Source: Candidatus Omnitrophota bacterium (lineage in GTDB: Bacteria > Omnitrophota > Gorgyraeia > Gygaellales > Profunditerraquicolaceae). Taken from it: DNA of 64,000 nucleotides. The notes beneath the pieces were generated by a model. That model was given only the letters and a program-made list of their open reading frames with translations, was not told where the DNA came from and did not search any database. The stretch is taken from NCBI GenBank assembly GCA_028712375.1, contig JAQTQG010000005.1, positions 7,393 to 71,392 on the forward strand, in the 5' to 3' direction. Shown here piece by piece: positions 1-64,000 of the stretch. Every line of letters begins with the position of its first letter. The first letter of the stretch is position 1. The translations under genes were made by a program, and so were the position numbers.

Positions 1-91
1 GATCATTAAAGCTAAAACCATCCTGGTTTGCGTGGATAAATCCCTTAAGCCGCAAGCCATCCCCGAAGACCTGCGTAAGAAATTAATATAG
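1..91 (+). CDS. 3' end of an upstream gene (partial, product unknown); reading frame 2 ends at TAG 89-91
   Basis: Open frame ...IIKAKTILVCVDKSLKPQAIPEDLRKKLI* runs in from the window edge; no recognisable motif. Confidence 0.3.
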   Translation, partial: IIKAKTILVCVDKSLKPQAIPEDLRKKLI

Positions 92-123
92 ATTCTCAAA
101 AGCATTAATTCTAGAGGTGAATA

Positions 124-627
124 ATGGATGATTTCCTAAGATTTTTAAAAATCAGGCGTAGTATCAGGGCGTTTCAAGCTAAAGCGATCCCGAAAAAGAA
201 GCTGGAAGCAATTGTGGATGCGGCCAGATTTGCCGCGACTGCCAGAAATTTACAGCCCTGGGAATTTGTGGTGATTACGGACAAAGAAGTATTAAGCAAA
301 TTGGCGGAGTTGGCGGATAATGGTAAATTTATCGCTCAAGCAGCCGCCTGTATCGCGGTTTTTTCCATCGATACTAAATATTTTCTGGAAGACGGCAGTG
401 CCGCTACATGCAATATTCTTCTGGCGGCGACAGCTTTAGGTATCGGTTCATGCTGGGTGGCCGGAGATAAAAAACCTTATTGTGCGCAGGTGAATGTTTT
501 ATTAAATGCTCCGGCGGGGACAAAACTAATAAGTATGGTTGCTTTAGGGTATCCTCAGGAAAAAAATGTTTTTAAGGCGGTTCCTAAAAAAGAATTACAA
601 GAAATGTTGCATTGGGAGAGGTTTTAA
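124..627 (+). CDS. nitroreductase family protein
   Basis: 167 aa; N-terminal RRSIRAF motif and overall NADH/FMN nitroreductase-like layout; SD-like AGAGGTG upstream. Confidence 0.7.
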   Translation: MDDFLRFLKIRRSIRAFQAKAIPKKKLEAIVDAARFAATARNLQPWEFVVITDKEVLSKLAELADNGKFIAQAAACIAVFSIDTKYFLEDGSAATCNILLAATALGIGSCWVAGDKKPYCAQVNVLLNAPAGTKLISMVALGYPQEKNVFKAVPKKELQEMLHWERF

Positions 628-926
628 TGCCTTCATCAGGATATGTTCAACTGAGCAGTTCAGGCTGTTTATTGCCGGCATTAATTATAGCCAATCTTTT
701 ATTTGGTAAGCTGATTTTTAATTCCACCGGCTTATGGCTTGGTGTAGAGGCGGTATTAGTTTTAATTTTTATACTTAAAGTTAGGTTGATGGTTTCCAGG
801 ATTAGCAGATTATTCCGGGCTGAAAACCCCGGCGGAGACTTTAGCCGGCAAAAAAATCATAAACCGGCGGGCAGGATTATTGATGTCCAGGGGCAGGAAG
901 TCGATGAGCATAAACAATTGGATTAA
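627..926 (+). CDS. small integral membrane protein (DUF2304-like, often paired with GT2 genes)
   Basis: TAATG stop/start overlap with the upstream gene; two hydrophobic helices; sits immediately upstream of a GT2 glycosyltransferase. Confidence 0.4.
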   Translation: MPSSGYVQLSSSGCLLPALIIANLLFGKLIFNSTGLWLGVEAVLVLIFILKVRLMVSRISRLFRAENPGGDFSRQKNHKPAGRIIDVQGQEVDEHKQLD

Positions 927-964
927 ATTTCCCCTGTTTGTTTAAATAACTGTTTTTTCTACAA

Positions 965-1678
965 ATGGCGATTAAACTTTCCCTGGTTATTCCCACTTAT
1001 AATGAAGCAGCGAATATCGCTGTTTTATGCCAGAAATTGATCAATGTCTTAAATACCTTTCCTTTTAATTGCGAGATTATCGTAGTTGATGATGATAGCC
1101 CGGATTCGACCTATAAAATCGTTGAAGAGTTGGCGCTGCAGGATGCCAGGATTAAGGTTTTTCGGCGCACAGCTGTCAGAGGATTGGCTCAAGCAGTAGT
1201 TTATGGTTGGAATAATTGCCGGGGAGAAATAATTGGAGTCATGGACGGTGATTTACAGCATCCTGCGGAATTACTTAAAACTATGTTAAACCAGATGTTG
1301 AGCGGGCAGGAGATTGATATTGTAATCGCCAGCAGGTATGTTGCCGGTGGAGGGATTTTAGTAAACAGCCTTTGGCAAAAAATCCGCTCAGCTCTGGCTA
1401 TTTTTCTTGGCTCTATTTTTCTTCCTGAAATATTCAAATCAGTTAAAGACCCGATGTCCGGGTATTTTATTTTGCGTAAAGAGGTAATTGCCGGCAGAAA
1501 GCTTGACCCTCTCGGGTATAAAATTCTTTTGGAAGTTTTAGTAATCGGTAAATATAGAAAAATTGCCGAAGTTCCTTATCTGTTTGGCAGAAGGCTGGCG
1601 GGGGTTACTAAGGCCGGCCTGAAAGAATGCCTGTTTTATTTAGCGCATCTGTTAAGATTAAAAAAAAGTAAAAAATAA
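965..1678 (+). CDS. family 2 glycosyltransferase, polyprenol/dolichol-phosphate mannosyl(glucosyl)transferase-like
   Basis: LSLVIPTYNE ... VVDDDSPDST ... GVMDGDLQHP motifs typical of DPM1-like GT2 enzymes. Confidence 0.75.
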   Translation: MAIKLSLVIPTYNEAANIAVLCQKLINVLNTFPFNCEIIVVDDDSPDSTYKIVEELALQDARIKVFRRTAVRGLAQAVVYGWNNCRGEIIGVMDGDLQHPAELLKTMLNQMLSGQEIDIVIASRYVAGGGILVNSLWQKIRSALAIFLGSIFLPEIFKSVKDPMSGYFILRKEVIAGRKLDPLGYKILLEVLVIGKYRKIAEVPYLFGRRLAGVTKAGLKECLFYLAHLLRLKKSKK

Positions 1679-1745
1679 ATTTTTAAATTAGAACATCCAA
1701 AAAGAATAACTGTCCGGCCTTATCTCTTAGGCAAGGTAATTGCTA

Positions 1746-1773
1746 TTGACAAGGTTTGCTTTTATGTTAAGAT
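1746..1773 (+). promoter_or_regulatory. sigma70-like promoter (TTGACA-16-TAAGAT) upstream of the H+-PPase gene
   Basis: TTGACA at 1746-1751, 16-nt spacer, TAAGAT at 1768-1773; about 65 nt before the RBS GGAG and ATG 1839. Confidence 0.4.
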
Positions 1774-1838
1774 ATCTTCTAATTTTTACCTTTAAGATAA
1801 ATAGTAAGAAGAACAAATTTTGAAAGGAGCGTAGTAAA

Positions 1839-3938
1839 ATGGGATTTGATTTGTTGTTATTGGCGCCGGTAGGTTCAATTTTAGCTTTAGGTTTTGCATT
1901 TTATCTGGCTTTGAGTGTTTTGAGGATGGATGAGGGTACGGATAAGATGAAAGAGATTGCCAGCGCTGTGCGCATAGGCGCCCAGGCTTATTTAAAAAGG
2001 CAGTATCTGGGTGTTTCTATGTTTTTTGTGGTGGTATTTTTTATTCTTCTGGCGATGGCTTTGAAGAATTATCTGGTAATATTTGTGCCGTTTGCTTTTT
2101 TAAGCGGCGGTATCTTTTCCGGGTTATCCGGTTTTATCGGTATGACCATTGCTACACAAGCTTCTAATCGTACTGCGCAAGCCGCATCCAAGAGTTTAAA
2201 TTCGGGATTGCGGGCGGCTTTTTCCAGCGGCGCGGTAATGGGCCTTACGGTTGTAGGGTTAGGTTTATTAGATTTGAGTATTTGGTATTATTTCCTGGAT
2301 TGGTATTATTCCTGCCATCCGATCCCGTTAGGCACAGACAAAATCGCGGCAATTACTTCTACTATGCTTTGTTTCGGTATGGGTGCCAGCTCAATGGCGC
2401 TTTTTGCCAGGGTAGGCGGAGGCATCTTTACTAAAGCTGCAGATGTCGGCGCAGACTTAGTAGGTAAAGTAGAAGCAGGCATTCCGGAAGATGATGCGCG
2501 TAACCCGGCAGTTATCGCGGATAATGTCGGTGATAATGTCGGTGATGTCGCCGGTATGGGTGCCGATCTTTACGAATCTTATGTTGGTTCAATTGTGGCT
2601 ACTTCGGCTTTAGGTGTGGCTGCCGGTTTAGGGATTGCCGGAGTTACCGTTCCGATGGTTATGGCGGCAGTAGGCGTAGTTGCTTCTATTATTGGTACTT
2701 TCTTTGTAAAAAGCGGTGAGCAAGCAAGCCAAAAAGTATTGCTGGCAGCTTTGAGAAAAGGAGTGTTTACTAGTTCTTTATTAGTGGCGGTAATTTCCTA
2801 TTTTCTTATCAGGCATACTCTGGGAGTTGAAAATCTTGGTGTTTATTGGTCGGTGTTGGCGGGTTTAGTCGCGGGGGTGTTAATTGGTTTAGTTACTGAA
2901 TATTATACTTCCAGCGGTTTTAAGCCTACCCGTACAATTGCCGAAGCTTCTTTGACCGGGCCGGCCACTGTGATTATCGGCGGCATTGCGGTGGGGATGA
3001 TGTCTACCGCCATTCCGGTGATTATTGTGTGCGTGGCTATTTTAGCAAGTTTTTATTTGTCCGGTGGCGCGGCAAATTTTAATTCCGGGCTTTATGGAAT
3101 TGCAATTTCCGCGGTTGGCATGCTTTCTACCTTAGGCATCACTTTGGCAACCGATGCTTATGGCCCGGTAGCGGATAATGCCGGCGGTAACGCTGAGATG
3201 TCCAAATTACCTCCTGAAGTAAGGAAGCGTACTGATGCTTTGGATTCTTTAGGAAATACAACCGCGGCAACCGGTAAAGGGTTTGCGATTGGTTCAGCCG
3301 CTTTAACGGCGCTAGCCTTGATTGCGGCGTATAAAGACCAGGTTATGCTCTTCGGGAAAGACATAAATGCTAATATGATGAATCCAACAGTATTAGTGGG
3401 TTTGTTTTTAGGCGGGATGATGCCATTTTTATTTTGCTCTATGACGATGCGCGCGGTAGGAAGAGCTGCCGGTAAAATTGTAGTAGAAGTGCGCAGGCAG
3501 TTTAAGGAAATTGTTGGTATTATGGAAGGCAAGGCTAAGCCTGATTATGCGCGTTGTGTGACTATTGCTACTGCCGCTGCGCAGAAAGAAATGATTGCGC
3601 CTTCCCTTTTAGCGATTACTGCTCCTATAGCAGTGGGTTTATTAATCGGGATTGATGCGGTTGCCGGGTTATTGGTGGGCGCAACGGTAACCGGTTTTGT
3701 TTTAGCGGTAATGATGGCTAACTCCGGTGGTGCCTGGGATAACGCTAAAAAATATGTCGAAGAAGGTAACCATGGCGGTAAAGGGTCAGCCGCGCATAAG
3801 GCTACAGTAGTTGGCGATACAGTTGGCGATCCGTTTAAGGATACTTCCGGGCCCAGTTTAAACATATTAATTAAGCTGATGTCTATGGTTTCGATTGTTT
3901 TTGCTTCATTTATTATTAAAAATACATTGCTTAAGTAA
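1839..3938 (+). CDS. hppA: membrane-bound proton/sodium-translocating pyrophosphatase
   Basis: 699 aa polytopic; [19 protein letters not shown] and [21 protein letters not shown] signature motifs of V-type H+-PPases. Confidence 0.9.
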
Positions 3939-3956
3939 TTAAAGTTACTCAATAAA

Positions 3957-4009
3957 GGGGATCGTTTCTATTTTGCTTTAAAAAAATAGAAACGGTCCCC
4001 TTATTTTTT
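3957..4009 (+). terminator. rho-independent terminator after hppA
   Basis: 18-bp stem GGGGATCGTTTCTATTTT / AAAATAGAAACGGTCCCC with one mismatch, followed by TTATTTTTT. Confidence 0.65.
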
Positions 4010-4089
4010 CTCCTGTAAAATAGGAAAATGCCTTTTTCTTTCGACAATTTTCTGTTTATTTCCCCCTTTTTAGTATTATAATATAAATA

Positions 4090-4689
4090 ATGAATGATTT
4101 GGAGCTTCTCCAAAGCTGCCTAAAGGGCCAGAAACAGGCTTGGGCTGAATTCCTCTTGCGTTATTCCCGCCTAATCTATAATTATATTCACAGTGTTTTA
4201 TCGATTAAGGGGCGCGCTGCTTCTGCGGAGCAGGTTGATGATATCTTTCAGGAAATATTCCACTCTTTAATTAAAGATAATTGTAAAAAACTAGCTTCTT
4301 ACCGTGGCAAAAACGGCTGTTCTTTGGCCAGTTGGCTAAGGCAGGTGACTATTAATTTTACGATTGACTATTTACGTAAACTTAAGCCAATCTCATCTAT
4401 TGATGTTCAGGATGAGGATGGATTTAGCCTGAGCGATTCATTGGCGGATCTTTCTCCTGGAGCGGTTGAATTTTTAAATGACCAGGACAAGCGTAAAACT
4501 TTAACTGAATGTATCGGATTGCTGGAATCAGAAGAACAGTATTTTCTGGAATTGTTATTAAATCAAGGGCTAACCTTAGATGAGATTAAGGATTCTTTTA
4601 AGATTAACCGGGGAGCGGTAGATATGCGTAAAAGCCGGATCTTAGAAAAGCTGCAGGATTGTTTTAAGAAAAAAGGATTTTTAGGTTAG
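4090..4689 (+). CDS. ECF-type RNA polymerase sigma factor (sigma-70 family, regions 2 and 4 only)
   Basis: 199 aa; region-2-like block DDIFQEIFHSLIK...SWLRQVTINFTIDYLRK and C-terminal HTH LTLDEIKDSFKINRGAVDMRKSRILEKL. Confidence 0.75.
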   Translation: MNDLELLQSCLKGQKQAWAEFLLRYSRLIYNYIHSVLSIKGRAASAEQVDDIFQEIFHSLIKDNCKKLASYRGKNGCSLASWLRQVTINFTIDYLRKLKPISSIDVQDEDGFSLSDSLADLSPGAVEFLNDQDKRKTLTECIGLLESEEQYFLELLLNQGLTLDEIKDSFKINRGAVDMRKSRILEKLQDCFKKKGFLG

Positions 4690-4729
4690 ATTTATCTTAT
4701 TTAGGCGTCTATTAAGGTGTGGGGGAGAA

Positions 4730-5434
4730 ATGAATAATTATTTTGAACGGATAGTGAAAGTTGTCTATCGGGAATGGAAAACTGCTAACCGGGTTATCGA
4801 AAAAGATCATCCGGACGCAGAGCTTCTGGCTTGTTTTCTGGAAGGCAATTTACCTGCGCAAGAAAAAGAAATAATCCAGAAACATATTGTTCGGTGCGGT
4901 CTATGTTCCGAATATTTAAGTGCTCAGCTTAGAATACAGCCGCATTTGAGTTTAGATGTTCCTGACCCGTTGCTGGAGAAGGTTGGAAAACTAGTCAAAG
5001 CTGCCGGCCGGGAAAACCTGTTAGAAGTATTTCTTCAGCTTAGAGACAAGGCTTTAGGGATTATCCAGACTTCCGGAGATGTCCTTTTCGGGCAGGAATT
5101 AATCCCTGCTTCGTTGTTACGTAGCAGAAAAATTAATGAATTCAAGGAAGAGGTAAGTATTTTAAAAGACCTGCAGCGGATTAGAGTGATGATTAAAGTC
5201 CAGAGTAAGTCTGCTCAAAGTTTTAATTTAATAATTGCGGTTAAAGATAAACAGGGGCGGGTATTGAATAAAGAATTACGGGTTACTTTACTTAAGGAGG
5301 GCGTAGAGTTGGAATCTTATGTTATGGATTCTGAAAGCAGCTCTTTTGAAAATATTCCCCCCGGTGATTATCAGCTGGAGATTAGCCGTAAAGGAGAGAA
5401 TGAGGCAGTGATTGATTTAAGGGTCAAGGCTTAA
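4730..5434 (+). CDS. putative soluble zinc-finger (ZAS-like) anti-sigma factor
   Basis: Lies 40 nt downstream of the ECF sigma gene; HIVRCGLC = H-x3-C-x2-C anti-sigma zinc-finger motif; no hydrophobic TM segment; good SD GGGGGAG. Confidence 0.5.
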   Translation: MNNYFERIVKVVYREWKTANRVIEKDHPDAELLACFLEGNLPAQEKEIIQKHIVRCGLCSEYLSAQLRIQPHLSLDVPDPLLEKVGKLVKAAGRENLLEVFLQLRDKALGIIQTSGDVLFGQELIPASLLRSRKINEFKEEVSILKDLQRIRVMIKVQSKSAQSFNLIIAVKDKQGRVLNKELRVTLLKEGVELESYVMDSESSSFENIPPGDYQLEISRKGENEAVIDLRVKA

Positions 5435-5437
5435 TTT

Positions 5438-7633
5438 ATGTTATCCGGGAAAATATTGATTTTAGAAGTTTTTAGGCAGGAGAATTCTCTTAGAATAGGT
5501 TTATTTGATCAGGGCCAAGCTACCCCCACCTTGCGGCATTATCGCCAAGTGGGGGTTTCTTTTTCAGAGCTAAAACATCTCAGTCTAGAGATGATTGAGG
5601 TGCTTAACCGCAAGGCCGTTGATAAGGCAAGCCGGCTTGAACAGCTGAAGGATTTGGAGAAAATCGGCCGCCTGTTTTGGGATCATCTGCTTAGCCGCTC
5701 AATTAAAGAAAGGTTGAAAAACAGCCAGCATGCGTCTCTGGTGCTTTCTTTAGATGAGGAGTTAATCTATATCCCCTGGGAATTAATTTTTGATGGAACT
5801 GATTTTCTTTGCCTGAAATTCAGCTTAGGCAGATTGGTGCGTAGCAAAGGGGATGGCACTAGCTTGCAATACCGCGAGCTGTCTGACAGCTTAAGAATGC
5901 TGGTTTTAGCCGATCCGAACGCAGATTTGAATTCCGCTTATGCGGAAGGATTAAATATTAAGAATCAATTTAACCACAAAACTAAAAAAGTCCGCCTGGA
6001 TTTTAAATCCCGGAATATCAATAAACATTATGTGAAAAAGAATATTTGTGATTATGATATCGTGCATTTTGCCGGGCATTGCGAATTCGATAAGTCAGAG
6101 ACTAAGGGCAGCGGCTGGGTTTTAAGCGATGGCGTCTTTAGTGTAGATGATATTCTTAAAATGGGGCAAAGCTGCAGTTTGCCAGCCATGGTATTCTCTA
6201 ATGCCTGCCATTCGGCAGAGGTTAACCCCGCCTTAATTGATACGGAATATCAGCTTGCGAATTATAGCATGGCGAGTGCTTTTTTGTTTTCCGGAGTCCG
6301 GCATTATATTGGTTCAATCCGTAAAATTGAGGATGGAGCTAGTTTGGTGTTTGCGCGGGAATTTTATGCCAAGCTTATTTCGGGAGTAAGCGTAGGGGAA
6401 TCCTTGCGGTCAGCTAAATTAAAGTTGGTTAAGGATTATGGGCTGGCTAGTTTGCATTGGGTAAATTACCTGCTTTATGGCGATCCGGGCTTTATTTTTT
6501 TTAAAATTCCCAAACACCGGGAGTTCAGGCCAAAGCCACTTATGTTTTCTAGAAAAATTCTGGTTAAAACCGGGCTGGCCGTTATATTAGTTGGTTTATG
6601 TATTTTTCTGGGTTTTTGGCTGCCCAAAGCGAATCCCACAAAGTTATATTTATATCTTAACGCTGTTTCAGAGTTCCGTAAGGGGAATAATCAGGAAGTA
6701 ATCGTCTTGGGCCAGAAGGTTATGAATAAAGACCAGGATTTTCTGGCAGTTTACCCGCTGCTTGCCGGAGCCTACCAGCGCTTAGGGGATAAAAATAAGG
6801 CGCTTAAGTACTATTCTGAATATATGTTGAGTAGCGAAAAATTAAATGACCTGGGGCATCTGGGGCTTGCCTATATAAAACTTGGATGGTCTTACCAGGC
6901 GGATGGGCAATATGAAAAAGCCAAAGAGTTATATGAAAAAGCAATAAATTTAAGCCGGCAAACAAAGAATAAGCTGAATGAAGCGTTAGCCTTAAGAAAA
7001 CTGGCAGTCTGGCATATTGATAAAGGAAATTATGATCAAGCACTGGATTTATTAACTAAAAGTGCGGCTATTAATTTAGAATATCCAGGAAAATTCGATA
7101 ATATAAAAAACCTGGCTTGTGATTATTTTGATATCGGGTTGGTTTTTACGAATAAAAATGATTATGCGGCGGCTAAAGATTTTTATGGCAAAAGCCAAAA
7201 AATATTCCAGAAGTTAAAATTATATAATGAATTAAGCGATTGCTATTACAATTTAGGGGAAATTTACTTTTTTGAAAAACAATACTTAAAGGCATTAGAT
7301 TATTACTATAAAGGATTAAGGTTGGATCAAAAACATGATAATAAAGTAAATTTAGCTTGTGGCTATAATATGATCGGAGAGCTTTACTTGGAGATGGATA
7401 ATTTAGATAAGGCGGAAGGATATTTTAAGCAGTCCATAGCATTATCTGAGAAAATCAACAGCCGGATGGACTTGGCTTGCGCGAATCACAATCTGGGCTT
7501 GTTGTATAAAAAGAGCCGCAGGAAGAATTTGGCCCGCGATCATCTGCGCCGGGCGCAAGAAATATACAGCTTAGTGGATCAAGAAGAGTATCAGCAGATC
7601 CGCAAAGAAATATCAGAGCTGGATTCCCTTTAA
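5438..7633 (+). CDS. CHAT-domain (caspase-like peptidase) protein with one transmembrane helix and a C-terminal TPR repeat array
   Basis: The N-terminal ~350 aa carry DIVHFAGHCEF (His) and MVFSNACHSAE (Cys) dyad motifs; TM helix ILVKTGLAVILVGLCIFLGFWL lies after a basic stretch; six or more TPR-like repeats follow (LGDKNKALKYY, YEKAKELYEKAI, YDQALDLL, AKDFYGKSQKIF, YLKALDYYYKGL, LDKAEGYFKQSI); 3-nt gap from the anti-sigma gene. Confidence 0.6.
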   Translation: MLSGKILILEVFRQENSLRIGLFDQGQATPTLRHYRQVGVSFSELKHLSLEMIEVLNRKAVDKASRLEQLKDLEKIGRLFWDHLLSRSIKERLKNSQHASLVLSLDEELIYIPWELIFDGTDFLCLKFSLGRLVRSKGDGTSLQYRELSDSLRMLVLADPNADLNSAYAEGLNIKNQFNHKTKKVRLDFKSRNINKHYVKKNICDYDIVHFAGHCEFDKSETKGSGWVLSDGVFSVDDILKMGQSCSLPAMVFSNACHSAEVNPALIDTEYQLANYSMASAFLFSGVRHYIGSIRKIEDGASLVFAREFYAKLISGVSVGESLRSAKLKLVKDYGLASLHWVNYLLYGDPGFIFFKIPKHREFRPKPLMFSRKILVKTGLAVILVGLCIFLGFWLPKANPTKLYLYLNAVSEFRKGNNQEVIVLGQKVMNKDQDFLAVYPLLAGAYQRLGDKNKALKYYSEYMLSSEKLNDLGHLGLAYIKLGWSYQADGQYEKAKELYEKAINLSRQTKNKLNEALALRKLAVWHIDKGNYDQALDLLTKSAAINLEYPGKFDNIKNLACDYFDIGLVFTNKNDYAAAKDFYGKSQKIFQKLKLYNELSDCYYNLGEIYFFEKQYLKALDYYYKGLRLDQKHDNKVNLACGYNMIGELYLEMDNLDKAEGYFKQSIALSEKINSRMDLACANHNLGLLYKKSRRKNLARDHLRRAQEIYSLVDQEEYQQIRKEISELDSL

Positions 7634-7650
7634 AAAAGATAGAAAATTAC

Positions 7651-7678
7651 TTGACAGTTATTTAATTTAGGTTATACT
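7651..7678 (+). promoter_or_regulatory. sigma70-like promoter TTGACA-16-TATACT for the rrf2/sulfur amino-acid operon
   Basis: TTGACA 7651-7656, 16-nt spacer, TATACT 7673-7678. Confidence 0.5.
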
Positions 7679-7702
7679 CTACTATGTTAATAGAGTTAGT
7701 AG
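7679..7702 (+). promoter_or_regulatory. inverted repeat CTACTA-N12-TAGTAG immediately downstream of the -10; candidate Rrf2 (CymR/IscR-type) operator
   Basis: Perfect 6-bp inverted arms overlapping the predicted transcription start of the rrf2 gene. Confidence 0.3.
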
Positions 7703-7737
7703 GGTAAAGCTTGATAACTGACAGGCAGGGAGAACAG

Positions 7738-8178
7738 ATGAAAATTACATACAAAGGTGATTACGCTTTAAAGGCGCTTTTGGATTTAGCGCTGCATTAT
7801 GAAAAGGGATTGTCTACGATTAATGATGTGGCTAAACATATTGATGCCCCGGTAAAATTTTTAGAGCAGGTGCTTTTAGATTTAAAAAAAGGCGGGTTTG
7901 TGGAGAGTAAGCGCGGTAACGTTGGCGGGTATCAACTGGCTAAGGATCCTGCGGATATTACTTTAGGGCAGGTGATCCGTTATATTGACGGGCCGATTGA
8001 ACCGATTGGCTGCGTGGAAAAAGGGTATTCTAATTGTGTTGATTTACGCAAGTGTGTATTTAAAGGGATTTGGCAAAGAGTAGGGCAAGCGACTTCAGAA
8101 ATTATCGACAATATAAATTTTGCAGATTTGGCGGTTCAGATTAATCGTAAACAGGATACATTCGCTTATACAATTTAA
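7738..8178 (+). CDS. Rrf2 family transcriptional regulator (CymR/IscR-like)
   Basis: MKITYKGDYALKALLDLALH N-terminus is typical of the Rrf2 wHTH family; three Cys near the C-terminus (CVEKGYSNCVDLRKC); start moved to ATG 7738 with SD AGGGAG. Confidence 0.75.
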   Translation: MKITYKGDYALKALLDLALHYEKGLSTINDVAKHIDAPVKFLEQVLLDLKKGGFVESKRGNVGGYQLAKDPADITLGQVIRYIDGPIEPIGCVEKGYSNCVDLRKCVFKGIWQRVGQATSEIIDNINFADLAVQINRKQDTFAYTI

Positions 8179-8200
8179 TAATTACGAAAGGGGTAAATAA

Positions 8201-9496
<1,296 letters not shown>

Positions 9497-9507
9497 AGGA
9501 GAATAAT

Positions 9508-10443
9508 ATGGCTGAAATATTTTCTGATATTACTAAGACCGTAGGCAATACTCCTTTAGTAAAGCTAAATCGGATTGCTGAAGGGCTGCCAGCTACAGTC
9601 CTGGTAAAAATAGAATCATTTAACCCTCTTTCCAGTGTTAAAGACCGCATCGGTGTAGCCATGATCGAAGACGCGGAAAAAAGAGGGGTACTTAAAAAAA
9701 AATCCACAATTGTTGAGCCGACCAGCGGTAATACCGGCGTAGCTTTGGCTTTTGTGGCGGCAGCCAAGGGTTATAAGTTGATCCTGACTATGCCGGATAC
9801 GATGAGCGTAGAAAGAAGGCAGCTTTTAGCGATTTTCGGGGCGCAATTGGTATTAACTCCCGGTGCCGAAGGAATGAAAGGCGCAGTTAAAAAAGCAGAG
9901 GAGTTAGCGCAAGAAATTCCGGATGCGGTTATTTTACAACAGTTTAATAATCCGGCTAATCCTGAAATTCACCGTAAAACTACGGCCGAAGAAATTTGGA
10001 ACGATACTGATGGAAAGATTGATATTTTGGTATCCGGGGTTGGTACGGGCGGTACAATTACCGGAATTGCCGAAGTAATTAAAAAAAGAAAACCATCTTT
10101 TAAAGCGATTGCCGTTGAGCCGGATGCTTCTCCCGTTTTATCCGGAGGGGCACCTGGGCCACATAAAATTCAAGGTATTGGAGCAGGTTTTATCCCCCAG
10201 GTTCTTAATAAAGAGATAATTGATGAAGTTATCCGGGTGACTAATGATGATGCCGGCTCTACTACCCGGGCGCTGGCTAAATCCGAAGGGGTTTTAGCGG
10301 GTATCTCAAGCGGGGCAGCTTTGTGGGCAGCTTTAGAAGTAGCCAAACGTAAAGAAAATAGAGGGAAAGTTATCGTAGTTATCCTTCCGGACACCGGTGA
10401 GAGGTATTTGACTACTTGGCTTTTTCAAGAGGTAAAAGGATGA
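9508..10443 (+). CDS. cysK: cysteine synthase (O-acetylserine sulfhydrylase)
   Basis: [14 protein letters not shown]-lysine motif, TSGNTG and [10 protein letters not shown] loops. Confidence 0.85.
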
Positions 10444-11600
10444 TTAAAGAAAAAAAGATAATTCAGAATGGACATCTTGGCATCGTGCAGGAGCAGGCGT
10501 TTACTTTTGATGCGCTTAAGCTGGAAAGCGGGGAGAAATTCGGCCCGGTTACTTTGGCTTATGAAACTTATGGTGTTTTGAATAAGGAGCGTTCTAACGC
10601 CATTTTAATTACCCATGCTCTTTCAGGAGATGCGCATGCTGCCGGAGTGCATGCAGGCCAGGATAATCCGGGTTGGTGGGATGAATTTATCGGCCCAGGC
10701 AAAGCATTTGACACGGACAGGTATTTTATTATTTGTTCTAATGTCCTGGGCGGGTGTAAAGGTTCAACCGGGCCATCGAGTATTAATCCCAAGACAGGCA
10801 AGCCTTATGCTTTGGATTTTCCTCTGATTACGATTAATGATATAGTAAATGCCCAGAAAAATTTAATTGACCATTTAGGGATAGAAAAACTTCTTTCTGT
10901 AGTGGGCGGCTCAATGGGCGGGCAGCAGGTTTTATCCTGGCTAGTTAATTATCCGGGCAGCTTACGCAGCGCTGTGCCGATTGCCACCACCATCAAACAC
11001 TCTCCGCAACAGATTGCTTTTAACGAAGTGGGCAGGCAGTCGATTATGGCCGATAGCCATTGGAAATCCGGCAATTATTATGATGGGGCAGCTCCGACTA
11101 AAGGATTGGCAGTGGCCAGGATGATTGGGCATATTACTTACATGAGTGATAAATCCATGGCGGAGAAGTTTGGCCGGGCCAAGAAAGATGCCGGAGAACC
11201 GTTTAAATTTACCGCGGATTTCGAGGTTGAGGGGTATTTGCGTTACCGCGGGGATAATTTTGTGAAACGCTTTGATGCCAATTCCTATCTTTATATAACC
11301 AAAGCCATGGATAATTTTGATGCTACGGCCAAGCGGCCTTTACAGGAAATTTTACAAGGCTCTTCAGTTAAGGTTTTAGTTATTTCTTTTAAGTCGGATT
11401 GGCTCTATCCGGCATATCAATCCAAAGAAATTGTGAAAGCCTGTAAACTGGCGGAAGTGGAGACTACTTATTGCGAAATCGACTCTACTTATGGCCACGA
11501 TGCTTTTTTGCTTGAGGTGCAGGAGGAATCGCATTTAATTAAGCACTTTCTTAAAAAAGTATTTTATGCTTATGAGGTGACTGGTGAATATGGCGCGTAA
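10440..11600 (+). CDS. metX: homoserine O-acetyltransferase
   Basis: ATGA overlap with cysK; alpha/beta-hydrolase nucleophile elbow GGSMGG and [13 protein letters not shown] typical of MetX. Confidence 0.85.
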
Positions 11601-12183
11601 AAATATCCAGCTGGATCACGCGGTAATTCTAGATTTGGTTAACCCTCAATCTACGGTGTTAGACTTAGGTTGCGGTAATGGGGATCTTTTGTACCTTTTG
11701 ATTAAAGAAAAAAAAGCCCGCGGCCAGGGAATTGAAATTGATGACCAGGCGATTTATAAGTGCGTAGCTAAAGGTTTGAATGTTTTTCATGGCGATGTGG
11801 ACAGCGGTTTAGCCGAATTTAATGACAAATCTTTTGATTACGTTATACTTAATCAAAGCATGCAGCAAATCTTGCATGTGGATAAGGTTTTATCCGATGC
11901 TCTTCGTGTGGGCAAAAAAGTGATCGTCGGTTTTCCGAACTTTGCGTATTATAAATCAAGGCTGCAGATATTTTTCCGGGGTAAATCCCCGGTTACTGAA
12001 TCTTTGCCGTATCAGTGGTATGAGACGCCGAACCTGCATTTTTTAAGTATTCTTGATTTTAAAAAATACTGCCGCACGAAGAATATCACTATCGAACGCC
12101 AGGTTTGTATCGGAGAAAAACACCAGATACCTTTTCTGCGCAATTTATTCGCGCAAGTCGGCATCTTTTTAATATCAAAATAA
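11584..12183 (+). CDS. metW: methionine biosynthesis protein MetW (methyltransferase-like)
   Basis: [15 protein letters not shown]-fold motif; position directly after metX is the canonical metXW arrangement. Confidence 0.75.
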
Positions 12184-12194
12184 GGGAGGCGGGT

Positions 12195-12374
12195 ATGCCA
12201 TATATCAATCTTAAATTAGTAGGCAAGCTTAATAAGGAACAGAAAGAAAAAATCGCTAAAGAATTTTCCGATACGTTGTTAAAGGTAGCCGGAAAACCCA
12301 AAGACAGCCTTTATTTGGTTATTGATGAAGTGGCGGGTGAAAATTGGGCTAAAGGTGATAAATTTTTTGGCTAA
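12195..12374 (+). CDS. tautomerase family protein (4-oxalocrotonate tautomerase-like, Pro1)
   Basis: 59 aa starting MPYINLKLVGKLNKEQKEKI; Pro after the initiator Met and the beta-alpha-beta length match 4-OT; strong SD GGGAGG; the ORF-track upstream extension overlaps metW and is unlikely. Confidence 0.5.
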   Translation: MPYINLKLVGKLNKEQKEKIAKEFSDTLLKVAGKPKDSLYLVIDEVAGENWAKGDKFFG

Positions 12375-12463
12375 GTTTAAAATATCCGGATAATGATGAG
12401 GACGGCAAAATTATATATATTGTAACTGATTTATTTGCTTGTCTATGGTAGGATAAGTTCGAT

Positions 12464-13732
12464 ATGAAATTTAAAAAACTATTTTTTAGTGTTTTTATCC
12501 TGTTGGTGATATTAATTAATTTTGAGCATGCGCATTCTTCCGAATCCCTGTTATTAAATTCTCTTGTTGACGAAGCCCTAAAGAATAACCCGCAAATTCA
12601 AGCTGCTAAATACCGTTATGAAGCTGCTAAGGCTAGGGTGAAGTTGCTTCGTACTCTTAGTGATCCAAAGTTCGAATATGAGTATGATAAAATAACTGCG
12701 GGCATGGATAATCTGATGAATAATAATACAAAACCCATGCGTACCTTTGCTATTTCGCAGGAGTTCCCCTTTCCCTCTAAACTTTTTTTACGTAAGCAAG
12801 CCGCACAGAAAGAAGCTAATGCTTATGAGCAGGAGTATAAGGAAACCGAGCGCAAGGTTATAAAAGACGTAAAGGATGCTTATTTTCAATTATTCCTAAA
12901 TGATAATAAAATTAGGCTCACGCAAGAGAATCTAAATTTACTTTTGCAATTTATCGAGATTACGAATAAAAAATATTCGGTAAATAAAGCCAGCCAGCAG
13001 GATTCTTTAAAAGCGCAGGTAGAGCATTCAAAATTATCCAACCAACTCGTATTGTTAGAACAGGAAAAGAAGATTGCCCGGAGTATGTTGAATTCCCTTC
13101 TTAATCGTTCGCAGGAGGAAGATATCGGTAACATAGAAGAGGCGAGTAATAAGGTTTTAGAGTTAGACGAGCAAGTAATACTTAAGTCAGCGAAAGAGAG
13201 CCGTCCGGAGTTAAAGTCGTTTCAGGAGATGGTCAGGAAATCTGAGATAGATTACTCGTTGAGTAAGCAGGAATATTTGCCCGATTTTATGATTAAATAT
13301 AAAAGAGAGAGTAATAGCAATCCTGGTTCTTGGGCGGCGATGTTGGGGGTTACTGTTCCGTTATGGTTTTGGGAAAAACAAGATTCTTTTGTTAAAGAAG
13401 CTCAGGCTAATGTCGGGGTAGTAAAGGCAGAGTATCAAGCTCAGGAGAATATGGTTTTATTTGAAGTCCGCAGCTCCTACGCCAGGTTTGATGCTGCTAA
13501 AAAATTAGTCAAAATTTATGAAACTGGTGTTTTACCTCAAGCGCAGGCTGCGCTAGATACTGCGCGGCGCGGCTATGAAACAGATCTTTTGAGTTTTCTT
13601 GACTTGTTGGATTCTGTGCGCACTTTACGGGAATTCCAGATGGAGTATTTTGAGTCGTTGGCCAATTTAGAGATTGCTTTAGCGGATTTAGAGCGGTCTG
13701 TTGGTATTGGCTTAAGTGAGGTGAAAAAATGA
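12464..13732 (+). CDS. outer membrane efflux protein (TolC/CzcC family) of a heavy-metal RND system
   Basis: Signal peptide, 422 aa, coiled-coil/beta-barrel OEP organisation, immediately followed by the MFP and RND genes. Confidence 0.7.
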   Translation: MKFKKLFFSVFILLVILINFEHAHSSESLLLNSLVDEALKNNPQIQAAKYRYEAAKARVKLLRTLSDPKFEYEYDKITAGMDNLMNNNTKPMRTFAISQEFPFPSKLFLRKQAAQKEANAYEQEYKETERKVIKDVKDAYFQLFLNDNKIRLTQENLNLLLQFIEITNKKYSVNKASQQDSLKAQVEHSKLSNQLVLLEQEKKIARSMLNSLLNRSQEEDIGNIEEASNKVLELDEQVILKSAKESRPELKSFQEMVRKSEIDYSLSKQEYLPDFMIKYKRESNSNPGSWAAMLGVTVPLWFWEKQDSFVKEAQANVGVVKAEYQAQENMVLFEVRSSYARFDAAKKLVKIYETGVLPQAQAALDTARRGYETDLLSFLDLLDSVRTLREFQMEYFESLANLEIALADLERSVGIGLSEVKK

Positions 13733-14862
13733 AAAGCTCATTAAGAAGGCTGATACTGGTAAGCATGATTTGTTTTTTGGCGGCAGGTAATTTTTTGCTA
13801 TTTATGCCTATTGCTAATGCCGCAAATGTAAAAAATGATAAAAAGATCAAATATTATCGTAACCCTATGAATCCGTTAATCACTTCGCCGACTTTTATGA
13901 AGGATTCGATGGGGATGGATTATATTGCTGTATATGAAGATGAGGAGAAGCCGTCTGCGCAAACAGTTAAAATCTCTAAAGATAAGCAGGAGCTTATTGG
14001 TGTTAAGGCTGAAGCGGTAGTAAAAAGGCCGTTAATGCGCATGATCCGCACGGTAGCTAAAATTGCTTATGACCCGGATTTATATGTGGCCCAGGAGGAA
14101 TATATTCAGTCCCTAAAAACCGCGGAGGCTACGAAAAACAGTGCGCTGGTTTCTGTTTCGGCGCAATCAAACTCTCTTGTTGAGGCATCTAAACTTAAAC
14201 TGAAATTATTGGGTTTGAGTGACAAGCAGGTCGAAGAATTAAAAACTAAATCAGGCCCTGACCGCGGGCTGATCATTTCCGATTCACTTGCGCCTTACGC
14301 TTGGGCATACCTGACAATATATGAATATGACCTTGATGCTATTAAAATTGGTGATCATGTTGCCCTGAAAGTAAACGCTTATCCGGAGGATGAATTCCAG
14401 GGGGAAGTATCCTCGATTGATCCGGTTCTGGATATGAATACACGCAGCGTCCGTGGCCGCGTAAAGATAGATAATCCACAAGGGAAGCTTAAACCCAATA
14501 TGTACGCAGATGCCTTTTTGCATATTGATTTAGGGGAGAATTTGGCTTTACCTAAAGAAGCGGTCTTAGATACAGGGATAAAAAAGATTGTTTATGTAGA
14601 TTTAGGTGGGGGGGGATTCGCGGCGCGTGAGGTAGCAGTCGGACAAGAGGTAATCGCGGTGGTTGATGGGCAAGAGCGTAAATTTTACCCGGTAATTAAA
14701 GGCCTTAAAGAGAATGAAGTTGTGGTGACTAGCGGTAACTTTCTCATAGACTCACAGAGTCAGCTTACTGGAGGCATCTCTGCTTTGTGGGGTAGCGCCA
14801 GTGAAATAAAACAAGAAGTAACCGGTGAAACCGGAGAAGTTAAGACGCAGCATAAGCATTGA
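13729..14862 (+). CDS. efflux RND periplasmic adaptor (membrane fusion protein, CusB/CzcB-like)
   Basis: ATGA overlap; N-terminal signal/TM; YYRNPMNPLITSPTFMKDSMGMDYIAV resembles the CusB-type N-terminal metal-binding region; beta-barrel/lipoyl MFP layout. Confidence 0.75.
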   Translation: MKSSLRRLILVSMICFLAAGNFLLFMPIANAANVKNDKKIKYYRNPMNPLITSPTFMKDSMGMDYIAVYEDEEKPSAQTVKISKDKQELIGVKAEAVVKRPLMRMIRTVAKIAYDPDLYVAQEEYIQSLKTAEATKNSALVSVSAQSNSLVEASKLKLKLLGLSDKQVEELKTKSGPDRGLIISDSLAPYAWAYLTIYEYDLDAIKIGDHVALKVNAYPEDEFQGEVSSIDPVLDMNTRSVRGRVKIDNPQGKLKPNMYADAFLHIDLGENLALPKEAVLDTGIKKIVYVDLGGGGFAAREVAVGQEVIAVVDGQERKFYPVIKGLKENEVVVTSGNFLIDSQSQLTGGISALWGSASEIKQEVTGETGEVKTQHKH

Positions 14863-14881
14863 GATAGAAAAGGAATAACGT

Positions 14882-17800
14882 ATGATAAATAAGCTGATAA
14901 ATTATTGCTTGAAGACGCCGTTTGTAGTGGTTGTCGTTTACATCTGCCTGTTTTTCTGGGGGCTCTGGGCGATGACTAATATTCCGGTTGACGCCATTCC
15001 GGATATCGGTGAAAAACAGGTGATTGTTTATACGGAATGGCCTGGCCGCTCTGCTAAAGACGTAGAAGATCAAGTTACCTACCCGCTTTCGGTGTCTTTG
15101 CGCGGTGTCCCAGGAGTAAAAACTATTCGTGCTTCTTCGGCTTTTGGTTTTTCCGAAGTTTACCTTATTTTCAAAGACAATGTGGATTATTATTGGGCGC
15201 GTTCACGGGTATTAGAAAAATTAAATCTTGCTGCCGGGCGTTTGCCTGCGGGCGTTGTTCCGGTTTTAGGCCCGGATGCAACCGGCTTGGGCCAGGTTTT
15301 TTGGTATACGGTTGAAGGTAAGGGCTATAGTATAGATAAATTAAGAAGCCTGCAGGATTGGTTTATTCGTTATCAGCTTAATTCAGTGGATGGGGTTTCC
15401 GAAGTTGCTTCTATCGGAGGTTTTGTCAAGCAATACCAGATCGATATTGACCCTAACAAGATGCTTGCTTATAACGTTCATTTAGGCCAGATAATGGAAG
15501 CAGTTAAGAAATCCAATGTTGATGTGGGGGCTAAAGTTATTGAGAATAATGCCATGGAATATATTATCCGCGGCTTGGGATTTATTAAGTCACTTGATGA
15601 TCTTAATAATATAGTTGTAGGCGGAACAGATGGAAGTCCGATTTACGTAAAAAATATTGCCACGGTCAAACTGGGGCCGGAATTCAGGCGTGGCGCACTG
15701 GATAAGGATGGGCAAGAGGCAGTGGGCGGCGTAGTCATTATGCGTTACGGTGAGAACGCGATGCAGGTTATTCATCGCGTAAAAGAGGCGATAAAAGAAT
15801 TGGAAAAGGGCTTGCCTGCCGGCGTAAAGATCGTGCCTTTTTACGACCGCACTGATCTTATTCACCGTACTATTGGCACCTTAAAGGAGGCATTGGTTCT
15901 GGAGATAATAATTACTATGGCAGTGGTTGTGCCGTTTCTGGCGCATTTCTGGGCGGGGATAATGATCTGTTTGACCCTGCCATTTTCCGTGTTAATGGCT
16001 TTTATTGTTATGTATTACCTTAAGATAGATTCTAATATTATGTCTTTATCCGGGATCGCTATTGCTATTGGCACGTTGGTGGATATGGGCATTGTCATGA
16101 CTGAAAATGCTTATCGTAATCTGATTACTTATGCTGATGATATTAAAAAGGGAATAAAAACACGTTTGGAGGTTGTGTTTAATGCTGCCAGCGAGGTGGG
16201 TTCAGCAGTGATAACCGCAGTTCTGACTACAGTAGTATCTTTTTTGGCAATATTTGCTTTAGAAGCGCAGGAAGGAAAACTTTTTAAACCTTTAGCATAT
16301 ACTAAGACTTTTGTTTTGCTTGCTTCTGTAGTAGTAGCCTTAACTTTAATCCCCGTGTTAAGCATGTATTTCTTGAAAGGTAAATTACGTTCGCCCGAAG
16401 AAAATCCTTTGGTTAAGATGTTGCAGCGTAATTATGAAAAAATTTTACGCTGGGTCTTGGATCATCGTGTTGTTTTTCTGATTATTCCAGCGGTTATCTT
16501 CATAGCTAGCCTGAGCTTTATTCTGCCTAAAGATGTTATTTCTTTAAGTATCTTTGTTGCGATTGTTTTGGCAGTGCTGATTTTAATTCTTCCTAAAAGA
16601 ATAAAATCGTTCCTAATTATATTATTAATTACAACTCTAAGTTTAGCCTGGTTTTGGTTTAGCCCGCGCATCGGCCGGGAGTTTATGCCCGCCCTTGATG
16701 AAGGCTCTATCCTTTTTATGCCGGTAATGCGTCCATCTGTATCTTTAACCGAGGCGGTAAGGGTGATTCAGATACAGGATAAAATTATTAGTTCTTTTCC
16801 GGAAGTAGAAATGGTTGTGGGCAAGGTTGGCCGGGCAGAATCAGCCACAGATCCGGCTCCGGTAGAAATGTTTGAAACTATTGTAACCTTAAAACCTAAG
16901 AATCAGTGGCGCAAGGGCCTGACTAAAGATAAGCTTCTCAGACAGATGGATGCGGCTTTACAAATTCCCGGTGTCTCTAATATCTGGACACAGCCGATTG
17001 TAAACCGTATTGATATGTTAGCTACTGGTATCAGGACTTCGGTAGGTGTTAAGGTTTTTGGCCCGGATTTAAATAAAATCGAAGAGATTGCAGCGGAAGT
17101 TGAAAAATTAGTTAAAACTGTCCCCGGAGCGGTTGATTTGTATTCCGAGAAAATAGTCGGAAAGCCTTATATTGAATTTAAGATTAAAAGAGAAGAGTTG
17201 GCGCGTTATGGAATTTCTATCCGGGATGTTCAGGATGTAATAGAGATGGCTATTGGAGGAGAGAACCTGACGACTACGGTTGAAGGCAGGGAGCGTTATC
17301 CGGTGCGCGTGCGCTACGGCCGGGAATTACGCGATAATATTGACGCACTCAGGCGCGTGCTTGTTTCTACCAAATCCGGCGCGCAGATCTCTATTAGCCA
17401 ATTAGTGGATATTTACTTTGTTACCGGCCCGGCAATGATTAATTCGGAGAACGGGCTCTTGCGCGCTTATGTATTAATGAACGTGCGCGGCAGGGATATG
17501 GTTGGTTTTGTAGAGGAAGCTTCCAAGAAAGTTTCCAAGGAGGTAAAGTTACCCGCGGGTTATTTTTTGCAGTGGTCAGGCCAATTTGAGAATCAGGTGC
17601 GCTCTAAGAATAAGATCGCCATGCTTCTGCCCATAAGCCTTCTAATTAATTTTATGCTTATCTATATGAACTTTCGTTCAATTATAAAATCGGTTTTTAT
17701 TTTTACCGCTGTTCCGGTAACTTTAGCGGGAGGGATCTGGTTCTTGGCTTTTTCCGGATTTAACTTTTCCGTGGCAGTCTGGGTGGGTTTTATCGCGCTC

Positions 17801-18133
17801 TTTGGAGTTGCGGTTGATGACGGGGTATTAATTACTACTTATCTTGATGATGTCTTCAGGGAGCGCAAGGATAAAATCAAGACGCGTAAGGATGTAGTTG
17901 AGGCTACGGTCTTGGCGGGGTTGGGCAGAATTAGGCCGGCGTTCTTAACTACTATAACTACTATAGTGGCGCTTTTGCCGATTATGTTTCTAAAAGGAAC
18001 AGGTGCGGAGATAATGCAGCCGATGGCAATACCTTTAATAGGCGGGATGGTTATTGAAATGGTTACCTGGTTTATTGTGCCTACGCTTTATTCTTGGAGA
18101 GAAGAGAGAAAGTTGATTAAGCAAAAAAGTTGA
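14882..18133 (+). CDS. heavy-metal efflux RND transporter permease (CzcA/CusA family)
   Basis: 1083 aa, 12-TM AcrB/CzcA architecture, typical N-terminus MINKLINYCLKTPFVVVVV, conserved VDDGVL motif. Confidence 0.85.
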   Translation: MINKLINYCLKTPFVVVVVYICLFFWGLWAMTNIPVDAIPDIGEKQVIVYTEWPGRSAKDVEDQVTYPLSVSLRGVPGVKTIRASSAFGFSEVYLIFKDNVDYYWARSRVLEKLNLAAGRLPAGVVPVLGPDATGLGQVFWYTVEGKGYSIDKLRSLQDWFIRYQLNSVDGVSEVASIGGFVKQYQIDIDPNKMLAYNVHLGQIMEAVKKSNVDVGAKVIENNAMEYIIRGLGFIKSLDDLNNIVVGGTDGSPIYVKNIATVKLGPEFRRGALDKDGQEAVGGVVIMRYGENAMQVIHRVKEAIKELEKGLPAGVKIVPFYDRTDLIHRTIGTLKEALVLEIIITMAVVVPFLAHFWAGIMICLTLPFSVLMAFIVMYYLKIDSNIMSLSGIAIAIGTLVDMGIVMTENAYRNLITYADDIKKGIKTRLEVVFNAASEVGSAVITAVLTTVVSFLAIFALEAQEGKLFKPLAYTKTFVLLASVVVALTLIPVLSMYFLKGKLRSPEENPLVKMLQRNYEKILRWVLDHRVVFLIIPAVIFIASLSFILPKDVISLSIFVAIVLAVLILILPKRIKSFLIILLITTLSLAWFWFSPRIGREFMPALDEGSILFMPVMRPSVSLTEAVRVIQIQDKIISSFPEVEMVVGKVGRAESATDPAPVEMFETIVTLKPKNQWRKGLTKDKLLRQMDAALQIPGVSNIWTQPIVNRIDMLATGIRTSVGVKVFGPDLNKIEEIAAEVEKLVKTVPGAVDLYSEKIVGKPYIEFKIKREELARYGISIRDVQDVIEMAIGGENLTTTVEGRERYPVRVRYGRELRDNIDALRRVLVSTKSGAQISISQLVDIYFVTGPAMINSENGLLRAYVLMNVRGRDMVGFVEEASKKVSKEVKLPAGYFLQWSGQFENQVRSKNKIAMLLPISLLINFMLIYMNFRSIIKSVFIFTAVPVTLAGGIWFLAFSGFNFSVAVWVGFIALFGVAVDDGVLITTYLDDVFRERKDKIKTRKDVVEATVLAGLGRIRPAFLTTITTIVALLPIMFLKGTGAEIMQPMAIPLIGGMVIEMVTWFIVPTLYSWREERKLIKQKS

Positions 18134-18145
18134 AAGGGAGGCAGG

Positions 18146-18463
18146 ATGCTAAAAGGTTTGTTTGTGGCATTAATTTCAGCGGCGTTTATTTTTGGGATAG
18201 GTAAATTATCTTTTGCGCAGCATGATCAGTTAGGGCACGAGCATGGAACTAGTTCTGCCGCGGCCGATGCTGTTTCTAAGGAGTCTGTAAATGCGGGTAA
18301 TAAAATTTGCCCGGTTTCTGGCGACCAGATTAACGAAGCAACCAAGGCTGCCTATGAATACAAAGGAAAAATCTATAATTTATGTTGCGCAGGCTGTATT
18401 GAGGAATTCAAAAATAATCCTGAAAAATATATTCAAATAATTGAAGAAGAAAAAAAGAAATAA
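18146..18463 (+). CDS. secreted YHS-domain metal-binding protein with His-rich segment
   Basis: Signal peptide; HDQLGHEHG His-rich segment; CPVSG...YEYKGKIYNLCCAGCIEEFKNNPEKY matches the YHS domain pattern. Confidence 0.6.
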   Translation: MLKGLFVALISAAFIFGIGKLSFAQHDQLGHEHGTSSAAADAVSKESVNAGNKICPVSGDQINEATKAAYEYKGKIYNLCCAGCIEEFKNNPEKYIQIIEEEKKK

Positions 18464-18696
18464 TGAAAAAAATATCTTTAGTACAGATTAAGCCGGAAGA
18501 AAAAGTAAATATCCTGGAGATTTTGGGCGGGTCTAACCTGGAAAGCAAGCTCCTTAGTATGGGGGTTTACAAAGGTAAACAGATCACCAAGCTTAGCCAT
18601 ATCGGGTTAAGGGGGCCGGTGGTAATTAAGTCGGGTAGGAGTATTTTGGCTTTAGGCCATGGCGTAGCTGAGAAAATAATTGTTGAGAGAGAATGA
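18463..18696 (+). CDS. feoA: ferrous iron transport protein A
   Basis: 77 aa SH3-like FeoA; TAATG overlap with the upstream gene; precedes feoB. Confidence 0.7.
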   Translation: MKKISLVQIKPEEKVNILEILGGSNLESKLLSMGVYKGKQITKLSHIGLRGPVVIKSGRSILALGHGVAEKIIVERE

Positions 18697-20423
18697 TAAA
18701 AAAAATCTATTTAATCGGTAATCCAAATGTCGGCAAAAGCGTAGTATTTTCGCGGCTTACCGGCGTGCAGGTGATTTCTTCTAATTATCCCGGAACTACT
18801 GTTGAAATAGCCAAGGGGTACTTGACTTTGGCTGATCAAAAGGTGGAAGTAGTGGACTTGCCGGGGACATATTCTTTAGACCCTACCTCGGCAGCTGAAG
18901 AAGTGGCCGTATCTTTGTTAAAAGAACTTCCCAGAGAAGAAATCGCGGTAATTAATATTATTGATTCTACTAATTTGGAAAGAAACCTGCTTTTAACTAT
19001 TCAGCTGATTGAAGAAGGTTATCCTGTTGTGGTTTGTATGAATATGTGCGATGACGCCGGTCACCGGGGAGTGCATATAAATTTTACTAAATTAGAGGAA
19101 CTCCTGAAGGTCCCGGTGATTTCGACTTGCGCTTTAACCGGCATGGGAATCAAGTTGTTAACGGAAAGAATTAAAGAGGCGGTATCGGCCCCTAAGCCCA
19201 AAATTACTCATCAGCAGCGCTGGCTGGAGATTGGAAAAATTATTGAGCAAGTTCAGCGCCTGGAGCACCGGCATCATACTTTTCGGGAAATCATGGAAGA
19301 TGCGTCAGTCCGCCCGGTAACCGGATTAATGATGGCCGGGGCAATTATTTATGCCGCTTTCAAATTTGTGCGTTTTGTCGGCGAAGGAATAATCGCCCAT
19401 ATTACTGACCCGGTTTTTATTAATATTTATCAGCCGCTGCTTGAGAAGCTTTCTTCTTATTGGCAGGAGAAAGGTTTCTGGTTCCATTTATTGATCGGCG
19501 ATTTGATCGATGGGAAGATAGATTTTAAGCAATCACTGGGGGTTTTAACCACTGCTCCGTATATTGAATTCGGAATGGTTTTGCCCTATGTGGTATCTTT
19601 TTATTTTATTTTAAGTTTGCTTGAGGATATCGGATATTTACCTCGGCTGGCTGTATTGCTGGATAATCTTTTACACCGTTTAGGCTTGCATGGGTATGCG
19701 GTAATTCCCGTACTTTTGGGTTTTGGCTGCAATGTCCCCGGGATTATGGCTACCCGTGTTTTAGAATCAAAGCGTGAGCGGTTTATTGCCTCTACAATTA
19801 TCTCCATAGGTGTTCCTTGCGTTCCTTTGCAGGCGATGATTTTTGGTTTATTGGGTAAATTCGGCGGGTTCTATGTGGGCGGTGTGTATCTGGTTTTATT
19901 TTCTTTGGTTATTATTTTGGGGATAATTATGAACCGGACCTTAACCGGTTATAGCCCGGAGTTCCTTTTAGAAATTCCCCCATACAGGTTCCCGCCGCTG
20001 CTTATGCTTTGGAAGAAACTTTATTTTCGCATAAAAGGATTTTTGGTGGAAGCGATGCCGGTGGTTTTATTAGGCGTATGTTTTATTAATATCCTGCTTT
20101 ATTTTAAGTTGTTTGATTTTGTAACCGCAATTTTTGCGCCGGTCGTTCAAGGTTTGTTTGGGCTGCCTAAAGAAGCGGTAGTGGCTTTAGCAATTGGTTT
20201 TTTAAGAAAAGATGTGGCGGTGGGGATGTTAATGCCTCTTGGCTTAAGCGCCAATCAATTGTTTATTGGGGCTACGCTGTTGGCGATATCTTTTCCCTGT
20301 GTTGCCAGTTTTGTGGTTTTAGGTAAAGAATTGGGATGGAAGGGTTTGATTAAATCTACATCAGTTATGATTGGAATCAGCCTTATTGTGGGGACAATGT
20401 TGAATTTTTTTATATTGCGTTAG
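18693..20423 (+). CDS. feoB: ferrous iron transport protein B
   Basis: N-terminal G-domain IYLIGNPNVGKSVVFSRLTG, DLPGTYSL, then a polytopic membrane domain with gate motifs. Confidence 0.9.
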   Translation: MIKKIYLIGNPNVGKSVVFSRLTGVQVISSNYPGTTVEIAKGYLTLADQKVEVVDLPGTYSLDPTSAAEEVAVSLLKELPREEIAVINIIDSTNLERNLLLTIQLIEEGYPVVVCMNMCDDAGHRGVHINFTKLEELLKVPVISTCALTGMGIKLLTERIKEAVSAPKPKITHQQRWLEIGKIIEQVQRLEHRHHTFREIMEDASVRPVTGLMMAGAIIYAAFKFVRFVGEGIIAHITDPVFINIYQPLLEKLSSYWQEKGFWFHLLIGDLIDGKIDFKQSLGVLTTAPYIEFGMVLPYVVSFYFILSLLEDIGYLPRLAVLLDNLLHRLGLHGYAVIPVLLGFGCNVPGIMATRVLESKRERFIASTIISIGVPCVPLQAMIFGLLGKFGGFYVGGVYLVLFSLVIILGIIMNRTLTGYSPEFLLEIPPYRFPPLLMLWKKLYFRIKGFLVEAMPVVLLGVCFINILLYFKLFDFVTAIFAPVVQGLFGLPKEAVVALAIGFLRKDVAVGMLMPLGLSANQLFIGATLLAISFPCVASFVVLGKELGWKGLIKSTSVMIGISLIVGTMLNFFILR

Positions 20424-20436
20424 TTTTGGCTATTTG

Positions 20437-20493
20437 AAGGGGGCGGTTCTCTTTGTTGGTTTATCGATGAAAAGAGAAACGCCCCTTTTTATT
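20437..20493 (+). terminator. rho-independent terminator after feoB
   Basis: GGGGGCGGTTCTCTTT...AAAGAGAAACGCCCC stem followed by TTTTTATTT. Confidence 0.6.
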
Positions 20494-20605
20494 TGTTAGA
20501 TTTTTCTGCCTTTTTACGTCTATCATAGCAGAGTCTTTAGATAGTGGAATAAGACTTGACTTTAGATTGTATTAGTAGGAAGATATGCGTAATAAAGGAG
20601 GGATT

Positions 20606-20791
20606 ATGGGCAAGGTATTGTTTCTAACAGTTGCTATGTTGTTTGTATTTGTAGCGCAGGGGTTCTGCGAAATTAAGTATATAGGTGGATACACTAAAAC
20701 GGATGGCACATATGTTTCTGGACATTTTAAGGATACATCTGGTGATGGTGTGAAGTGGAATAACGCTAATGAGTTAGGTTATAATAAATAA
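20606..20791 (+). CDS. small secreted protein (signal peptide plus ~40-aa mature peptide), function unknown
   Basis: MGKVLFLTVAMLFVFVAQGFC signal peptide; SD AAAGGAGGG 7 nt upstream; own terminator downstream. Confidence 0.45.
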   Translation: MGKVLFLTVAMLFVFVAQGFCEIKYIGGYTKTDGTYVSGHFKDTSGDGVKWNNANELGYNK

Positions 20792-20821
20792 AGAACTATC
20801 TGCTTAGTTGTAATCATTTTT

Positions 20822-20855
20822 AAGGGCTGAACTTCATTGTTCAGCCCTTTTTTGT
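20822..20855 (+). terminator. rho-independent terminator after the small secreted protein gene
   Basis: AGGGCTGAAC-ttcattg-TTCAGCCCT followed by TTTTTTG. Confidence 0.75.
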
Positions 20856-20917
20856 TCATAAAAATAATTGGTTAGATTTTTCTGCCTCTTGCGTCAATTG
20901 TTGTAGGAGGTGGCAAA

Positions 20918-22489
20918 ATGCATAAGATTGGTTTCAGTGTTGCAGTAGTTTGTTTTAGTTTGATGACCGAGTTGGCTATAGCGCAGGATTTTACCTGGGA
21001 AGAGATTGGAAAGGATAATTTAAATTGTCAGGCGATTTTAACCGGTGCGGCAAACAGCAATATAATTTTTGCAGGTAAAGCCGGAAGTGTATTTAAAGCT
21101 GAAGATGCTGCGGTTGCCTGGCGCAGAGTGTTAGCGGTGAAGGGGAGTTTTACCGATATTAATGCATTAGCGGCAGAGGATTCAAATCCGAACATTATTT
21201 ATGCCGCTACCGGAAACGGCTTATATCGCAGCAGTGATTTGGGAGAAAAATGGGAAAGGATCTTTCACGGTAAAAACGGGCTTGAAAATCAATGCACGGC
21301 GGTTTTGGTTATTGGAAGAAACATATTCGCCGGGACAAAAGCAGGCCTTTTTATCAGCAATGATTATGGCCGCTTCTGGCATAAGCAGCAAGTCGGAATA
21401 GCCAGTGGCTGCGTATTTAATATGGATTGGATGGCAGGAAAAGAACCAATTATTTATTTAGCTGCTTGTGGCGGCTTATTCCGGTCTTTAGATTTTGGTA
21501 AAAGCTGGGAAAAGGTATATTTAAATTTTTTAAACCGCAATGAAGATGAGAAAGAAGCTCAAGGGGAGGCGGATGAGCCGCAGGTTTTAAGTAGTATAAA
21601 TTTCATAAAAGTTGATCCGCATAAAAAGTTGTTATATTTTTCTTGTAATCGGGGTATATACCGCAGTTTAAGTCAGGGGCAGAGCTGGGAAAAGTTGCCA
21701 GAGTTTGGTTTATTAGACCGGGGCGTAAAGATGATTTGTTTATCCAGCAGCGCGCAGGTTTATGCGCTTACTCAATCAGGGGTCTTTTTGTATTGCGATG
21801 AGCGTTGGCAGGAGGTTTCTTTTGGTTTAGTGCTAGGAAAGCTGAAATATTTGACTATAGATAATTTAGATAATCTTTATGTTGCCGGGGAGAAGGGGGT
21901 ATCCAGATCTATACGCAACAATATCCATGGTTTTAAATGCAGTTCTTTAATTAGTGAGTATCTTCAATATGAGCCTTCTATTAGAGGTATCCAGAAAGCA
22001 GCGATAAACTACGCGGAGGTGAGCTCGGAGAAGATATCCCAATGGCGTAAAGCCGCGGCAAAAAAAGCATTTTTACCCCAGATTAATCTTGGCGTGGACC
22101 GTAATAGTAATGATTTATGGCACTGGGAAGGTGGTTCGACCACTAAGAGTGATGATGATGTCCTGCGGCGGGGGCGGGACAGTATTGATTGGGATATCAG
22201 TTTAAGCTGGGATTTAAGCGATTTAATCTGGAATGAAGCCCAGGCTAGTATTGATGTACGCTCAAAATTAATGGTGGAGTTGCGGGAGGATATTCTGGAT
22301 CAGGTCAATAAACTCTACTTCGAACGCTTAAGAGTAAGGAGTGAATTGGATAATTTAGGTATTGAAGATAGGAGTAAAAGGTTTCAAAAACAATTAAAAC
22401 TTGAAGAATTGGCTGCTTCATTAGATGCGCTTACTTGTGGTTATTATTCAGAGCGGCTGCATGCGTTAGCTCCAAAACAGCAGAATTAA
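20918..22489 (+). CDS. secreted BNR/Asp-box repeat beta-propeller protein (Ycf48/sialidase-like fold), function unknown
   Basis: Signal peptide; repeated S-x-D-x-G-x-(S/T)-W-like Asp-boxes (RSSDLGEKWERI, SNDYGRFWHKQ, RSLDFGKSWEKV, RSLSQGQSWEKL). Confidence 0.5.
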   Translation: MHKIGFSVAVVCFSLMTELAIAQDFTWEEIGKDNLNCQAILTGAANSNIIFAGKAGSVFKAEDAAVAWRRVLAVKGSFTDINALAAEDSNPNIIYAATGNGLYRSSDLGEKWERIFHGKNGLENQCTAVLVIGRNIFAGTKAGLFISNDYGRFWHKQQVGIASGCVFNMDWMAGKEPIIYLAACGGLFRSLDFGKSWEKVYLNFLNRNEDEKEAQGEADEPQVLSSINFIKVDPHKKLLYFSCNRGIYRSLSQGQSWEKLPEFGLLDRGVKMICLSSSAQVYALTQSGVFLYCDERWQEVSFGLVLGKLKYLTIDNLDNLYVAGEKGVSRSIRNNIHGFKCSSLISEYLQYEPSIRGIQKAAINYAEVSSEKISQWRKAAAKKAFLPQINLGVDRNSNDLWHWEGGSTTKSDDDVLRRGRDSIDWDISLSWDLSDLIWNEAQASIDVRSKLMVELREDILDQVNKLYFERLRVRSELDNLGIEDRSKRFQKQLKLEELAASLDALTCGYYSERLHALAPKQQN

Positions 22490-22509
22490 TCAGTAGCTTT
22501 AATTAAAAA

Positions 22510-22561
22510 AAGGAAAAAGGCAGTTCTTTTTTTGCAGAAGAATTCGCCTCTTTCCTTTTTT
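22510..22561 (+). terminator. probable terminator after the BNR gene
   Basis: AGGAAAAAGGC ... GCCTCTTTCCT stem with a long loop, then TTTTTT. Confidence 0.4.
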
Positions 22562-22640
22562 GCTTGCAATTACCGGGTGTTTATGTTAATTTAAGAAATC
22601 TCTCAATTTTATTAACCCCATAAAGCGAAGGACTAAAGGT

Positions 22641-22961
22641 ATGAGTACGCAGCATTTCACAGACACTGATTTTAAAAAAGAAGTATTGGATTCAGATTTG
22701 CCGGTTTTAGTGGATTTTTGGGCTGCTTGGTGCGGCCCATGTAAAATGATCGCTCCTTTAATTGATGAGATGGCCAATGAATATTCAGGTAAAATGAAAG
22801 TTGGCAAGGTAGATGTCGATTCTAACCCCAAGGTCGCTACCGAATACGGGGTAATGTCTATACCGACAATTATATTCTTTAAAAATGGCAAAGTAATGAA
22901 TCAACTTGTGGGGGCGCTAAACAAGGCGGAATTAAAGCGTAAAATTGAAGAAAATCTGTAA
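22641..22961 (+). CDS. trxA: thioredoxin
   Basis: WAAWCGPCK active site, 106 aa. Confidence 0.9.
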   Translation: MSTQHFTDTDFKKEVLDSDLPVLVDFWAAWCGPCKMIAPLIDEMANEYSGKMKVGKVDVDSNPKVATEYGVMSIPTIIFFKNGKVMNQLVGALNKAELKRKIEENL

Positions 22962-23024
22962 TCTCCGGTTTTGTTTCTAACTTAAGGCGCAGGGTCAAGA
23001 ATCAAATAAAATAGAAGGTGCAGG

Positions 23025-24116
23025 ATGCGTAAGATTTTTATTGCCGCCACTAAGCAGAATGACGGAAAAACCACGGTATCTCTGGGGATTATCCGTAATT
23101 TGCAGCAGAGATTTGGCAAGGTTGGTTTTATTAAACCTATCGGCCAGCGCTATCTGGAGGAAGAAGGTTTAAAAATTGACGAAGATTCTATCCTGATTGA
23201 GGAAGTTTGCGGAATAAAAAGCGGCCTTAAAGATATGAATCCGATTGCGGTAGAGAAAGGTTTTACCGAGAAATATATCGCTAAGCCGGATAAAAAAAAT
23301 ATTTCTAAACAAATTCAAGATTCTTTCCGCAGGGTTTCTAAAAATCAGGAATTAGTGGTAATTGAGGGTACCGGCCATGCCGGAGTGGGCTCGGTATTTG
23401 ACCATTCTAACGCGGCAGTAGCCAGGCTTCTAGGTTCCAAAGTGATTATAATTTCTTCCGGAGGTGTCGGCCGGCCGATTGATGAAATTATTTTAAATAA
23501 AGCCCTTTTTGAGAAGGAAGGGGTAAAGGTTCTGGGGGTAATTGTAAATAAAGTTTTACCGAATAAATTCGATAAGATTAACCGGCTGGTGAGGAAGGGG
23601 TTGCAAAGAAAAGGGGTGGATGTTTTAGGTGTGCTTCCTTATAACCCGATGTTAGCCCGGCCTTCCATTGAACAGATTTTAGAAGAAACGGATTTTCAGG
23701 TTCTTTGCGGAAAGCAATATTTAGAGCGTTCGGTTGCTAAGGTGATTGTCGCGGCGATGGAGCCGCGCGATGCTGCCGGCTATATCAGTGAAGATAGCCT
23801 GATGATTACTCCTGGCGACCGCAAAGACATGATTATGATCGCGCTGAATTGTTTCCGGGGGGATGCCGGCAATAAAAAACTGAAAATTTGCGGTTTAATT
23901 TTAACCTGCGGCATTACGCCTGAGCCGCCGATTATGGAGCTTCTGGAAAAAGCGCAAATTCCGGTTTTACTGTCTAAATCCGATACTTATGATGTGGCTA
24001 CCTGTGTGCATGATATCACAGTAAAAATCAGGCCTTGCGATACGGAGAAGATTGATGCGGTTGTGGAGTTAATTAAGGAGAATGTAGATTTTAAAAAAAT
24101 TTTGTCCCACCTTTAA
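23025..24116 (+). CDS. DRTGG/AAA-type N-terminal phosphotransacetylase regulatory domain as a stand-alone protein
   Basis: MRKIFIAATKQNDGKTTVSLGIIRNL...FIKPIGQ resembles the BioD/CobQ-like N-terminal domain of long-form Pta; sits directly upstream of the pta catalytic gene. Confidence 0.6.
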   Translation: MRKIFIAATKQNDGKTTVSLGIIRNLQQRFGKVGFIKPIGQRYLEEEGLKIDEDSILIEEVCGIKSGLKDMNPIAVEKGFTEKYIAKPDKKNISKQIQDSFRRVSKNQELVVIEGTGHAGVGSVFDHSNAAVARLLGSKVIIISSGGVGRPIDEIILNKALFEKEGVKVLGVIVNKVLPNKFDKINRLVRKGLQRKGVDVLGVLPYNPMLARPSIEQILEETDFQVLCGKQYLERSVAKVIVAAMEPRDAAGYISEDSLMITPGDRKDMIMIALNCFRGDAGNKKLKICGLILTCGITPEPPIMELLEKAQIPVLLSKSDTYDVATCVHDITVKIRPCDTEKIDAVVELIKENVDFKKILSHL

Positions 24117-24169
24117 TTTGTTCCAAGGTGGGAGCCCGCCAAAATAAATTGCGGGGAAAGGGATTTAAA

Positions 24170-25099
24170 ATGGATGCCATAAGCAGGATTCGTAAGCAAG
24201 CAGCACTTAAAATAAAGACTATTGTTTTACCTGAGTATGAAGATGCCCGCACTTTGGAAGCCGTAGAGATTATCCGTAAAGAAAAAATAGCTAATCCGTT
24301 TCTTTTAACTCCGGACTTGATTGATGAAGGCCAAAAAGAAAAATATATCCAAGAATATTATAAGCTTTACCAGTCTAAAGATATTGATTTGGATACAGTT
24401 AGAAAGTTGTTCAACGACAATCTTTATTATGCGGCAATGATGACGCGGGAAGGCAAGGCGGATGGTTTAGTGGCCGGCGCATCGCATACTACCGCGGATG
24501 TGGCGCGGGCATGTATTCGCTGTGTTGGTTTGGATGAGCGGTTTACTATTGCTTCCAGCTGCTTTATAATGGATGTGCCTAATTGCGAATATGGGGATAA
24601 GGGCACTTTTATTTTTGCTGATTGCGGAGTAATTCCGGACCCGAATGCCCGGCAGTTGTCCTGTATTGCTTTTACCGCTGCGGAACTGGCGGGTAAAGTA
24701 TTAAACCTTACTCCGCGGGTAGCTTTTTTGAGTTATTCTACTAAAGGTTCGGCCAGGACTAAATCCGCCGAAAAGATTGCGGAAGCTTTGGCTTTACTTA
24801 AAACTCTTTCGCCAACAATTTTAGCTGACGGGGAGTTACAGGGCGATGCTGCTATTGTTCCGGAAGTCGCCGGCATAAAATGCCCGGATAGCCCGATTAA
24901 CGGGCAGGCCAATGTATTGGTTTTTCCTAACCTGGAAGCCGGCAATATTGCTTATAAATTGGTGCAGCGTTTAAGCGGATGCCGGGCGATCGGCCCGTTA
25001 TTTTTAGGTTTAAATAAACCCGCTAGCGACCTGTCGCGCGGCTGTTTTGCTAAAGATATTGTTGATAGTGTGGCGGTTACCGCAGTCAGGGCGCAATAA
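24170..25099 (+). CDS. pta: phosphate acetyltransferase, catalytic PTA_PTB domain only
   Basis: IVLPEYEDARTLEA, GLVAG...T, and SRG/SKG motifs of the phosphate acetyl/butyryltransferase fold; the start is likely ATG 24170 (MDAISRI), not the ORF-track 24128. Confidence 0.8.
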   Translation: MDAISRIRKQAALKIKTIVLPEYEDARTLEAVEIIRKEKIANPFLLTPDLIDEGQKEKYIQEYYKLYQSKDIDLDTVRKLFNDNLYYAAMMTREGKADGLVAGASHTTADVARACIRCVGLDERFTIASSCFIMDVPNCEYGDKGTFIFADCGVIPDPNARQLSCIAFTAAELAGKVLNLTPRVAFLSYSTKGSARTKSAEKIAEALALLKTLSPTILADGELQGDAAIVPEVAGIKCPDSPINGQANVLVFPNLEAGNIAYKLVQRLSGCRAIGPLFLGLNKPASDLSRGCFAKDIVDSVAVTAVRAQ

Positions 25100-26157
25100 T
25101 GAAGATTTTAATTATTAATAGCGGAAGCTCATCGATTAAATACAAGCTTTTTGATATGCCTTCTGAAACCTTGGTGAAAAAAGGCGTCATTGAAAATATC
25201 GGTGAAGACGGCTCGAGGTTTAAAAATCATTATTCAGGTTTAAAAATTATACTTCAAGAAGCGGAATTGGTGGATGCGGTTGGCCATCGGGTAGTTCACG
25301 GTGCGGAAGATTTTAATAAACCTGCTTTAGTGGATTCTCGTGTAATTAAAGGGATTAAGAAATGCTCCGCTATTGCACCTTTGCATAATCCGGCTAATCT
25401 TTCCGGGATAACGGCTTGCCAGAAACTTCTGCCCGGAGTAAAACAAGTGGTAGTGTTTGATACAGCTTTTCATCAGAGCATACCGGAGTACGCTTTTATT
25501 TACGGGCTGCCGTATGATTACTACCAGAAATTAAGAGTCAGGAAATATGGCTTTCACGGTACCAGCCATGAATATGTCGCCGAAGAAGCCAGCCGCATTC
25601 TAAAGAAGCCCCTGAATAAATTAAATTTAATTACTTGTCATCTAGGCAATGGTTGCAGCATTACTGCTATTAAGCAAGGTAAGTCCGTAGATACCAGTAT
25701 GGGGTATACGCCTTTAGAAGGGTTGGTAATGGGTACGCGTTGCGGTGATGTTGACCCGGCTTTGATCACGCATATTATGCATAAGAAAAATTTAGACACT
25801 AGGCAAATGGACCGCATTTTAAACAAAGAGAGTGGTTTAAAGGGGATATCGGGAATAAGTAACGATATGCGCCTGCTTGATGAAAAGGCGCAAGCCGGAA
25901 ATAAGCGCGCAAAACTGGCTTTGGATATTTTTGTTTATCGTATCCGTAAATATATTGGGGCATATTTGGCAGTTTTAGGCAGGATAGACGCCTTAATTTT
26001 TACCGCGGGTATTGGGGAGAATAAAGCTTCAATTAGAGAAAGTGTTTGTCAGGATTTGTTTGCTTACTTGAAGAAGCCGCCAAAAATTATGGTTATTCCT
26101 ACAAATGAAGAGTTAATGATTGCCCGGCAAACTTATAAGTTGATTAATAACCGCTAA
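25099..26157 (+). CDS. ackA: acetate kinase
   Basis: MKILIINSGSSSIKYKLF, HRVVHGAE, VFDTAFHQS, ITCHLGNG, VIPTNEELMIA signature motifs; ATGA overlap with pta. Confidence 0.9.
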   Translation: MKILIINSGSSSIKYKLFDMPSETLVKKGVIENIGEDGSRFKNHYSGLKIILQEAELVDAVGHRVVHGAEDFNKPALVDSRVIKGIKKCSAIAPLHNPANLSGITACQKLLPGVKQVVVFDTAFHQSIPEYAFIYGLPYDYYQKLRVRKYGFHGTSHEYVAEEASRILKKPLNKLNLITCHLGNGCSITAIKQGKSVDTSMGYTPLEGLVMGTRCGDVDPALITHIMHKKNLDTRQMDRILNKESGLKGISGISNDMRLLDEKAQAGNKRAKLALDIFVYRIRKYIGAYLAVLGRIDALIFTAGIGENKASIRESVCQDLFAYLKKPPKIMVIPTNEELMIARQTYKLINNR

Positions 26158-26240
26158 AGAAGCAGGCTAGCTAACGCGGTTGTGCGGGTTGTTCTAGGTT
26201 TTACACCCGGGCTAATTGGAGGTGTAAAGGAGAAAATACA

Positions 26241-26591
26241 ATGTTAAGAACTATGTTGAAATCTAAAATTCACCGGGCCATAGTAACCGATGCCAATCTT
26301 TATTATGAAGGCAGCATTACTATTGATATGGATTTAATAAAAGCGGCTGATATTTTGGAACATGAGAAAGTGGAAGTGCTTAATCTTAACAATGGTTTGC
26401 GGATTGAGACTTATGTGATTAAGGGTAAGGCTGGAAGCGGTGTAATTTGTTTAAATGGCCCGGCGGCCCGGGGTGCTTGTCCCGGTGACCAGGTAATTAT
26501 TCTTTCTTATGTGGCTGTTGAAGACAAAGAAGCCAGATCGATAAAAGCTAAAATTATAAAAGTCGACGCCAAGAATAGAATTGTAAGGTAA
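26241..26591 (+). CDS. panD: aspartate 1-decarboxylase (pyruvoyl-dependent)
   Basis: [29 protein letters not shown], with the Gly-Ser self-cleavage site. Confidence 0.9.
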
Positions 26592-26627
26592 AGTCGACGC
26601 TAAGAACAAAGACAGGGATTAAGCTTG

Positions 26628-27146
26628 ATGAATGGAATAAAATCAAAAATTAAGATATTTGGTGAGCCTGTTTTAAGAAAAAAAGCTAAGCCGGTTAACC
26701 AGATTACTGATGAGCACCGCCGGATTCTCAGCCAGATGGCTAAAGCGATGTATGATGATTCAGGGATTGGCCTGGCTGCTCCGCAAATCGGGTTAAGCGA
26801 ACAGTTAATTGTCGTGGACATCGGGGAGGGGCTTTATAAATTAGTTAATCCTAAAATTATCAAGAGCCAGGGTAAGCAGTCGATCAGCGAAGGGTGTTTG
26901 AGCGTTCCCGGGGTTTGCGTTAAGGTTAAACGCGCTAAACAAGTCTGGGTGCAGGCTCAAGATGAGAACAGCCGTTTTATAGAAATTGAAGCCAAAGATC
27001 TTTTTGCTTGTGTTTTACAGCATGAAATTGATCATTTGAAGGGTAAACTTATTATAGATTACGCTTCACTTTTAGAAAAATTACGCATTAAAAAAAGATT
27101 AGCTGACCTTAAAACAAAAGTAAAAGTTGTTAAGCTGCAGCTTTAA
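26628..27146 (+). CDS. def: peptide deformylase
   Basis: GIGLAAPQIG, EGCLSVPG and QHEIDHLKG metal-binding motifs. Confidence 0.9.
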   Translation: MNGIKSKIKIFGEPVLRKKAKPVNQITDEHRRILSQMAKAMYDDSGIGLAAPQIGLSEQLIVVDIGEGLYKLVNPKIIKSQGKQSISEGCLSVPGVCVKVKRAKQVWVQAQDENSRFIEIEAKDLFACVLQHEIDHLKGKLIIDYASLLEKLRIKKRLADLKTKVKVVKLQL

Positions 27147-27162
27147 AAAAAAGGATAATAAA

Positions 27163-28080
27163 TTGTTAAGCTATGATTTAGTAATAATCGGAGGAGGGCC
27201 GGCGGGATTGACTGCGGCGCTTTATGCCGGGCGCAGCCGACTGAATACGTTATTAATTGAGAAAATGTCTGTCGGCGGAAGGATTTTGATGAGTGAAACT
27301 ATCGAAAATTACCCGGGTTTTCCGGGTGGCGTATCGACAGTGGAATTGATGGGGCGCATGGAAAACCAGGCTAAAGAATTAGGGGTTAGTATCATAAGCG
27401 AGGAAGTCTTAAGCTTAGATTGCGCGAATAAAATTATTAATACCGCTAATAATAATTATCAGGCGCAGTCAGTGATTATTGCCAGCGGGGCTCGCCCGAG
27501 GCGATTAAATATTCCGGGGGAGGGGCAGCTCACCGGGCGCGGCGTTTCATATTGTGCTACCTGTGATGCCCCGTTTTTTAAAGATAAAAAAGTGGTGATT
27601 GTCGGAGGAGGAAATGCCGTTGCTGAAGAAGCAATGTATTTGAGCCGATTTGCCAGTTCAATTAGCGTAATTCATCGCCGCAGTGATTTGCGCGCTTCTC
27701 CGATTTTACAGGAGAGAATGCAGCAAAACAATAAAATCAGCTTTATTTTAAATAGCGTGGTTACTCAGGTCAAGGGAGTTAATAAGGTTGAAGCGGTCAT
27801 TATTAAAGATCTTTTAAGCGGCAAAGAAAGCGACTTTGCCTGTGCGGGGGTTTTTATTTATATCGGTTATGAGCCGGAAACCCTATTTTTAAAAAATAAA
27901 TTGAAGATGGATGAGTCCGGGTTTATCCTGACCGATGAGAACATGGCAACAACATCTGAAGGCATATTCGCCTGCGGTGATTGCCGGAAGAAAGCGCTTT
28001 ATCAAGTGATTAACGCCTGCGGTGATGGCGCAGTAGCAGCTGATTCTGCTTATAAGTTTATAGCAAACAAGGAAAAGTAA
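27163..28080 (+). CDS. trxB: thioredoxin-disulfide reductase
   Basis: YDLVIIGGGPAGLTAA FAD motif, CATCD redox-active disulfide, GGGNAVAEEA NADPH motif; probable TTG start at 27163 with SD AGGA. Confidence 0.85.
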   Translation: MLSYDLVIIGGGPAGLTAALYAGRSRLNTLLIEKMSVGGRILMSETIENYPGFPGGVSTVELMGRMENQAKELGVSIISEEVLSLDCANKIINTANNNYQAQSVIIASGARPRRLNIPGEGQLTGRGVSYCATCDAPFFKDKKVVIVGGGNAVAEEAMYLSRFASSISVIHRRSDLRASPILQERMQQNNKISFILNSVVTQVKGVNKVEAVIIKDLLSGKESDFACAGVFIYIGYEPETLFLKNKLKMDESGFILTDENMATTSEGIFACGDCRKKALYQVINACGDGAVAADSAYKFIANKEK

Positions 28081-29874
28081 ATGGAAAAAAATCCCACTGC
28101 TAGTAAAAAATTAAATGAATGGGTTGATAAAATGGCTAAGCTTTGCCGTCCTGAACGTATTGTTTGGATTGATGGCAGTGAGGAACAAAAGCTGGCTTTA
28201 GAAAAAGAATGCGTGGCAAGCGGTGAGTTGATCCGTTTAAACCAGGAAAAATTACCGGGTTGTTTTTTGCATCGTACCGCTTGGGATGATGTCGCGCGGA
28301 CCGAGCATCTGACTTTTATCTGCACTAAAAAGAAACGCGAAGCCGGGCCGAATAATAACTGGATGTCTCCTGCGGCTGCCTACCGTAAAGCCAAAGCAAT
28401 ATTTAAAAATTCTATGGCCGGCAGGACAATGTATGCGATTCCTTTCTCTATGGGGCCGGTCGGTTCTTCTTTTAGTAAAATCGGCGTGGAATTAACCGAT
28501 TCACGTTATGTCGTTTTAAATATGTTGATTATGACCCGTTGCGGGGAACAGGTTTTAAGGCAATTGGAAAAAGAAGATGATTTTACCAAGTGTTTGCACT
28601 CTAAAGCCGAATTAGATATTAAAAAACGTCTGATTCTGCATTTTCCGGAAGATAACACTATCTGGAGTGTAAATTCCGGATATGGCGGAAATGTCCTTTT
28701 AGGAAAAAAATGCCTTGCTTTACGCATCTCTAGTTTTGCCGCCCGTAGAGAAAAATGGATGGCAGAGCATATGCTGATTATGGGGATTGAGGAGCCGAAC
28801 GGGCATATTGAATATATCGCGGCTGCTTTTCCCAGCGCTTGCGGTAAAACAAACCTGGCGATGTTAATTCCTCCGGAGGGCCTGAAAAATAAAGGTTACC
28901 GGGTGTGGACGGTGGGCGATGATATTTCATGGATGCGCGTAGATTCCGATGGCTCGCTCTGGGCGATTAATCCGGAAACCGGGTTCTTCGGGGTTGCTCC
29001 CGGGACTAATTCTAATGCTAATCCAAATATGGTAAAAACTATTCAAAAGAATACGATTTATACCAATGTTCTTTTGAAGCCGGATAATACGGTTTGGTGG
29101 GAAGGGGCGGATGGGGATGTTCCCAGCCAGGGTATTGATTGGAAGGGTAATCCCTGGAAATCGAATACTTTAGATTCCGAAGGACATGTTATTAAGGGAG
29201 CGCATCCTAATGCGCGTTTTACTACTCCGATTGTCAATTGTCCTTCAGCATCATTCAGGCTGGAACAGCATCACGGTGTTCCGATATCGGCGATTATCTT
29301 TGGCGGCAGGCGCCAGCATGTTGCCCCGCTGGTCTATGAAGCTTTTAACTGGCAGCATGGTGTATTTGTGGGTGCGACGATGGGTTCGGAATTGACTGCC
29401 GCCCAGGTAGGTAAAATCGGCCAGGTACGCCGGGACCCGATGGCGATGTTGCCTTTTTGCGGTTACAATATGGCGGATTATTTCCGGCATTGGTTAAATA
29501 TGGGTAAGCTGATGGCTAAGCCTCCGAAAATATTTCACGTCAACTGGTTCAGAATGAATGAGCATGGCAAATTTCTCTGGCCGGGATTTTGTGAAAATTT
29601 AAGGGTCCTGGAATGGGTTTTAGACCGCTGCAATGACAGGGTTAATGCTATGCATACTCCTATCGGTTATTTGCCTTATCCGTTTAACATTGATATGACC
29701 GGGATTAATCTTCCTAATGGAGTCCTGGAAAAACTTCTGAAAGTCGACAAGGAGGACTGGCTGGAAGAGCTCAAAGGTATCAGTAAATTCTTTAATGATT
29801 TTAAAAAGGATTTGCCTAAGGAGCTTTGGCAGGAGCATGATGCTTTATTGGAAAGGCTGAAAAAAGATGGATGA
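28081..29874 (+). CDS. pckG: phosphoenolpyruvate carboxykinase (GTP)
   Basis: 597 aa; kinase-1a P-loop CGKTNLAML, and FGGRR, NWF motifs of GTP-dependent PEPCK. Confidence 0.9.
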
Positions 29875-30748
29875 GCGTGTTTTATTAAAAACGGAATTCC
29901 AGGATTTACCTCTTTTCCGCAGAGGCAAGGTTAGGGATGTTTATGACTTGGGTGATAAGCTGCTGATTGTCTCTACTGACCGCATATCCTGTTTTGATGT
30001 GGTGTTGCCCAGCGGGATTCCGCACAAAGGAGAGGTGCTCACCAGTATCTCCGGATTTTGGTTTGATTTTATAAAAGATATAATCGGGCATCATTTAATT
30101 ACTACTGATATTGAACAGTATCCCTTGGAGCTTAAGAAATATAAAACAGACCTGGCGGGTCGGTCAATGCTGGTTTTAAAAACCAAACCTTTGCCGGTAG
30201 AATGCGTTGTCCGGGGGTATTTATCCGGTTCAGGTTGGAAAGAATACCAGCAAAAACAATCAGTTTGCGGTATTGATCTGCCCAAAGGGTTGAAAGAATC
30301 TGAAAAACTGCCGCAGGTTATCTTTACTCCATCCACGAAAGCCGAAGTCGGGCATGATCAGAATATCAGCCAGAAGCATGTTGAAGAGCTTGTAGGGATT
30401 GATATGGCGAACCGTTTAAAAGAAGCCAGTATCGCTATTTATAGGCGCGCCAGCGAGTATGCTTTAAAAAAAGGTATTATTATCGCGGATACTAAATTCG
30501 AGTTCGGTATTTACCAGGGCCGTTTGATTATTATTGATGAAGTGCTTACCCCGGATTCATCGCGTTTTTGGCCGTTAAATGAATATCGGGCGGGAAAAGG
30601 GCAGCCGAGTTTTGACAAGCAATTTGTGCGCGATTATCTGGAAGCTTTAGGCTGGGATAAAACTCCTCCTGCGCCCCCATTACCGCAGGAAGTGATCCGC
30701 GTAACTACCGAAAAATATTTAGAAGCTTATCGTAAGTTGACATCCTAA
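29867..30748 (+). CDS. purC: phosphoribosylaminoimidazole-succinocarboxamide synthase (SAICAR synthetase)
   Basis: [25 protein letters not shown] and [10 protein letters not shown] motifs. Confidence 0.85.
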
Positions 30749-30754
30749 AAAATA

Positions 30755-31741
30755 ATGCTCAAAATTAAAAGCATATTGATTTTTCTCCTCAGAATCGGCA
30801 TTAGTGTCTTATTACTATTATTTTTATTTAAGTCCAATAAGATCGATTTGCACGTCTTATTGGGGGATATCAAGGGGACGGATAAGCGCCTGTTGGCCGC
30901 GGGTTTTGTTATTTATTCTTTTACTTATTTGTTCGGGTTTTTACGCTGGCAGATGCTGCTGCGGACAGCCGGAATCAGCGCTTCTTTTAGAAAAATTATC
31001 AGCTCATTCTCCGGTGGAGTTTTTTTTAGCATTTTTCTGCCTTCGACTATCGGAGGGGATTTGATCCGGTCAGCGGATTTAGCCGGCCATACGAAAAAAA
31101 CCAAAGAAGTAATCGCTACGGTGTTTTTAGACAGATTAAGCGGCTACATCGGTTTAGTGCTTATAATTCTGCCCGGTTTGCTGCTGGGTGGCAAATTAGT
31201 CCTGGATAAGCTTGTTTTATCTTCAGTTGCGGCCATTGTCATCTTGTTAGTGATCGGGCTTTTAGTCCTTTTTAACAGCAGTATTTATGCCGGGATCAGC
31301 AGGTTTCTTAGCGCTCCGGGTGCCGGAAAGATAAAAGAAATTATCCGGGATATGCATCAGGAGATCCATGTTTTTCGTAACCACAAACGGATTATTATTT
31401 TAAACCTGTTTTTGTCTTTTTTAGTCCAATTATTTGCAGTTTTGTGTATATACCTTATCGGCCTTTCTCTGGGCATAAAAGTAAGTTTTGTCTATTTTCT
31501 TATTTTTCTCCCGATTATTGGAGCAATTACTCTTTTGCCGGTTGCCATCAGCGGTTTAGGCTTAAGGGAAAGTTTGTTCGTACTTTATTTCGCGAAAGTC
31601 GGGGTAATTAAGCAATTGGCTTTAGCGATGTCCCTTTTGTCTTTTTCTTTTACTGTTTTTTGCGGTGCTATCGGAGGGCTTATTTATGTCTTTACAGTAC
31701 GTTATAGACGCCTGCAATCTGATAAACCATCCCGCGTTTAA
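30755..31741 (+). CDS. flippase-like / lysylphosphatidylglycerol-synthase transmembrane-domain family membrane protein
   Basis: 328 aa, about 8 TM helices, general UPF0104-like layout; no catalytic domain. Confidence 0.45.
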   Translation: MLKIKSILIFLLRIGISVLLLLFLFKSNKIDLHVLLGDIKGTDKRLLAAGFVIYSFTYLFGFLRWQMLLRTAGISASFRKIISSFSGGVFFSIFLPSTIGGDLIRSADLAGHTKKTKEVIATVFLDRLSGYIGLVLIILPGLLLGGKLVLDKLVLSSVAAIVILLVIGLLVLFNSSIYAGISRFLSAPGAGKIKEIIRDMHQEIHVFRNHKRIIILNLFLSFLVQLFAVLCIYLIGLSLGIKVSFVYFLIFLPIIGAITLLPVAISGLGLRESLFVLYFAKVGVIKQLALAMSLLSFSFTVFCGAIGGLIYVFTVRYRRLQSDKPSRV

Positions 31742-32174
31742 GCCTGCCGGAAAATCAACCACAAGTATTCAGCATACCCTGGCGGATTTTATTAAATTAA
31801 ACAGATTGTCCGGGAGCAAAAACAATAAAGTAGTTCTGGTTTTTGACGGATATCCTCCCCGTGCAGAAGAGGCACCTTTTGAAGATAATTTATATTGTTT
31901 GTTTTCACGCGCTAAAGAAGCGGATGAATTAATAAAAGAGATGGTTGAGAGATCCGCTTCTCCTAAGAATATTGTTGTGGTTTCAGATGATAAAGAGGTG
32001 CGCTTAGTCAGCAGATTGCTTCACGCCCAGGTTTGCGGCGTGGAGGAGTTTATCTGTGGCAGAAAGAATAATAAGCGGGCGTCCGCTGTAAGTCCGGCTG
32101 CGGAAGATTTTAAGTTAAGTTATGCTAAAATGCAGAAGATTGATGAGGAGATGAAAAAGAGGTGGTTGAGGTAG
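31686..32174 (+). CDS. NYN/PIN-like domain protein (YacP-like predicted RNA-binding nuclease)
   Basis: VIDACNLI ... VVLVFDGYP ... IVVVSDDKEVR pattern of YacP/NYN proteins; start uncertain and overlaps the upstream gene by about 56 nt. Confidence 0.45.
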   Translation: MSLQYVIDACNLINHPAFKPAGKSTTSIQHTLADFIKLNRLSGSKNNKVVLVFDGYPPRAEEAPFEDNLYCLFSRAKEADELIKEMVERSASPKNIVVVSDDKEVRLVSRLLHAQVCGVEEFICGRKNNKRASAVSPAAEDFKLSYAKMQKIDEEMKKRWLR

Positions 32175-32355
32175 GTTCTTTTAAGTATGCAGTAATGCGG
32201 TAGTTAATGGCACTTACCGATAAACCTGTTGATTACTGAGCCCCAAGCGCGAATCCCGTTTTAGCCGGATTTTTCGGCGCTTCGTTTCTTTAGGATGAAA
32301 GCACAAGCCACTTTAAAGTCAGTGATTCATTACACTGTTATTTAAGGGATAATAC

Positions 32356-32384
32356 TTGACATAACCTGTTAGTTGTGCTAAAGT
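32356..32384 (+). promoter_or_regulatory. sigma70-like promoter TTGACA-17-TAAAGT upstream of the TM-helix-repeat gene
   Basis: TTGACA 32356-32361, 17-nt spacer, TAAAGT 32379-32384; GGAGGG RBS at 32409. Confidence 0.5.
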
Positions 32385-32417
32385 TATAGAAATAGTAACT
32401 TTACAAAGGAGGGAAGC

Positions 32418-33095
32418 ATGAGTAGTTGGCAAATAGTATTGCTAGAGCCGGCACGTACAGTTTTAGCGCAAATTAGCCAATTTATGGTGAATGCGTTGTT
32501 GGTGATTATTATTCTAATTATTGGTTGGCTGCTCTCTAAGGTAGTCAGGTCGATTGTCAGTAAAGTGCTTAAGACAGCGAAGATTAATGAATTATCCAGC
32601 CGCATTGAGCTTGATAAATTGTTAAGTAAAGGCGGGGTAACTTATACTTTATCTGATTTAATCGGAGCAATTTGCTATTGGCTATGCCTGCTCATAACCT
32701 TCATGGTGGCGGTTAATTCTATTGGCCTTACTGTTGCTGCTGATTTATTAAACAAAGTTGTGCTTTATATTCCGAATGTTATTGCTGCTTTGTTTATTCT
32801 GGTTTTAGGAATGTTCGTGTCCACTATATTGAAAAATATCGTACAAACTGCCGCAAATAATGCGGGTTTAAGCCAGGGTAAAATCTTAGCTCAAGTTGTG
32901 GAAACGGTCGTTATTGCTTTTGCTATTTTTGTGGGGTTAGAGCAATTGCAGGTTGGTATTCACATAACCGAATTGACTATTTCCATTGTATTGGGTTCTT
33001 TGGGCCTAGGGTTGGCTCTTGCGTTTGGGTTAGGATGCAAAGAAATTGCCGGTAAATTCGTGGCTGAGTTAATTGAGAAATTGAAGAAGAAATAA
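32418..33095 (+). CDS. membrane protein with conserved TM-helix repeats (small MscS-associated TM_helix family-like)
   Basis: 225 aa, repeated hydrophobic helices separated by short polar linkers, Lys-rich C-terminus. Confidence 0.4.
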   Translation: MSSWQIVLLEPARTVLAQISQFMVNALLVIIILIIGWLLSKVVRSIVSKVLKTAKINELSSRIELDKLLSKGGVTYTLSDLIGAICYWLCLLITFMVAVNSIGLTVAADLLNKVVLYIPNVIAALFILVLGMFVSTILKNIVQTAANNAGLSQGKILAQVVETVVIAFAIFVGLEQLQVGIHITELTISIVLGSLGLGLALAFGLGCKEIAGKFVAELIEKLKKK

Positions 33096-33122
33096 TGTAT
33101 TTGTTTTTGCTTAGGTAGTTTT

Positions 33123-33165
33123 AAACCCCCCGCCATTAATAATGACGGGGGGTTTATTTTTTTTG
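33123..33165 (+). terminator. rho-independent terminator
   Basis: AAACCCCCC-[15 nt loop]-GGGGGGTTT followed by ATTTTTTTTTG. Confidence 0.8.
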
Positions 33166-33247
33166 TTACTCAAGCTTAATAGGGCCCGGATCTGATAAGA
33201 ATTAATCGAAGCAGTATCGTAACGGTTTGCTTAAAAATATATAAATA

Positions 33248-34690
33248 ATGCGGATATTATTTATTACTAAGGAATGGTTATTTCACGAGCGCATGGGGAT
33301 CATGTCCTTAAGTTCTTCTCTAAAACAACAAGGGCATTCTGTGCGTTTAGCAATCGTGGATAAAATAGGGATACCCGGCATGATGCAGTTGGTGGAAGAG
33401 TTTGGCCCGCACCTAATCGGTTATTCAGCGATGACCGGAGAATACCCTGCTCTGCTTAATTTCAACAAAAAGCTTAAAGAATATTTTGAATTTATTTCAG
33501 TTTTTGGCGGCCCGCACGCCACATTCTTCCCGGATATAATTTATGATAGTGGGGTGGATGCGGTTTGCGTGGGCGAAGGAGATATTGCTTTGCCGGATTT
33601 TTGTAAAAAAGTCGATGAATCCGCCGATTTCTGGAAGGCGCCTAATTTCCGGGTTAAGTATAAACAGGAAGTGTTTAAGAATGATTTATTGCCTCTGGTT
33701 GAAGATTTAGATACGCTGCCTTTTCCTGACCGGAGTATTATGTATGCAGCAGACCGGGATCTTTTAGGCGAAGGCCGGAAAATGTTCCTTAGCGGCCGGG
33801 GATGCCCGTATCATTGTTCCTATTGTTTTAATGAAAAATATAATGAAATTTACAGAGGTAAAGGCAACTGGGTGCGCTATCGTTCACCGCGGAATATTGT
33901 TCATGAGATTACGGATTTTTGTAAAACCTACCCTGTGGATTATGTTTGGATTGCTGATGACAACTTTTTAGTGAAGCCGCAAAGATGGTTTGAAGATTTT
34001 TCCGTTCTTTATAAGGCAGAAGTGGGCCTGCCTTTTTCGGTAAACGTAAGGGCCAATAACGTGAGTGATTATGTTATGGGGCAGCTTAAAGAAGCGGGCT
34101 TAGATAGTGTTTGGATGGGGGTGGAGTGCGGTAATCAGGAGCTGGCAAATACGATATTAAAACGCAACCTTGCCAATCAACAAATTTTAGCGGCAGCAAA
34201 GATTTTCCATAAGTATGGTATAAAATTTATGACTGAGAATATTTTTGGTTTGCCGGTAGCTGATCCGTATTCAGTTGATTTGCAGACTCTGGATTTTAAT
34301 CTTAAGCTCAAGCCCACATTAGCTATTGCGTCTTTATTGTACCCTTTTCCCGGTACGCCGGTACGTAAGTATGCTATAGCTAATGGTTTCCTAAGAGAGG
34401 AAGCAGGGTTTTTGCAAACAAGTAAATGTTCCACAATGTTGGAGTTTCCCGTAAAACTAAAACGCAGGATTGAAAATCTGCAAAAACTGTTTCCGATAAT
34501 TGTGCGATTTCCAGCTTTAAGGCGTTTTACGGATATTTTGACTTTGTTGCCGTTAAGGCCGGTTTATCTGCTTCTATTTTATTTTTGGTATGGTTATATT
34601 CAGAAATTTAAAATATTCGCTTTTCGCTCGCTCCGAAAAGAGTTGGGGGCATATGTGCGGTTCTGGTGGAGTTTTTTGAGAAAGACTTAG
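33248..34690 (+). CDS. B12-binding domain radical SAM protein
   Basis: N-terminal Rossmann-like B12-binding region (LIGYSAMTGEY...GGPHATF), radical SAM CxxxCxxC = CPYHCSYC, 480 aa. Confidence 0.7.
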   Translation: MRILFITKEWLFHERMGIMSLSSSLKQQGHSVRLAIVDKIGIPGMMQLVEEFGPHLIGYSAMTGEYPALLNFNKKLKEYFEFISVFGGPHATFFPDIIYDSGVDAVCVGEGDIALPDFCKKVDESADFWKAPNFRVKYKQEVFKNDLLPLVEDLDTLPFPDRSIMYAADRDLLGEGRKMFLSGRGCPYHCSYCFNEKYNEIYRGKGNWVRYRSPRNIVHEITDFCKTYPVDYVWIADDNFLVKPQRWFEDFSVLYKAEVGLPFSVNVRANNVSDYVMGQLKEAGLDSVWMGVECGNQELANTILKRNLANQQILAAAKIFHKYGIKFMTENIFGLPVADPYSVDLQTLDFNLKLKPTLAIASLLYPFPGTPVRKYAIANGFLREEAGFLQTSKCSTMLEFPVKLKRRIENLQKLFPIIVRFPALRRFTDILTLLPLRPVYLLLFYFWYGYIQKFKIFAFRSLRKELGAYVRFWWSFLRKT

Positions 34691-34743
34691 GATGATGAAA
34701 CGGGGACGTTCCCCAAAGGGACACCCTAACAGCAGAAAGTTAA

Positions 34744-34863
34744 GACCGTTTCTTCCTAACTGATTAGGGCGCAATGAGTTTATCTAGAAGTGTCCCCATG
34801 GGGACACTTCTGGCAGAAGCTATTGAAAATAAAAGAGATATTTAGAAACGCTCTAGGAATTTC
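34744..34863 (+). repeat. copy A of a ~120-bp direct repeat with internal palindrome GAAGTGTCCCCATGGGGACACTTC
   Basis: About 90% identical to 36644..36764; contains a 24-nt perfect palindrome (34787-34810) and an overlapping palindrome CTTCTGgCAGAAG. Confidence 0.85.
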
Positions 34864-34920
34864 GTAATATAGAGCTATAAATCTGATAAGTAAGGATAAT
34901 TTGAAAAATGGGAGGTTATA

Positions 34921-35682
34921 ATGAAACAGTGGTATGAGTCGTTATTTGAGAATTATGCGCGTAAATACGATCAAGAGTGTTATGTCCGGGGAACAAGCGG
35001 GGAATGTGATTCCATCGAGCGGGAGATAAACCACGATAAGGCAATAAAAATTCTGGATATCGGTTGCGGTACCGGCCGGCATGCGATTGAATTGGCCAAA
35101 AGAGGGTATCAGGTCACGGGAATCGATCTATCCGAGTCACAGCTTAAGAGGGCTAAAGAAAAAGCAAAAGAGCAAGGGGTCAAGATTGACTTTCAGAGGC
35201 TTGATGCAAGAAACCTCCCTTTTAACGGTGATTTCGATCTGACAATCATGCTCTGCGAAGGCGGGTTTTCTTTGATGGAAACGGACCAAATGAATTTTGA
35301 AATACTTAAGAATGCAACTAAGTCGTTAAAAAATAACGGGAAGTTTATATTTACTGCATTGAACGGATTGTTTCCGCTGCTTCATTCGGTAAAGGATTTT
35401 TATGGCTCGGCAGCTAAAGAAGGGGGCTCGGTCTGTAAAAGTATATCTTTCGATTTGATGACCTTTCGTGATCATAATCGTGTTGAATTTGAAGATGATG
35501 CGGGAAATAAAAAAGTATTGGAATGCAATGAGCGGTGTTATGTCCCCAGCGAGATTACCTGGCTACTGCAATCGCTTGGATATAAGAAAATAGGGATTTT
35601 TGGGGCTAAGCTGGGGGCATACTCAAGAAACGACAAACTAACTACGGAAGATTTTGAGATGCTGGTTATCGCTGAAAAATAG
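34921..35682 (+). CDS. class I SAM-dependent methyltransferase
   Basis: ILDIGCGTGRHAIELAKRGYQVTGIDLS motif I and acidic motif II; SD GGGAGG. Confidence 0.75.
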   Translation: MKQWYESLFENYARKYDQECYVRGTSGECDSIEREINHDKAIKILDIGCGTGRHAIELAKRGYQVTGIDLSESQLKRAKEKAKEQGVKIDFQRLDARNLPFNGDFDLTIMLCEGGFSLMETDQMNFEILKNATKSLKNNGKFIFTALNGLFPLLHSVKDFYGSAAKEGGSVCKSISFDLMTFRDHNRVEFEDDAGNKKVLECNERCYVPSEITWLLQSLGYKKIGIFGAKLGAYSRNDKLTTEDFEMLVIAEK

Positions 35683-35743
35683 CGATTTATAGGACTGCGG
35701 AAATATGGTCATTAAATTTTTAATAAAGGAGTTAATACCTATG

Positions 35744-36622
35744 GTTAAATTAGCGCGTTATATTCTTACGGTTTTTGTTATTATTTTTTGCGCATGCGGT
35801 TGCAATCCTCCTGTACGTACGTTGCCGTTTGCCAATACTCTTTCAGCGGACAACGTGCCGATTGCCTATGCGGTGTACGGGCGGGAAAATGACCCGACCG
35901 TAGTGTTTGTCCATGGGTGGAGCTGCGATAGCCGCTATTGGCACAACCAAATTCCGTATTTTTCGAAAAAATTTCGTGTGATTACTATCGATTTGGCCGG
36001 GCACGGTAATTCCGGTTTTGGCAGAAAGGTTTATACCACGGAAGCCTTTGGCCAAGATGTCGCAGCGGTATTGCGGAAGCTGGATGTGAAAAAAGCGATC
36101 CTGGTTGGGCATTCCATGGGAGGAGAGATCGTTATATATGCGGCTAAGCTTGCGCCGGAAAGAGTGATTGGCCTAGTGGGAGTAGATACTCTTGAAGATC
36201 TGGGGATGGTTTATCCGGATGAGGTAAAAAACAGTATCTATGAACCGATCGCCGCAGATTTCGTGCCGAAGGTACAAGAGTTTGTCCGCAGTATGTTCCC
36301 GGCCAATGCCGATAAAGCCCTGGTCGAGGCGGTCGCCCGGGATATGTCATCGGCTCCGCAGGAGGTGGCGTTGGGTTCGATGCAGGAATATTTTAAGGTG
36401 TCTGATCCGGAACTGATCAAAGGCCTTGCCGTGCCGTTAAAAAGTGTTAATGCCGATCTCTGGCCGACTAATGTTGAAGGGAATAAAAAACTGGTGCCGT
36501 CATATGAGATGGTATTAATGAAAGGCCGTGGACATTTCATTATGTTGGAAGCGCCGGATGAATTTAATGCCCTGCTTGAGCAGATGATTAATCATATTTT
36601 GGTTGAGACAAAAGGAAAGTAG
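35744..36622 (+). CDS. alpha/beta-hydrolase fold lipoprotein
   Basis: Lipobox FCACGC after a signal peptide; HGW oxyanion region VVFVHGWSCD; nucleophile elbow GHSMGG; C-terminal GHF His. Confidence 0.7.
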   Translation, partial: VKLARYILTVFVIIFCACGCNPPVRTLPFANTLSADNVPIAYAVYGRENDPTVVFVHGWSCDSRYWHNQIPYFSKKFRVITIDLAGHGNSGFGRKVYTTEAFGQDVAAVLRKLDVKKAILVGHSMGGEIVIYAAKLAPERVIGLVGVDTLEDLGMVYPDEVKNSIYEPIAADFVPKVQEFVRSMFPANADKALVEAVARDMSSAPQEVALGSMQEYFKVSDPELIKGLAVPLKSVNADLWPTNVEGNKKLVPSYEMVLMKGRGHFIMLEAPDEFNALLEQMINHILVETKGK

Positions 36623-36643
36623 GATATTATAAGAAAGAATGGG

Positions 36644-36764
36644 GACCGTTTCTTCCTAACTGGTTATGGTGCAATGAGTTTATCCAGAAGTGTCCCTATG
36701 AGGATACTTCTGGCAGAAGTTATTGAAAATAAAAGAGATATTTAGAAACGGTCTAGGAATTTTA
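36644..36764 (+). repeat. copy B of the ~120-bp direct repeat (hairpin kept, with a compensatory change and a bulge)
   Basis: Aligns with 34744..34863 at about 90% identity; lies in the 5' leader of miaB. Confidence 0.85.
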
Positions 36765-36809
36765 GGGGCCGATGAACGTAAGTAGAGATACGAAAAGTTA
36801 TATAACTAT

Positions 36810-37958
36810 ATGAGTGATAAAGAGAAGAAACAAAATAAGGTTTTTCTGAGGACTTTCGGCTGTCAAATGAATGTGAGGGATTCAGAGCTCATTTGTGGTT
36901 TATTACAGAAAGCCGGCTATCGAATCAGCGCTACTGAACAGGATGCTGATATAATTATTTTTAATACCTGTTCTGTGCGTAAGCACGCTGAAGACCGGGT
37001 TTGGAGCTTGATTGGCAGCTATAAAGGTTCTAAAATTATCGGGTTGATGGGGTGCATGGCCAAGAATTACCAAGAGAAAGCTTTTGAGCGTGACCCGAGT
37101 ATTAGTTTTGTGGTGGGCCCGCAGGATATCCATAAGCTCCCGGATATTTTAAAAAAACTTAGTGTTAAAAGTTTGTTGGAGCGTAAAATCTGGGAAACCG
37201 ATAGTGTTGAACGGCCGGAAGAAATTTATCATACTGATTTTTATCAGGATGCTAAACATGCTTATGTGGTTATCTCCGAAGGATGCTGTAATTTCTGTTC
37301 TTACTGCGTTGTGCCTTATGTGCGGGGCGCTTTACGCCACCGTAAGCATAAGGATATAATGGCTGAAATTCATCAAGCAATTGACAAGGGAATAACGAAA
37401 GTGACTTTGCTGGGGCAGAATGTTAATGCTTATCAGGATGGCCAGATTAATTTTACTAAGATTCTTGAACAGGTCAATGCTTTAGATGGATTAACGGAGT
37501 TTGATTTTTTCACCTCTCACCCTAAAGATGCTAATCTGGAATTTTTCAAAGCGCTGCATGGCCTGGAAAAGTCGGCTAAGCGCCTGCATCTGCCTTTGCA
37601 GTCAGGTGCAGACCGGATTTTAACTTTAATGAACCGCGGCTATAAGATAAAAGATTACTTGGCTTTAACTGATTCTTATCGTAAGATTGTTAAAGGCGGT
37701 TTGTTAACTACGGATATTATCGTGGGGTTTCCTGGTGAAACCAGGGAAGAATTTCAGGAAACCTGCGCAGTTGTAGAAAAAATCGGGTTTAATGCCGCCT
37801 ATATTTTTAAGTATTCATCCCGGCCGGGTACGGAAGCGGCTAAAATGGCCGGCCAGCTTGAGCAGGATGAAATCAATAAGCGGCATAAAAAGATCCTGGA
37901 TTTACAAAGAGCAATCTCTAAAAAGTTAAGGAGTAGGCATAGCGATGCAAAAAATTAA
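36810..37958 (+). CDS. miaB: MiaB-family radical SAM methylthiotransferase (tRNA ms2i6A37 synthase-like), apparently lacking a C-terminal TRAM domain
   Basis: TFGCQMN MTTase N-domain, radical SAM CCNFCSYC, 382 aa versus about 440 for the full length; followed by miaA. Confidence 0.75.
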   Translation: MSDKEKKQNKVFLRTFGCQMNVRDSELICGLLQKAGYRISATEQDADIIIFNTCSVRKHAEDRVWSLIGSYKGSKIIGLMGCMAKNYQEKAFERDPSISFVVGPQDIHKLPDILKKLSVKSLLERKIWETDSVERPEEIYHTDFYQDAKHAYVVISEGCCNFCSYCVVPYVRGALRHRKHKDIMAEIHQAIDKGITKVTLLGQNVNAYQDGQINFTKILEQVNALDGLTEFDFFTSHPKDANLEFFKALHGLEKSAKRLHLPLQSGADRILTLMNRGYKIKDYLALTDSYRKIVKGGLLTTDIIVGFPGETREEFQETCAVVEKIGFNAAYIFKYSSRPGTEAAKMAGQLEQDEINKRHKKILDLQRAISKKLRSRHSDAKN

Positions 37959-38706
37959 ATTTATCCTGATCTTGCTTGCTAGTTGTTGGTTGCCGGGTTT
38001 TTGCCAGGCAGCTGACCTGGAGGTTTTAAAAACTGATTTTTTACAAGGCAATTACCGCCGGGTCATCTTTGAAGGCCAGGCGGAAGTTGAGCGGATGCAT
38101 TTTAGCAATACGGATGAATTGAATTATATTTTAGGCTTAAGCTACCTTAAAGAATTAAAGATCGCTCCGGCACAGGATTGTTTTAGGCGTATTTTAAATA
38201 ATTCCAACAGTAAATTTAAAGAAGAGGCGAGTTTAGGGCTGGCAGATACTTATTTGGTGAGCGGACAGTTTCAGCAGGCAGAGGATATTTATAATAAGCT
38301 AATTAGCGGTGATTCTAACAGCCGTCAGAAACCGGCGGTACTCTATCGGCTTAGCCAGTTGGAGCTAAAAAAAGGTAATCATCAAAAAAGTAACAGTTAT
38401 TGGTTCAAGCTGAAAAAAGATTTTCCGTTAAGCCCGGAACTAAAGTTAGTTAAACCGATTCCGCTGGCCGATACCTCCGCCAATAACCCGAAAGAATATT
38501 CTGTGCAGGTAGGATTTTTTACCAGTAGCGCTAATGCCAATAATTTTAAAGAAAGGCTTAAAGTTAAAGGGTATTCTGCTTATGTGGAAAGTTTTGGTGC
38601 CGGTTTCCGGGTTAAGGTGGGGAGATTTAATACAGAAAAGGAAGCGTTGGAATTAGAGAGTAAGCTTTTTCAAGAAGGCTTTCAAACCAAGCTCTGTCCG
38701 CAATAG
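37945..38706 (+). CDS. secreted TPR-like / SPOR-domain peptidoglycan-binding protein
   Basis: Signal peptide; C-terminal YSVQVGFFTSSANANNFKERLKVKGYSAYVE...FRVKVGRFNTEKEALELESKL matches the SPOR repeat. Confidence 0.55.
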   Translation: MQKIKFILILLASCWLPGFCQAADLEVLKTDFLQGNYRRVIFEGQAEVERMHFSNTDELNYILGLSYLKELKIAPAQDCFRRILNNSNSKFKEEASLGLADTYLVSGQFQQAEDIYNKLISGDSNSRQKPAVLYRLSQLELKKGNHQKSNSYWFKLKKDFPLSPELKLVKPIPLADTSANNPKEYSVQVGFFTSSANANNFKERLKVKGYSAYVESFGAGFRVKVGRFNTEKEALELESKLFQEGFQTKLCPQ

Positions 38707-38709
38707 TTT

Positions 38710-39630
38710 ATGCCAAAAAAAAAGATAATTTTTCTTCTGGGGCCTACCGGTATAGGTAAATCTGCAGCTGCCATAATTTTGGCAAAGAAAATTAATGCTG
38801 AGATTATTTCTTGTGATTCTATGCAGGTATACCGTAAGATGAATATCCTGACCTCCAAAGCATCTAGCGCGCAAAGAAAAAAAATAAAGCACCATCTTTT
38901 AAGTAAAATTGATCCCACCCGGGAGTATAATGTTGCTAAGTACCGCCAGGATGCGCTATTGATTTGCGAAAAGTTATTCCGCAAAGGAAAAACCCCGCTG
39001 TTTGTTGGGGGGACCGGGCTTTACTATTCCATTATTGTTGATGGGTTATTCCCGGCAGTCCCTCAAGATAAAGCTATACGTACCAAGCTGGAAAAACAGC
39101 TTAAGCAAAAAGGGAATAAATATTTTTATAGAAAGTTGCTTAAAGTGGACGCGGGGGCCGCCGGTAAGATACATCCTAATGACACCAGAAGAATCATCCG
39201 CGCGTTAGAAGTATATTTAAAAACAGGGGAGTGTATTTCCCAGCTGCAAAAAAACCGGGTTGGTTTAGGTAAAGATTATAATATTAAGGTTCTCGGGTTA
39301 AATTTAGACCGGCAGCATCTTTATGATAGAATTAATCAAAGAGTGGATAAGATGTTTGAACTGGGTTTAATTAGCGAGGTTAAACGTTTACTTAAGTATA
39401 AATTGAGCCAGACTGCTCAATGCGCTATCGGCATCCGTGAATTGAAAGGTTATTTTGACGCAAACTATCCTTTGGCAGAAGCCAAGCGCCTGATGCAGCG
39501 TAATAGCCGGCACTATGCTAAGCGCCAGTTGACCTGGTTTAGAAAAGATAAGCGTATTAAATGGGTGGATATTAAACAAAAAGAATCTCCTGCGCAGGTA
39601 GCGCTTAAACTATGGAAAAAGCTCTCTTAA
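38710..39630 (+). CDS. miaA: tRNA dimethylallyltransferase
   Basis: IFLLGPTGIGKS P-loop, DSMQVYR and GGTGLYY motifs. Confidence 0.9.
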   Translation: MPKKKIIFLLGPTGIGKSAAAIILAKKINAEIISCDSMQVYRKMNILTSKASSAQRKKIKHHLLSKIDPTREYNVAKYRQDALLICEKLFRKGKTPLFVGGTGLYYSIIVDGLFPAVPQDKAIRTKLEKQLKQKGNKYFYRKLLKVDAGAAGKIHPNDTRRIIRALEVYLKTGECISQLQKNRVGLGKDYNIKVLGLNLDRQHLYDRINQRVDKMFELGLISEVKRLLKYKLSQTAQCAIGIRELKGYFDANYPLAEAKRLMQRNSRHYAKRQLTWFRKDKRIKWVDIKQKESPAQVALKLWKKLS

Positions 39631-40871
39631 TCAGTGTACAGTTAAAGACAGATAAGCATCATTGGCGTATTGAAGACATTTCCGCAGAGCTGGAAGAGTT
39701 GGCTTCTTCAACTTCGGTGGAGGTGTTGGAAAATGTTATTTGTATTTGTGACCATGCTACGCCAAATTATCTTATTGGGAAAGGCAAGGTTGAAGAAATT
39801 AGTTTTATTGCCCATGAAGAAGGAGCAGATGTTGTAATTTTCAGCCATGATTTAACCGGTACCCAGCAGCGAAATTTGGAAAAAGCTTTGGGCCGCAGGA
39901 CAATTGACCGCACCCAGCTTATCCTGGATATTTTTAGCCGCCGGGCCAGAAGCCCGGAAGGAAAAATGCAGGTAGAGCTGGCCCAGTTGGAATATTTACT
40001 TCCACGCCTGTCCGGTAAAGGGGTAATGCTTTCAGATTTGGGAGGCGGTATCGGTACGCGCGGGCCGGGTGAAACCAAATTAGAGCTTGACCGCCGCCAG
40101 GCCAGGAGAAAGATTGATAAGCTAAAAGAAGATTTAAGAAATACGCGCCAGCATCGCTTAGCAATGCGTAAGAAGAGAAAAAATAATGCTTTGCCAATAG
40201 TGGCTTTGGTAGGCTATACCAGCGCAGGCAAATCGACACTTTTAAATCTTTTAACTGCGTCCGCCCAGGTTACTTCAGAAAAACTATTTACTACCCTGGA
40301 TCCGCTTTCTAAGAATTTATCTCTTCCTAACGGGCAAAATATTATTGTTTCCGATACGGTTGGATTTTTACATGAACTCCCGCATCATTTAATTGAAGCT
40401 TTTAAGGCTACCTTAGAAGAGGTGGCGGAAGCAGATTTATTAATTCATGTTTTGGATGCCGCAGATCCGCGCCTGGTTTTACATAATCAAGCGGTGCTTA
40501 GTGTTTTGGAAGAACTGGGAGTGCAGGATAAAACTATTCTGGTGGCCTTAAATAAAATTGATTTAATCCAAGACCGCGGCTGGCTGGAGCTATCCAAAAA
40601 AGATTTTCCCGATTCTGTTTGTTTGTCCGCTAAAACCGGGGAGAATCTGGATATCCTGCTCAAAAAGATAGCTGATTATTTTTCCGGCCTTATGTTGAGT
40701 TTACATATTCTTATTCCGCATAACCGGATGGACTTGGTGGATTTCTTTTACCGCCAGGCCAAAATAAAAAAAATTGATTATTCTCAGGAAGGTGTGAATA
40801 TCAACCTGGAGATTGCCAGGTTGATATTTGAAAGAATCGGAAAAGATAAAGATATCAAGATTATCTGTTAG
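39612..40871 (+). CDS. hflX: GTPase HflX
   Basis: HflX N-domain (SRRARSPEGKMQVELAQLEYLLPRL), G-domain GYTSAGKSTLLN / DTVGF / NKID. Confidence 0.85.
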   Translation: MEKALLISVQLKTDKHHWRIEDISAELEELASSTSVEVLENVICICDHATPNYLIGKGKVEEISFIAHEEGADVVIFSHDLTGTQQRNLEKALGRRTIDRTQLILDIFSRRARSPEGKMQVELAQLEYLLPRLSGKGVMLSDLGGGIGTRGPGETKLELDRRQARRKIDKLKEDLRNTRQHRLAMRKKRKNNALPIVALVGYTSAGKSTLLNLLTASAQVTSEKLFTTLDPLSKNLSLPNGQNIIVSDTVGFLHELPHHLIEAFKATLEEVAEADLLIHVLDAADPRLVLHNQAVLSVLEELGVQDKTILVALNKIDLIQDRGWLELSKKDFPDSVCLSAKTGENLDILLKKIADYFSGLMLSLHILIPHNRMDLVDFFYRQAKIKKIDYSQEGVNINLEIARLIFERIGKDKDIKIIC

Positions 40872-40948
40872 ATTATCTAACAAAAATAATTATTTTACTT
40901 GACAAATAATATTAGTTATGCTAAGCTTAATTTGCATGGAGGCAGGGT

Positions 40949-41218
40949 ATGCCAATATTCAGTCTTAAAATCGCACCCGAAGAGCCGGTTTATGTGATCA
41001 GTGTAGTTTGTAAACTGGTGAACATCCCGGTTTGGACATTGCGGCAATTAGATAAAGCCGGAGTAGTCCGCCCCAAACGCGTAGGCAAGAAGAACCGGCT
41101 TTATTCGCTGAAAGATTTAAAAAGGCTGGAGTATGTGCATTACCTGATGGTGCAGAAGAGGGTGAATATTCACGGGTTAAAAGTAATACTTGCGCAATCC
41201 AGAGCCGGGGATGATTAG
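40949..41218 (+). CDS. MerR family transcriptional regulator (HspR-like heat-shock regulator)
   Basis: 89 aa; HTH VYVISVVCKLVNIPVWTLRQLDKAGVVRP followed by a short coiled region; lies upstream of the dnaK operon. Confidence 0.5.
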   Translation: MPIFSLKIAPEEPVYVISVVCKLVNIPVWTLRQLDKAGVVRPKRVGKKNRLYSLKDLKRLEYVHYLMVQKRVNIHGLKVILAQSRAGDD

Positions 41219-41297
41219 CTGTAGTGTAAATATGCCGGTTCGGATTTAGTTTTTAAAGATACATTCTGGGAAGGGGGGAATTTTTTTTGGAAATTAG

Positions 41298-41324
41298 TTA
41301 GCACTCTAGTGATTTAAGTGCTAA
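41298..41324 (+). promoter_or_regulatory. CIRCE operator (HrcA binding site) TTAGCACTC-N9-AAGTGCTAA
   Basis: Matches the consensus TTAGCACTC-N9-GAGTGCTAA with one mismatch; immediately upstream of the -35. Confidence 0.85.
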
Positions 41325-41329
41325 TTTTA

Positions 41330-41357
41330 TTGACAAAATAATAGAATGTGTTAAAAT
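41330..41357 (+). promoter_or_regulatory. sigma70-like promoter TTGACA-16-TAAAAT for hrcA-grpE-dnaK-dnaJ
   Basis: TTGACA 41330-41335, TAAAAT 41352-41357, abutting CIRCE. Confidence 0.6.
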
Positions 41358-41428
41358 CTCCACTTAGCCTTAAATTATGGTAGGTTTGAAATCAACCGGC
41401 TAAAAGATGTTATTTTGGAGATAATTTG

Positions 41429-42163
41429 ATGCGTACCGTGGATTATAATACTCGTAGAAAACAGGTTCTGAATGCGGCAATTAACCGCTATATTAAGAAT
41501 GCGCTTCCGGTGGCTTCTGATGATATAGCCGAAGAATTTGAGTTAAGTTCGGCAACCATAAGAAATATCTTTTCCGAATTGGATGATTCCGGATACCTGA
41601 AACATCCTTATACTTCAGGCGGGAGAGTGCCCACGGATAAAGGATACCGTTATTATGTGGATTTTCTTATTCAGCAGATGGAACTCCTGGAGGAAGAAAA
41701 GCAGCGTATTCTTAAGGATTGTAAAAGAAAAATCCGGCGGCTTGATGATGCTTTAGAGAATACTTCTGAGGTTATTTCCGAGATTACGCATTATGCCGGT
41801 ATCGCTTCTTTTTTGCAGTGGCAGGATAAGATGTTTTATAAAGGTATCAGCCGGATACTTGATCAGCCGGAGTTTAAAGATGCTGACAAAATACGTTTAT
41901 TGATCAGGTTGATGGAGGATAAGGAAAAACTCCTGGATATAATTAACCGGGATTTTTCCGGAAAAGTGAAGGTTTATATTGGAAGCGAGATGGGATTTCC
42001 GGGAATGGAAAATTGTGCTTTAGTGGTCTCTGGATTTAAGTTGAAAAATCAGCCTTCCGGCCGGCTGGCGGTATTAGGCCCCATGCGCATGGAGTATAAC
42101 CATATTATTCCGACTATGGAATATATCTCTGAAGTTTTAAATGAGATTTTGGAGGATTTTTAA
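41429..42163 (+). CDS. hrcA: heat-inducible transcription repressor HrcA (short form)
   Basis: N-terminal wHTH, TSGGRVPTDKGYRYYV, C-terminal LAVLGPMRMEYNHIIP; 245 aa versus about 340 typical. Confidence 0.8.
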   Translation: MRTVDYNTRRKQVLNAAINRYIKNALPVASDDIAEEFELSSATIRNIFSELDDSGYLKHPYTSGGRVPTDKGYRYYVDFLIQQMELLEEEKQRILKDCKRKIRRLDDALENTSEVISEITHYAGIASFLQWQDKMFYKGISRILDQPEFKDADKIRLLIRLMEDKEKLLDIINRDFSGKVKVYIGSEMGFPGMENCALVVSGFKLKNQPSGRLAVLGPMRMEYNHIIPTMEYISEVLNEILEDF

Positions 42164-42169
42164 AAGAAT

Positions 42170-42727
42170 ATGGAAGAAAATAAAAGCAATCAAAAAAATC
42201 ACGAAGAAGGCAAAAATAGCCAGAAAAAAGAAGAGCAGGTTGTGACATTAAAGCAGGACGAATACCTGGGGCTCCTGGAGGAAGTTAAAAAAGGCAAAGA
42301 GGCTCAGGATAAGATGCTGCGGAATCAAGCTGACCTGGAAAATACCCGCAAACGCCTGGATCGGGAAAAGCAGGAGTTTGTGAAATTCGCTAATGAGGGC
42401 CTCATTTTAGATCTGCTGAATGTCCTGGATGATTTAGAGCGCACGGTAGATTTGGCAGAGACCAGCAAAAAAGAAGATTTATCCGCATTTTTAAAAGGAA
42501 TAGAGATGATCCTGGCGCATTTATATGAGATGCTAAAGAATCATGGGGTAAAGCCGGTTGATGCGGAGGGAAAGATATTTGACCCGAATTTTCATGAGGC
42601 TCTAATGCAGGTGGAAAATAAAGATTTGCCGGAACATACGATTATTGAAGTGTTGCAAAAAGGATATTTGATTCACGGGCGGATATTAAGGACCGCGAAA
42701 GTTAAAGTATCAAAAAAGAATCCATAG
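42170..42727 (+). CDS. grpE: nucleotide exchange factor GrpE
   Basis: Coiled-coil N-terminus, conserved C-terminal beta-domain; position between hrcA and dnaK. Confidence 0.85.
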   Translation: MEENKSNQKNHEEGKNSQKKEEQVVTLKQDEYLGLLEEVKKGKEAQDKMLRNQADLENTRKRLDREKQEFVKFANEGLILDLLNVLDDLERTVDLAETSKKEDLSAFLKGIEMILAHLYEMLKNHGVKPVDAEGKIFDPNFHEALMQVENKDLPEHTIIEVLQKGYLIHGRILRTAKVKVSKKNP

Positions 42728-42781
42728 TTTTACTGCTAACCGTTAACAGTAAACTGTAAACTTTTTAGACAGGAGGAAAAA

Positions 42782-44683
42782 ATGGCAAAAGTAATTGGAA
42801 TCGATTTAGGGACATCTAACTCAGCAGCTGCGGTTATGGAAGGCGGCAGGCCGGTAATCATTCCTTCGGCGGAAGGAGCGGGGGTTGCTTCAGGGAAAGC
42901 ATTTCCATCTTATGTGGCTTTTACTAAAGATGGACAACGTTTGGTAGGAGAACCGGCAAGGCGCCAGGCGGCGATTAATGCCGAAGGTACGATTCAAGCC
43001 GCTAAGCGTAAGATGGGTACGGATTTTAAATTTAAAGCTTATGGTAAAGACTATACTCCTCAGCAGATTTCCGCGTTTATTTTACAGAAGATAAAACAGG
43101 ATGCGGAAGCTTATTTGGGTGATAAAGTTGAGGAGGTGGTGATTACCTGCCCTGCTTATTTTAATGATAACCAACGCCAGGCAACTAAGGATGCCGGTGA
43201 AATCGCGGGTTTAAAAGTTTTACGTATTATCAATGAACCTACAGCTGCCTGCCTGGCTTATGGTTTGGAGAAGGCAGATAAGGAACAAAGAATTATGGTT
43301 TTTGATTTAGGCGGCGGTACTTTGGATGTTACGATTATGGAGATGTCCCAAGGGGTTTTTCATGTTCAGGCAACCAGCGGCGATACTCAGCTGGGTGGTA
43401 CAGATATGGATAGGGTATTGCTTGAATATATCGTCGGCCAGTTTAAACGTGAAACCGGTATCGATTTGATGAATGATAAAATGGCGGTGCAAAGGGTGCG
43501 TGAAGGAGCGGAAAAAGCCAAGATTGAACTATCCTCTACCGTGAGCACGGATATCAACCTTCCTTTTATTACCGCTGACGCCACCGGCCCTAAACATTTA
43601 ACGATGACTATTACCCGGGCGAAACTGGAGGATTTGGTTAGTCCGATCATTGAACGGTGTAAGCATCCGATTGAACAGGCGTTAAATGATGCTAAGCTGG
43701 CGGTTAAAGAGGTCGATCGTATTATCATGGTCGGCGGGCCTACCCGGATGCCGATTGTGCAAAAATTTGTCGAAGATTATGTCGGTAAAAAAATCGAGCG
43801 CGGAGTTGATCCGATGGAGTGTGTGGCTTTAGGGGCGGCAGTCCAGGCAGCGATAATTACCGGAGAAGTTAAGGATGTATTGCTTTTAGATGTTACCCCG
43901 CTTTCTTTGGGTATCGAAACTTTAGGCGGCGTGAATACTAAGTTAATTGAGAGAAATGCCTCTATCCCTACCCAAAAAAGCCAGATATTTTCAACTGCAG
44001 CCGATAATCAGACCGCGGTAACTATCCGGGTTTTACAAGGTGAGCGTCCGCTAGCTGATGATAACGTGGAATTGGGGAGATTTGACCTGGTCGGAATCCC
44101 TGCTGCAACGCGCGGCGTACCGCAAATCGAAGTCAAGTTCGATATTGACCGGGATGGGATAGTGCATGTTTCCGCTAAGGATCTGGGAACCGGAAAAGAA
44201 CAGTCTATCCGCATCAGTGCTCCGAAAAAACTTTCTAAAGAAGAGATTGATAAAATGGTTAAGGATGCGGAAAAGTTTGCCGCAGATGATGCTAAAAAGA
44301 AAGAAGAAATCGAGACGATTAACCAGGCGGATAATTTGATCTATGCCACTGAAAAATCACTAAAAGATTACGGCGATAAGGTTAATCAGACTGAACGCGC
44401 GGATATTGAAGCAAAAGCTAATGATTTAAAGAGCGCGGTTAAGGATAAAAATATTGATAGAATAAAAAAGGGCATGGAAGAATTGACCAAGGTGTCGCAC
44501 AAGCTTGCCGAAGAGATTTATAAGCAAGCAGCCGCTAAGCAGCAAAAATCTCAAAATGCTGCCGGGCAAGCTGCTGATGGCGGCCAGCAGGATTCCGCGC
44601 AAGAACCTGGCCAGGGCGGTAAAAAAGATGAAGATATTATTGACGCTGAGTATAAGGAAGAAGATCAGAACGGTAAGAAATAA
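42782..44683 (+). CDS. dnaK: molecular chaperone DnaK (Hsp70)
   Basis: [28 protein letters not shown] Hsp70 signatures. Confidence 0.95.
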
Positions 44684-44685
44684 AA

Positions 44686-45852
44686 ATGTCTGTTAAGGGT
44701 GATTATTACGAAATACTTGGAGTTCCCAGGACTGCGAGTCTGGATGAAATAAAGAAAGCTTATCGTGAGATGGCGCTTAAATTTCATCCAGATCGCGTAC
44801 CTGAGGGGGAGAAAAAAGCCGCTGAAGAGAAATTTAAGGGTATTTCTGAAGCGTACGCCGTCCTTTCAGATTCTTCTAAGCGTGAGCTCTATAATCAATA
44901 TGGGCATTCGGGTATTGACCAGAAGTATGCTCAGGAAGATATCTTCAAGGGCGCTGATTTTAGCAGTATTTTTAGAGAAATGGGCGGGGGATTTGGCGGT
45001 GGCGGTGGAAGTATTTTTGAGGAGTTGTTTGGTGACCTGGGGTTTGATATTTCTGGTTCCAGGCAATCCAGATCCGGAGCGGGCAGGCGCCGCGGCAGAG
45101 ATTTGCAAATCGCGATTGAAATTTCACTAGAGGAAGTAGCCGCAGGAGTAGAAAGAATTATTACTGTTCCCCGCTATGAAACCTGCGCGGTTTGTTCCGG
45201 CAGCGGGGCTAAACCCGGAACTAAGAGGATGGTCTGTCCCCAATGTAAAGGCGCGGGTAAAACCGTAGTTTCTAACGGTTTTTTTCAATTAGCTCAAACC
45301 TGTTCCCGCTGCGGCGGGGAAGGCTCAACTATTGCTGCCGCTTGTCCGGAATGCCGGGGAGAAGGCAGAGTAAAAGTTACCAAAAAGATTAAAGTTAAAA
45401 TACCTGCGGGAGTGGATAATGGTTCTCAGTTACGTGTGCGGGGAGAAGGGGAAGCGGGTGTTAATAGCCGGGGAGATTTGTATGTAGTAATAGAAGTAAA
45501 GGAACACGCAGTATTTCAAAGGCATAATAGCGATATCGCTACTTCCGTGAGTATTAGTATGCCTAAGGCTGTTTTAGGCGGTGAAGTAGAAGTCCCGGCT
45601 TTAGAGGGTAAATTGACGATGAAAATACCTGCAGGTACTCAATGCGGTAAAACCTTTCGCCTTAAAGGCAAAGGTTTGCCGGACCTGCATTCCCGTGACC
45701 TTGGGGATGAATTAGTAAGGGTTGATATTGAAATTCCTGCCCGCTTGACTACGCAGCAAAGGCAATTAATGGAGGATTTTGCGCGTTTAAGCGGTGAAAA
45801 TTTGGGAGCCAAAGAAAGTTTTACTGATAAGATTAGAAAACCATTTCGTTAA
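44686..45852 (+). CDS. dnaJ: molecular chaperone DnaJ
   Basis: J-domain with HPD, Gly-rich linker, four CxxCxGxG zinc-finger repeats. Confidence 0.95.
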
Positions 45853-45901
45853 AGAGAGACTTTGCGTTAATCTAGTGTAATGTTCTCTCGTGGAGAAAAA
45901 A

Positions 45902-46150
45902 ATGCCAACTTATGAATATGAGTGCCTATCTTGTAAACACAGGTTTGAGGTTTTGCAAAGTATTACTGCCAAACCTAAAACTAAATGCCCTAAATGCGGC
46001 AAAAAGTTAAAAAAGCTAATCAGTAGTGCTGGAGGGTTCATTTTTAAGGGTACAGGATTCTACGCTACGGATTACAAGAAATCTGCTAAACCTGTAGATG
46101 GCGCCTGTCCTAAAGCTCATGGCGGTTGTTCCGGCTGTCCCGGCCATTAA
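45902..46150 (+). CDS. FmdB-family zinc-ribbon protein
   Basis: MPTYEYECLSCKHRFE ... CPKCG two CxxC pairs; the start is likely ATG 45902. Confidence 0.6.
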   Translation: MPTYEYECLSCKHRFEVLQSITAKPKTKCPKCGKKLKKLISSAGGFIFKGTGFYATDYKKSAKPVDGACPKAHGGCSGCPGH

Positions 46151-46307
46151 GTTTGAGCCAATCTCTATTATTTCGGCCCAAAAAGAATCAGGGAAAACAG
46201 AAAAATATCCCGGTAAATATATTTTAATTTATTGTTTTTAGAACAATTTATGATAAAATTAAGCCTTAAGTCCCGGGCCGTAATTCTACAAACAAAATTT
46301 AACTTTT

Positions 46308-47597
46308 ATGAGCAAAACCAGAGCCTTTAGAGCAGTAGTTTATAACCCAGAAATAGTCACTGATTTTAAGCAGGTGGTTTGTCCGCCATACGATGTAATT
46401 TCCCCCCAGGCTCAGGATATGTTTGCCGAGCGTTCATTAAATAATTTTATTCATATACTTTTAGCTAAAGATTCCGCCGCGGATGATAAATACCGCCGGG
46501 CAGCTGCGATATTCCGCACCTGGCTTAAGGACAAGGTTCTTATTCAGGATGAACAGCCGGCAGTATATTTTTATAGCCAACAATACGTGATCCGGGGTGA
46601 GAAAAAAACCCGTTTAGGCTTTATATCTTTGCTCAGGTTAGGCGATGAGAAAGGTTCTGCTGTTTTTGGCCATGAAAATACGCATAACGCTGCCAAGCAG
46701 GACAGGTTTAAATTAATGAAACAGGTAAAAGCCAATCTTAGCCCGATATTTATAATCTTTTTGGATAAAAAACGTATTATTCAGCGTATTTTTGATAAGC
46801 AAATCCCTGTTGCCGGGCCTTTTATTGAAGTTACGGATGACGAGAAAACAGTGCATAAGTTATGGCGTATAAACGATCCGGATGTGCTCAAGATGGTGGA
46901 ATCAAGCATGAACGGTGAAAATATGTTTATTGCGGATGGGCATCATCGCTATGAGGTTGCCTGCGCTTATCGTGACCTTATGCGGGAGAAGCTGGGTAAA
47001 GAATTTACCGGGGAAGAGGATTTTAATTTTTGCTTGGCATATTTTACTAATACTGATTATCGTGGATTATCAATCCTGCCTATCCACCGGTTGCTTAAAT
47101 TAGATGTGCGCCTGGATTTGAATGATTTTATGGATAAAGCTAAAGAATATTTCGATATTGACCAGCTTAAAGACCGGGGGCGTTTTTTCTTTTTAATGGA
47201 GAAAGCCGGATGCACAGAACATATGCTGGGCATGTATAAAGATAAGAAGTATTTCCTTTTACGCCTGAAGAATGTAAAGATGCTGGATAAATTAATCTCC
47301 GATAAGCCTAAGGAATACCGTTCGCTGGATGTGGCGATCCTTAATTATCTGGTATTAAGAAATATTCTCAAGCTGGATTTAGATAATTTGACAGGTATAA
47401 AATATAGCCCGGATCCTGTGGAGTTAATGAAAGAAGTTGATGATGACCATTTAAGTATCGCATTCTTTCTAAACCCGGTTAAAATCCAGCAGATTATTAA
47501 TATCGCGATGAGCGGCAATAAAATGCCTCCTAAATCCACTTATTTTTATCCTAAGGTGCTTTCGGGTTTAGTAGTTAACAAGCTTGAGAAGGAATAA
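46308..47597 (+). CDS. DUF1015 family protein (conserved, function unknown)
   Basis: N-terminal VVCPPYDVIS motif and the ~420-aa length are characteristic of DUF1015. Confidence 0.5.
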   Translation: MSKTRAFRAVVYNPEIVTDFKQVVCPPYDVISPQAQDMFAERSLNNFIHILLAKDSAADDKYRRAAAIFRTWLKDKVLIQDEQPAVYFYSQQYVIRGEKKTRLGFISLLRLGDEKGSAVFGHENTHNAAKQDRFKLMKQVKANLSPIFIIFLDKKRIIQRIFDKQIPVAGPFIEVTDDEKTVHKLWRINDPDVLKMVESSMNGENMFIADGHHRYEVACAYRDLMREKLGKEFTGEEDFNFCLAYFTNTDYRGLSILPIHRLLKLDVRLDLNDFMDKAKEYFDIDQLKDRGRFFFLMEKAGCTEHMLGMYKDKKYFLLRLKNVKMLDKLISDKPKEYRSLDVAILNYLVLRNILKLDLDNLTGIKYSPDPVELMKEVDDDHLSIAFFLNPVKIQQIINIAMSGNKMPPKSTYFYPKVLSGLVVNKLEKE

Positions 47598-47599
47598 AT

Positions 47600-48439
47600 A
47601 TGGCTTTGTTCGGTAAACCAAAATATACCATTGTACGGTTAAAGAAAAAAGAAATTCCCGAAGGGCTCTGGACAAAATGCGAAGAGTGTTCGCAAGCCCT
47701 TTATAATAAAACTCTGGAAGAAAATTCTAAAGTTTGCCCCAAATGTAATTATCATTTCGGCCTGACCGCTTATGAAAGAATCAATTTAATATTTGACAAA
47801 GATACTTTTAGCGAATTTGATAAAGATATGATCGCCGCCGATCCGCTGGATTTTAAGGGGCCGAAAACCTATAAAGATAAATTAAAGCAGGATCAGGATG
47901 CCACCGGATTAAAAGATGCGGTCATATCCGGAGAAGGCAAGATTAATAACCGGCAAGCCGTGGTTGCGGTTACGGATTCGCGTTTTATTATGGGCTCAAT
48001 GGGTTCGGTGGTTGGTGAAAAAATTACCCGGGCGATCGAATTTGCTACTAAGAATGAGCTTCCGATGATTATTGTTTCCGGGTCAGGCGGTGGAGCGCGT
48101 ATGTATGAAGGCTTGTTCAGTTTGATGCAAATGGCTAAGACTTGCGCCGCTTTGTCTTATCACCGCAAAGCCAGGCTGCCCTATATTTCTATTTTAACAA
48201 ATCCTACTATGGCCGGAATTATGGCTTCTTTTGCCGGAGTGGGGGATATTATTATGGCTGAGCCTAATGCTTTAATAGGTTTTACCGGCCCCCGGGTGAT
48301 CGAACAGACGATCCGGCAGAAATTACCTGTGGGTTTTCAGCGCTCAGAGTTTTTATTGGATCACGGGCTTATTGACATGATTGTGCATCGTAAAGATATG
48401 AAATCTACTTTAAGTCAATTGCTTGACTATTTTGCTTAA
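47600..48439 (+). CDS. accD: acetyl-CoA carboxylase carboxyltransferase beta subunit
   Basis: N-terminal C4 zinc finger CEEC...CPKC, crotonase-fold carboxyltransferase motifs (SGGARM). Confidence 0.9.
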   Translation: MALFGKPKYTIVRLKKKEIPEGLWTKCEECSQALYNKTLEENSKVCPKCNYHFGLTAYERINLIFDKDTFSEFDKDMIAADPLDFKGPKTYKDKLKQDQDATGLKDAVISGEGKINNRQAVVAVTDSRFIMGSMGSVVGEKITRAIEFATKNELPMIIVSGSGGGARMYEGLFSLMQMAKTCAALSYHRKARLPYISILTNPTMAGIMASFAGVGDIIMAEPNALIGFTGPRVIEQTIRQKLPVGFQRSEFLLDHGLIDMIVHRKDMKSTLSQLLDYFA

Positions 48440-48560
48440 TTTTGTATAATAGTAAAAGTTTCTGTTGCAAGGTTGTTCCGGTTTTTTAATAGTTAATCCA
48501 GTTATAATAGAGATTCTGCCTTTATTAATCTTAAGCAGATAGCCTACAGGGAGTAATTAA

Positions 48561-49664
48561 ATGGCTCAAGTGAGTTTGAGGGATGTGTGTAAAGTTTTTC
48601 CGGGGAATGTTAATGCCGTAAATAAAGTAAATTTAGGTATTGAGAATAAGGAATTTATGGTTTTAGTCGGGCCTTCAGGGTGCGGTAAGTCTACGACTTT
48701 AAGAATGATCGCCGGCCTTGAAGAAATAAGCTCCGGTGATGTTTATATCGGAGACAAGCGGGTTAATGATGTGCCGGCTAAAGACCGGGATATTGCGATG
48801 GTTTTTCAGAATTACGCCCTTTATCCGCATATGACGGTTGAGGAGAACATGTCTTTTGGGCTTAGGCTCAGGCATATTTCTAAACAAGAGATCAGCCAGC
48901 GGGTTAATGAAGCAGCTGAGATTCTGGGAATTAAAAGATTATTGAACCGTAAGCCGCGTGAGCTTTCCGGAGGAGAGCGCCAGCGGGTGGCGGTGGGAAG
49001 GGCAATCGTCAGAAAACCGATGGTTTTCTTGTTTGATGAGCCTTTAAGTAACCTGGATGCCAAAATGCGCGTGCAGATGCGCACAGAGATTCATAAGCTG
49101 CATATCAGATTGCAAACCACGATAATTTACGTAACCCATGACCAGGTGGAAGCGATGACTATGGGTGACCGGATTGCGGTAATGAAGGACGGGGTTATTG
49201 CCCAGCTAGGGGACCCGATTGATGTTTATGACCATCCTAAAAGCAAGTTTGTGGCCAGTTTTATCGGTTCGCCGCCGATGAATTTTATGCACGGTAAAAT
49301 TATAAAAAAAGAAGGCAAGCTCTATTTTGATGAAGGTAAAATTCAGGTTAAGCTGGTTGAGGATATGCATAAGAAAATGCTTAACTATGTTGACCATGAA
49401 GTAATTTTCGGTATCCGTTCCGAGGATATTTACGATAAATTATTTGTTTCGCAAGCCCCGCCGGAGAATATCGTCCGGGTAAACTGCGAGGTATTTGAAC
49501 CGATGGGTTCAGAAGTATACCTTTATCTCAACACCGGAAAGCACACCTTTATTGCCCGGGTTAGCGCGCATGACCGTCCCAAGGTTAACCAGGAGATGGA
49601 CGTAGTTTTTGATATGAGCAAAATACATTTCTTCGATAAAAATACCGAAGAAACTATTTGTTAA
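48561..49664 (+). CDS. ABC transporter ATP-binding protein, MalK/UgpC-type with C-terminal TOBE regulatory domain
   Basis: Walker [10 protein letters not shown], signature LSGGERQR, Walker [12 protein letters not shown], 367 aa with a C-terminal extension. Confidence 0.85.
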
Positions 49665-49694
49665 GCTTTAACGCCTCCTTAATTATAAGTTCCT

Positions 49695-50978
49695 ATGCAG
49701 CATAATGCCAATCGGAAAAAGACCTGGTTAACTGTAGCTTTCTGTGCGGCCGCCCTGTTAGCAATAAATCTTATTTTTTTCCACCAAAAAATCCCTTTAA
49801 TTGTTTTAATCGCCTTTATTTTAAGCAATATTCTTATCTTTTTCTTTTTGTTAAAGTTTTATTCTGACAAAATCCTGCTTGTTCGTTCTGCCCTTGAGCA
49901 TCAGCAAGAAGCAATCAATATTATTGATGCGGAAAATAAAAGAAGCCAGGAATATAATTTGGCCCTCAAATTAAAAATTACTCGGTACGATAATTTAAAA
50001 AAACTGATTGAAGACCTTAATAGTAGTTTGAAGCTGGATGTAGTGATCCGCGCTTTGAGTTCAACTGTTTATACATTAATTTCTAACAGTACGGGAATAG
50101 CGCTTTTTTATCTGGTCGATAATCAATATCAGAAACTGAACTTGGTTTATTCCATTAAGGATGACGGGGATTTAGTCGTTCTCTCTAAAGAAGGTGATAT
50201 TTTTGACCAGTGGGTTTTAAGGCATTCCAGCCAGCTGATCATTGAGAACCTCAAAAAAGATTTTCGTTTTGACTCCGATGGGATCAGCGGTCAAAATATG
50301 CGTTCGGTTTTGTCCCTGATTAGTTCGCCTTTAATCAGCAATAATTCTTTATTAGGGCTGCTGCGCCTGGAAAGCAGGAAAGACCATTTCTTTAATCAGG
50401 ATGATTTAAGGTTTCTTTCTTTGGTTGCGGATTTAGGGGCGGTCGCTCTGGAAAATAGCTTACTTTTTCAGAAAACGCAGGATCTGGCAATCCATGATGG
50501 TTTAACTGCTTTGTATACCCGTAGTTATTTTATTGACCGGTTGAGGGATGAAACACGGCGTTGTCAGCGCCTGGATCAGCATTTGTCATTAATGATGATC
50601 GACATTGATTTCTTCAAACAATATAATGATAAGTTTGGGCATATTGTCGGTGATTTGGTTTTAAAGAAGATGGGCATATTGTTAAAGGAAGCGTTGGGGG
50701 AATTTAATCCTTTATTATGCCGTTTTGGCGGTGAAGAGTTTTTGGTTATGCTCTCGGGTATAGATAAGAAAAAGTCGTTAATTATTGCCGAGGGGCTCCG
50801 CCAAAGGATTCAGGATGAAAGGATAGTGCTGCGGCGGCAGGATACGCATATTACTGTTTCTATCGGGGTAGCTAGTTTGCCTTTGGATACAAAAGATGAG
50901 GATGAATTGGTGCAGAAGGCGGATAAAGCGATGTATGTGGCTAAAGGGAAAGGCAGAAACCAGGTATGTTCAGCATAG
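49695..50978 (+). CDS. membrane-anchored GAF-GGDEF diguanylate cyclase
   Basis: Two N-terminal TM helices; GAF-like middle region; RFGGEEF active-site motif. Confidence 0.75.
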   Translation: MQHNANRKKTWLTVAFCAAALLAINLIFFHQKIPLIVLIAFILSNILIFFFLLKFYSDKILLVRSALEHQQEAINIIDAENKRSQEYNLALKLKITRYDNLKKLIEDLNSSLKLDVVIRALSSTVYTLISNSTGIALFYLVDNQYQKLNLVYSIKDDGDLVVLSKEGDIFDQWVLRHSSQLIIENLKKDFRFDSDGISGQNMRSVLSLISSPLISNNSLLGLLRLESRKDHFFNQDDLRFLSLVADLGAVALENSLLFQKTQDLAIHDGLTALYTRSYFIDRLRDETRRCQRLDQHLSLMMIDIDFFKQYNDKFGHIVGDLVLKKMGILLKEALGEFNPLLCRFGGEEFLVMLSGIDKKKSLIIAEGLRQRIQDERIVLRRQDTHITVSIGVASLPLDTKDEDELVQKADKAMYVAKGKGRNQVCSA

Positions 50979-51958
50979 CGCTGCTTTTAATTATAACACT
51001 TGCTTTGGGGTTATTTTGGCGGGCAATTTTTTCCGCCCGCCTTAAGCGCCAAAAAGATGACCGTACGTGTTTGCTAAAAGAACTTAGCCGCCTGGGTCAG
51101 CTTAAGGAAGAATTAAATTCAGAGAACAGCCTGCTTAATAATAAGTTTGATGATACTTTAACACTTTATGAAATGACCAAAGACGTTTGCAAAAGCCTAG
51201 ATGAGGGCAAAGTGTTTTCAATTTTTAGTAAAAACTTGAAGAAGCATATAGGAGTAGGCGATTGCCGCTATATTAAAGACAGCGCGGATTTAATTAAATA
51301 TGAAAATTATACAATTTTTCCTTTAAATCTGGAGGAAAACCAGGTTGCTGGTTATTTGGCCGTAGATAGAATATTGGACGCAGATAAAGAAAAGTTCGGA
51401 ATTCTTGCCCAGCAATTTTTAATCGGCTTAAGAAGGGCATTGTTTTATCAGAAGGTTCAGGGCTTAACGATTACCGATATGCTTACTAATGTTTATTGCC
51501 GCCGGTACTTTTTAGAACGTTTTAATGAAGAGCTCAGGCGGTCTAAGAAGAATAAGCTAAGCCTATCTTTTTTAATGATCGATATCGATAATTTTAAACA
51601 ATTTAATGACCGTTACGGGCATTTAGTCGGGGATGCTATATTACGCCAGGTTTCTAAAACTATCCGGGAGGCGGTTAGGCAGATTGATTTTATCGGACGT
51701 TATGGGGGGGAGGAAATTTCTGTTGTTTTGGCAGAGACCGGCAGAGAGCAGGCTAATTTTGCGGCTGAACGTATCCGTCAGGCAATTGCGCTGGGAGTGA
51801 TTAAAGTATATGATGAAGAATTAAAGGTTACTGTAAGCATAGGTGTCTCTACTTTTCCTGATAATACTACAAATATGCAAAATTTGATTGAAATGGCGGA
51901 TCAAGCTTTGTATCTAGCTAAAGAAACCGGAAAGAATAAAGTATGTTTTTCCCCTTAA
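50966..51958 (+). CDS. GGDEF-domain protein (variant GGEEI motif), tandem paralog
   Basis: One N-terminal TM helix; RYGGEEI in place of GGEEF; overlaps the upstream GGDEF gene by 13 nt. Confidence 0.7.
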   Translation: MFSIALLLIITLALGLFWRAIFSARLKRQKDDRTCLLKELSRLGQLKEELNSENSLLNNKFDDTLTLYEMTKDVCKSLDEGKVFSIFSKNLKKHIGVGDCRYIKDSADLIKYENYTIFPLNLEENQVAGYLAVDRILDADKEKFGILAQQFLIGLRRALFYQKVQGLTITDMLTNVYCRRYFLERFNEELRRSKKNKLSLSFLMIDIDNFKQFNDRYGHLVGDAILRQVSKTIREAVRQIDFIGRYGGEEISVVLAETGREQANFAAERIRQAIALGVIKVYDEELKVTVSIGVSTFPDNTTNMQNLIEMADQALYLAKETGKNKVCFSP

Positions 51959-52014
51959 TTTAATCCTCTGATTTATCTCTTGAAAACCGGAGTGTTTTAA
52001 TATAAAATACCACA

Positions 52015-52959
52015 ATGGCTAAAAAATTTATTATTGCGATAGATTTAGGTGGTACGAATTTAAAGTGTGCTTTGCTCGATGCGCAGCTAAAAATTAAAGC
52101 TAAAAGTTCTTTTAACACAAAGAGTTTTGATGATAAATACAAGCTTATCCAGGGCTTGGCGGATTCCGTAGATAATTTTATTATAAGCCAGGGTTTAGAA
52201 CGCTCTGTTATTTTAGGGGTTGGTATCGGTGTGCCTGGGCCGGTAGATACTTTTAGAGGGATTGTGCATTTTCTCCCCAATGTCCCCGGTTGGAAAGAGG
52301 TCCAGCTTAAAAAAATCCTGCTACGGAAGACTAAGCTGCCGGTTTTTGTGGATAATGACGCAAAGTTGATGGCTTTAGCTGAGCATAAGTTGGGTGCGGC
52401 GAAAAAATTCAAAAATGCGCTGTGCTTGACTCTGGGTACCGGTGTAGGAGGTGGATTAATAATAAATAATTCACTTTACCGCGGGGCGGATAATGCTGCC
52501 GGTGAAATCGGCCACTTTCCGCTTGATGAGAAAGGCCCGTTGTGCGGTTGTGGAGCCCGGGGTTGTTTAGAAACATATATTGGAAATAATAGGATCCTTA
52601 AAATTGCGCGTAAAATATTTGGATCTCAAATTACGCTGGAAAAGATCAGTTTGTTGGCTTTGCAGTTTAATCCTAAGGCAATAGAATTTTGGAATCAGGT
52701 TGGTAAAAAACTAGGTTTGGCTTTAAGCGGAGTGGTGAATTTGCTTAATCTTGATGCGATTGTTTTGGGAGGAGGAATTGCCTGTGCCGGCAACGTGTTA
52801 TTTAATAGTATTAGGCAGGCGATTCAATCCAGAGCTATGCCGGACCAGGCAAAAAGAGTAAAAATAATCAAGGCTGTTTTAGGGGTGGATGCCGGGCTTA
52901 TTGGGGCGGGGTATTTGGTTAAGGAGAGGCTAGAAAGAGGAACTCCGGATCTTTTGTAA
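52015..52959 (+). CDS. ROK family sugar kinase (glucokinase-like)
   Basis: IAIDLGGTN ATP motif, zinc motif GHFPLDEKGPLCGCGARGCLE. Confidence 0.85.
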   Translation: MAKKFIIAIDLGGTNLKCALLDAQLKIKAKSSFNTKSFDDKYKLIQGLADSVDNFIISQGLERSVILGVGIGVPGPVDTFRGIVHFLPNVPGWKEVQLKKILLRKTKLPVFVDNDAKLMALAEHKLGAAKKFKNALCLTLGTGVGGGLIINNSLYRGADNAAGEIGHFPLDEKGPLCGCGARGCLETYIGNNRILKIARKIFGSQITLEKISLLALQFNPKAIEFWNQVGKKLGLALSGVVNLLNLDAIVLGGGIACAGNVLFNSIRQAIQSRAMPDQAKRVKIIKAVLGVDAGLIGAGYLVKERLERGTPDLL

Positions 52960-53013
52960 ATTTAACTACTAAATCGTACATTCTCATAAATTAAATAAGA
53001 AAGAAGGTGCAGG

Positions 53014-53673
53014 GTGAAGATTTTTATTGATACGGCAAACGTAAAAGAAATAGGAGAGGCTGCCAGTTTAGGGTTGATTGACGGAGTGACTACCAATCCT
53101 ACGCTTATGGCTCGCGAAGGGCGCGATCCTGAACAGGTATTAAAAGAAATATGTGCTTTAGTCTCTGGGCCGGTAAGCGCAGAAGTAATCAGCTTGGAAT
53201 CTTCCGGCATGGTAAAGGAAGCGCATCATCTGGTTGAAGTGGCCAAAAATATCGTGGTAAAAGTGCCGCTTACTAAAGAAGGCTTAAAATCAGTAAAGAT
53301 CCTGGCGCAGGAAGGGATTAAAACAAATGTTACCCTTTGTTTTTCGGCGGCCCAGGCTTTATTAGCGGCTAAAGCAGGAGCAACCTATGTTTCGCCTTTT
53401 ATCGGCAGGCTTGACGATATTGCCCAGGAAGGAATGGATTTAATTAGTAGTATTAAAAAAATTTATGCTAACTATAATTTCCAAACTCAAATTATTGTTG
53501 CTTCTGTGCGTAATCCTATGCATGTGGTTAATGCCGCTTTAATCGGAGCGGATATCGCGACAATTCCTTATTTGGTGATCGAGCAGCTAATCAAGCATCC
53601 TTTGACCGAAATCGGTATAAACCGGTTTCTGGATGATTATAAAAAAATTCCCCAAGGAAATAATGTTAAATAA
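53014..53673 (+). CDS. fructose-6-phosphate aldolase / short transaldolase (TalC/MipB family)
   Basis: GTG start; [13 protein letters not shown]...GVTTNPTL, 219 aa. Confidence 0.85.
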
Positions 53674-55891
53674 TTTAAAAAGAACATGTTTGTTTAGTTT
53701 TGCAATATTGAGTGTAATGTTGCTGGGGGGTAGTTTGGTTTTTGCGGAAACCAATAAAGAATCGCCTTTGATTATTAACGGTGATAATGTAGAGTACTCC
53801 GCAGATAGCAAAGAAGTTGTGGCTACCGGTAATATTGAAGTTATTTATAAAGGCACTAAGTTAACCTGCAATAGATTAAAGGTTAATATGCAAACCAAAG
53901 AAGGCCTAGCTGAAGGCAACGCTAGAATCGAGGATGCTAAAGGGATAGTTACTGGAGAAAAGATTATTTATGATTTTGCAAATAAAACCGGCATTATTTA
54001 TGATGCGGATTTTCGCGCTAATCCCTACTTTGGAAAAGCCAGAAAAGTTGAAAAAATAAGCGATAGCGAGTTTGTTTCTAAAAAGGGGTATTTCACTACC
54101 TGCAGTTTAGATCATCCGCATTACCGTTTTGCTTCCAAAAAAATCAGTATGTTTCCGGGAGATAAATTACAAGCCCAGGCGACTACGCTTTACTTGTGGA
54201 ATATTCCATTGGTTTATCTTCCGCAATTTAACTATTCCATGAAAGAGCCGATAATGCATGTGCAGGTTGAACCGGGTACGCGTAAAGATTGGGGCCCGTA
54301 TGTTTTAAATACTTGGCGTTATAATCTTACAGAGAATGCTAATCTCAGGATTTTTTTGGATTATCGTACTAAGCTTGGCTTAGGTGAAGGTTTTGATTTG
54401 AATTACAAGACTCCCGCAACCGGAAAAGGAGATTTTAAATTTTATTATACTGATGAAAGAACTGATAATTTACCTGCGGGAGCCCCCACAGAATTCCAGC
54501 GTTATTTTTTGCGTTGGCGCCATAAATGGGATATTGATCCGCGCACCAACGTAATCGCAGAGTTCTATAAGATTTCCGATAAACGCCGCCAATACGAAAA
54601 TAATCCGGCTCCAACTAATTCGGGTTCCAGTATTTACGCGCACAATATCCTGCAGGATTATTTCTTTCGCGAGTATGAGAGAGATTCTCAGCCGTTGACT
54701 TACGCGTTGTTCCATCATGCTTTTGATTATTCCAGCCTGGATATCCTTTTACAGAAGCGCACTAACCACTGGTTTGACCAGTTAAATAAGCTCCCAGAAA
54801 TTAATTATGCCTTACCGAGTTTGCAATTAGGGGATTCCCCGCTTTATTTTGAAAATGTCAGCCAGTTTGGGTCTTATAACAAAAAAGCGACAACAGACCC
54901 GCTTACAACCGATGATGTCACGGTAACCCGTTTAGATACGACGAATAAAGTTTCTTTACCGATGCGCTTAGGTTTCATACAATTTAAGCCTTTTGTTTCC
55001 TCCCGTCAGACTTATTATGATAAAGGAGCTAATGGCCAAAGAGGGATCGTGCGCACAGTTTTCTATAGCGGAGCTGACCTTAGCACGAAATTCTACCGGA
55101 TTTATAATGCCAAGACCAATTTTCTAAAATTAAACCTTAACGGATTGCGCCACATAATTACTCCCAGTATCGGCTATCTGTATACGCACCCGCCGACTAT
55201 TCCGATAAGTAATATAAAGCAAATTGACGCGGTAGACGCGATTAACCGCGGCAACACCGCTACTTTAAATTTATCGAATAAGTTACAGACTAAACGTAAC
55301 GGGCAAAGCGTGGATTTTGTGGATTTTTTAATTACTACGGATATTGTCCTTGACCCTAAGACCGGAGATAATGGTATCCTGACTCCGCGGGCAGGTGAAA
55401 ACTTAAAGGATAATTTTTCGGACATTCTTTTTAAGTTAAAGGTATTGCCATATTCCTGGGTACGTTTTGAATCTGAGGCTACTTTTGAGCATTCCGATCA
55501 CACAAACATAAACTATAATCGGTTTTCTTTAGCTAATTTCTCCACGACCCTTGATTTTGGCAAAGAGCGTTCACTATCTTTCGGCCAGCGCTATGAGCGT
55601 AAAGGCTATAACGAAATTACCGCGGATTTTAATTGGCGCCTGACTCCAAAATGGAAATTTAGGGTTTATCAGCGTTATAACCTTAAAGATTCTCCTACTT
55701 TGGACAAAGGTTTCCAAGAGCAGGAGTATACTTTAACTCGCGACCTGCATTGCTGGGATTTGGATATTACCTTGAACAAAAAAGAGGATACCGGCACGAC
55801 GATATTTTTTACTTTCAGGCTTAAAGCTTTTCCTGAAAATGAATTCGGTTTTGACCAAAAAATGAGCGAAAGTAAATCCGGCGCACAATAA
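53663..55891 (+). CDS. lptD: LPS-assembly protein LptD (OstA family)
   Basis: Signal peptide; OstA-like N-terminal beta-jellyroll ([21 protein letters not shown]...KLTCNRLKV), large C-terminal beta-barrel. Confidence 0.75.
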
Positions 55892-55942
55892 ATCTTACCA
55901 TTATTTTGTAAAAAACCAGGTATAGTCTAAAAGAGGGGTCTA

Positions 55943-57241
55943 ATGAATATTTCGGTGATTGGTTCAGGGTATGTAGGCTTGGTCTCGGGGGCTTGTTTTG
56001 CCGAGTTGGGCAACCATGTTATTTGCGTTGATAATGATAAGCAAAAAATCAGCGGCCTTAAAAAAGGGGTAATCCCTATTTATGAGCCGGGATTGCAGGA
56101 ATTAATTGTTAGTAATCTTAAGAATAACCGGCTTAAATTTACTTCTAATATAAAAGAAGCGGTAAAAAATAGCGAAGTGATTTTTATTGCGGTTGGTACT
56201 CCTACTCTGGAGAACGGAGAGGCGGATTTAACCGGTATTGAAGATGTAGCCAGGAGCATCGCCCAGCATATAGATGGTTATCGTCTGATAGTGGAGAAAT
56301 CTACTGTTCCGGTGGAGACCTGTTCCTGGATTAAAAAAACAATCGCTACCTATATAAAAAAGAAGCAGAAGTTTGATGTAGTTTCTAACCCGGAATTTTT
56401 GCGGGAAGGTTCTGCAATACATGATTTTAACCATCCTGACCGTATTGTTTTAGGCCTGGAGACTCTCCGGGCTAAACAGATAATGACTAACCTGTATCAG
56501 CCGCTTAACCGGCCGATACTGGTTACTAATATTAAATCTGCCGAGTTGATTAAACATGCTTCTAACGCTTTTTTGGCGACCAAGATTTCATTTATTAATG
56601 CGATATCGCGTATTTGTGACCAGGTGGGTGCGGATGTCAGGGAGGTAGCTGCCGGTATGGGTATGGATAACCGTATCGGAAGATATTTTTTACATGCCGG
56701 GCTGGGATACGGAGGTTCATGTTTTCCTAAGGATTTGGATGCGTTTATTACGATTGGGGAAAAGCTAGGTTATGATTTTCAAATTCTTAAGGCGGTAAGA
56801 AATACCAACCAGGAACAAAAAGCCTTTGTTTTGAAAAAGATTAAAGATGTTTTATGGATTATTCAAGGTAAAACCATCGCAGTTTTAGGGTTATCCTTTA
56901 AGCCTAACACTGACGATTTAAGAAATGCTCCCAGTATTGATTTGATTAATGCGTTAATTCAGGAAGGCGCGAAGGTCAGGGTTTATGATCCGAAAGCCAT
57001 GGAAAAGGCAAAAAAGATCCTGAAAAATGTTACCTTTTGCAAAGACAAATATCAGGCTGCTTCCGGAGCCGATTGTTTAATTATTGCTACAGAATGGAAC
57101 GAATTTAAGGAGTTGGATTTTATAAAGATGAAAAAGAAGCTAAAACGCGCTTTGGTTATTGATGGCCGGAATATTTATGATCCAAAGCTGCTTACAAAAA
57201 TGGGGTTTACTTATATAGGAGTCGGGCGGGGGAATGAATAA
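55943..57241 (+). CDS. ugd: UDP-glucose 6-dehydrogenase
   Basis: MNISVIGSGYVGLVSGACFAELG Rossmann motif, catalytic GGSCFPKD. Confidence 0.9.
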   Translation: MNISVIGSGYVGLVSGACFAELGNHVICVDNDKQKISGLKKGVIPIYEPGLQELIVSNLKNNRLKFTSNIKEAVKNSEVIFIAVGTPTLENGEADLTGIEDVARSIAQHIDGYRLIVEKSTVPVETCSWIKKTIATYIKKKQKFDVVSNPEFLREGSAIHDFNHPDRIVLGLETLRAKQIMTNLYQPLNRPILVTNIKSAELIKHASNAFLATKISFINAISRICDQVGADVREVAAGMGMDNRIGRYFLHAGLGYGGSCFPKDLDAFITIGEKLGYDFQILKAVRNTNQEQKAFVLKKIKDVLWIIQGKTIAVLGLSFKPNTDDLRNAPSIDLINALIQEGAKVRVYDPKAMEKAKKILKNVTFCKDKYQAASGADCLIIATEWNEFKELDFIKMKKKLKRALVIDGRNIYDPKLLTKMGFTYIGVGRGNE

Positions 57242-58544
57242 AACTTTATCAGTTTGGGCCAGGAAAATAATAAGGAAGCAGTTAAAAATCGCCGTGGTAG
57301 GGTTAGGTTATGTCGGTTTTCCGTTGGCGTTGGCGTTTGCTAAAAAAAAGATTGAAGTAACCGGAATAGAAATTGATGCTGACCGGTTAAAATTAATCAC
57401 CGGCGGCCGGTCTTATATCAGTGATTTAAGTAACCGGGAGTTGGCTGCTGCTTTGGCCGGCGGTAATTTTAAAGCTAGTAGCAGTTTTTCGGATATTCAG
57501 TCGGCTGATGCGGTATTGATTTGTGTTCCTACCCCGCTCAAAGGGAAAAACCTGCCGGATATTTCATTTATCAAAAGCGCGGTGAACCAGGTCGCTTTAC
57601 ATCTAAAGAAAGGCGCGCTGGTAATATTGGAAAGCACTACTTATCCCGGGACTACCGAAGAAGAAATCCTGCCGATTTTTAAAAGGCATGGTTTTCAGCA
57701 TGGAAAAGATTTTTATCTTTGTTTTTCTCCGGAAAGGATCGACCCGGGTAATAAGCAGTTCCCGGTACATAAAATCCCTAAGGTTATCGGAGGCATGAGC
57801 CCTCAAGCTACACAGTTAGCAGCAGCGGTGTATCAGATTATTATTAAAAAAGTTGTACCGGTAAGCAGCTGCCGTGCAGCAGAAACAGTTAAATTGCTGG
57901 AGAATACTTACCGGCTGATCAATATCGGATTAATTGATGAATTATCGATGATGGCGCATAAAATGAAAATCGATATTTGGGAAGTGGTGCAGGCGGCAAG
58001 CACTAAACCTTTTGGTTTTATGCCTTTTTACCCCGGGCCAGGAGTGGGCGGGCATTGTATCCCTAAAGATCCGTTATATCTTTATTGGAAAGCAAAAAGT
58101 TTCGGTTTTCATTCACGTTTTATACACCTGGCTTCAGATGTTATTAAGTATATGCCTGAATATATTGCAAAAAGAGTTAAAGCAGGATTGTTGCGAAATG
58201 GCAGAGAACTGGTTAATTCCAAAATACTGGTGATTGGAGTTACTTATAAAAAGGATATAAAAGATTTGCGCAAATCGCCGAGTATCGATGTGATCAATAG
58301 CTTAAAAAAACAAGGGGCTAAAGTTTTTTATTCAGACCCGTTGATACCTTTTTTAAGGATGGGGAAGTTAGATTTGGAATCTGTGGAGTTAAGCCCTAAA
58401 AAGATAAAAGAATTTGACTGCTGTATTATTGCCACAGACCATAGCCGGTTTAATTATGGGGTTTTATTAAAAAATTCGAAATTCATTTTTGATTCCAGAA
58501 ATGTTTTTAAAGGGAAATATCCAGAAAAAGTAGAGAGATTATGA
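57234..58544 (+). CDS. nucleotide-sugar dehydrogenase (UDP-N-acetyl-D-glucosamine/mannosamine dehydrogenase-like, WbpA/WecC family)
   Basis: KIAVVGLGYVGFPLALAFA motif, catalytic GGHCIPKD. Confidence 0.8.
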   Translation: MNKTLSVWARKIIRKQLKIAVVGLGYVGFPLALAFAKKKIEVTGIEIDADRLKLITGGRSYISDLSNRELAAALAGGNFKASSSFSDIQSADAVLICVPTPLKGKNLPDISFIKSAVNQVALHLKKGALVILESTTYPGTTEEEILPIFKRHGFQHGKDFYLCFSPERIDPGNKQFPVHKIPKVIGGMSPQATQLAAAVYQIIIKKVVPVSSCRAAETVKLLENTYRLINIGLIDELSMMAHKMKIDIWEVVQAASTKPFGFMPFYPGPGVGGHCIPKDPLYLYWKAKSFGFHSRFIHLASDVIKYMPEYIAKRVKAGLLRNGRELVNSKILVIGVTYKKDIKDLRKSPSIDVINSLKKQGAKVFYSDPLIPFLRMGKLDLESVELSPKKIKEFDCCIIATDHSRFNYGVLLKNSKFIFDSRNVFKGKYPEKVERL

Positions 58545-58651
58545 GCCCCGCACTTTCTATGAATTAGTTTGATTAGGAGGGCAGAGGGGTAAATTTAATT
58601 TTAAGATTGATAAAATAGTGTTGAATATCAAAATAAGAAAGAAGGTGCGGA

Positions 58652-59587
58652 GTGAGTAAATTTTTAGTAACTGGAGGTGCGGGGTTTATCGGTTCGCATA
58701 TTGTTGAGGCTTTGGTTAAGCAGGGCCATTACGTAAGGGTATTGGATAATTTTTCCAGCGGGAAGATGAGTAATCTTAAGGGGCTTGAAAAAAAGATTGA
58801 CCTGATCAAAGGGGATATCTGTTCCAAATCGACGTGTGTTAAGGTGACTAAGGGGATGGATTACTGTTTGCATCAGGCGGCTTTAAGAAGCGTGCCTAAA
58901 AGCTTGGTTGAACCACATGCTTATAATTATGTAAATATCGACGGAACCCTTAATATGCTGGAAGCTTCCAGCCGGAATAAATTAAAACGTTTTGTTTTCG
59001 CTTCATCTAGTTCGGTGTATGGCGATACAAAATATTTTCCGGAAAAAGAAACATTTGTTCCCAGCCCGATTTCACCTTATGCTTTAAGTAAGTTAACCGG
59101 CGAATATTATTGTAAGATATTCAGTTTATATTTTAAGTTGCCTGCGATCGCGCTGCGTTATTTTAATGTTTTCGGCCCGCGCCAGGCTTTAGACGATGAT
59201 TATGCGGTGGTTATTCCTAAATTTATTAATTGCTTGTTGAATGACCAGCCCGCGCCGGTTTTTGGCAACGGGCGCCAATCCCGGGATTTTACTTTTGTGC
59301 AGAATGTGGTATCGGCGAATTTGCTTGCTGCCGGTAATCGTAAAGTTAAATTCGGTGTTTTTAATGTTGCCGGAGGCAAGGATACTACAATTTTAGATTT
59401 AGTTAAAGATTTAAATAAAATTTTGGGTAAAAATATTCCTCCCAAATTATTACCGGTGCGCCCCGGAGATGTATTCAAGACGCAGGCGGATATCCGCAGT
59501 GCTGCCAAGTTTCTGAATTTTAAGCCCAAAGTTAATTTTAGCGAAGGGTTAAAGATTACCGTTGATTTTTGGAAAAACAATGGCTAA
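58652..59587 (+). CDS. NAD-dependent nucleotide-sugar epimerase/dehydratase (SDR, UDP-GlcNAc/Glc 4-epimerase-like)
   Basis: GTG start; [10 protein letters not shown], YxxxK (YALSK). Confidence 0.8.
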
Positions 59588-60518
59588 GCAGACTGTTTTA
59601 ATTACCGGAGGTGCCGGTTTTATCGGTTCCCACTTGTGTAAAAAACTACTGGCCGGTAATTATATAGTAATTTGTTTAGATAATTTTATTACTGGCAGTC
59701 GGGCTAATCTAGAGCCATTAGCTAAAGACAAAAATTTTCAGCTGGAAGTTTGCAATGTTTCAAGCACTATTAATATCCCTGGTAAAATAGATTACGTTTT
59801 ACATTGTGCTTCTTTGGCTTCGCCCAAAGATTATCTGGATTTCCCTATTCAAACTCTTAAAGTAGGCTCTTTGGGCACCCATAATGCTTTAGGTTTAGCT
59901 AAGAAGAAAAAAGCTGTTTTTATGCTTTTTTCAACATCGGAAGTTTATGGTGATTCTCTGGAGCACCCGCAAAAAGAGAGTTATTGGGGGCATGTTAATC
60001 CCATTGGTGTGCGCGGATGCTATGATGAATCAAAACGCTTTGCCGAAGCGATAACCATGGCCTACCATCGTGTGCATAAATTGGACACCAAGATTATACG
60101 CATTTTTAATACTTATGGCCCGGGAATGCGGCATAATGATGGACGGGTGATTCCTAATTTTATCGATCAAGCTCTTGGCGGCGGTAATTTAACGGTTTAC
60201 GGAAATGGCAAGCAAACCAGAAGTTTCTGTTATATTGATGATTTGGTGGAGGGCATATTGCGGTTGATGGTATCAAAAGAAAATACGCCTGTTAATCTGG
60301 GAAATCCCGCCGAGTTTACTATAATCCGGTTGGCGGAATTAATCATAAAGCTAATCGGCTCTAAGAGCAAGGTTATTTTTAAAAAATTGCCTCAGGATGA
60401 TCCTCAACAGCGCCAGCCAGATATTAATAAAGCAAAGAAACTTTTAGCCTGGGAGCCAGTAGTGCCGCTGGAAGACGGGCTTAAACGTACTATATCCTGG
60501 TTTAGAGGATTAAATTAG
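59580..60518 (+). CDS. UDP-glucuronate decarboxylase (UDP-xylose synthase-like SDR)
   Basis: [28 protein letters not shown] motifs typical of UXS/ArnA-decarboxylase enzymes; genomic association with ugd. Confidence 0.75.
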
Positions 60519-60527
60519 TACCCTTCC

Positions 60528-60557
60528 TTGACAATTGCTTCCTTAATATGTTATACT
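60528..60557 (+). promoter_or_regulatory. sigma70-like promoter TTGACA-17-TTATAC(T) followed by a ~130-nt untranslated leader
   Basis: TTGACA 60528-60533; TTATACT 60551-60557. Confidence 0.4.
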
Positions 60558-60691
60558 TTTTGATAAAATCGCTTCCTTGTGTTTTACCCGTAAGCAATAG
60601 AGGGGTAATCAGTTAGGGTTGTCTTGAACGGTTCCAGTTCAGGTTTCAAGGCTGATAAAATATAATCAGTTTTTTACATAGGAGAGGTCTA

Positions 60692-61273
60692 ATGGGGATA
60701 GATTTAATTTCGCGCTTAAACTACTTGGATTATATTATTTTAATTGTTTTTTTTAGAATATGTTATATTGCTGCTAAAACAGGCCTATCCGTGGAAATAT
60801 TCAAGTTTTTAGGCATGATATTTTCTACCTATATCTCTTTGCATTATTATACGGTTTTATCCGACCTTATTCAAAGGCGTTTTTTGCCTAAGGCGATGCC
60901 TTTGGCATTTGTGGATTTTATTGTTTTTTTACTATTAGTGATATTTGGGTATTTATGTTTTGTGTTATTGCGCAGCATTCTTTCCCGGTTTGTGCAATTA
61001 AATACTGTTCCGAAAATTAATCAATTGTCCGGATTAATTTTGGGTTTTGGCCGGGCTTTTTTAGCGGTGGGTTTATTATCTTTTGCTTTAAGTATTTCCA
61101 GTGTTGATTATCTTACCCGTTCAGTTGGCCATTCCTATTTAGGTAGCCGGGTTTTTAGTATTTCACCACAAACATATTCCTGGATTTGGAACAATGTTTT
61201 TTCAAAATTTTCCTCGCATGAAAAATTTAATTCTACGGTTACTGAGGCTACGGATAAGATAGCTCCTAGATGA
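60692..61273 (+). CDS. cvpA: CvpA family membrane protein
   Basis: 193 aa, four TM helices, N-terminus ...LDYIILIVF... Confidence 0.55.
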   Translation: MGIDLISRLNYLDYIILIVFFRICYIAAKTGLSVEIFKFLGMIFSTYISLHYYTVLSDLIQRRFLPKAMPLAFVDFIVFLLLVIFGYLCFVLLRSILSRFVQLNTVPKINQLSGLILGFGRAFLAVGLLSFALSISSVDYLTRSVGHSYLGSRVFSISPQTYSWIWNNVFSKFSSHEKFNSTVTEATDKIAPR

Positions 61274-62154
61274 AACTAGTTGAATTTTACAATTTGGCAG
61301 TGCATTTCGGGCGCCTGGCTGACCCGCGCAAAAATAAGCGTATGATAAAATCATTTCCGGATTCTGCTATTCTTTTCGGCCGCCCGGATTTAGAAATAAA
61401 AAAGATTATGGTGGGTATTGATATTGAAGTTGCGGAATTATTACTGGCCGACCGTATTCGTCAGAAACAAGGTTTGGATTTGGTGTTTGCGCATCATCCC
61501 GAAGGTAAGGCTTACGCGAATTTGCATGAAGTAATGCGGTTGCAGGTAGATTTGTTGATTCAGGCTGGCGTGGCTCAAAAAACAGCCTTCCGGTTAATGG
61601 AGGAAAGGATTTCCGAGGTTCAGCGCAGGATATTACCCCAGAATCATACCCGGCCGGTAGATGCAGCCAGGCTGTTAAATATGCCTTTTATGAATATGCA
61701 CACCCCGGCAGACAATCATGTTTATCGGTATCTGGAGGGTATTTTTAGACAAAAAACTAAACAACCGCGCCTGCTTGAGGACGTGGTTAAGGTATTAAAT
61801 ACTATACCGGAATATCAGCTTGCTCAAAAATTTAACACCGGGCCCCGTATAATTTTAGGTAATCCAAAACGGCCGGCCGGCAAGATCTTATTTGATATGA
61901 CCGGAGGCACCGAAGGGTCAAAAGATGTTTTTGATAAATTGTATAAAGCGGGGATAAGGACTTTAGTGGCGATGCATTTAGGAGATGAGCATTTTAAAAA
62001 GGTTAAAGATGCAAATTTAAATGTGGTGATCGCCGGGCACATTTCATCGGATACTTTAGGATTAAATCTGCTTTTAGATAATATTGAGCGCCACGCAAAA
62101 CAGGATTTTCAGATGATTGCTTGTTCCGGTTTTACCAGGATTAAGAGGAAGTAA
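61270..62154 (+). CDS. Nif3-like dinuclear metal-centre protein (YqfO/YbgI family)
   Basis: DLVFAHHPEG His-His motif, C-terminal AGHISSD; Nif3 homologs lie next to dnaG-sigA in Firmicutes. Confidence 0.45.
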   Translation: MKLVEFYNLAVHFGRLADPRKNKRMIKSFPDSAILFGRPDLEIKKIMVGIDIEVAELLLADRIRQKQGLDLVFAHHPEGKAYANLHEVMRLQVDLLIQAGVAQKTAFRLMEERISEVQRRILPQNHTRPVDAARLLNMPFMNMHTPADNHVYRYLEGIFRQKTKQPRLLEDVVKVLNTIPEYQLAQKFNTGPRIILGNPKRPAGKILFDMTGGTEGSKDVFDKLYKAGIRTLVAMHLGDEHFKKVKDANLNVVIAGHISSDTLGLNLLLDNIERHAKQDFQMIACSGFTRIKRK

Positions 62155-62158
62155 AAAA

Positions 62159-63931
62159 ATGGCTGGCAGGATTCCCGAAAACGTTTTAGAAGATATTTTA
62201 GGCCGGACAGATATAGTGGAAATTATTTCAAGCTATATTCCGCTTAAGAAGGCCGGGTCTAATTTTAAAGCGAATTGTCCGTTCCACCATGAAAAAACCG
62301 CTTCTTTTATGGTTTCTCCGGAGCGCCAGATTTATCATTGTTTCGGTTGTGGTGAATCCGGGAATGCTTTTAAGTTTCTTATGCGCCATGAACGGATGGA
62401 ATTTCCCGAGGCAGTTGAAACTCTGGCTAAAAAGGCCGGGGTGATTCTACCGGATCAGGACAACCCTGTGTTGGCCAAGGCGGCAAGTTTAAGCACCCAG
62501 TTATATAAAATTAATGAGCTGGCCGCAGGTTTTTATAAAAATAACCTGCATGCTGCTAGTGCGGCGGCCGCAGTTAAATATCTTTCTGACAGGGGGATTA
62601 AGCCTGCAATAATAAAAGAGTTTCATTTGGGGCTGGCCACTTCCGGCTGGGATGGATTAATTAATTTTTTAAGATCAAAAAATATCAGCTTGGCGCTTAT
62701 GGAGCAGGCAGGTTTGATTCTGCCTAAGGATTCCGGCGGTTATTATGATCGTTTTCGTAACCGGATTATTTTCCCTATTTTAGATATGCGCAGCCGTGTG
62801 ATCGGGTTTGGCGCCAGAGTTCTGGACAGTAGTTTGCCGAAGTATATTAATTCTCCGGAAACACCGATCTATACAAAAGGCAGAAATCTTTTTGGGTTTA
62901 ATTTATCTAAAGATTTTATCAGGGATGCTGATTGTGCGGTAATCGTGGAAGGGTATCTGGATTTTATGATTCCTTATCAGGAAGGGATAAAAAATCTTGT
63001 TGCTTCACAAGGAACAGCGCTTACTCTTGAACAGATTAAACTGCTTAAACGTTATACTTATAATATAGTAATGGTTTATGATGGGGATACCGCAGGAGAG
63101 ATTGCTACCCTAAGAAGCCTGGATATCCTTATTGATGAAGGTATAAACGTAAAGGTGGTCCCTTTGCCCAAAGGTATGGACCCGGACACCTTGGTGCGTA
63201 ACCATGGTGTTGATAAGTTAAAAGTTAAGATTGAAAATGCGGTAAGCTTTTTTGACTATAAACTTAATGTTTTAAAAATCCGCCATGATATAAAAGATGC
63301 GCATGGTAAAGCTAAGATTGCTTCTGAAATGCTCTTAACGATCAATAAATTCGATAACGCTATTCTCAGGGGAGAGTATACTAAGAAGTTGTCTGAAGAA
63401 ATGGCTGTTCCACAGCAGCATATTCTTGAAGAATTGCATAAGCTAAAACCGAAATCTGCCGTTGCTGTGCCTGTGCCGCAGCCGGCTGTTTTAGCCGTAA
63501 GGCAGCCCGAAATCAATCCGGCGGAAAAGCTGTTAATTAAGTTTATGCTTGAGGAAGCGGAGTTGATTGAAAAAGTTATGCAGCAGTTGTCGCCTGCTGA
63601 TTTTTCTGATCCGCGTACTGCCAGGATTGTTTCTGTAATGCAGGATCTGGTGCTTCAGGGAAAAAATATCGAACCTAGCGTCCTGATGAATTATTTTAGT
63701 GAAGATGATGCCAGTCAACTGGTTTGCGAAACTATGTTTATGCCACCGCTGGCGGACCAGGAAAGAGAAAAGGCGATTAATGATTGTATTACGCGGATCA
63801 AGGTTCAGCGGTTAAAGAGCCGCCGTGAACATTTGCACATTCAAATTAAAAGTGCCCAATCCACCGGTGACGAAGATAAATTAAACAGTCTTATTCAAGA
63901 ATTTCATAATCTCATAAAGAAAGGCGACTAG
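62159..63931 (+). CDS. dnaG: DNA primase
   Basis: Zinc-ribbon CPFHHEKTASFMVSPERQIYHCFGCGESGN, TOPRIM (VIVEGYLD ... YDGDTAG), C-terminal DnaB-interaction region. Confidence 0.9.
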   Translation: MAGRIPENVLEDILGRTDIVEIISSYIPLKKAGSNFKANCPFHHEKTASFMVSPERQIYHCFGCGESGNAFKFLMRHERMEFPEAVETLAKKAGVILPDQDNPVLAKAASLSTQLYKINELAAGFYKNNLHAASAAAAVKYLSDRGIKPAIIKEFHLGLATSGWDGLINFLRSKNISLALMEQAGLILPKDSGGYYDRFRNRIIFPILDMRSRVIGFGARVLDSSLPKYINSPETPIYTKGRNLFGFNLSKDFIRDADCAVIVEGYLDFMIPYQEGIKNLVASQGTALTLEQIKLLKRYTYNIVMVYDGDTAGEIATLRSLDILIDEGINVKVVPLPKGMDPDTLVRNHGVDKLKVKIENAVSFFDYKLNVLKIRHDIKDAHGKAKIASEMLLTINKFDNAILRGEYTKKLSEEMAVPQQHILEELHKLKPKSAVAVPVPQPAVLAVRQPEINPAEKLLIKFMLEEAELIEKVMQQLSPADFSDPRTARIVSVMQDLVLQGKNIEPSVLMNYFSEDDASQLVCETMFMPPLADQEREKAINDCITRIKVQRLKSRREHLHIQIKSAQSTGDEDKLNSLIQEFHNLIKKGD

Positions 63932-63935
63932 CTCA

Positions 63936-64000
63936 TGAAAAAGAATCAGCAGCAACCCACTAAAGATATGGAGAAGTTGATTGCCCTGGGTAAGCAAAAA
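63936..64000 (+). CDS. 5' end of the next gene (likely RNA polymerase sigma factor RpoD, given the dnaG-rpoD synteny); partial
   Basis: MKKNQQQPTKDMEKLIALGKQK opens 4 nt after dnaG; the product is inferred from synteny only. Confidence 0.35.

Follow-up and report, generated by a model that had tools for sequence, protein, structure and literature searches.

The closest published precedent for the locus described here is DdvA of Myxococcus xanthus, a fused ZAS-transmembrane-periplasmic TPR-CHAT anti-sigma factor acting on the ECF sigma factor DdvS (PMC11506125, PMC6061681). DdvA is one polypeptide, with its ZAS domain inside the cell, followed by a single helix and then by TPR-CHAT in the periplasm; three helices are missing from its active site, and self-cleavage has been proposed as the site-1 step, to be followed by RseP (PMC11506125). 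In the type III-E Craspase system (Cas7-11, the TPR-CHAT protein Csx29, Csx30 and CASP-sigma, an RpoE) the CHAT protease is triggered by RNA binding and inactivates Csx30, a soluble inhibitor of the ECF-type sigma factor; Csx30 binds sigma via its N-terminal part and is cut by Csx29 downstream of that domain, which lifts the inhibition of CASP-sigma (PMC10028731). Signal-activated cleavage of an anti-sigma factor is also found in CalpL-CalpT-CalpS, a type III CRISPR set of SAVED-Lon protease, anti-sigma factor and ECF-like sigma factor (bioRxiv 10.1101/2024.05.08.593097). Caspase homologues have been reported beside genes for ECF or sigma-70 family factors in the ECF54 context (PMC8999054), in metacaspase-sigma operons (PMC3501461) and as EACC2-caspases with an ECF sigma factor (PMC8195603), and proteolytic control was suggested in these cases. 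In canonical RIP (RseA/DegS/RseP, RsiW) an extracytoplasmic signal leads to proteolysis of a membrane-spanning anti-sigma factor by separate site-1 and site-2 proteases and to release of an ECF sigma factor. BlaR1 and MecR1 are membrane proteins with an outside sensor and a cytoplasmic protease which inactivates a soluble cytoplasmic inhibitor (BlaI/MecI); they have no homology to gene 3 described below, the protease being a zinc metalloprotease rather than a caspase fold and the target a DNA-binding repressor.

The window (the whole stretch of 64,000 nucleotides analysed, from a Candidatus Omnitrophota bacterium) carries three genes in one direction at positions 4090-7633, separated by 40 nt (gene 1/gene 2) and 3 nt (gene 2/gene 3), and the exact ORF coordinates agree with the initial annotation in this respect (Table 1). 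The neighbours are housekeeping genes, with an H+-pyrophosphatase (H+-PPase) gene on one side and, on the other, an Rrf2 regulator gene (125 bits in a profile search) and Cys/Met biosynthesis genes. Neither a CRISPR array nor cas genes were found at the locus, as had been noted initially; the Rfam search gave no match, and the PADLOC defence-protein search returned nothing except generic TPR.

Table 1. Coordinates of features at the three-gene locus (positions in the window)
Feature	Position	Strand	Details
Intrinsic terminator-like hairpin	3955..4002	+	20 bp stem, T-run; closes upstream H+-pyrophosphatase gene; upstream boundary of the module
Predicted TATAAT -10 box	4077..4082	+	7 nt between end of box and gene 1 ATG; housekeeping-type
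Gene 1, ECF sigma factor (group 4), 199 aa	4090..4689	+	TIGR02937, Sigma70_r2, Sigma70_r4
Gene 2, soluble ZAS-type anti-sigma-like protein, 234 aa	4730..5434	+	N-terminal helices, conserved linker, C-terminal beta-sandwich
Zinc-ligand set of gene 2, H27 ... H52-x3-C56-x2-C59	4808..4906	+	Family alignment, n=121
Conserved linker motif of gene 2, T114-x-GDVL-x-GQEL-x-PA-xx-L-R131-S-R	5069..5128	+	Predicted unstructured
Arg131 codon of gene 2	5120-5122	+	
C-terminal beta-sandwich of gene 2 (CarboxypepD_reg / prealbumin-like)	5150..5425	+	Eight strands, pLDDT ~80-87
Gene 3, CHAT - transmembrane helix - TPR protein, 731 aa	5438..7633	+	Pfam CHAT, TPR_12, AlphaFold model
Predicted cytoplasmic separase/Csx29-type CHAT protease region of gene 3	5438..6484	+	Pfam CHAT, residues 75-349
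Acidic E170 of gene 3, invariant	5945-5947	+	Helix after strand 1 (alignment, model)
Predicted catalytic His214 of gene 3	6077-6079	+	Within DIVHFAGHCEF
Predicted catalytic Cys257 of gene 3	6206-6208	+	Within MVFSNACHSAE
Acidic D299 of gene 3, near-invariant	6332-6334	+	Just past strand 5 (alignment, model)
Single transmembrane helix of gene 3, residues ~372-398	6551..6631	+	KD 2.44; N-terminus predicted inside
Predicted extracytoplasmic TPR domain of gene 3, ~8 repeats	6650..7597	+	TPR_12, 4 stretches, 110.6 bits
Promoter TTGACA-16-TATACT of downstream Rrf2 regulator gene	7651..7678	+	11/12 matches; downstream boundary of the module

Gene 1 was recognised as an ECF sigma factor, as first proposed, by TIGR02937 (sigma70-ECF; 72 bits, cut-off 42.9) and by Pfam Sigma70_r2 (28.7 bits, cut-off 24) and Sigma70_r4 (24.1 bits, at its cut-off of 24.1). 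In 62 of 74 loci a TATAAT element ends 6-9 nt ahead of the start codon (15 nt or less in 63), mostly in the extended form TGnTATAAT, and its closeness to the gene 1 ATG implies a leaderless sigma mRNA. The operon promoter is predicted to be of the housekeeping type and leaderless, not ECF autoregulatory, which fits post-translational control of the sigma factor.

Gene 2 belongs to a family of uniform size (~234 aa) and is predicted to be a ZAS-type anti-sigma factor that binds sigma. The HIVRCGLC motif picked out in the initial annotation corresponds to H52/C56/C59, each of which is kept in 119 of 121 family sequences, while position 27 is occupied by His (74 sequences) or Cys (45). The proposed solubility also stood, as no hydrophobic helix is present (top 19-residue Kyte-Doolittle mean 0.92) and weak hydrophobic stretches occur in only 3 of 120 family members. 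The suggested zf-HC2 profile check failed for the window's own gene 2 (15.2 bits against a threshold of 22.2) but succeeded individually for 55 of 70 diverse family members (best E 1e-6). Its best PDB profile matches were the N-terminal domain of DdvA, which ranked first, RslA and ChrR, all sub-threshold (E 0.15-2.6). The N-terminal part was modelled at moderate confidence (pLDDT 56-75), and a fold search with the gene 2 model recovered only Ig/FN3-like matches and no anti-sigma domain. Among the 70 members the C-terminal beta-sandwich was matched by CarboxypepD_reg (15), the EMC7 beta-sandwich (12) and SpaA (12). Between the two parts lies the linker, in which residues 107-134 have an AlphaFold pLDDT below 50 even though the stretch is strongly conserved. 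Arg131 is present in 121/121 sequences, the sole absolutely invariant residue there; among the 70 diverse members only three columns never vary, and it is one of them. Because it is invariant within a conserved segment that is predicted to be unstructured, the linker with Arg131 is a candidate CHAT cleavage or docking site.

The assignment of gene 3 to the CHAT caspase-fold peptidases held (Pfam CHAT, 101.6 bits), with H214, C257 and G213 invariant across 72 homologues of 31-54% identity; the dyad is intact and the protease is predicted to be active. A structure search with the AlphaFold model of the domain (pLDDT 91.8) gave Csx29 as the best match (E 1.8e-13), in keeping with the Craspase resemblance seen at the outset, followed by separases (about 1e-12), with SAVED-CHAT, gingipain R and DdvA (E 4e-6) as further matches; the domain is much closer to Csx29/separase (E 1e-13) than to DdvA. 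In clan CD three regions set P1 specificity, and Arg-specific members are acidic there (PMC4357240). E170 and D299 fall in two of these regions, judged by secondary-structure position rather than coordinates, so that the S1 pocket would be compatible with Arg; however, Craspases, the known CHAT proteases, cleave behind Met or Leu rather than Arg (PMC11506125).

The helix follows CHAT in 63 of 70 family members and is the only one in 60 of these 63. In the window's protein 7 K/R residues lie in the 20 residues preceding the helix and 3 after it, while the family K+R means are 4.4 ahead and 2.0 behind (Wilcoxon p = 7e-10). These positive-inside statistics support the predicted topology, already put forward on first reading, in which CHAT is cytoplasmic and TPR lies outside the cell. 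The juxtamembrane linker is variable in sequence and in length (18-68 residues). CHAT and the helix are constant in the family, and the outside position is interchangeable between TPR, DUF4384, a CsgG/LpoB-like domain and F5/8 discoidin; TPR is only one of several swappable domains in the sensor position. The DdvA precedent, the swappable outside domains, the gene 2 beta-sandwich and the housekeeping-type leaderless promoter are points beyond the initial annotation.

The same gene order and strand (1, 2, 3) was found in each of the 79 related loci for which 1.4 kb or more of upstream DNA was available, a recurrence far beyond chance. Since this synteny largely reflects shared ancestry in one Omnitrophota clade, in which the locus is vertically inherited, outside any variable island, and has the H+-PPase gene upstream in 45 of the related loci, the independent evidence for linkage amounts to about ten distant loci. 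The trio recurs among unrelated flanks in the distant loci L001, L083 (a Deltaproteobacteria MAG), L084, L085, L086 (Nitrospirota) and L087 and in the P0067 contig, and when distant relatives of gene 2 were taken as the starting point, a CHAT gene was again found adjoining. Across these lineages the outside domain is swapped while CHAT and the anti-sigma partner are unchanged, and the gap between genes 2 and 3 is 14 nt or less in 55 of 57 loci. On sequence grounds the trio is a widely conserved module. Synteny over distant lineages with differing flanks points to functional linkage, and the three proteins very probably form one functional sigma-control module.

Unlike in DdvA, the ZAS part of the trio is a soluble protein of its own, gene 3 runs in the order CHAT-helix-TPR, and its protease is predicted to lie in the cytoplasm, the anti-sigma factor's own compartment. 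DdvA controls a CBASS/CRISPR island, whereas the trio sits among housekeeping genes. Cas7-11, crRNA and the CRISPR array of Craspase are absent from the locus, a profile search detected no similarity between gene 2 and Csx30, and gene 1 scores 32 bits on the CAS_III-E_sigma model (cut-off 100). TPR is C-terminal and outside the cell in gene 3 but N-terminal and cytoplasmic in Craspase, and the trigger of the trio would be an extracytoplasmic signal passing through the membrane helix rather than RNA. CalpL, unlike gene 3, is a cytosolic serine protease of the Lon type; cyclic oligoadenylate activates it, and it is CRISPR-associated and has no membrane sensor. Compared with canonical RIP, gene 2 has no membrane segment and the sensor has its own cytoplasmic protease. 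ECF54 is actinobacterial and reported without an anti-sigma factor (PMC8999054), and the other two cases involve Peptidase_C14 metacaspases or EACC2 architectures (PMC3501461, PMC8195603); in none of these reports is a soluble ZAS/beta-sandwich protein the partner of a CHAT-helix-sensor protein with CHAT in the cytoplasm.

The mechanism that we favour, at a probability of roughly 0.5, is that gene 3 cleaves gene 2 and so releases the sigma factor. Gene 2, a soluble zinc-finger anti-sigma factor, would keep the gene 1 product inactive, and gene 3 would be a single-pass membrane 'receptor protease' whose outside domain (here TPR) senses an envelope or extracellular cue. Activation of the cytoplasmic CHAT domain would follow, with induced proximity or dimerisation as the most plausible route, and the domain would cut gene 2 within the unstructured linker, at or beside Arg131, parting the sigma-binding N-terminal portion from the beta-sandwich; the resulting fragment would be degraded or dissociate, freeing sigma. 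The invariance of Arg131 in such a segment strengthens the case for cleavage. Against it, a cut at R131 spares the sigma-binding part, so that an extra degradation step must be assumed, and the invariance of Arg131 in a conserved loop would be just as expected from a pseudosubstrate or docking role.

It is possible, if rather unlikely, that gene 2 docks its Arg131 loop and/or beta-sandwich on CHAT uncut and that gene 3 supplies the membrane-bound half of an anti-sigma factor split over two proteins, the signal being release or a conformational change, or CHAT cutting itself, sigma or another protein. A conserved loop with an invariant Arg is what one would expect of a pseudosubstrate inhibitor of an Arg-specific clan CD protease (Arg126 of the RgpB prodomain, PMC4357240), and gene 2 would sit on CHAT much as securin does on separase, or as the gingipain prodomain does with its inhibitory, Arg-containing loop; securin is present in the separase structures matched by CHAT. 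The close spacing of genes 2 and 3 suggests a stoichiometric complex, the linkage of the trio applies equally, and the proposed CHAT substrate in DdvA is DdvA itself (PMC11506125). However, strict invariance of the His-Cys dyad over 72 divergent homologues speaks for a role of catalysis, the module offers no second conserved candidate for a substrate, and the variable juxtamembrane linker of gene 3 presents no conserved self-cleavage site.

Soluble ZAS anti-sigma factors, e.g. RsrA, release sigma when their zinc-thiolate is oxidised. A redox switch of this kind in gene 2, with the CHAT-helix-TPR protein as a co-expressed output or effector, would agree with the conserved ZAS ligand set and with a faint NCBIfam RsrA match (E 0.055), but is distinctly unlikely: the gene 2 partner at L085 (discoidin subfamily) has lost both cysteines and still has R131 and the trio, conservation of R131 exceeds that of the zinc ligands, and gene 2 always carries a linker and beta-sandwich which RsrA-type proteins lack. 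In addition, a variable extracytoplasmic domain on a constant protein is a hallmark of an input module.

An anti-phage or abortive-infection module akin to Craspase or DdvA, with CHAT as effector and the sigma factor turning on defence genes, is highly improbable; Csx29, SAVED-CHAT and DdvA, the nearest characterised relatives, are all defence-linked (PMC11506125; PMC10028731), and L083 has further TPR-CHAT and PIN genes near the trio, but the PADLOC and CRISPR/cas results, the housekeeping setting and the vertical inheritance speak against it. Inverted topology, by which CHAT would be periplasmic and TPR cytoplasmic and the protease and gene 2 would never meet, has a parallel in the periplasmic TPR-CHAT of DdvA (PMC11506125) but is scarcely credible given the family-wide charge bias, the lack of an N-terminal signal-like or anchor segment in all 70 members and the alternative C-terminal domains, which are typically envelope or extracellular.

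The features described in the initial annotation were all borne out. Its mechanism, which is the cleavage model favoured here, is plausible but supported only in part. Its description as a 'non-RIP route' is reasonable, but the logic, in which a protease removes a soluble anti-sigma factor, is not new, given the precedents of Csx30 and CalpT. The architecture is new, and no description of such a split arrangement, with an intracellular protease, was found in the searchable literature. The three-gene unit would thus probably turn genes on through the cutting of its soluble inhibitor.

The three co-directional genes that the initial annotation had placed at 4090-7633 were recovered exactly, with spacers of 40 nt between gene 1 (the ECF sigma factor) and gene 2 (the anti-sigma-like protein) and 3 nt between gene 2 and gene 3 (the CHAT-TM-TPR protein). 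Because a terminator hairpin lies on the upstream side and the promoter of an Rrf2 regulator gene on the downstream side, the trio forms a discrete transcription unit (see table). In the window, gene 2 and gene 3 share one reading frame (TAA TTT ATG, 5432-5440), such that read-through of the stop codon would fuse them; this arrangement is probably not conserved, the spacing elsewhere being mostly 4 nt. The 48 ORFs in the window (1-64000) that reach 180 aa or more were all found on the forward strand, and GC skew was positive in every 2-kb window of the 64 kb, with cumulative skew rising monotonically; this unusually complete strand bias presumably reflects co-orientation with replication on one replichore.

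Features of the three-gene module, and distant related loci carrying gene 3 relatives
Feature	Position	Strand	Description
Terminator hairpin	3955-4002	+	20-bp stem; closes upstream H+-pyrophosphatase gene
TATAAT -10 box	4077-4082	+	ends 7 nt before gene 1 ATG at 4090
Gene 1	4090-4689	+	ORF, 199 aa
Gene 2	4730-5434	+	ORF, 234 aa
Gene 3	5438-7633	+	ORF, 731 aa
Promoter TTGACA/TATACT	7651-7678	+	11/12 matches; ahead of downstream Rrf2 regulator gene
L001			distant locus; linkage evidence
L083			Deltaproteobacteria MAG; three extra genes separate the sigma and anti-sigma genes
L084, L085			distant loci; linkage, gene 2 directly downstream of sigma
L086			Nitrospirota MAG; linkage evidence
L087			distant locus; one inserted gene
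L088			distant locus; upstream gene 388 aa, sigma-4 match only
P0067 contig			distant locus; linkage evidence

In 62 of 74 related loci a TATAAT box was found to end 6-9 nt ahead of the start codon of the sigma gene (at most 15 nt in 63); it usually takes the extended -10 form, TGnTATAAT, with a T-run before it, and no Shine-Dalgarno sequence is present. This fixed distance implies a conserved leaderless sigma mRNA, predicted to be made by the housekeeping sigma factor from a housekeeping-type promoter. The region ahead of gene 1 was searched across the related loci for a conserved autoregulatory promoter of ECF type and none was found, so that no sigma-specific motif could be derived and no regulon predicted. 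The promoter type is in keeping with constitutive synthesis of the three proteins and regulation at the protein level.

Conservation of the gene neighbourhood was assessed in species-representative genomes with at least 1.4 kb of upstream sequence, and in 79 of 79 related loci the gene 3 homolog was immediately preceded, on its own strand, by homologs of genes 1 and 2. The gap between gene 2 and gene 3 had a mode of 4 nt and was 14 nt or less in 55 of 57 loci, and that between gene 1 and gene 2 mostly 27-50 nt. Many of these loci have common flanks (an upstream H+-PPase in 45, a downstream Rrf2 in 30), which shows that the module is inherited vertically, as part of a core region of the chromosome and not of a mobile island; for the same reason the related loci do not count as independent evidence of linkage. 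Independent evidence comes from the distant loci, where the flanks are unrelated and the sensor domains different. In all 79 related loci and most of the distant ones, the sigma gene was immediately followed by the anti-sigma gene, and a reverse look-up from distant gene 2 relatives again found CHAT genes next door. The module is not peculiar to one genome, since an exhaustive profile search yielded 739 gene 2 family representatives (50% clustering) and a gene 3 relative was encoded in 477 of 492 pattern-matched stretches from a species-representative genome collection. A profile search of a word-indexed database for distant gene 2 relatives gave, among the matches listed, close homologs only; it was the exhaustive search of representatives that reached the distant ones.

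Downstream of the trio (7711-12183) come the Rrf2-family regulator gene and then a block of sulfur amino-acid genes with overlapping ends, comprising a Cys/Met PLP enzyme, a PALP enzyme, a MetX-type alpha/beta hydrolase and MetW; the block is kept in this position in about 20-30 close relatives.

The product of gene 1 scored 72 bits against TIGR02937 (sigma70-ECF; cut-off 42.9), 28.7 bits against Sigma70_r2 (cut-off 24) and 24.1 bits against Sigma70_r4 (cut-off 24.1), all at or above threshold, and by these profiles is assigned to the ECF (group 4) sigma-70 family; the initial annotation also had it as an ECF sigma factor. With a score of 32.4 bits on the type III-E CASP-sigma model NF041236 (cut-off 100), it falls outside that family. 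ECF54 was considered as a home for the module and ruled out, being actinobacterial and reported without an anti-sigma factor.

A Candidatus Omnitrophica MAG encodes a hypothetical protein identical to gene 2 of the window. Its predicted zinc ligands (H27, H52, C56 and C59) follow the motif [H/C]-x23-26-H-x3-C-x2-C, and in the family alignment of 121 sequences H52, C56 and C59 were each kept in 119, with position 27 occupied by His in 74 and Cys in 45. On this pattern the ligands are the classic ZAS set, in agreement with the earlier motif call. The Pfam zf-HC2 model (PF13490) gave a divided result: the window protein itself reached 15.2 bits, under the gathering threshold of 22.2, and 55 of 70 diverse family members matched individually (E <= 0.1; best 1e-6). 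The prediction of a soluble protein held, as no hydrophobic helix was present (highest 19-residue Kyte-Doolittle mean 0.92) and only 3 of 120 family representatives exceeded 1.6 in a 19-residue window; gene 2 differs in this from anti-sigma factors controlled by regulated intramembrane proteolysis, which span the membrane. Full-length representatives were nearly all of 213-246 aa and aligned end to end. The best PDB profile matches, over residues 25-83, were the DdvA N-terminal domain, RslA and ChrR (E 0.15-2.6, none significant singly), and NCBIfam gave nothing beyond faint RsrA and FlgD matches.

In the AlphaFold model of gene 2 (mean pLDDT 65.7), helices at 4-19, 30-37, 43-55 and 57-66 (pLDDT 56-75) and two further helices within 79-110 are followed by a low-confidence segment (107-134) and a C-terminal eight-strand beta-sandwich (141-232, pLDDT 80-87), which in relatives matches CarboxypepD_reg/prealbumin-like models. 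A Foldseek search with this model returned no anti-sigma domain, only generic Ig/FN3/prealbumin-like sandwiches (all E > 1e-3); the N-terminal helices are too weakly modelled for a match to anti-sigma domains. The best-conserved part of the protein is the low-confidence segment, TxGDVLxGQELxPAxxLRSR. Arg131 within it was the sole residue invariant in 121 of 121 family sequences, and was again invariant, along with just two other columns, when 70 sequences reaching down to 15% identity were aligned.

The Pfam CHAT model (PF12770) matched gene 3 with 101.6 bits (cut-off 24) at residues 75-349, covering positions 2-289 of the 289 in the model, and TPR_12 matched with 110.6 bits over four stretches after the helix. 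G213, H214 and C257, the predicted catalytic His-Cys dyad and its adjoining Gly, were invariant in 72 gene 3 sequences of 31-54% identity, which bears out the CHAT assignment and the dyad motifs first noticed in the sequence. A structure model of residues 1-400 (pLDDT 91.8, pTM 0.86) had as its nearest Foldseek match Csx29 of Craspase (E 1.8e-13, TM 0.59), with further matches to separases (~1e-12 to 1e-9), SAVED-CHAT (1e-8), gingipain R and DdvA (4e-6). As modelled, the N-terminal region is a caspase-hemoglobinase fold of the separase/Csx29 type and a predicted protease. Helix alpha-1/L1, L4 and L5 determine P1 specificity in clan CD, and Arg-specific members are acidic there (MALT1 D365 and E500; RgpB D163) (PMC4357240). 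Two acidic residues of the gene 3 model occupy comparable places: E170, which is invariant, on the helix that follows strand 1, and D299, which is near-invariant, just past strand 5. Because a gene 3 sequence profile run against the PDB reached only SAVED-CHAT (residues 286-323) and DdvA (273-338) and not separase, the S1 pocket argument is one of secondary-structure position alone, and by that position the two residues appear compatible with a basic P1 residue.

A single hydrophobic helix was located in gene 3 at about 372-398. Among 70 family members a clear helix followed CHAT in 63, exactly one in 60 of those, and none of the 70 had an N-terminal signal-like segment. Lys+Arg content averaged 4.4 in the 15 residues preceding the helix compared to 2.0 behind it (Wilcoxon, p = 7e-10); 51 members had more on the N-side and 7 had fewer. 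Other subfamilies carry at the C-terminus a DUF4384, CsgG/LpoB-like or F5/8 discoidin domain, all of them types usual in the envelope or outside the cell, and an outer-membrane efflux protein also encoded in the window is consistent with a diderm envelope. The charge bias, the lack of a signal segment, the envelope-type domains and the diderm envelope together place CHAT, by prediction, in the cytoplasm and TPR outside it, the topology originally proposed.

In distant subfamilies, a separate neighbouring gene was observed to repeat the outside-domain type of the CHAT protein: a DUF4384 protein of 576 aa (L083:3503-5233), a Glucodextran_B/CsgG-like protein of 684 aa (L084:7971-11314) and a Glucodextran_B-TPR protein of 653 aa (L088:6938-10278), the last two each with a Toluene_X outer-membrane channel after them. 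These pairings hint that a co-encoded envelope assembly may be what the sensor domain monitors, through like-with-like interaction.

A transmembrane sensor-protease module is the best-supported reading of the parts, topology, dyad, linkage, modular sensor and linker arginine described. The outside domain of gene 3 would sense a cue and the cytoplasmic CHAT domain become active; we infer both this mode of activation and the binding of gene 2 to the sigma factor. CHAT would then cut gene 2 at or near Arg131, within the conserved linker predicted to be unstructured, and the sigma factor would be set free once the sigma-binding fragment is lost or degraded. In its most general form, to which we give a probability of about 0.45, the proposal is that widespread bacterial single-pass 'receptor caspases' combine a swappable outside sensor, one helix and a cytoplasmic CHAT domain activated by ligand-induced proximity, which cuts a dedicated soluble zinc-finger anti-sigma after the invariant Arg and so turns on an ECF regulon; such proximity activation is likened to eukaryotic death-receptor/caspase signalling.

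The main alternative is that the Arg131 loop serves as a securin-like or prodomain-like pseudosubstrate or tether. A ZAS switch under redox control only is less likely: conservation of Arg131 exceeds that of the zinc ligands, and the gene 2 counterpart in one discoidin-subfamily locus (L085:5279-6001) has lost both zinc cysteines (HMLARDEEESL) yet keeps the invariant Arg, the beta-sandwich and the trio, so that zinc binding is dispensable in at least one branch. A role in defence is not supported, a defence island being ruled out by PADLOC (no cas match on the three trio proteins), by the search for CRISPR or tandem arrays (none in the 64 kb window, as initially annotated) and by the housekeeping flanks. 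An inverted topology, with CHAT outside, is contradicted by the family-wide charge bias and the absence of a signal-like N-terminus in gene 3 relatives.

Craspase is a characterised system with the layout proposed here: the N-terminal part of Csx30 binds CASP-sigma and Csx29 cuts further downstream, which lifts the inhibition and leaves fragments that seem to be unstable (PMC10028731). The same logic of protease, soluble anti-sigma and sigma factor is found in Craspase-Csx30-CASP-sigma and CalpL-CalpT-CalpS, but those systems are cytosolic and CRISPR-triggered. Type III-E loci carry Cas7-11/gRAMP and a CRISPR array, whereas the present trio has neither and is flanked by housekeeping genes; nor does gene 1 belong to the CASP-sigma family, and the NCBIfam search of gene 2 gave no match to Csx30. 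DdvA is a single polypeptide with an N-terminal ZAS, a membrane helix and periplasmic TPR then CHAT, for which self-cleavage followed by RseP has been proposed. Here, in contrast, ZAS and CHAT are split over two proteins, the protease is predicted to lie inside the cell and the order is reversed (CHAT-helix-TPR); no DdvA-like fusion turned up in the gene 3 homologs or in the 150 gene 2 representatives, none of which exceeds 246 aa. Right after the trio at the Deltaproteobacteria locus (L083:8472-13595), two more TPR-CHAT proteins (835 and 859 aa) and PIN-domain genes were observed, the extra proteins being ordered TPR then CHAT as in Csx29 and DdvA.

Caspase homologs adjoining sigma genes have appeared in earlier genomic surveys, in the ECF54 context (PMC8999054), in metacaspase operons (PMC3501461) and in EACC2-caspase systems (PMC8195603), none of which has the architecture of this module. 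CHAT is not mentioned in the main text of the ECF reclassification paper, and a full-text literature search found no description of the module. It is real, widespread and mechanistically suggestive, and its proposed central step is that gene 3 cuts gene 2.

In bacterial signal transduction, ECF sigma factors form the third major pillar. They are known to be activated by regulated intramembrane proteolysis, by conformational or redox switches, by partner switching, by phosphorylation and through C-terminal extensions. Were the mechanism proposed here true, a new route would be added, in which a membrane-spanning sensor carries its own cytoplasmic caspase-fold protease acting on a soluble anti-sigma factor. 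Should the receptor-caspase reading hold, this would be one-step transmembrane proteolytic signalling distinct from regulated intramembrane proteolysis, and the module would possibly be a free-standing ancestor of the Craspase-Csx30-sigma circuit. Arg131 provides a concrete cleavage-site prediction, and the module a simple, CRISPR-free setting for how a CHAT protease is switched on and chooses its substrate. Exchange of the sensor domain between lineages is how successful signalling chassis evolve, and the module would connect Craspase and DdvA with ordinary signalling at the envelope, in the poorly known, uncultured Omnitrophota.

Follow-up and report, generated by a model that had tools for sequence, protein, structure and literature searches.

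Two copies of a 119-nt palindromic repeat, A and B, flank a methyltransferase-hydrolase gene pair upstream of miaB in the window, by which we mean the whole 64-kb stretch of Omnitrophota DNA that was analysed. We tentatively regard these copies as a discrete, lineage-restricted, non-coding palindromic repeat of the REPIN/BIME, MITE or ERIC kind, a reading to which we assign a probability of roughly 0.4. The repeats and the genes that they flank are as follows:

34744-34862, + strand: first copy (A) of the repeat, with an RNA folding energy of -38.2 kcal/mol (z -3.7)
34921-35682, + strand: class I SAM-dependent methyltransferase, first gene between the repeats
35741-36622, + strand: alpha/beta hydrolase, the second of the enclosed genes, whose N-terminus carries a lipoprotein-like signal
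36644-36762, + strand: second copy (B) of the repeat, with an RNA folding energy of -44.3 kcal/mol (z -5.8)
36810-37958, + strand: miaB, which follows copy B

The copies are identical at 110 of 119 positions (92.4%) without a gap (BLAST E 4e-46 within the window), and the direct repeats of about 120 bp and about 90% identity described in the sequence-only reading are therefore real; its account of a methyltransferase and lipoprotein hydrolase cassette followed by miaB was likewise accurate. They share one orientation and are separated by 1.9 kb, exactly at the cassette boundaries, with copy A 53 nt past the stop codon of a B12-binding radical SAM gene and 58 nt ahead of the methyltransferase ATG, and copy B 21 nt past the hydrolase stop codon and 47 nt ahead of the miaB ATG. 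An independent Logan assembly contig of 1.9 kb from the same strain (L047, SRR22315508) is 100% identical over 33123-35071, copy A included. The boundaries of the repeat are sharp, its left end coinciding with the base of the palindrome, and no similarity was found in the flanks of A and B outside the 119 nt (shuffle p 0.68 downstream and 0.25 upstream), a test that also ruled out a repeat running on into the flanks with indels. There was no third full copy in the 64-kb window. Both copies are intergenic and differ at nine positions (A/G, G/T, C/T four times, T/C, G/A and C/G). A DGR TR/VR pair was rejected, since the mismatches are not confined to adenines and the copies are intergenic, and no reverse transcriptase was present among the ORFs scanned.

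We found that the first 110 nt of the repeat form a single long imperfect hairpin, a feature missed by the sequence-only reading, with the closing stem GACCGTTTCT...AGAAACG(G/C)TC. The arms of this stem, GACCGTTTCT and AGAAACGGTC at positions 1-10 and 101-110, pair perfectly in copy B and at 9 of 10 positions in copy A, and a further 9 nt common to both copies lie 3′ of them, so that the inverted repeat falls short of the 3′ terminus. The 10-bp closing stem and an inner palindrome together give minimum free energies (MFE) of -38 kcal/mol for A and -44 kcal/mol for B. The apex in copy A is a perfect palindrome, which had been noted before as one of 24 nt and is in fact 2 nt longer:

34786-34811, no strand assigned: perfect 26-nt palindrome AGAAGTGTCCCCATGGGGACACTTCT, apical hairpin of copy A

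Its counterpart in copy B (36684-36713) retains 12 pairs, one of them G·U. A second, mutually exclusive hairpin had also been proposed for copy A; it would need a 1-nt loop (6+1+6) and appeared in no MFE or centroid fold. The sequence CTTCTGGCAGAAG is located at 34807-34819 in this copy.

The differences between the copies include no compensatory change. A compensatory C-G to T-A change had been reported in the central stem of copy B, whereas RNAalifold found no pair altered on both sides: C>T at position 54 yields U·G, G>A at position 58 yields a C·A mismatch, and C>T at position 62 yields G·U. None of the nine differences belongs to a double change, and the six that fall in stems comprise three G·U wobbles and three that disrupt pairing, so the claim that the substitution pattern points to selection on RNA structure fails. 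This comparison of A with B, with its 0 compensatory pairs, is a weak test of covariation, as it has two sequences only; a search for homologous copies found none in approximately 440 kb of related loci.

The position and strand of the hairpin nevertheless raise the reading that A and B are a cis-regulatory element co-regulating the methyltransferase-hydrolase operon and miaB, whether as a structured 5′ leader RNA, as an attenuator built on a 23-codon ORF, or as a palindromic operator bound by a dimeric regulator. Both copies lie on the coding strand, with a start codon 47-58 nt downstream, the + strand fold is 5-12 kcal/mol more stable than that of the - strand owing to its G·U pairs, a sigma-70-like site (36603-36630) is located just upstream of copy B, and the 23-codon ORF is intact in A and B; a loose analogy may also be drawn with a different repeat, of 147 nt, in a related locus (L028). 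We nonetheless consider this reading unlikely. Rfam 15 gave no relevant match at the gathering score across the whole window or at E values up to 10 over 34600-36900, none at all on either copy, and none on five related loci, and the repeat is absent upstream of the orthologous miaB, methyltransferase and hydrolase genes in all related loci searched. Together with the lack of covariation, these results leave the earlier suggestion of a shared cis-regulatory RNA unsupported. Furthermore, A and B have in common neither a U-tract nor a platform that would sequester the ribosome-binding site, and the stem substitutions are as often disruptive as wobble-forming. The idea of a leader peptide was abandoned, as the ORF differs by two synonymous and three non-synonymous changes and its peptide has no homologue in the related loci.

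A clue to the nature of the repeat came from elsewhere in the window, where the closing stem recurs in an ordinary terminator:

3955-4002, + strand: canonical intrinsic terminator, a 20-bp stem then a T run, after the H+-pyrophosphatase gene, -30.7 kcal/mol, z -9.4

The sequence of its arms, GGGGATCGTTTCT and AGAAACGGTCCCC, is that of the closing stem in A and B. The outer-stem 13-mer GGGGACCGTTTCT has 3 matches in the window with no more than one mismatch, compared to 0.05 expected, a number reached by none of 100 shuffles, and the outer-stem 10-mer has 9 matches compared to 2.4 expected. When a covariance model built from A and B was run on the window with filters off, its best non-self match, a weak one (E 0.04), was at 3960-4006. 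The terminator is thus a short relative of the element, approximately 31 kb from the repeats and not tied to any cassette. A and B themselves do not qualify as intrinsic terminators: the terminator scan was empty at both copies, and the closing stem is followed by UAGGAAUUUU in B and UAGGAAUUUC in A, with no U-tract directly after the stem, as had been remarked before.

We next consider the genes and the region in which the repeats lie. The hydrolase is 80-88% identical across many Omnitrophota, its location upstream of miaB, with or without the methyltransferase, is a widespread synteny, and in relatives the methyltransferase orthologues occur both before and after the linked hydrolase, their relative orientation being unchanged. 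The methyltransferase-hydrolase pair beside miaB is ancestral and not a foreign or recent insertion. The spacer between hydrolase and miaB is approximately 20 nt long in two relatives (L048, L041), approximately 120 nt in two others (L019, L023) and 187 nt here; its conservation is confined to the last ~20 nt.

In related genomes, hypervariable arrays of cassettes occupy the region upstream of miaB. The cassettes are bounded by direct repeats, which arise from the integration of large serine recombinase elements into the miaB 5′ end; the cassettes pile up there near a large serine recombinase, and the repeats regenerate the target. The cassette-bounding repeats of these relatives are 33-147 nt long (for example in L013, L015, L016, L028, L012, L018 and L048), and most duplicate one of three sequences: a miaB stub, the 3′ end of the gene preceding miaB, or a promoter module. 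In L028, the 147-nt repeat, composed of promoter, leader and terminator, precedes both a hydrolase-methyltransferase pair and the next gene. We found nothing pertinent in the literature on miaB as a serine-recombinase target or on repeats in Omnitrophica.

This setting allows a further reading, in which the repeat arose passively from integration at miaB: an incoming element would have brought a hairpin-containing copy of the miaB-upstream sequence, and the two copies would now flank the cargo. Such an origin is the usual one for direct repeats at this locus in relatives, and copy B does adjoin the conserved sequence just 5′ of miaB. We characterized the junctions of relatives by a signature (a stub ORF ending in ...TTCGG, then nTGRCCGnTGG) and by an nhmmer --max profile built from 19 junctions. 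In the window, the profile matched only the intact miaB 5′ end (36813-36862, E 9e-7), the counterpart of the integration target that is disrupted or duplicated in relatives, and pattern searches agreed; A and B as diverged miaB stub or junction repeats were thereby excluded. There is no miaB stub or junction beside copy A, the repeat stops short of both the upstream gene end and the start codon, and a left boundary at the base of the palindrome is not predicted by this model, which we accordingly judge quite unlikely. The sequence-only reading had offered attachment-site-like repeats left by insertion of the cassette as one of its options. Of this, the setting fits, given that the cassettes of relatives are bounded by direct repeats, but the insertion itself does not, as A and B carry no stub or junction signature, their flanks are dissimilar and the gene pair is ancestral. 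No tRNA or tmRNA was present in the window as a candidate att target.

The placement of A and B would also fit a recombination-site or regulatory role. In the former case, they would be cassette-boundary recombination sites, resembling attC sites or the repeats of SCC elements, at which a recombinase encoded elsewhere excises and reinserts the pair as a circle. Integron attC sites, including the VCRs of Vibrio, are palindromic repeats of ~120 bp and ~90% identity between cassettes, and A and B resemble them in size, identity level, palindrome, direct orientation and cassette-boundary position. Furthermore, the copies stand at both ends of the pair, where synteny with L048 breaks, relatives have the same genes in cassette arrays bounded by direct repeats, and the occurrence of the pair in both cyclic orders with one relative orientation is what a circular intermediate would give. 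However, the attC core sites R″ (RYYYAAC) and R′ (GTTRRRY), which mark the 5′ and the 3′ end of such a palindrome respectively, are absent from both strands of both copies and of 14-23 nt of their flanks, the closest sequence being TCCTAAC without a paired GTTAGGA; there are two sites only; and the outer stem is also found in an ordinary terminator unrelated to cassettes. SCC-type tandem arrays are generated by large serine recombinases, as by ccr at rlmH in staphylococci. Here the likeness belongs to the relatives, in which cassettes are stacked at one gene end between direct repeats that regenerate the target, whereas A and B carry no target stub or junction, are unlike the serine-recombinase junction profile, and lie in a window that holds the intact target only.

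No transposase or recombinase was detected by tblastn of the whole window with Y1 transposase and serine recombinase queries, and Pfam together with synteny to L002 and L048, which covered most ORFs, Pfam those outside 26241-27146 and 60692-63931, revealed only housekeeping genes and no integrase. We therefore hold the recombination-site reading to be unlikely, if still credible. A variant of it, which we find very doubtful, is that A and B are sites of an undescribed palindrome-based cassette system upstream of miaB, parallel to the serine-recombinase arrays; if this were true, the methyltransferase-hydrolase pair would be an excisable and circularly permutable cassette.

Of the options offered in the sequence-only reading, the third, a REP/MITE-like dispersed element, fits best, given a discrete unit with the palindrome base as its left end and an outer stem that is found again 31 kb away. 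ERIC/IRU elements of enterobacteria and Correia elements of Neisseria are imperfect palindromes of 100-155 bp in transcribed intergenic regions, and A and B share their size, their imperfect-palindrome build and their location within co-directional gene clusters, although they belong to another phylum and lack the TA target duplication seen in Correia elements. No target-site duplication, a trait of MITEs, was found by eye in the flanks of A (...AAAGTTAA / CGTAATAT...) or of B (...GAATGGG / TAGGGGCC...). REPINs and BIMEs consist of REP doublets that form hairpins and are mobilised by RAYT transposases (PMC3116915, Bertels & Rainey 2011). The repeat is similar to these in being ~100 nt long, non-coding and intergenic, in forming a long imperfect hairpin from two inverted units, and in that its short hairpin-forming sequence occurs elsewhere in another arrangement (3955-4002). 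RAYT-type Y1 transposases (Y1_Tnp) with flanking inverted REP-like repeats occur in related Omnitrophota genomes, indicating that such mobile machinery exists in the phylum. On the other hand, the window contains no RAYT and, in 64 kb, no more than the two complete copies plus one short relative, the GTAG and CGTC tags of REPs (PMC3733652) are absent from both strands of both copies, and the REPs that flank RAYT genes in relatives are similar to A and B only over an 8-mer. It is the apical GTGTCCCC/GGGGACAC that resembles the REPs of L011 and L018 in this way, which we take as a lead rather than evidence.

Several observations weigh against a mobile repeat. Insertion at both boundaries in the same orientation would be somewhat unlikely by chance, at a few percent by a rough estimate. 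In addition, neither BLAST nor the A+B covariance model found a copy in the ~440 kb of related Omnitrophota loci, and there is thus no sign of a wider family. In broader scans for parts of the element, an exact 19-mer scan of genome contigs gave one chance match, in Agrobacterium, an exact 23-mer scan of metagenome contigs gave 0 matches, five patterns searched against viral contigs gave only a chance match inside a groEL-like gene, and blastn against plasmids gave one 27-nt chance match.

If A and B are a palindromic repeat of this kind, the unit would be a repeated terminator-like hairpin, GGGGAYCGTTTCT...AGAAACGGTC, the loop of which in A and B holds an additional palindromic module of ~90 nt. 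Copies of this composite unit may have been placed in two spacers between genes of the variable region that precedes miaB, either by a trans-acting enzyme encoded elsewhere or through hairpin-directed recombination. Co-transcribed with the + strand genes, the element would form a long intercistronic stem-loop, which could serve mRNA stability or processing, or leaky termination. As DNA, the 119 bp of homology may allow the methyltransferase-hydrolase pair to be lost or regained.

Small lineage-specific palindromic repeats have long been known in bacteria, and the present one would contribute a case from Omnitrophota, a little-studied phylum, that is built on a terminator hairpin. The setting matters more, namely a hotspot upstream of miaB in this phylum, where cassettes, among them this methyltransferase and hydrolase, accumulate between direct repeats near large serine recombinases. 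Should A and B take part in the traffic of these cassettes, they would point to a second, palindrome-based way of moving them; if not, they would still be a practical marker of gene-pair instability through deletion across the 119 bp of homology.

One further small element was observed close to the repeats:

34702-34726, + strand: a small motif, GGGGACGTTCCCCAAAGGGACACCC, that is conserved and situated 17 nt ahead of copy A

This motif is located outside the repeat and was found again in related genomes.

The genes that flank the two direct repeats, copies A and B, all lie on the + strand. Gene content was assigned by Pfam on most ORFs and, for roughly 27-48 kb, by synteny with L002 and L048 (L-numbers denote loci from related Omnitrophota genomes, apart from L047). 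In order, the region holds:

+ strand, NYN-domain protein gene, first in the series
+ strand, mechanosensitive-channel-like protein gene, with a terminator at its 3′ side
33248-34690, + strand, B12-binding radical SAM protein, directly before copy A
34744-34862, copy A, direct repeat of 119 nt
34921-35682, + strand, class I methyltransferase
35741-36622, + strand, alpha/beta hydrolase (MDD5129919.1)
36644-36762, copy B, direct repeat of 119 nt, same orientation as copy A
36810-37958, + strand, miaB (MiaB 100% identical to MDD5129920.1, an NCBI protein from a Candidatus Omnitrophota MAG)
+ strand, genes for a SPOR/TPR protein, miaA and hflX, in this order after miaB

The copies are identical at 110 of 119 positions without a gap, which bears out the sequence-only reading of a ~120-bp, ~90% identical pair. 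The nine differences fall at element positions 20, 24, 27, 42, 54, 58, 62, 77 and 108, and seven of them are transitions. The likeness ends abruptly on both sides, local alignment of the flanks scoring about as shuffled sequence does (p 0.68 downstream, 0.25 upstream). Since an independent Logan contig of the same strain (L047, run SRR22315508) spans copy A, being 100% identical to 33123-35071, the copy A junction is not an artefact of MAG assembly. The repeat is real and statistically solid, and its structure had partly been misread. No further full copy was found in the window, either by BLAST or with a covariance model built from A and B and run without filters.

The complete unit forms one long imperfect hairpin, which the sequence-only reading had overlooked: a closing stem (GACCGTTTCT / AGAAACG(G/C)TC, element positions 1-10 and 101-110), an internal loop of 18 x 18 nt and an inner palindrome of 54 nt. 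The perfect palindrome described within copy A is present at 34786-34811 but spans 26 nt rather than 24, and the overlapping palindrome CTTCTGgCAGAAG, proposed as an alternative hairpin, needs a 1-nt loop and occurs in none of the predicted structures. As + strand RNA, copy A folds at -38.2 kcal/mol (z -3.7) and copy B at -44.3 kcal/mol (z -5.8); the + strand folds more stably than the - strand by 5-12 kcal/mol, a difference that rests on just a few G·U pairs. The claimed compensatory change is absent, none of the 33 pairs common to both copies in RNAalifold being altered on both sides. Six substitutions fall in stems: on the + strand, the three at positions 42, 54 and 62 give G·U pairing in one of the copies, and the three at 58, 77 and 108 a mismatch in one copy, as expected from neutral decay of a palindrome, and selection on RNA structure, which had been read from this pattern, is therefore unsupported. 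With no covariation between A and B, no conservation in relatives and no Rfam family, a shared regulatory leader or operator is an unlikely explanation of the repeat.

An ORF of 23 codons runs uninterrupted through both copies (34774-34845 and 36674-36745; MSLSRSVPMGTLLAEAIENKRDI and MSLSRSVPMRILLAEVIENKRDI). Its ribosome-binding site is weak, the A/B differences within it are two synonymous and three non-synonymous, and its peptide has no homologue in the related loci searched; beyond this unconvincing candidate the element has no coding capacity.

The best non-self match of the covariance model in the window (3960-4006, E 0.04) coincides with a further hairpin:

3955-4002, textbook intrinsic terminator 3′ of an H+-pyrophosphatase gene, AAGGGGATCGTTTCTATTTT...AAAAATAGAAACGGTCCCCTT followed by ATTTTTT

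This terminator (-30.7 kcal/mol, z -9.4) has arms of the same sequence as the A/B closing stem. With up to one mismatch allowed, the window has three matches to the 13-mer GGGGACCGTTTCT where 0.05 would be expected (0 of 100 shuffles reach three): the two terminator arms and copy B's left arm. A 10-mer of the closing stem is found at nine sites (2.4 expected), and six of them make up three inverted pairs. The outer stem is therefore in its own right a hairpin module that is present more than once in this genome; no enrichment of the motif was found in the relatives checked (L002-L012). A and B are this module with ~90 additional palindromic nucleotides in its loop.

We tentatively read A and B as copies of a discrete element, a palindromic repeat comparable in kind to REPIN/BIME, MITE or ERIC (probability about 0.4), on account of the sharp ends, the left one coinciding with the palindrome base, the modular relation to a dispersed hairpin, the restriction to one lineage and the lack of convincing coding capacity. 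Small palindromic intergenic repeats are a known class, and the element is most likely a new member of it, specific to this lineage. It differs from REPs in lacking the GTAG/CGTC tag, and no RAYT was found in the window; nor was the target duplication of a MITE seen by eye at its flanks. Pfam on most ORFs (those outside 26241-27146 and 60692-63931), synteny over roughly 27-48 kb and tblastn of the entire window with one Y1 transposase and two serine recombinases revealed no gene for an integrase, a transposase or a reverse transcriptase. Stable intercistronic stem-loops commonly influence mRNA decay or read-through. As to its role, we infer that the element would be co-transcribed with the operon and form a very stable stem-loop of this type; neither copy is a canonical terminator. 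At the DNA level, the pair would permit homologous deletion of the two intervening genes.

The nearest syntenic relative, GCA_026387265.1 (L048 and L009), has the order channel, radical SAM, three genes, methyltransferase, three genes, hydrolase, integrated elements, serine recombinase and miaB. The window is a compact form of this layout, and copies A and B are located at two of the synteny breakpoints. In the nearest other genomes MiaB is only ~80% identical to that of the window, and neither BLAST nor the covariance model (~440 kb) found a 119-mer-like sequence in relatives, at the same or other positions. Between hydrolase and miaB the window has a spacer of 187 nt, compared with ~120 nt in L019 and L023 and ~20 nt in L048 and L041; conservation of the spacer is confined to the final ~20 nt 5′ of the ATG.

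Across many Omnitrophota, among them Ca. Velamenicoccus archaeovorus with its complete genome, the hydrolase is 80-88% identical. Many divergent relatives carry it upstream of miaB-SPOR-miaA-hflX, either immediately adjoining (L022, L025, L032) or 1.5-9 kb away (L016, L017, L026, L027, L031, L034, L042), so that a recent foreign insertion of the gene pair was rejected. It is among the best-conserved genes of the region (MiaB, ~80% or less), and its gene has ~50% G+C (at 35800-36600) against ~40% in the surroundings. Methyltransferase and hydrolase are linked in either order, with variable gaps: adjacent and always co-oriented pairs have one order in L011, L018, L028 and L032 and the other in the window, L013, L024 and L038; the loci concerned also include L021, L025, L036 and L012, and the two genes may instead be 2-7 kb apart. 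Such arrangements would be expected from a circular two-gene cassette that is cyclically permuted, or from single-gene cassettes that are independent of each other.

Relatives carry short stub ORFs 3′, and frequently also 5′, of the hydrolase. Each is a copy of the miaB start (ATG...KVFIRTFG), broken after TTCGG and followed by nTGRCCGnTGG; all 19 such junctions, in 15 loci, have the orientation of miaB. A large serine recombinase gene adjoins miaB in L003 and L009, another lies 5′ of a junction and the hydrolase in L015, and the tandem cassettes are bounded by 33-147-nt direct repeats copied from sequence formerly 5′ of miaB. The pattern is that of elements integrating one after another into the 5′ end of miaB, and it resembles SCC/ccr arrays at rlmH; we found no published description of miaB-targeted cassette arrays, which are more remarkable biology than the A/B repeat itself. 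The 5′ coding end of miaB is such an integration hotspot in many Omnitrophota; the loci listed for it are L003, L009, L012, L013, L015-L017, L019, L021, L023, L026, L027, L029, L031, L034, L035, L041 and L048.

The window retains the intact counterpart of the integration target at 36813-36862, the only match there to the 19-junction profile (E 9e-7), and A and B as local junction repeats were accordingly rejected. Passive duplication from integration at miaB is improbable, given that no miaB stub lies beside copy A and that the repeat boundaries disfavour it; nor does the likeness continue towards the gene ends. A cassette-boundary recombination site, which is favoured by how A and B are placed and oriented and by how the locus behaves in relatives, is rather doubtful, as the core sites of attC are absent from both copies.

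Other repeats occur at related loci. L012 (Ca. Velamenicoccus archaeovorus CP019384, complete genome) has a perfect 73-nt direct repeat (1209-1281 and 4238-4310), comprising a methyltransferase 3′ end and a miaB stub start, around a 3-kb four-gene segment. A different 147-nt direct repeat, 89% identical, surrounds the hydrolase-methyltransferase pair in another lineage (L028:166-312 and 2138-2283), each copy combining a TTGACA-18-TATAAG promoter and a ~60-nt leader with an intrinsic terminator (AAAGCAAUCC...GGGUUGCUUUUU). Rfam gave no match to this repeat, which has the look of an attenuator or riboswitch-like leader that was duplicated. L042, whose hydrolase is the most similar (91%), has degenerate tandem ~130-nt repeats, 70-74% identical, just 5′ of miaB (2823-3213). 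A Y1_Tnp (RAYT/IS200-like) gene flanked by 34-nt inverted repeats (...AATTCCGGGGACACGATACTTAATTATT) adjoins the gene pair at L011:2536-3298 and L018:11890-12652, and L023 has similar REP-like sequence 5′ of the hydrolase.

Finally, 17 nt 5′ of copy A, at 34702-34726, stands GGGGACGTTCCCCAAAGGGACACCC, a motif of 25 nt made up of a small hairpin and GGGACAC. It recurs at L048:13599-13623, L048:14472-14495, L017:9472-9490 (-) and L041:11106-11121 (-), in genomes whose core proteins are just ~80% identical. Possible roles are those of a conserved operator or a REP-like site. In L048 the motif stands 5′ of promoter-like sequences (TGTATAAT), and a 243-aa gene there has on both sides a 77-nt repeat that starts at the motif.
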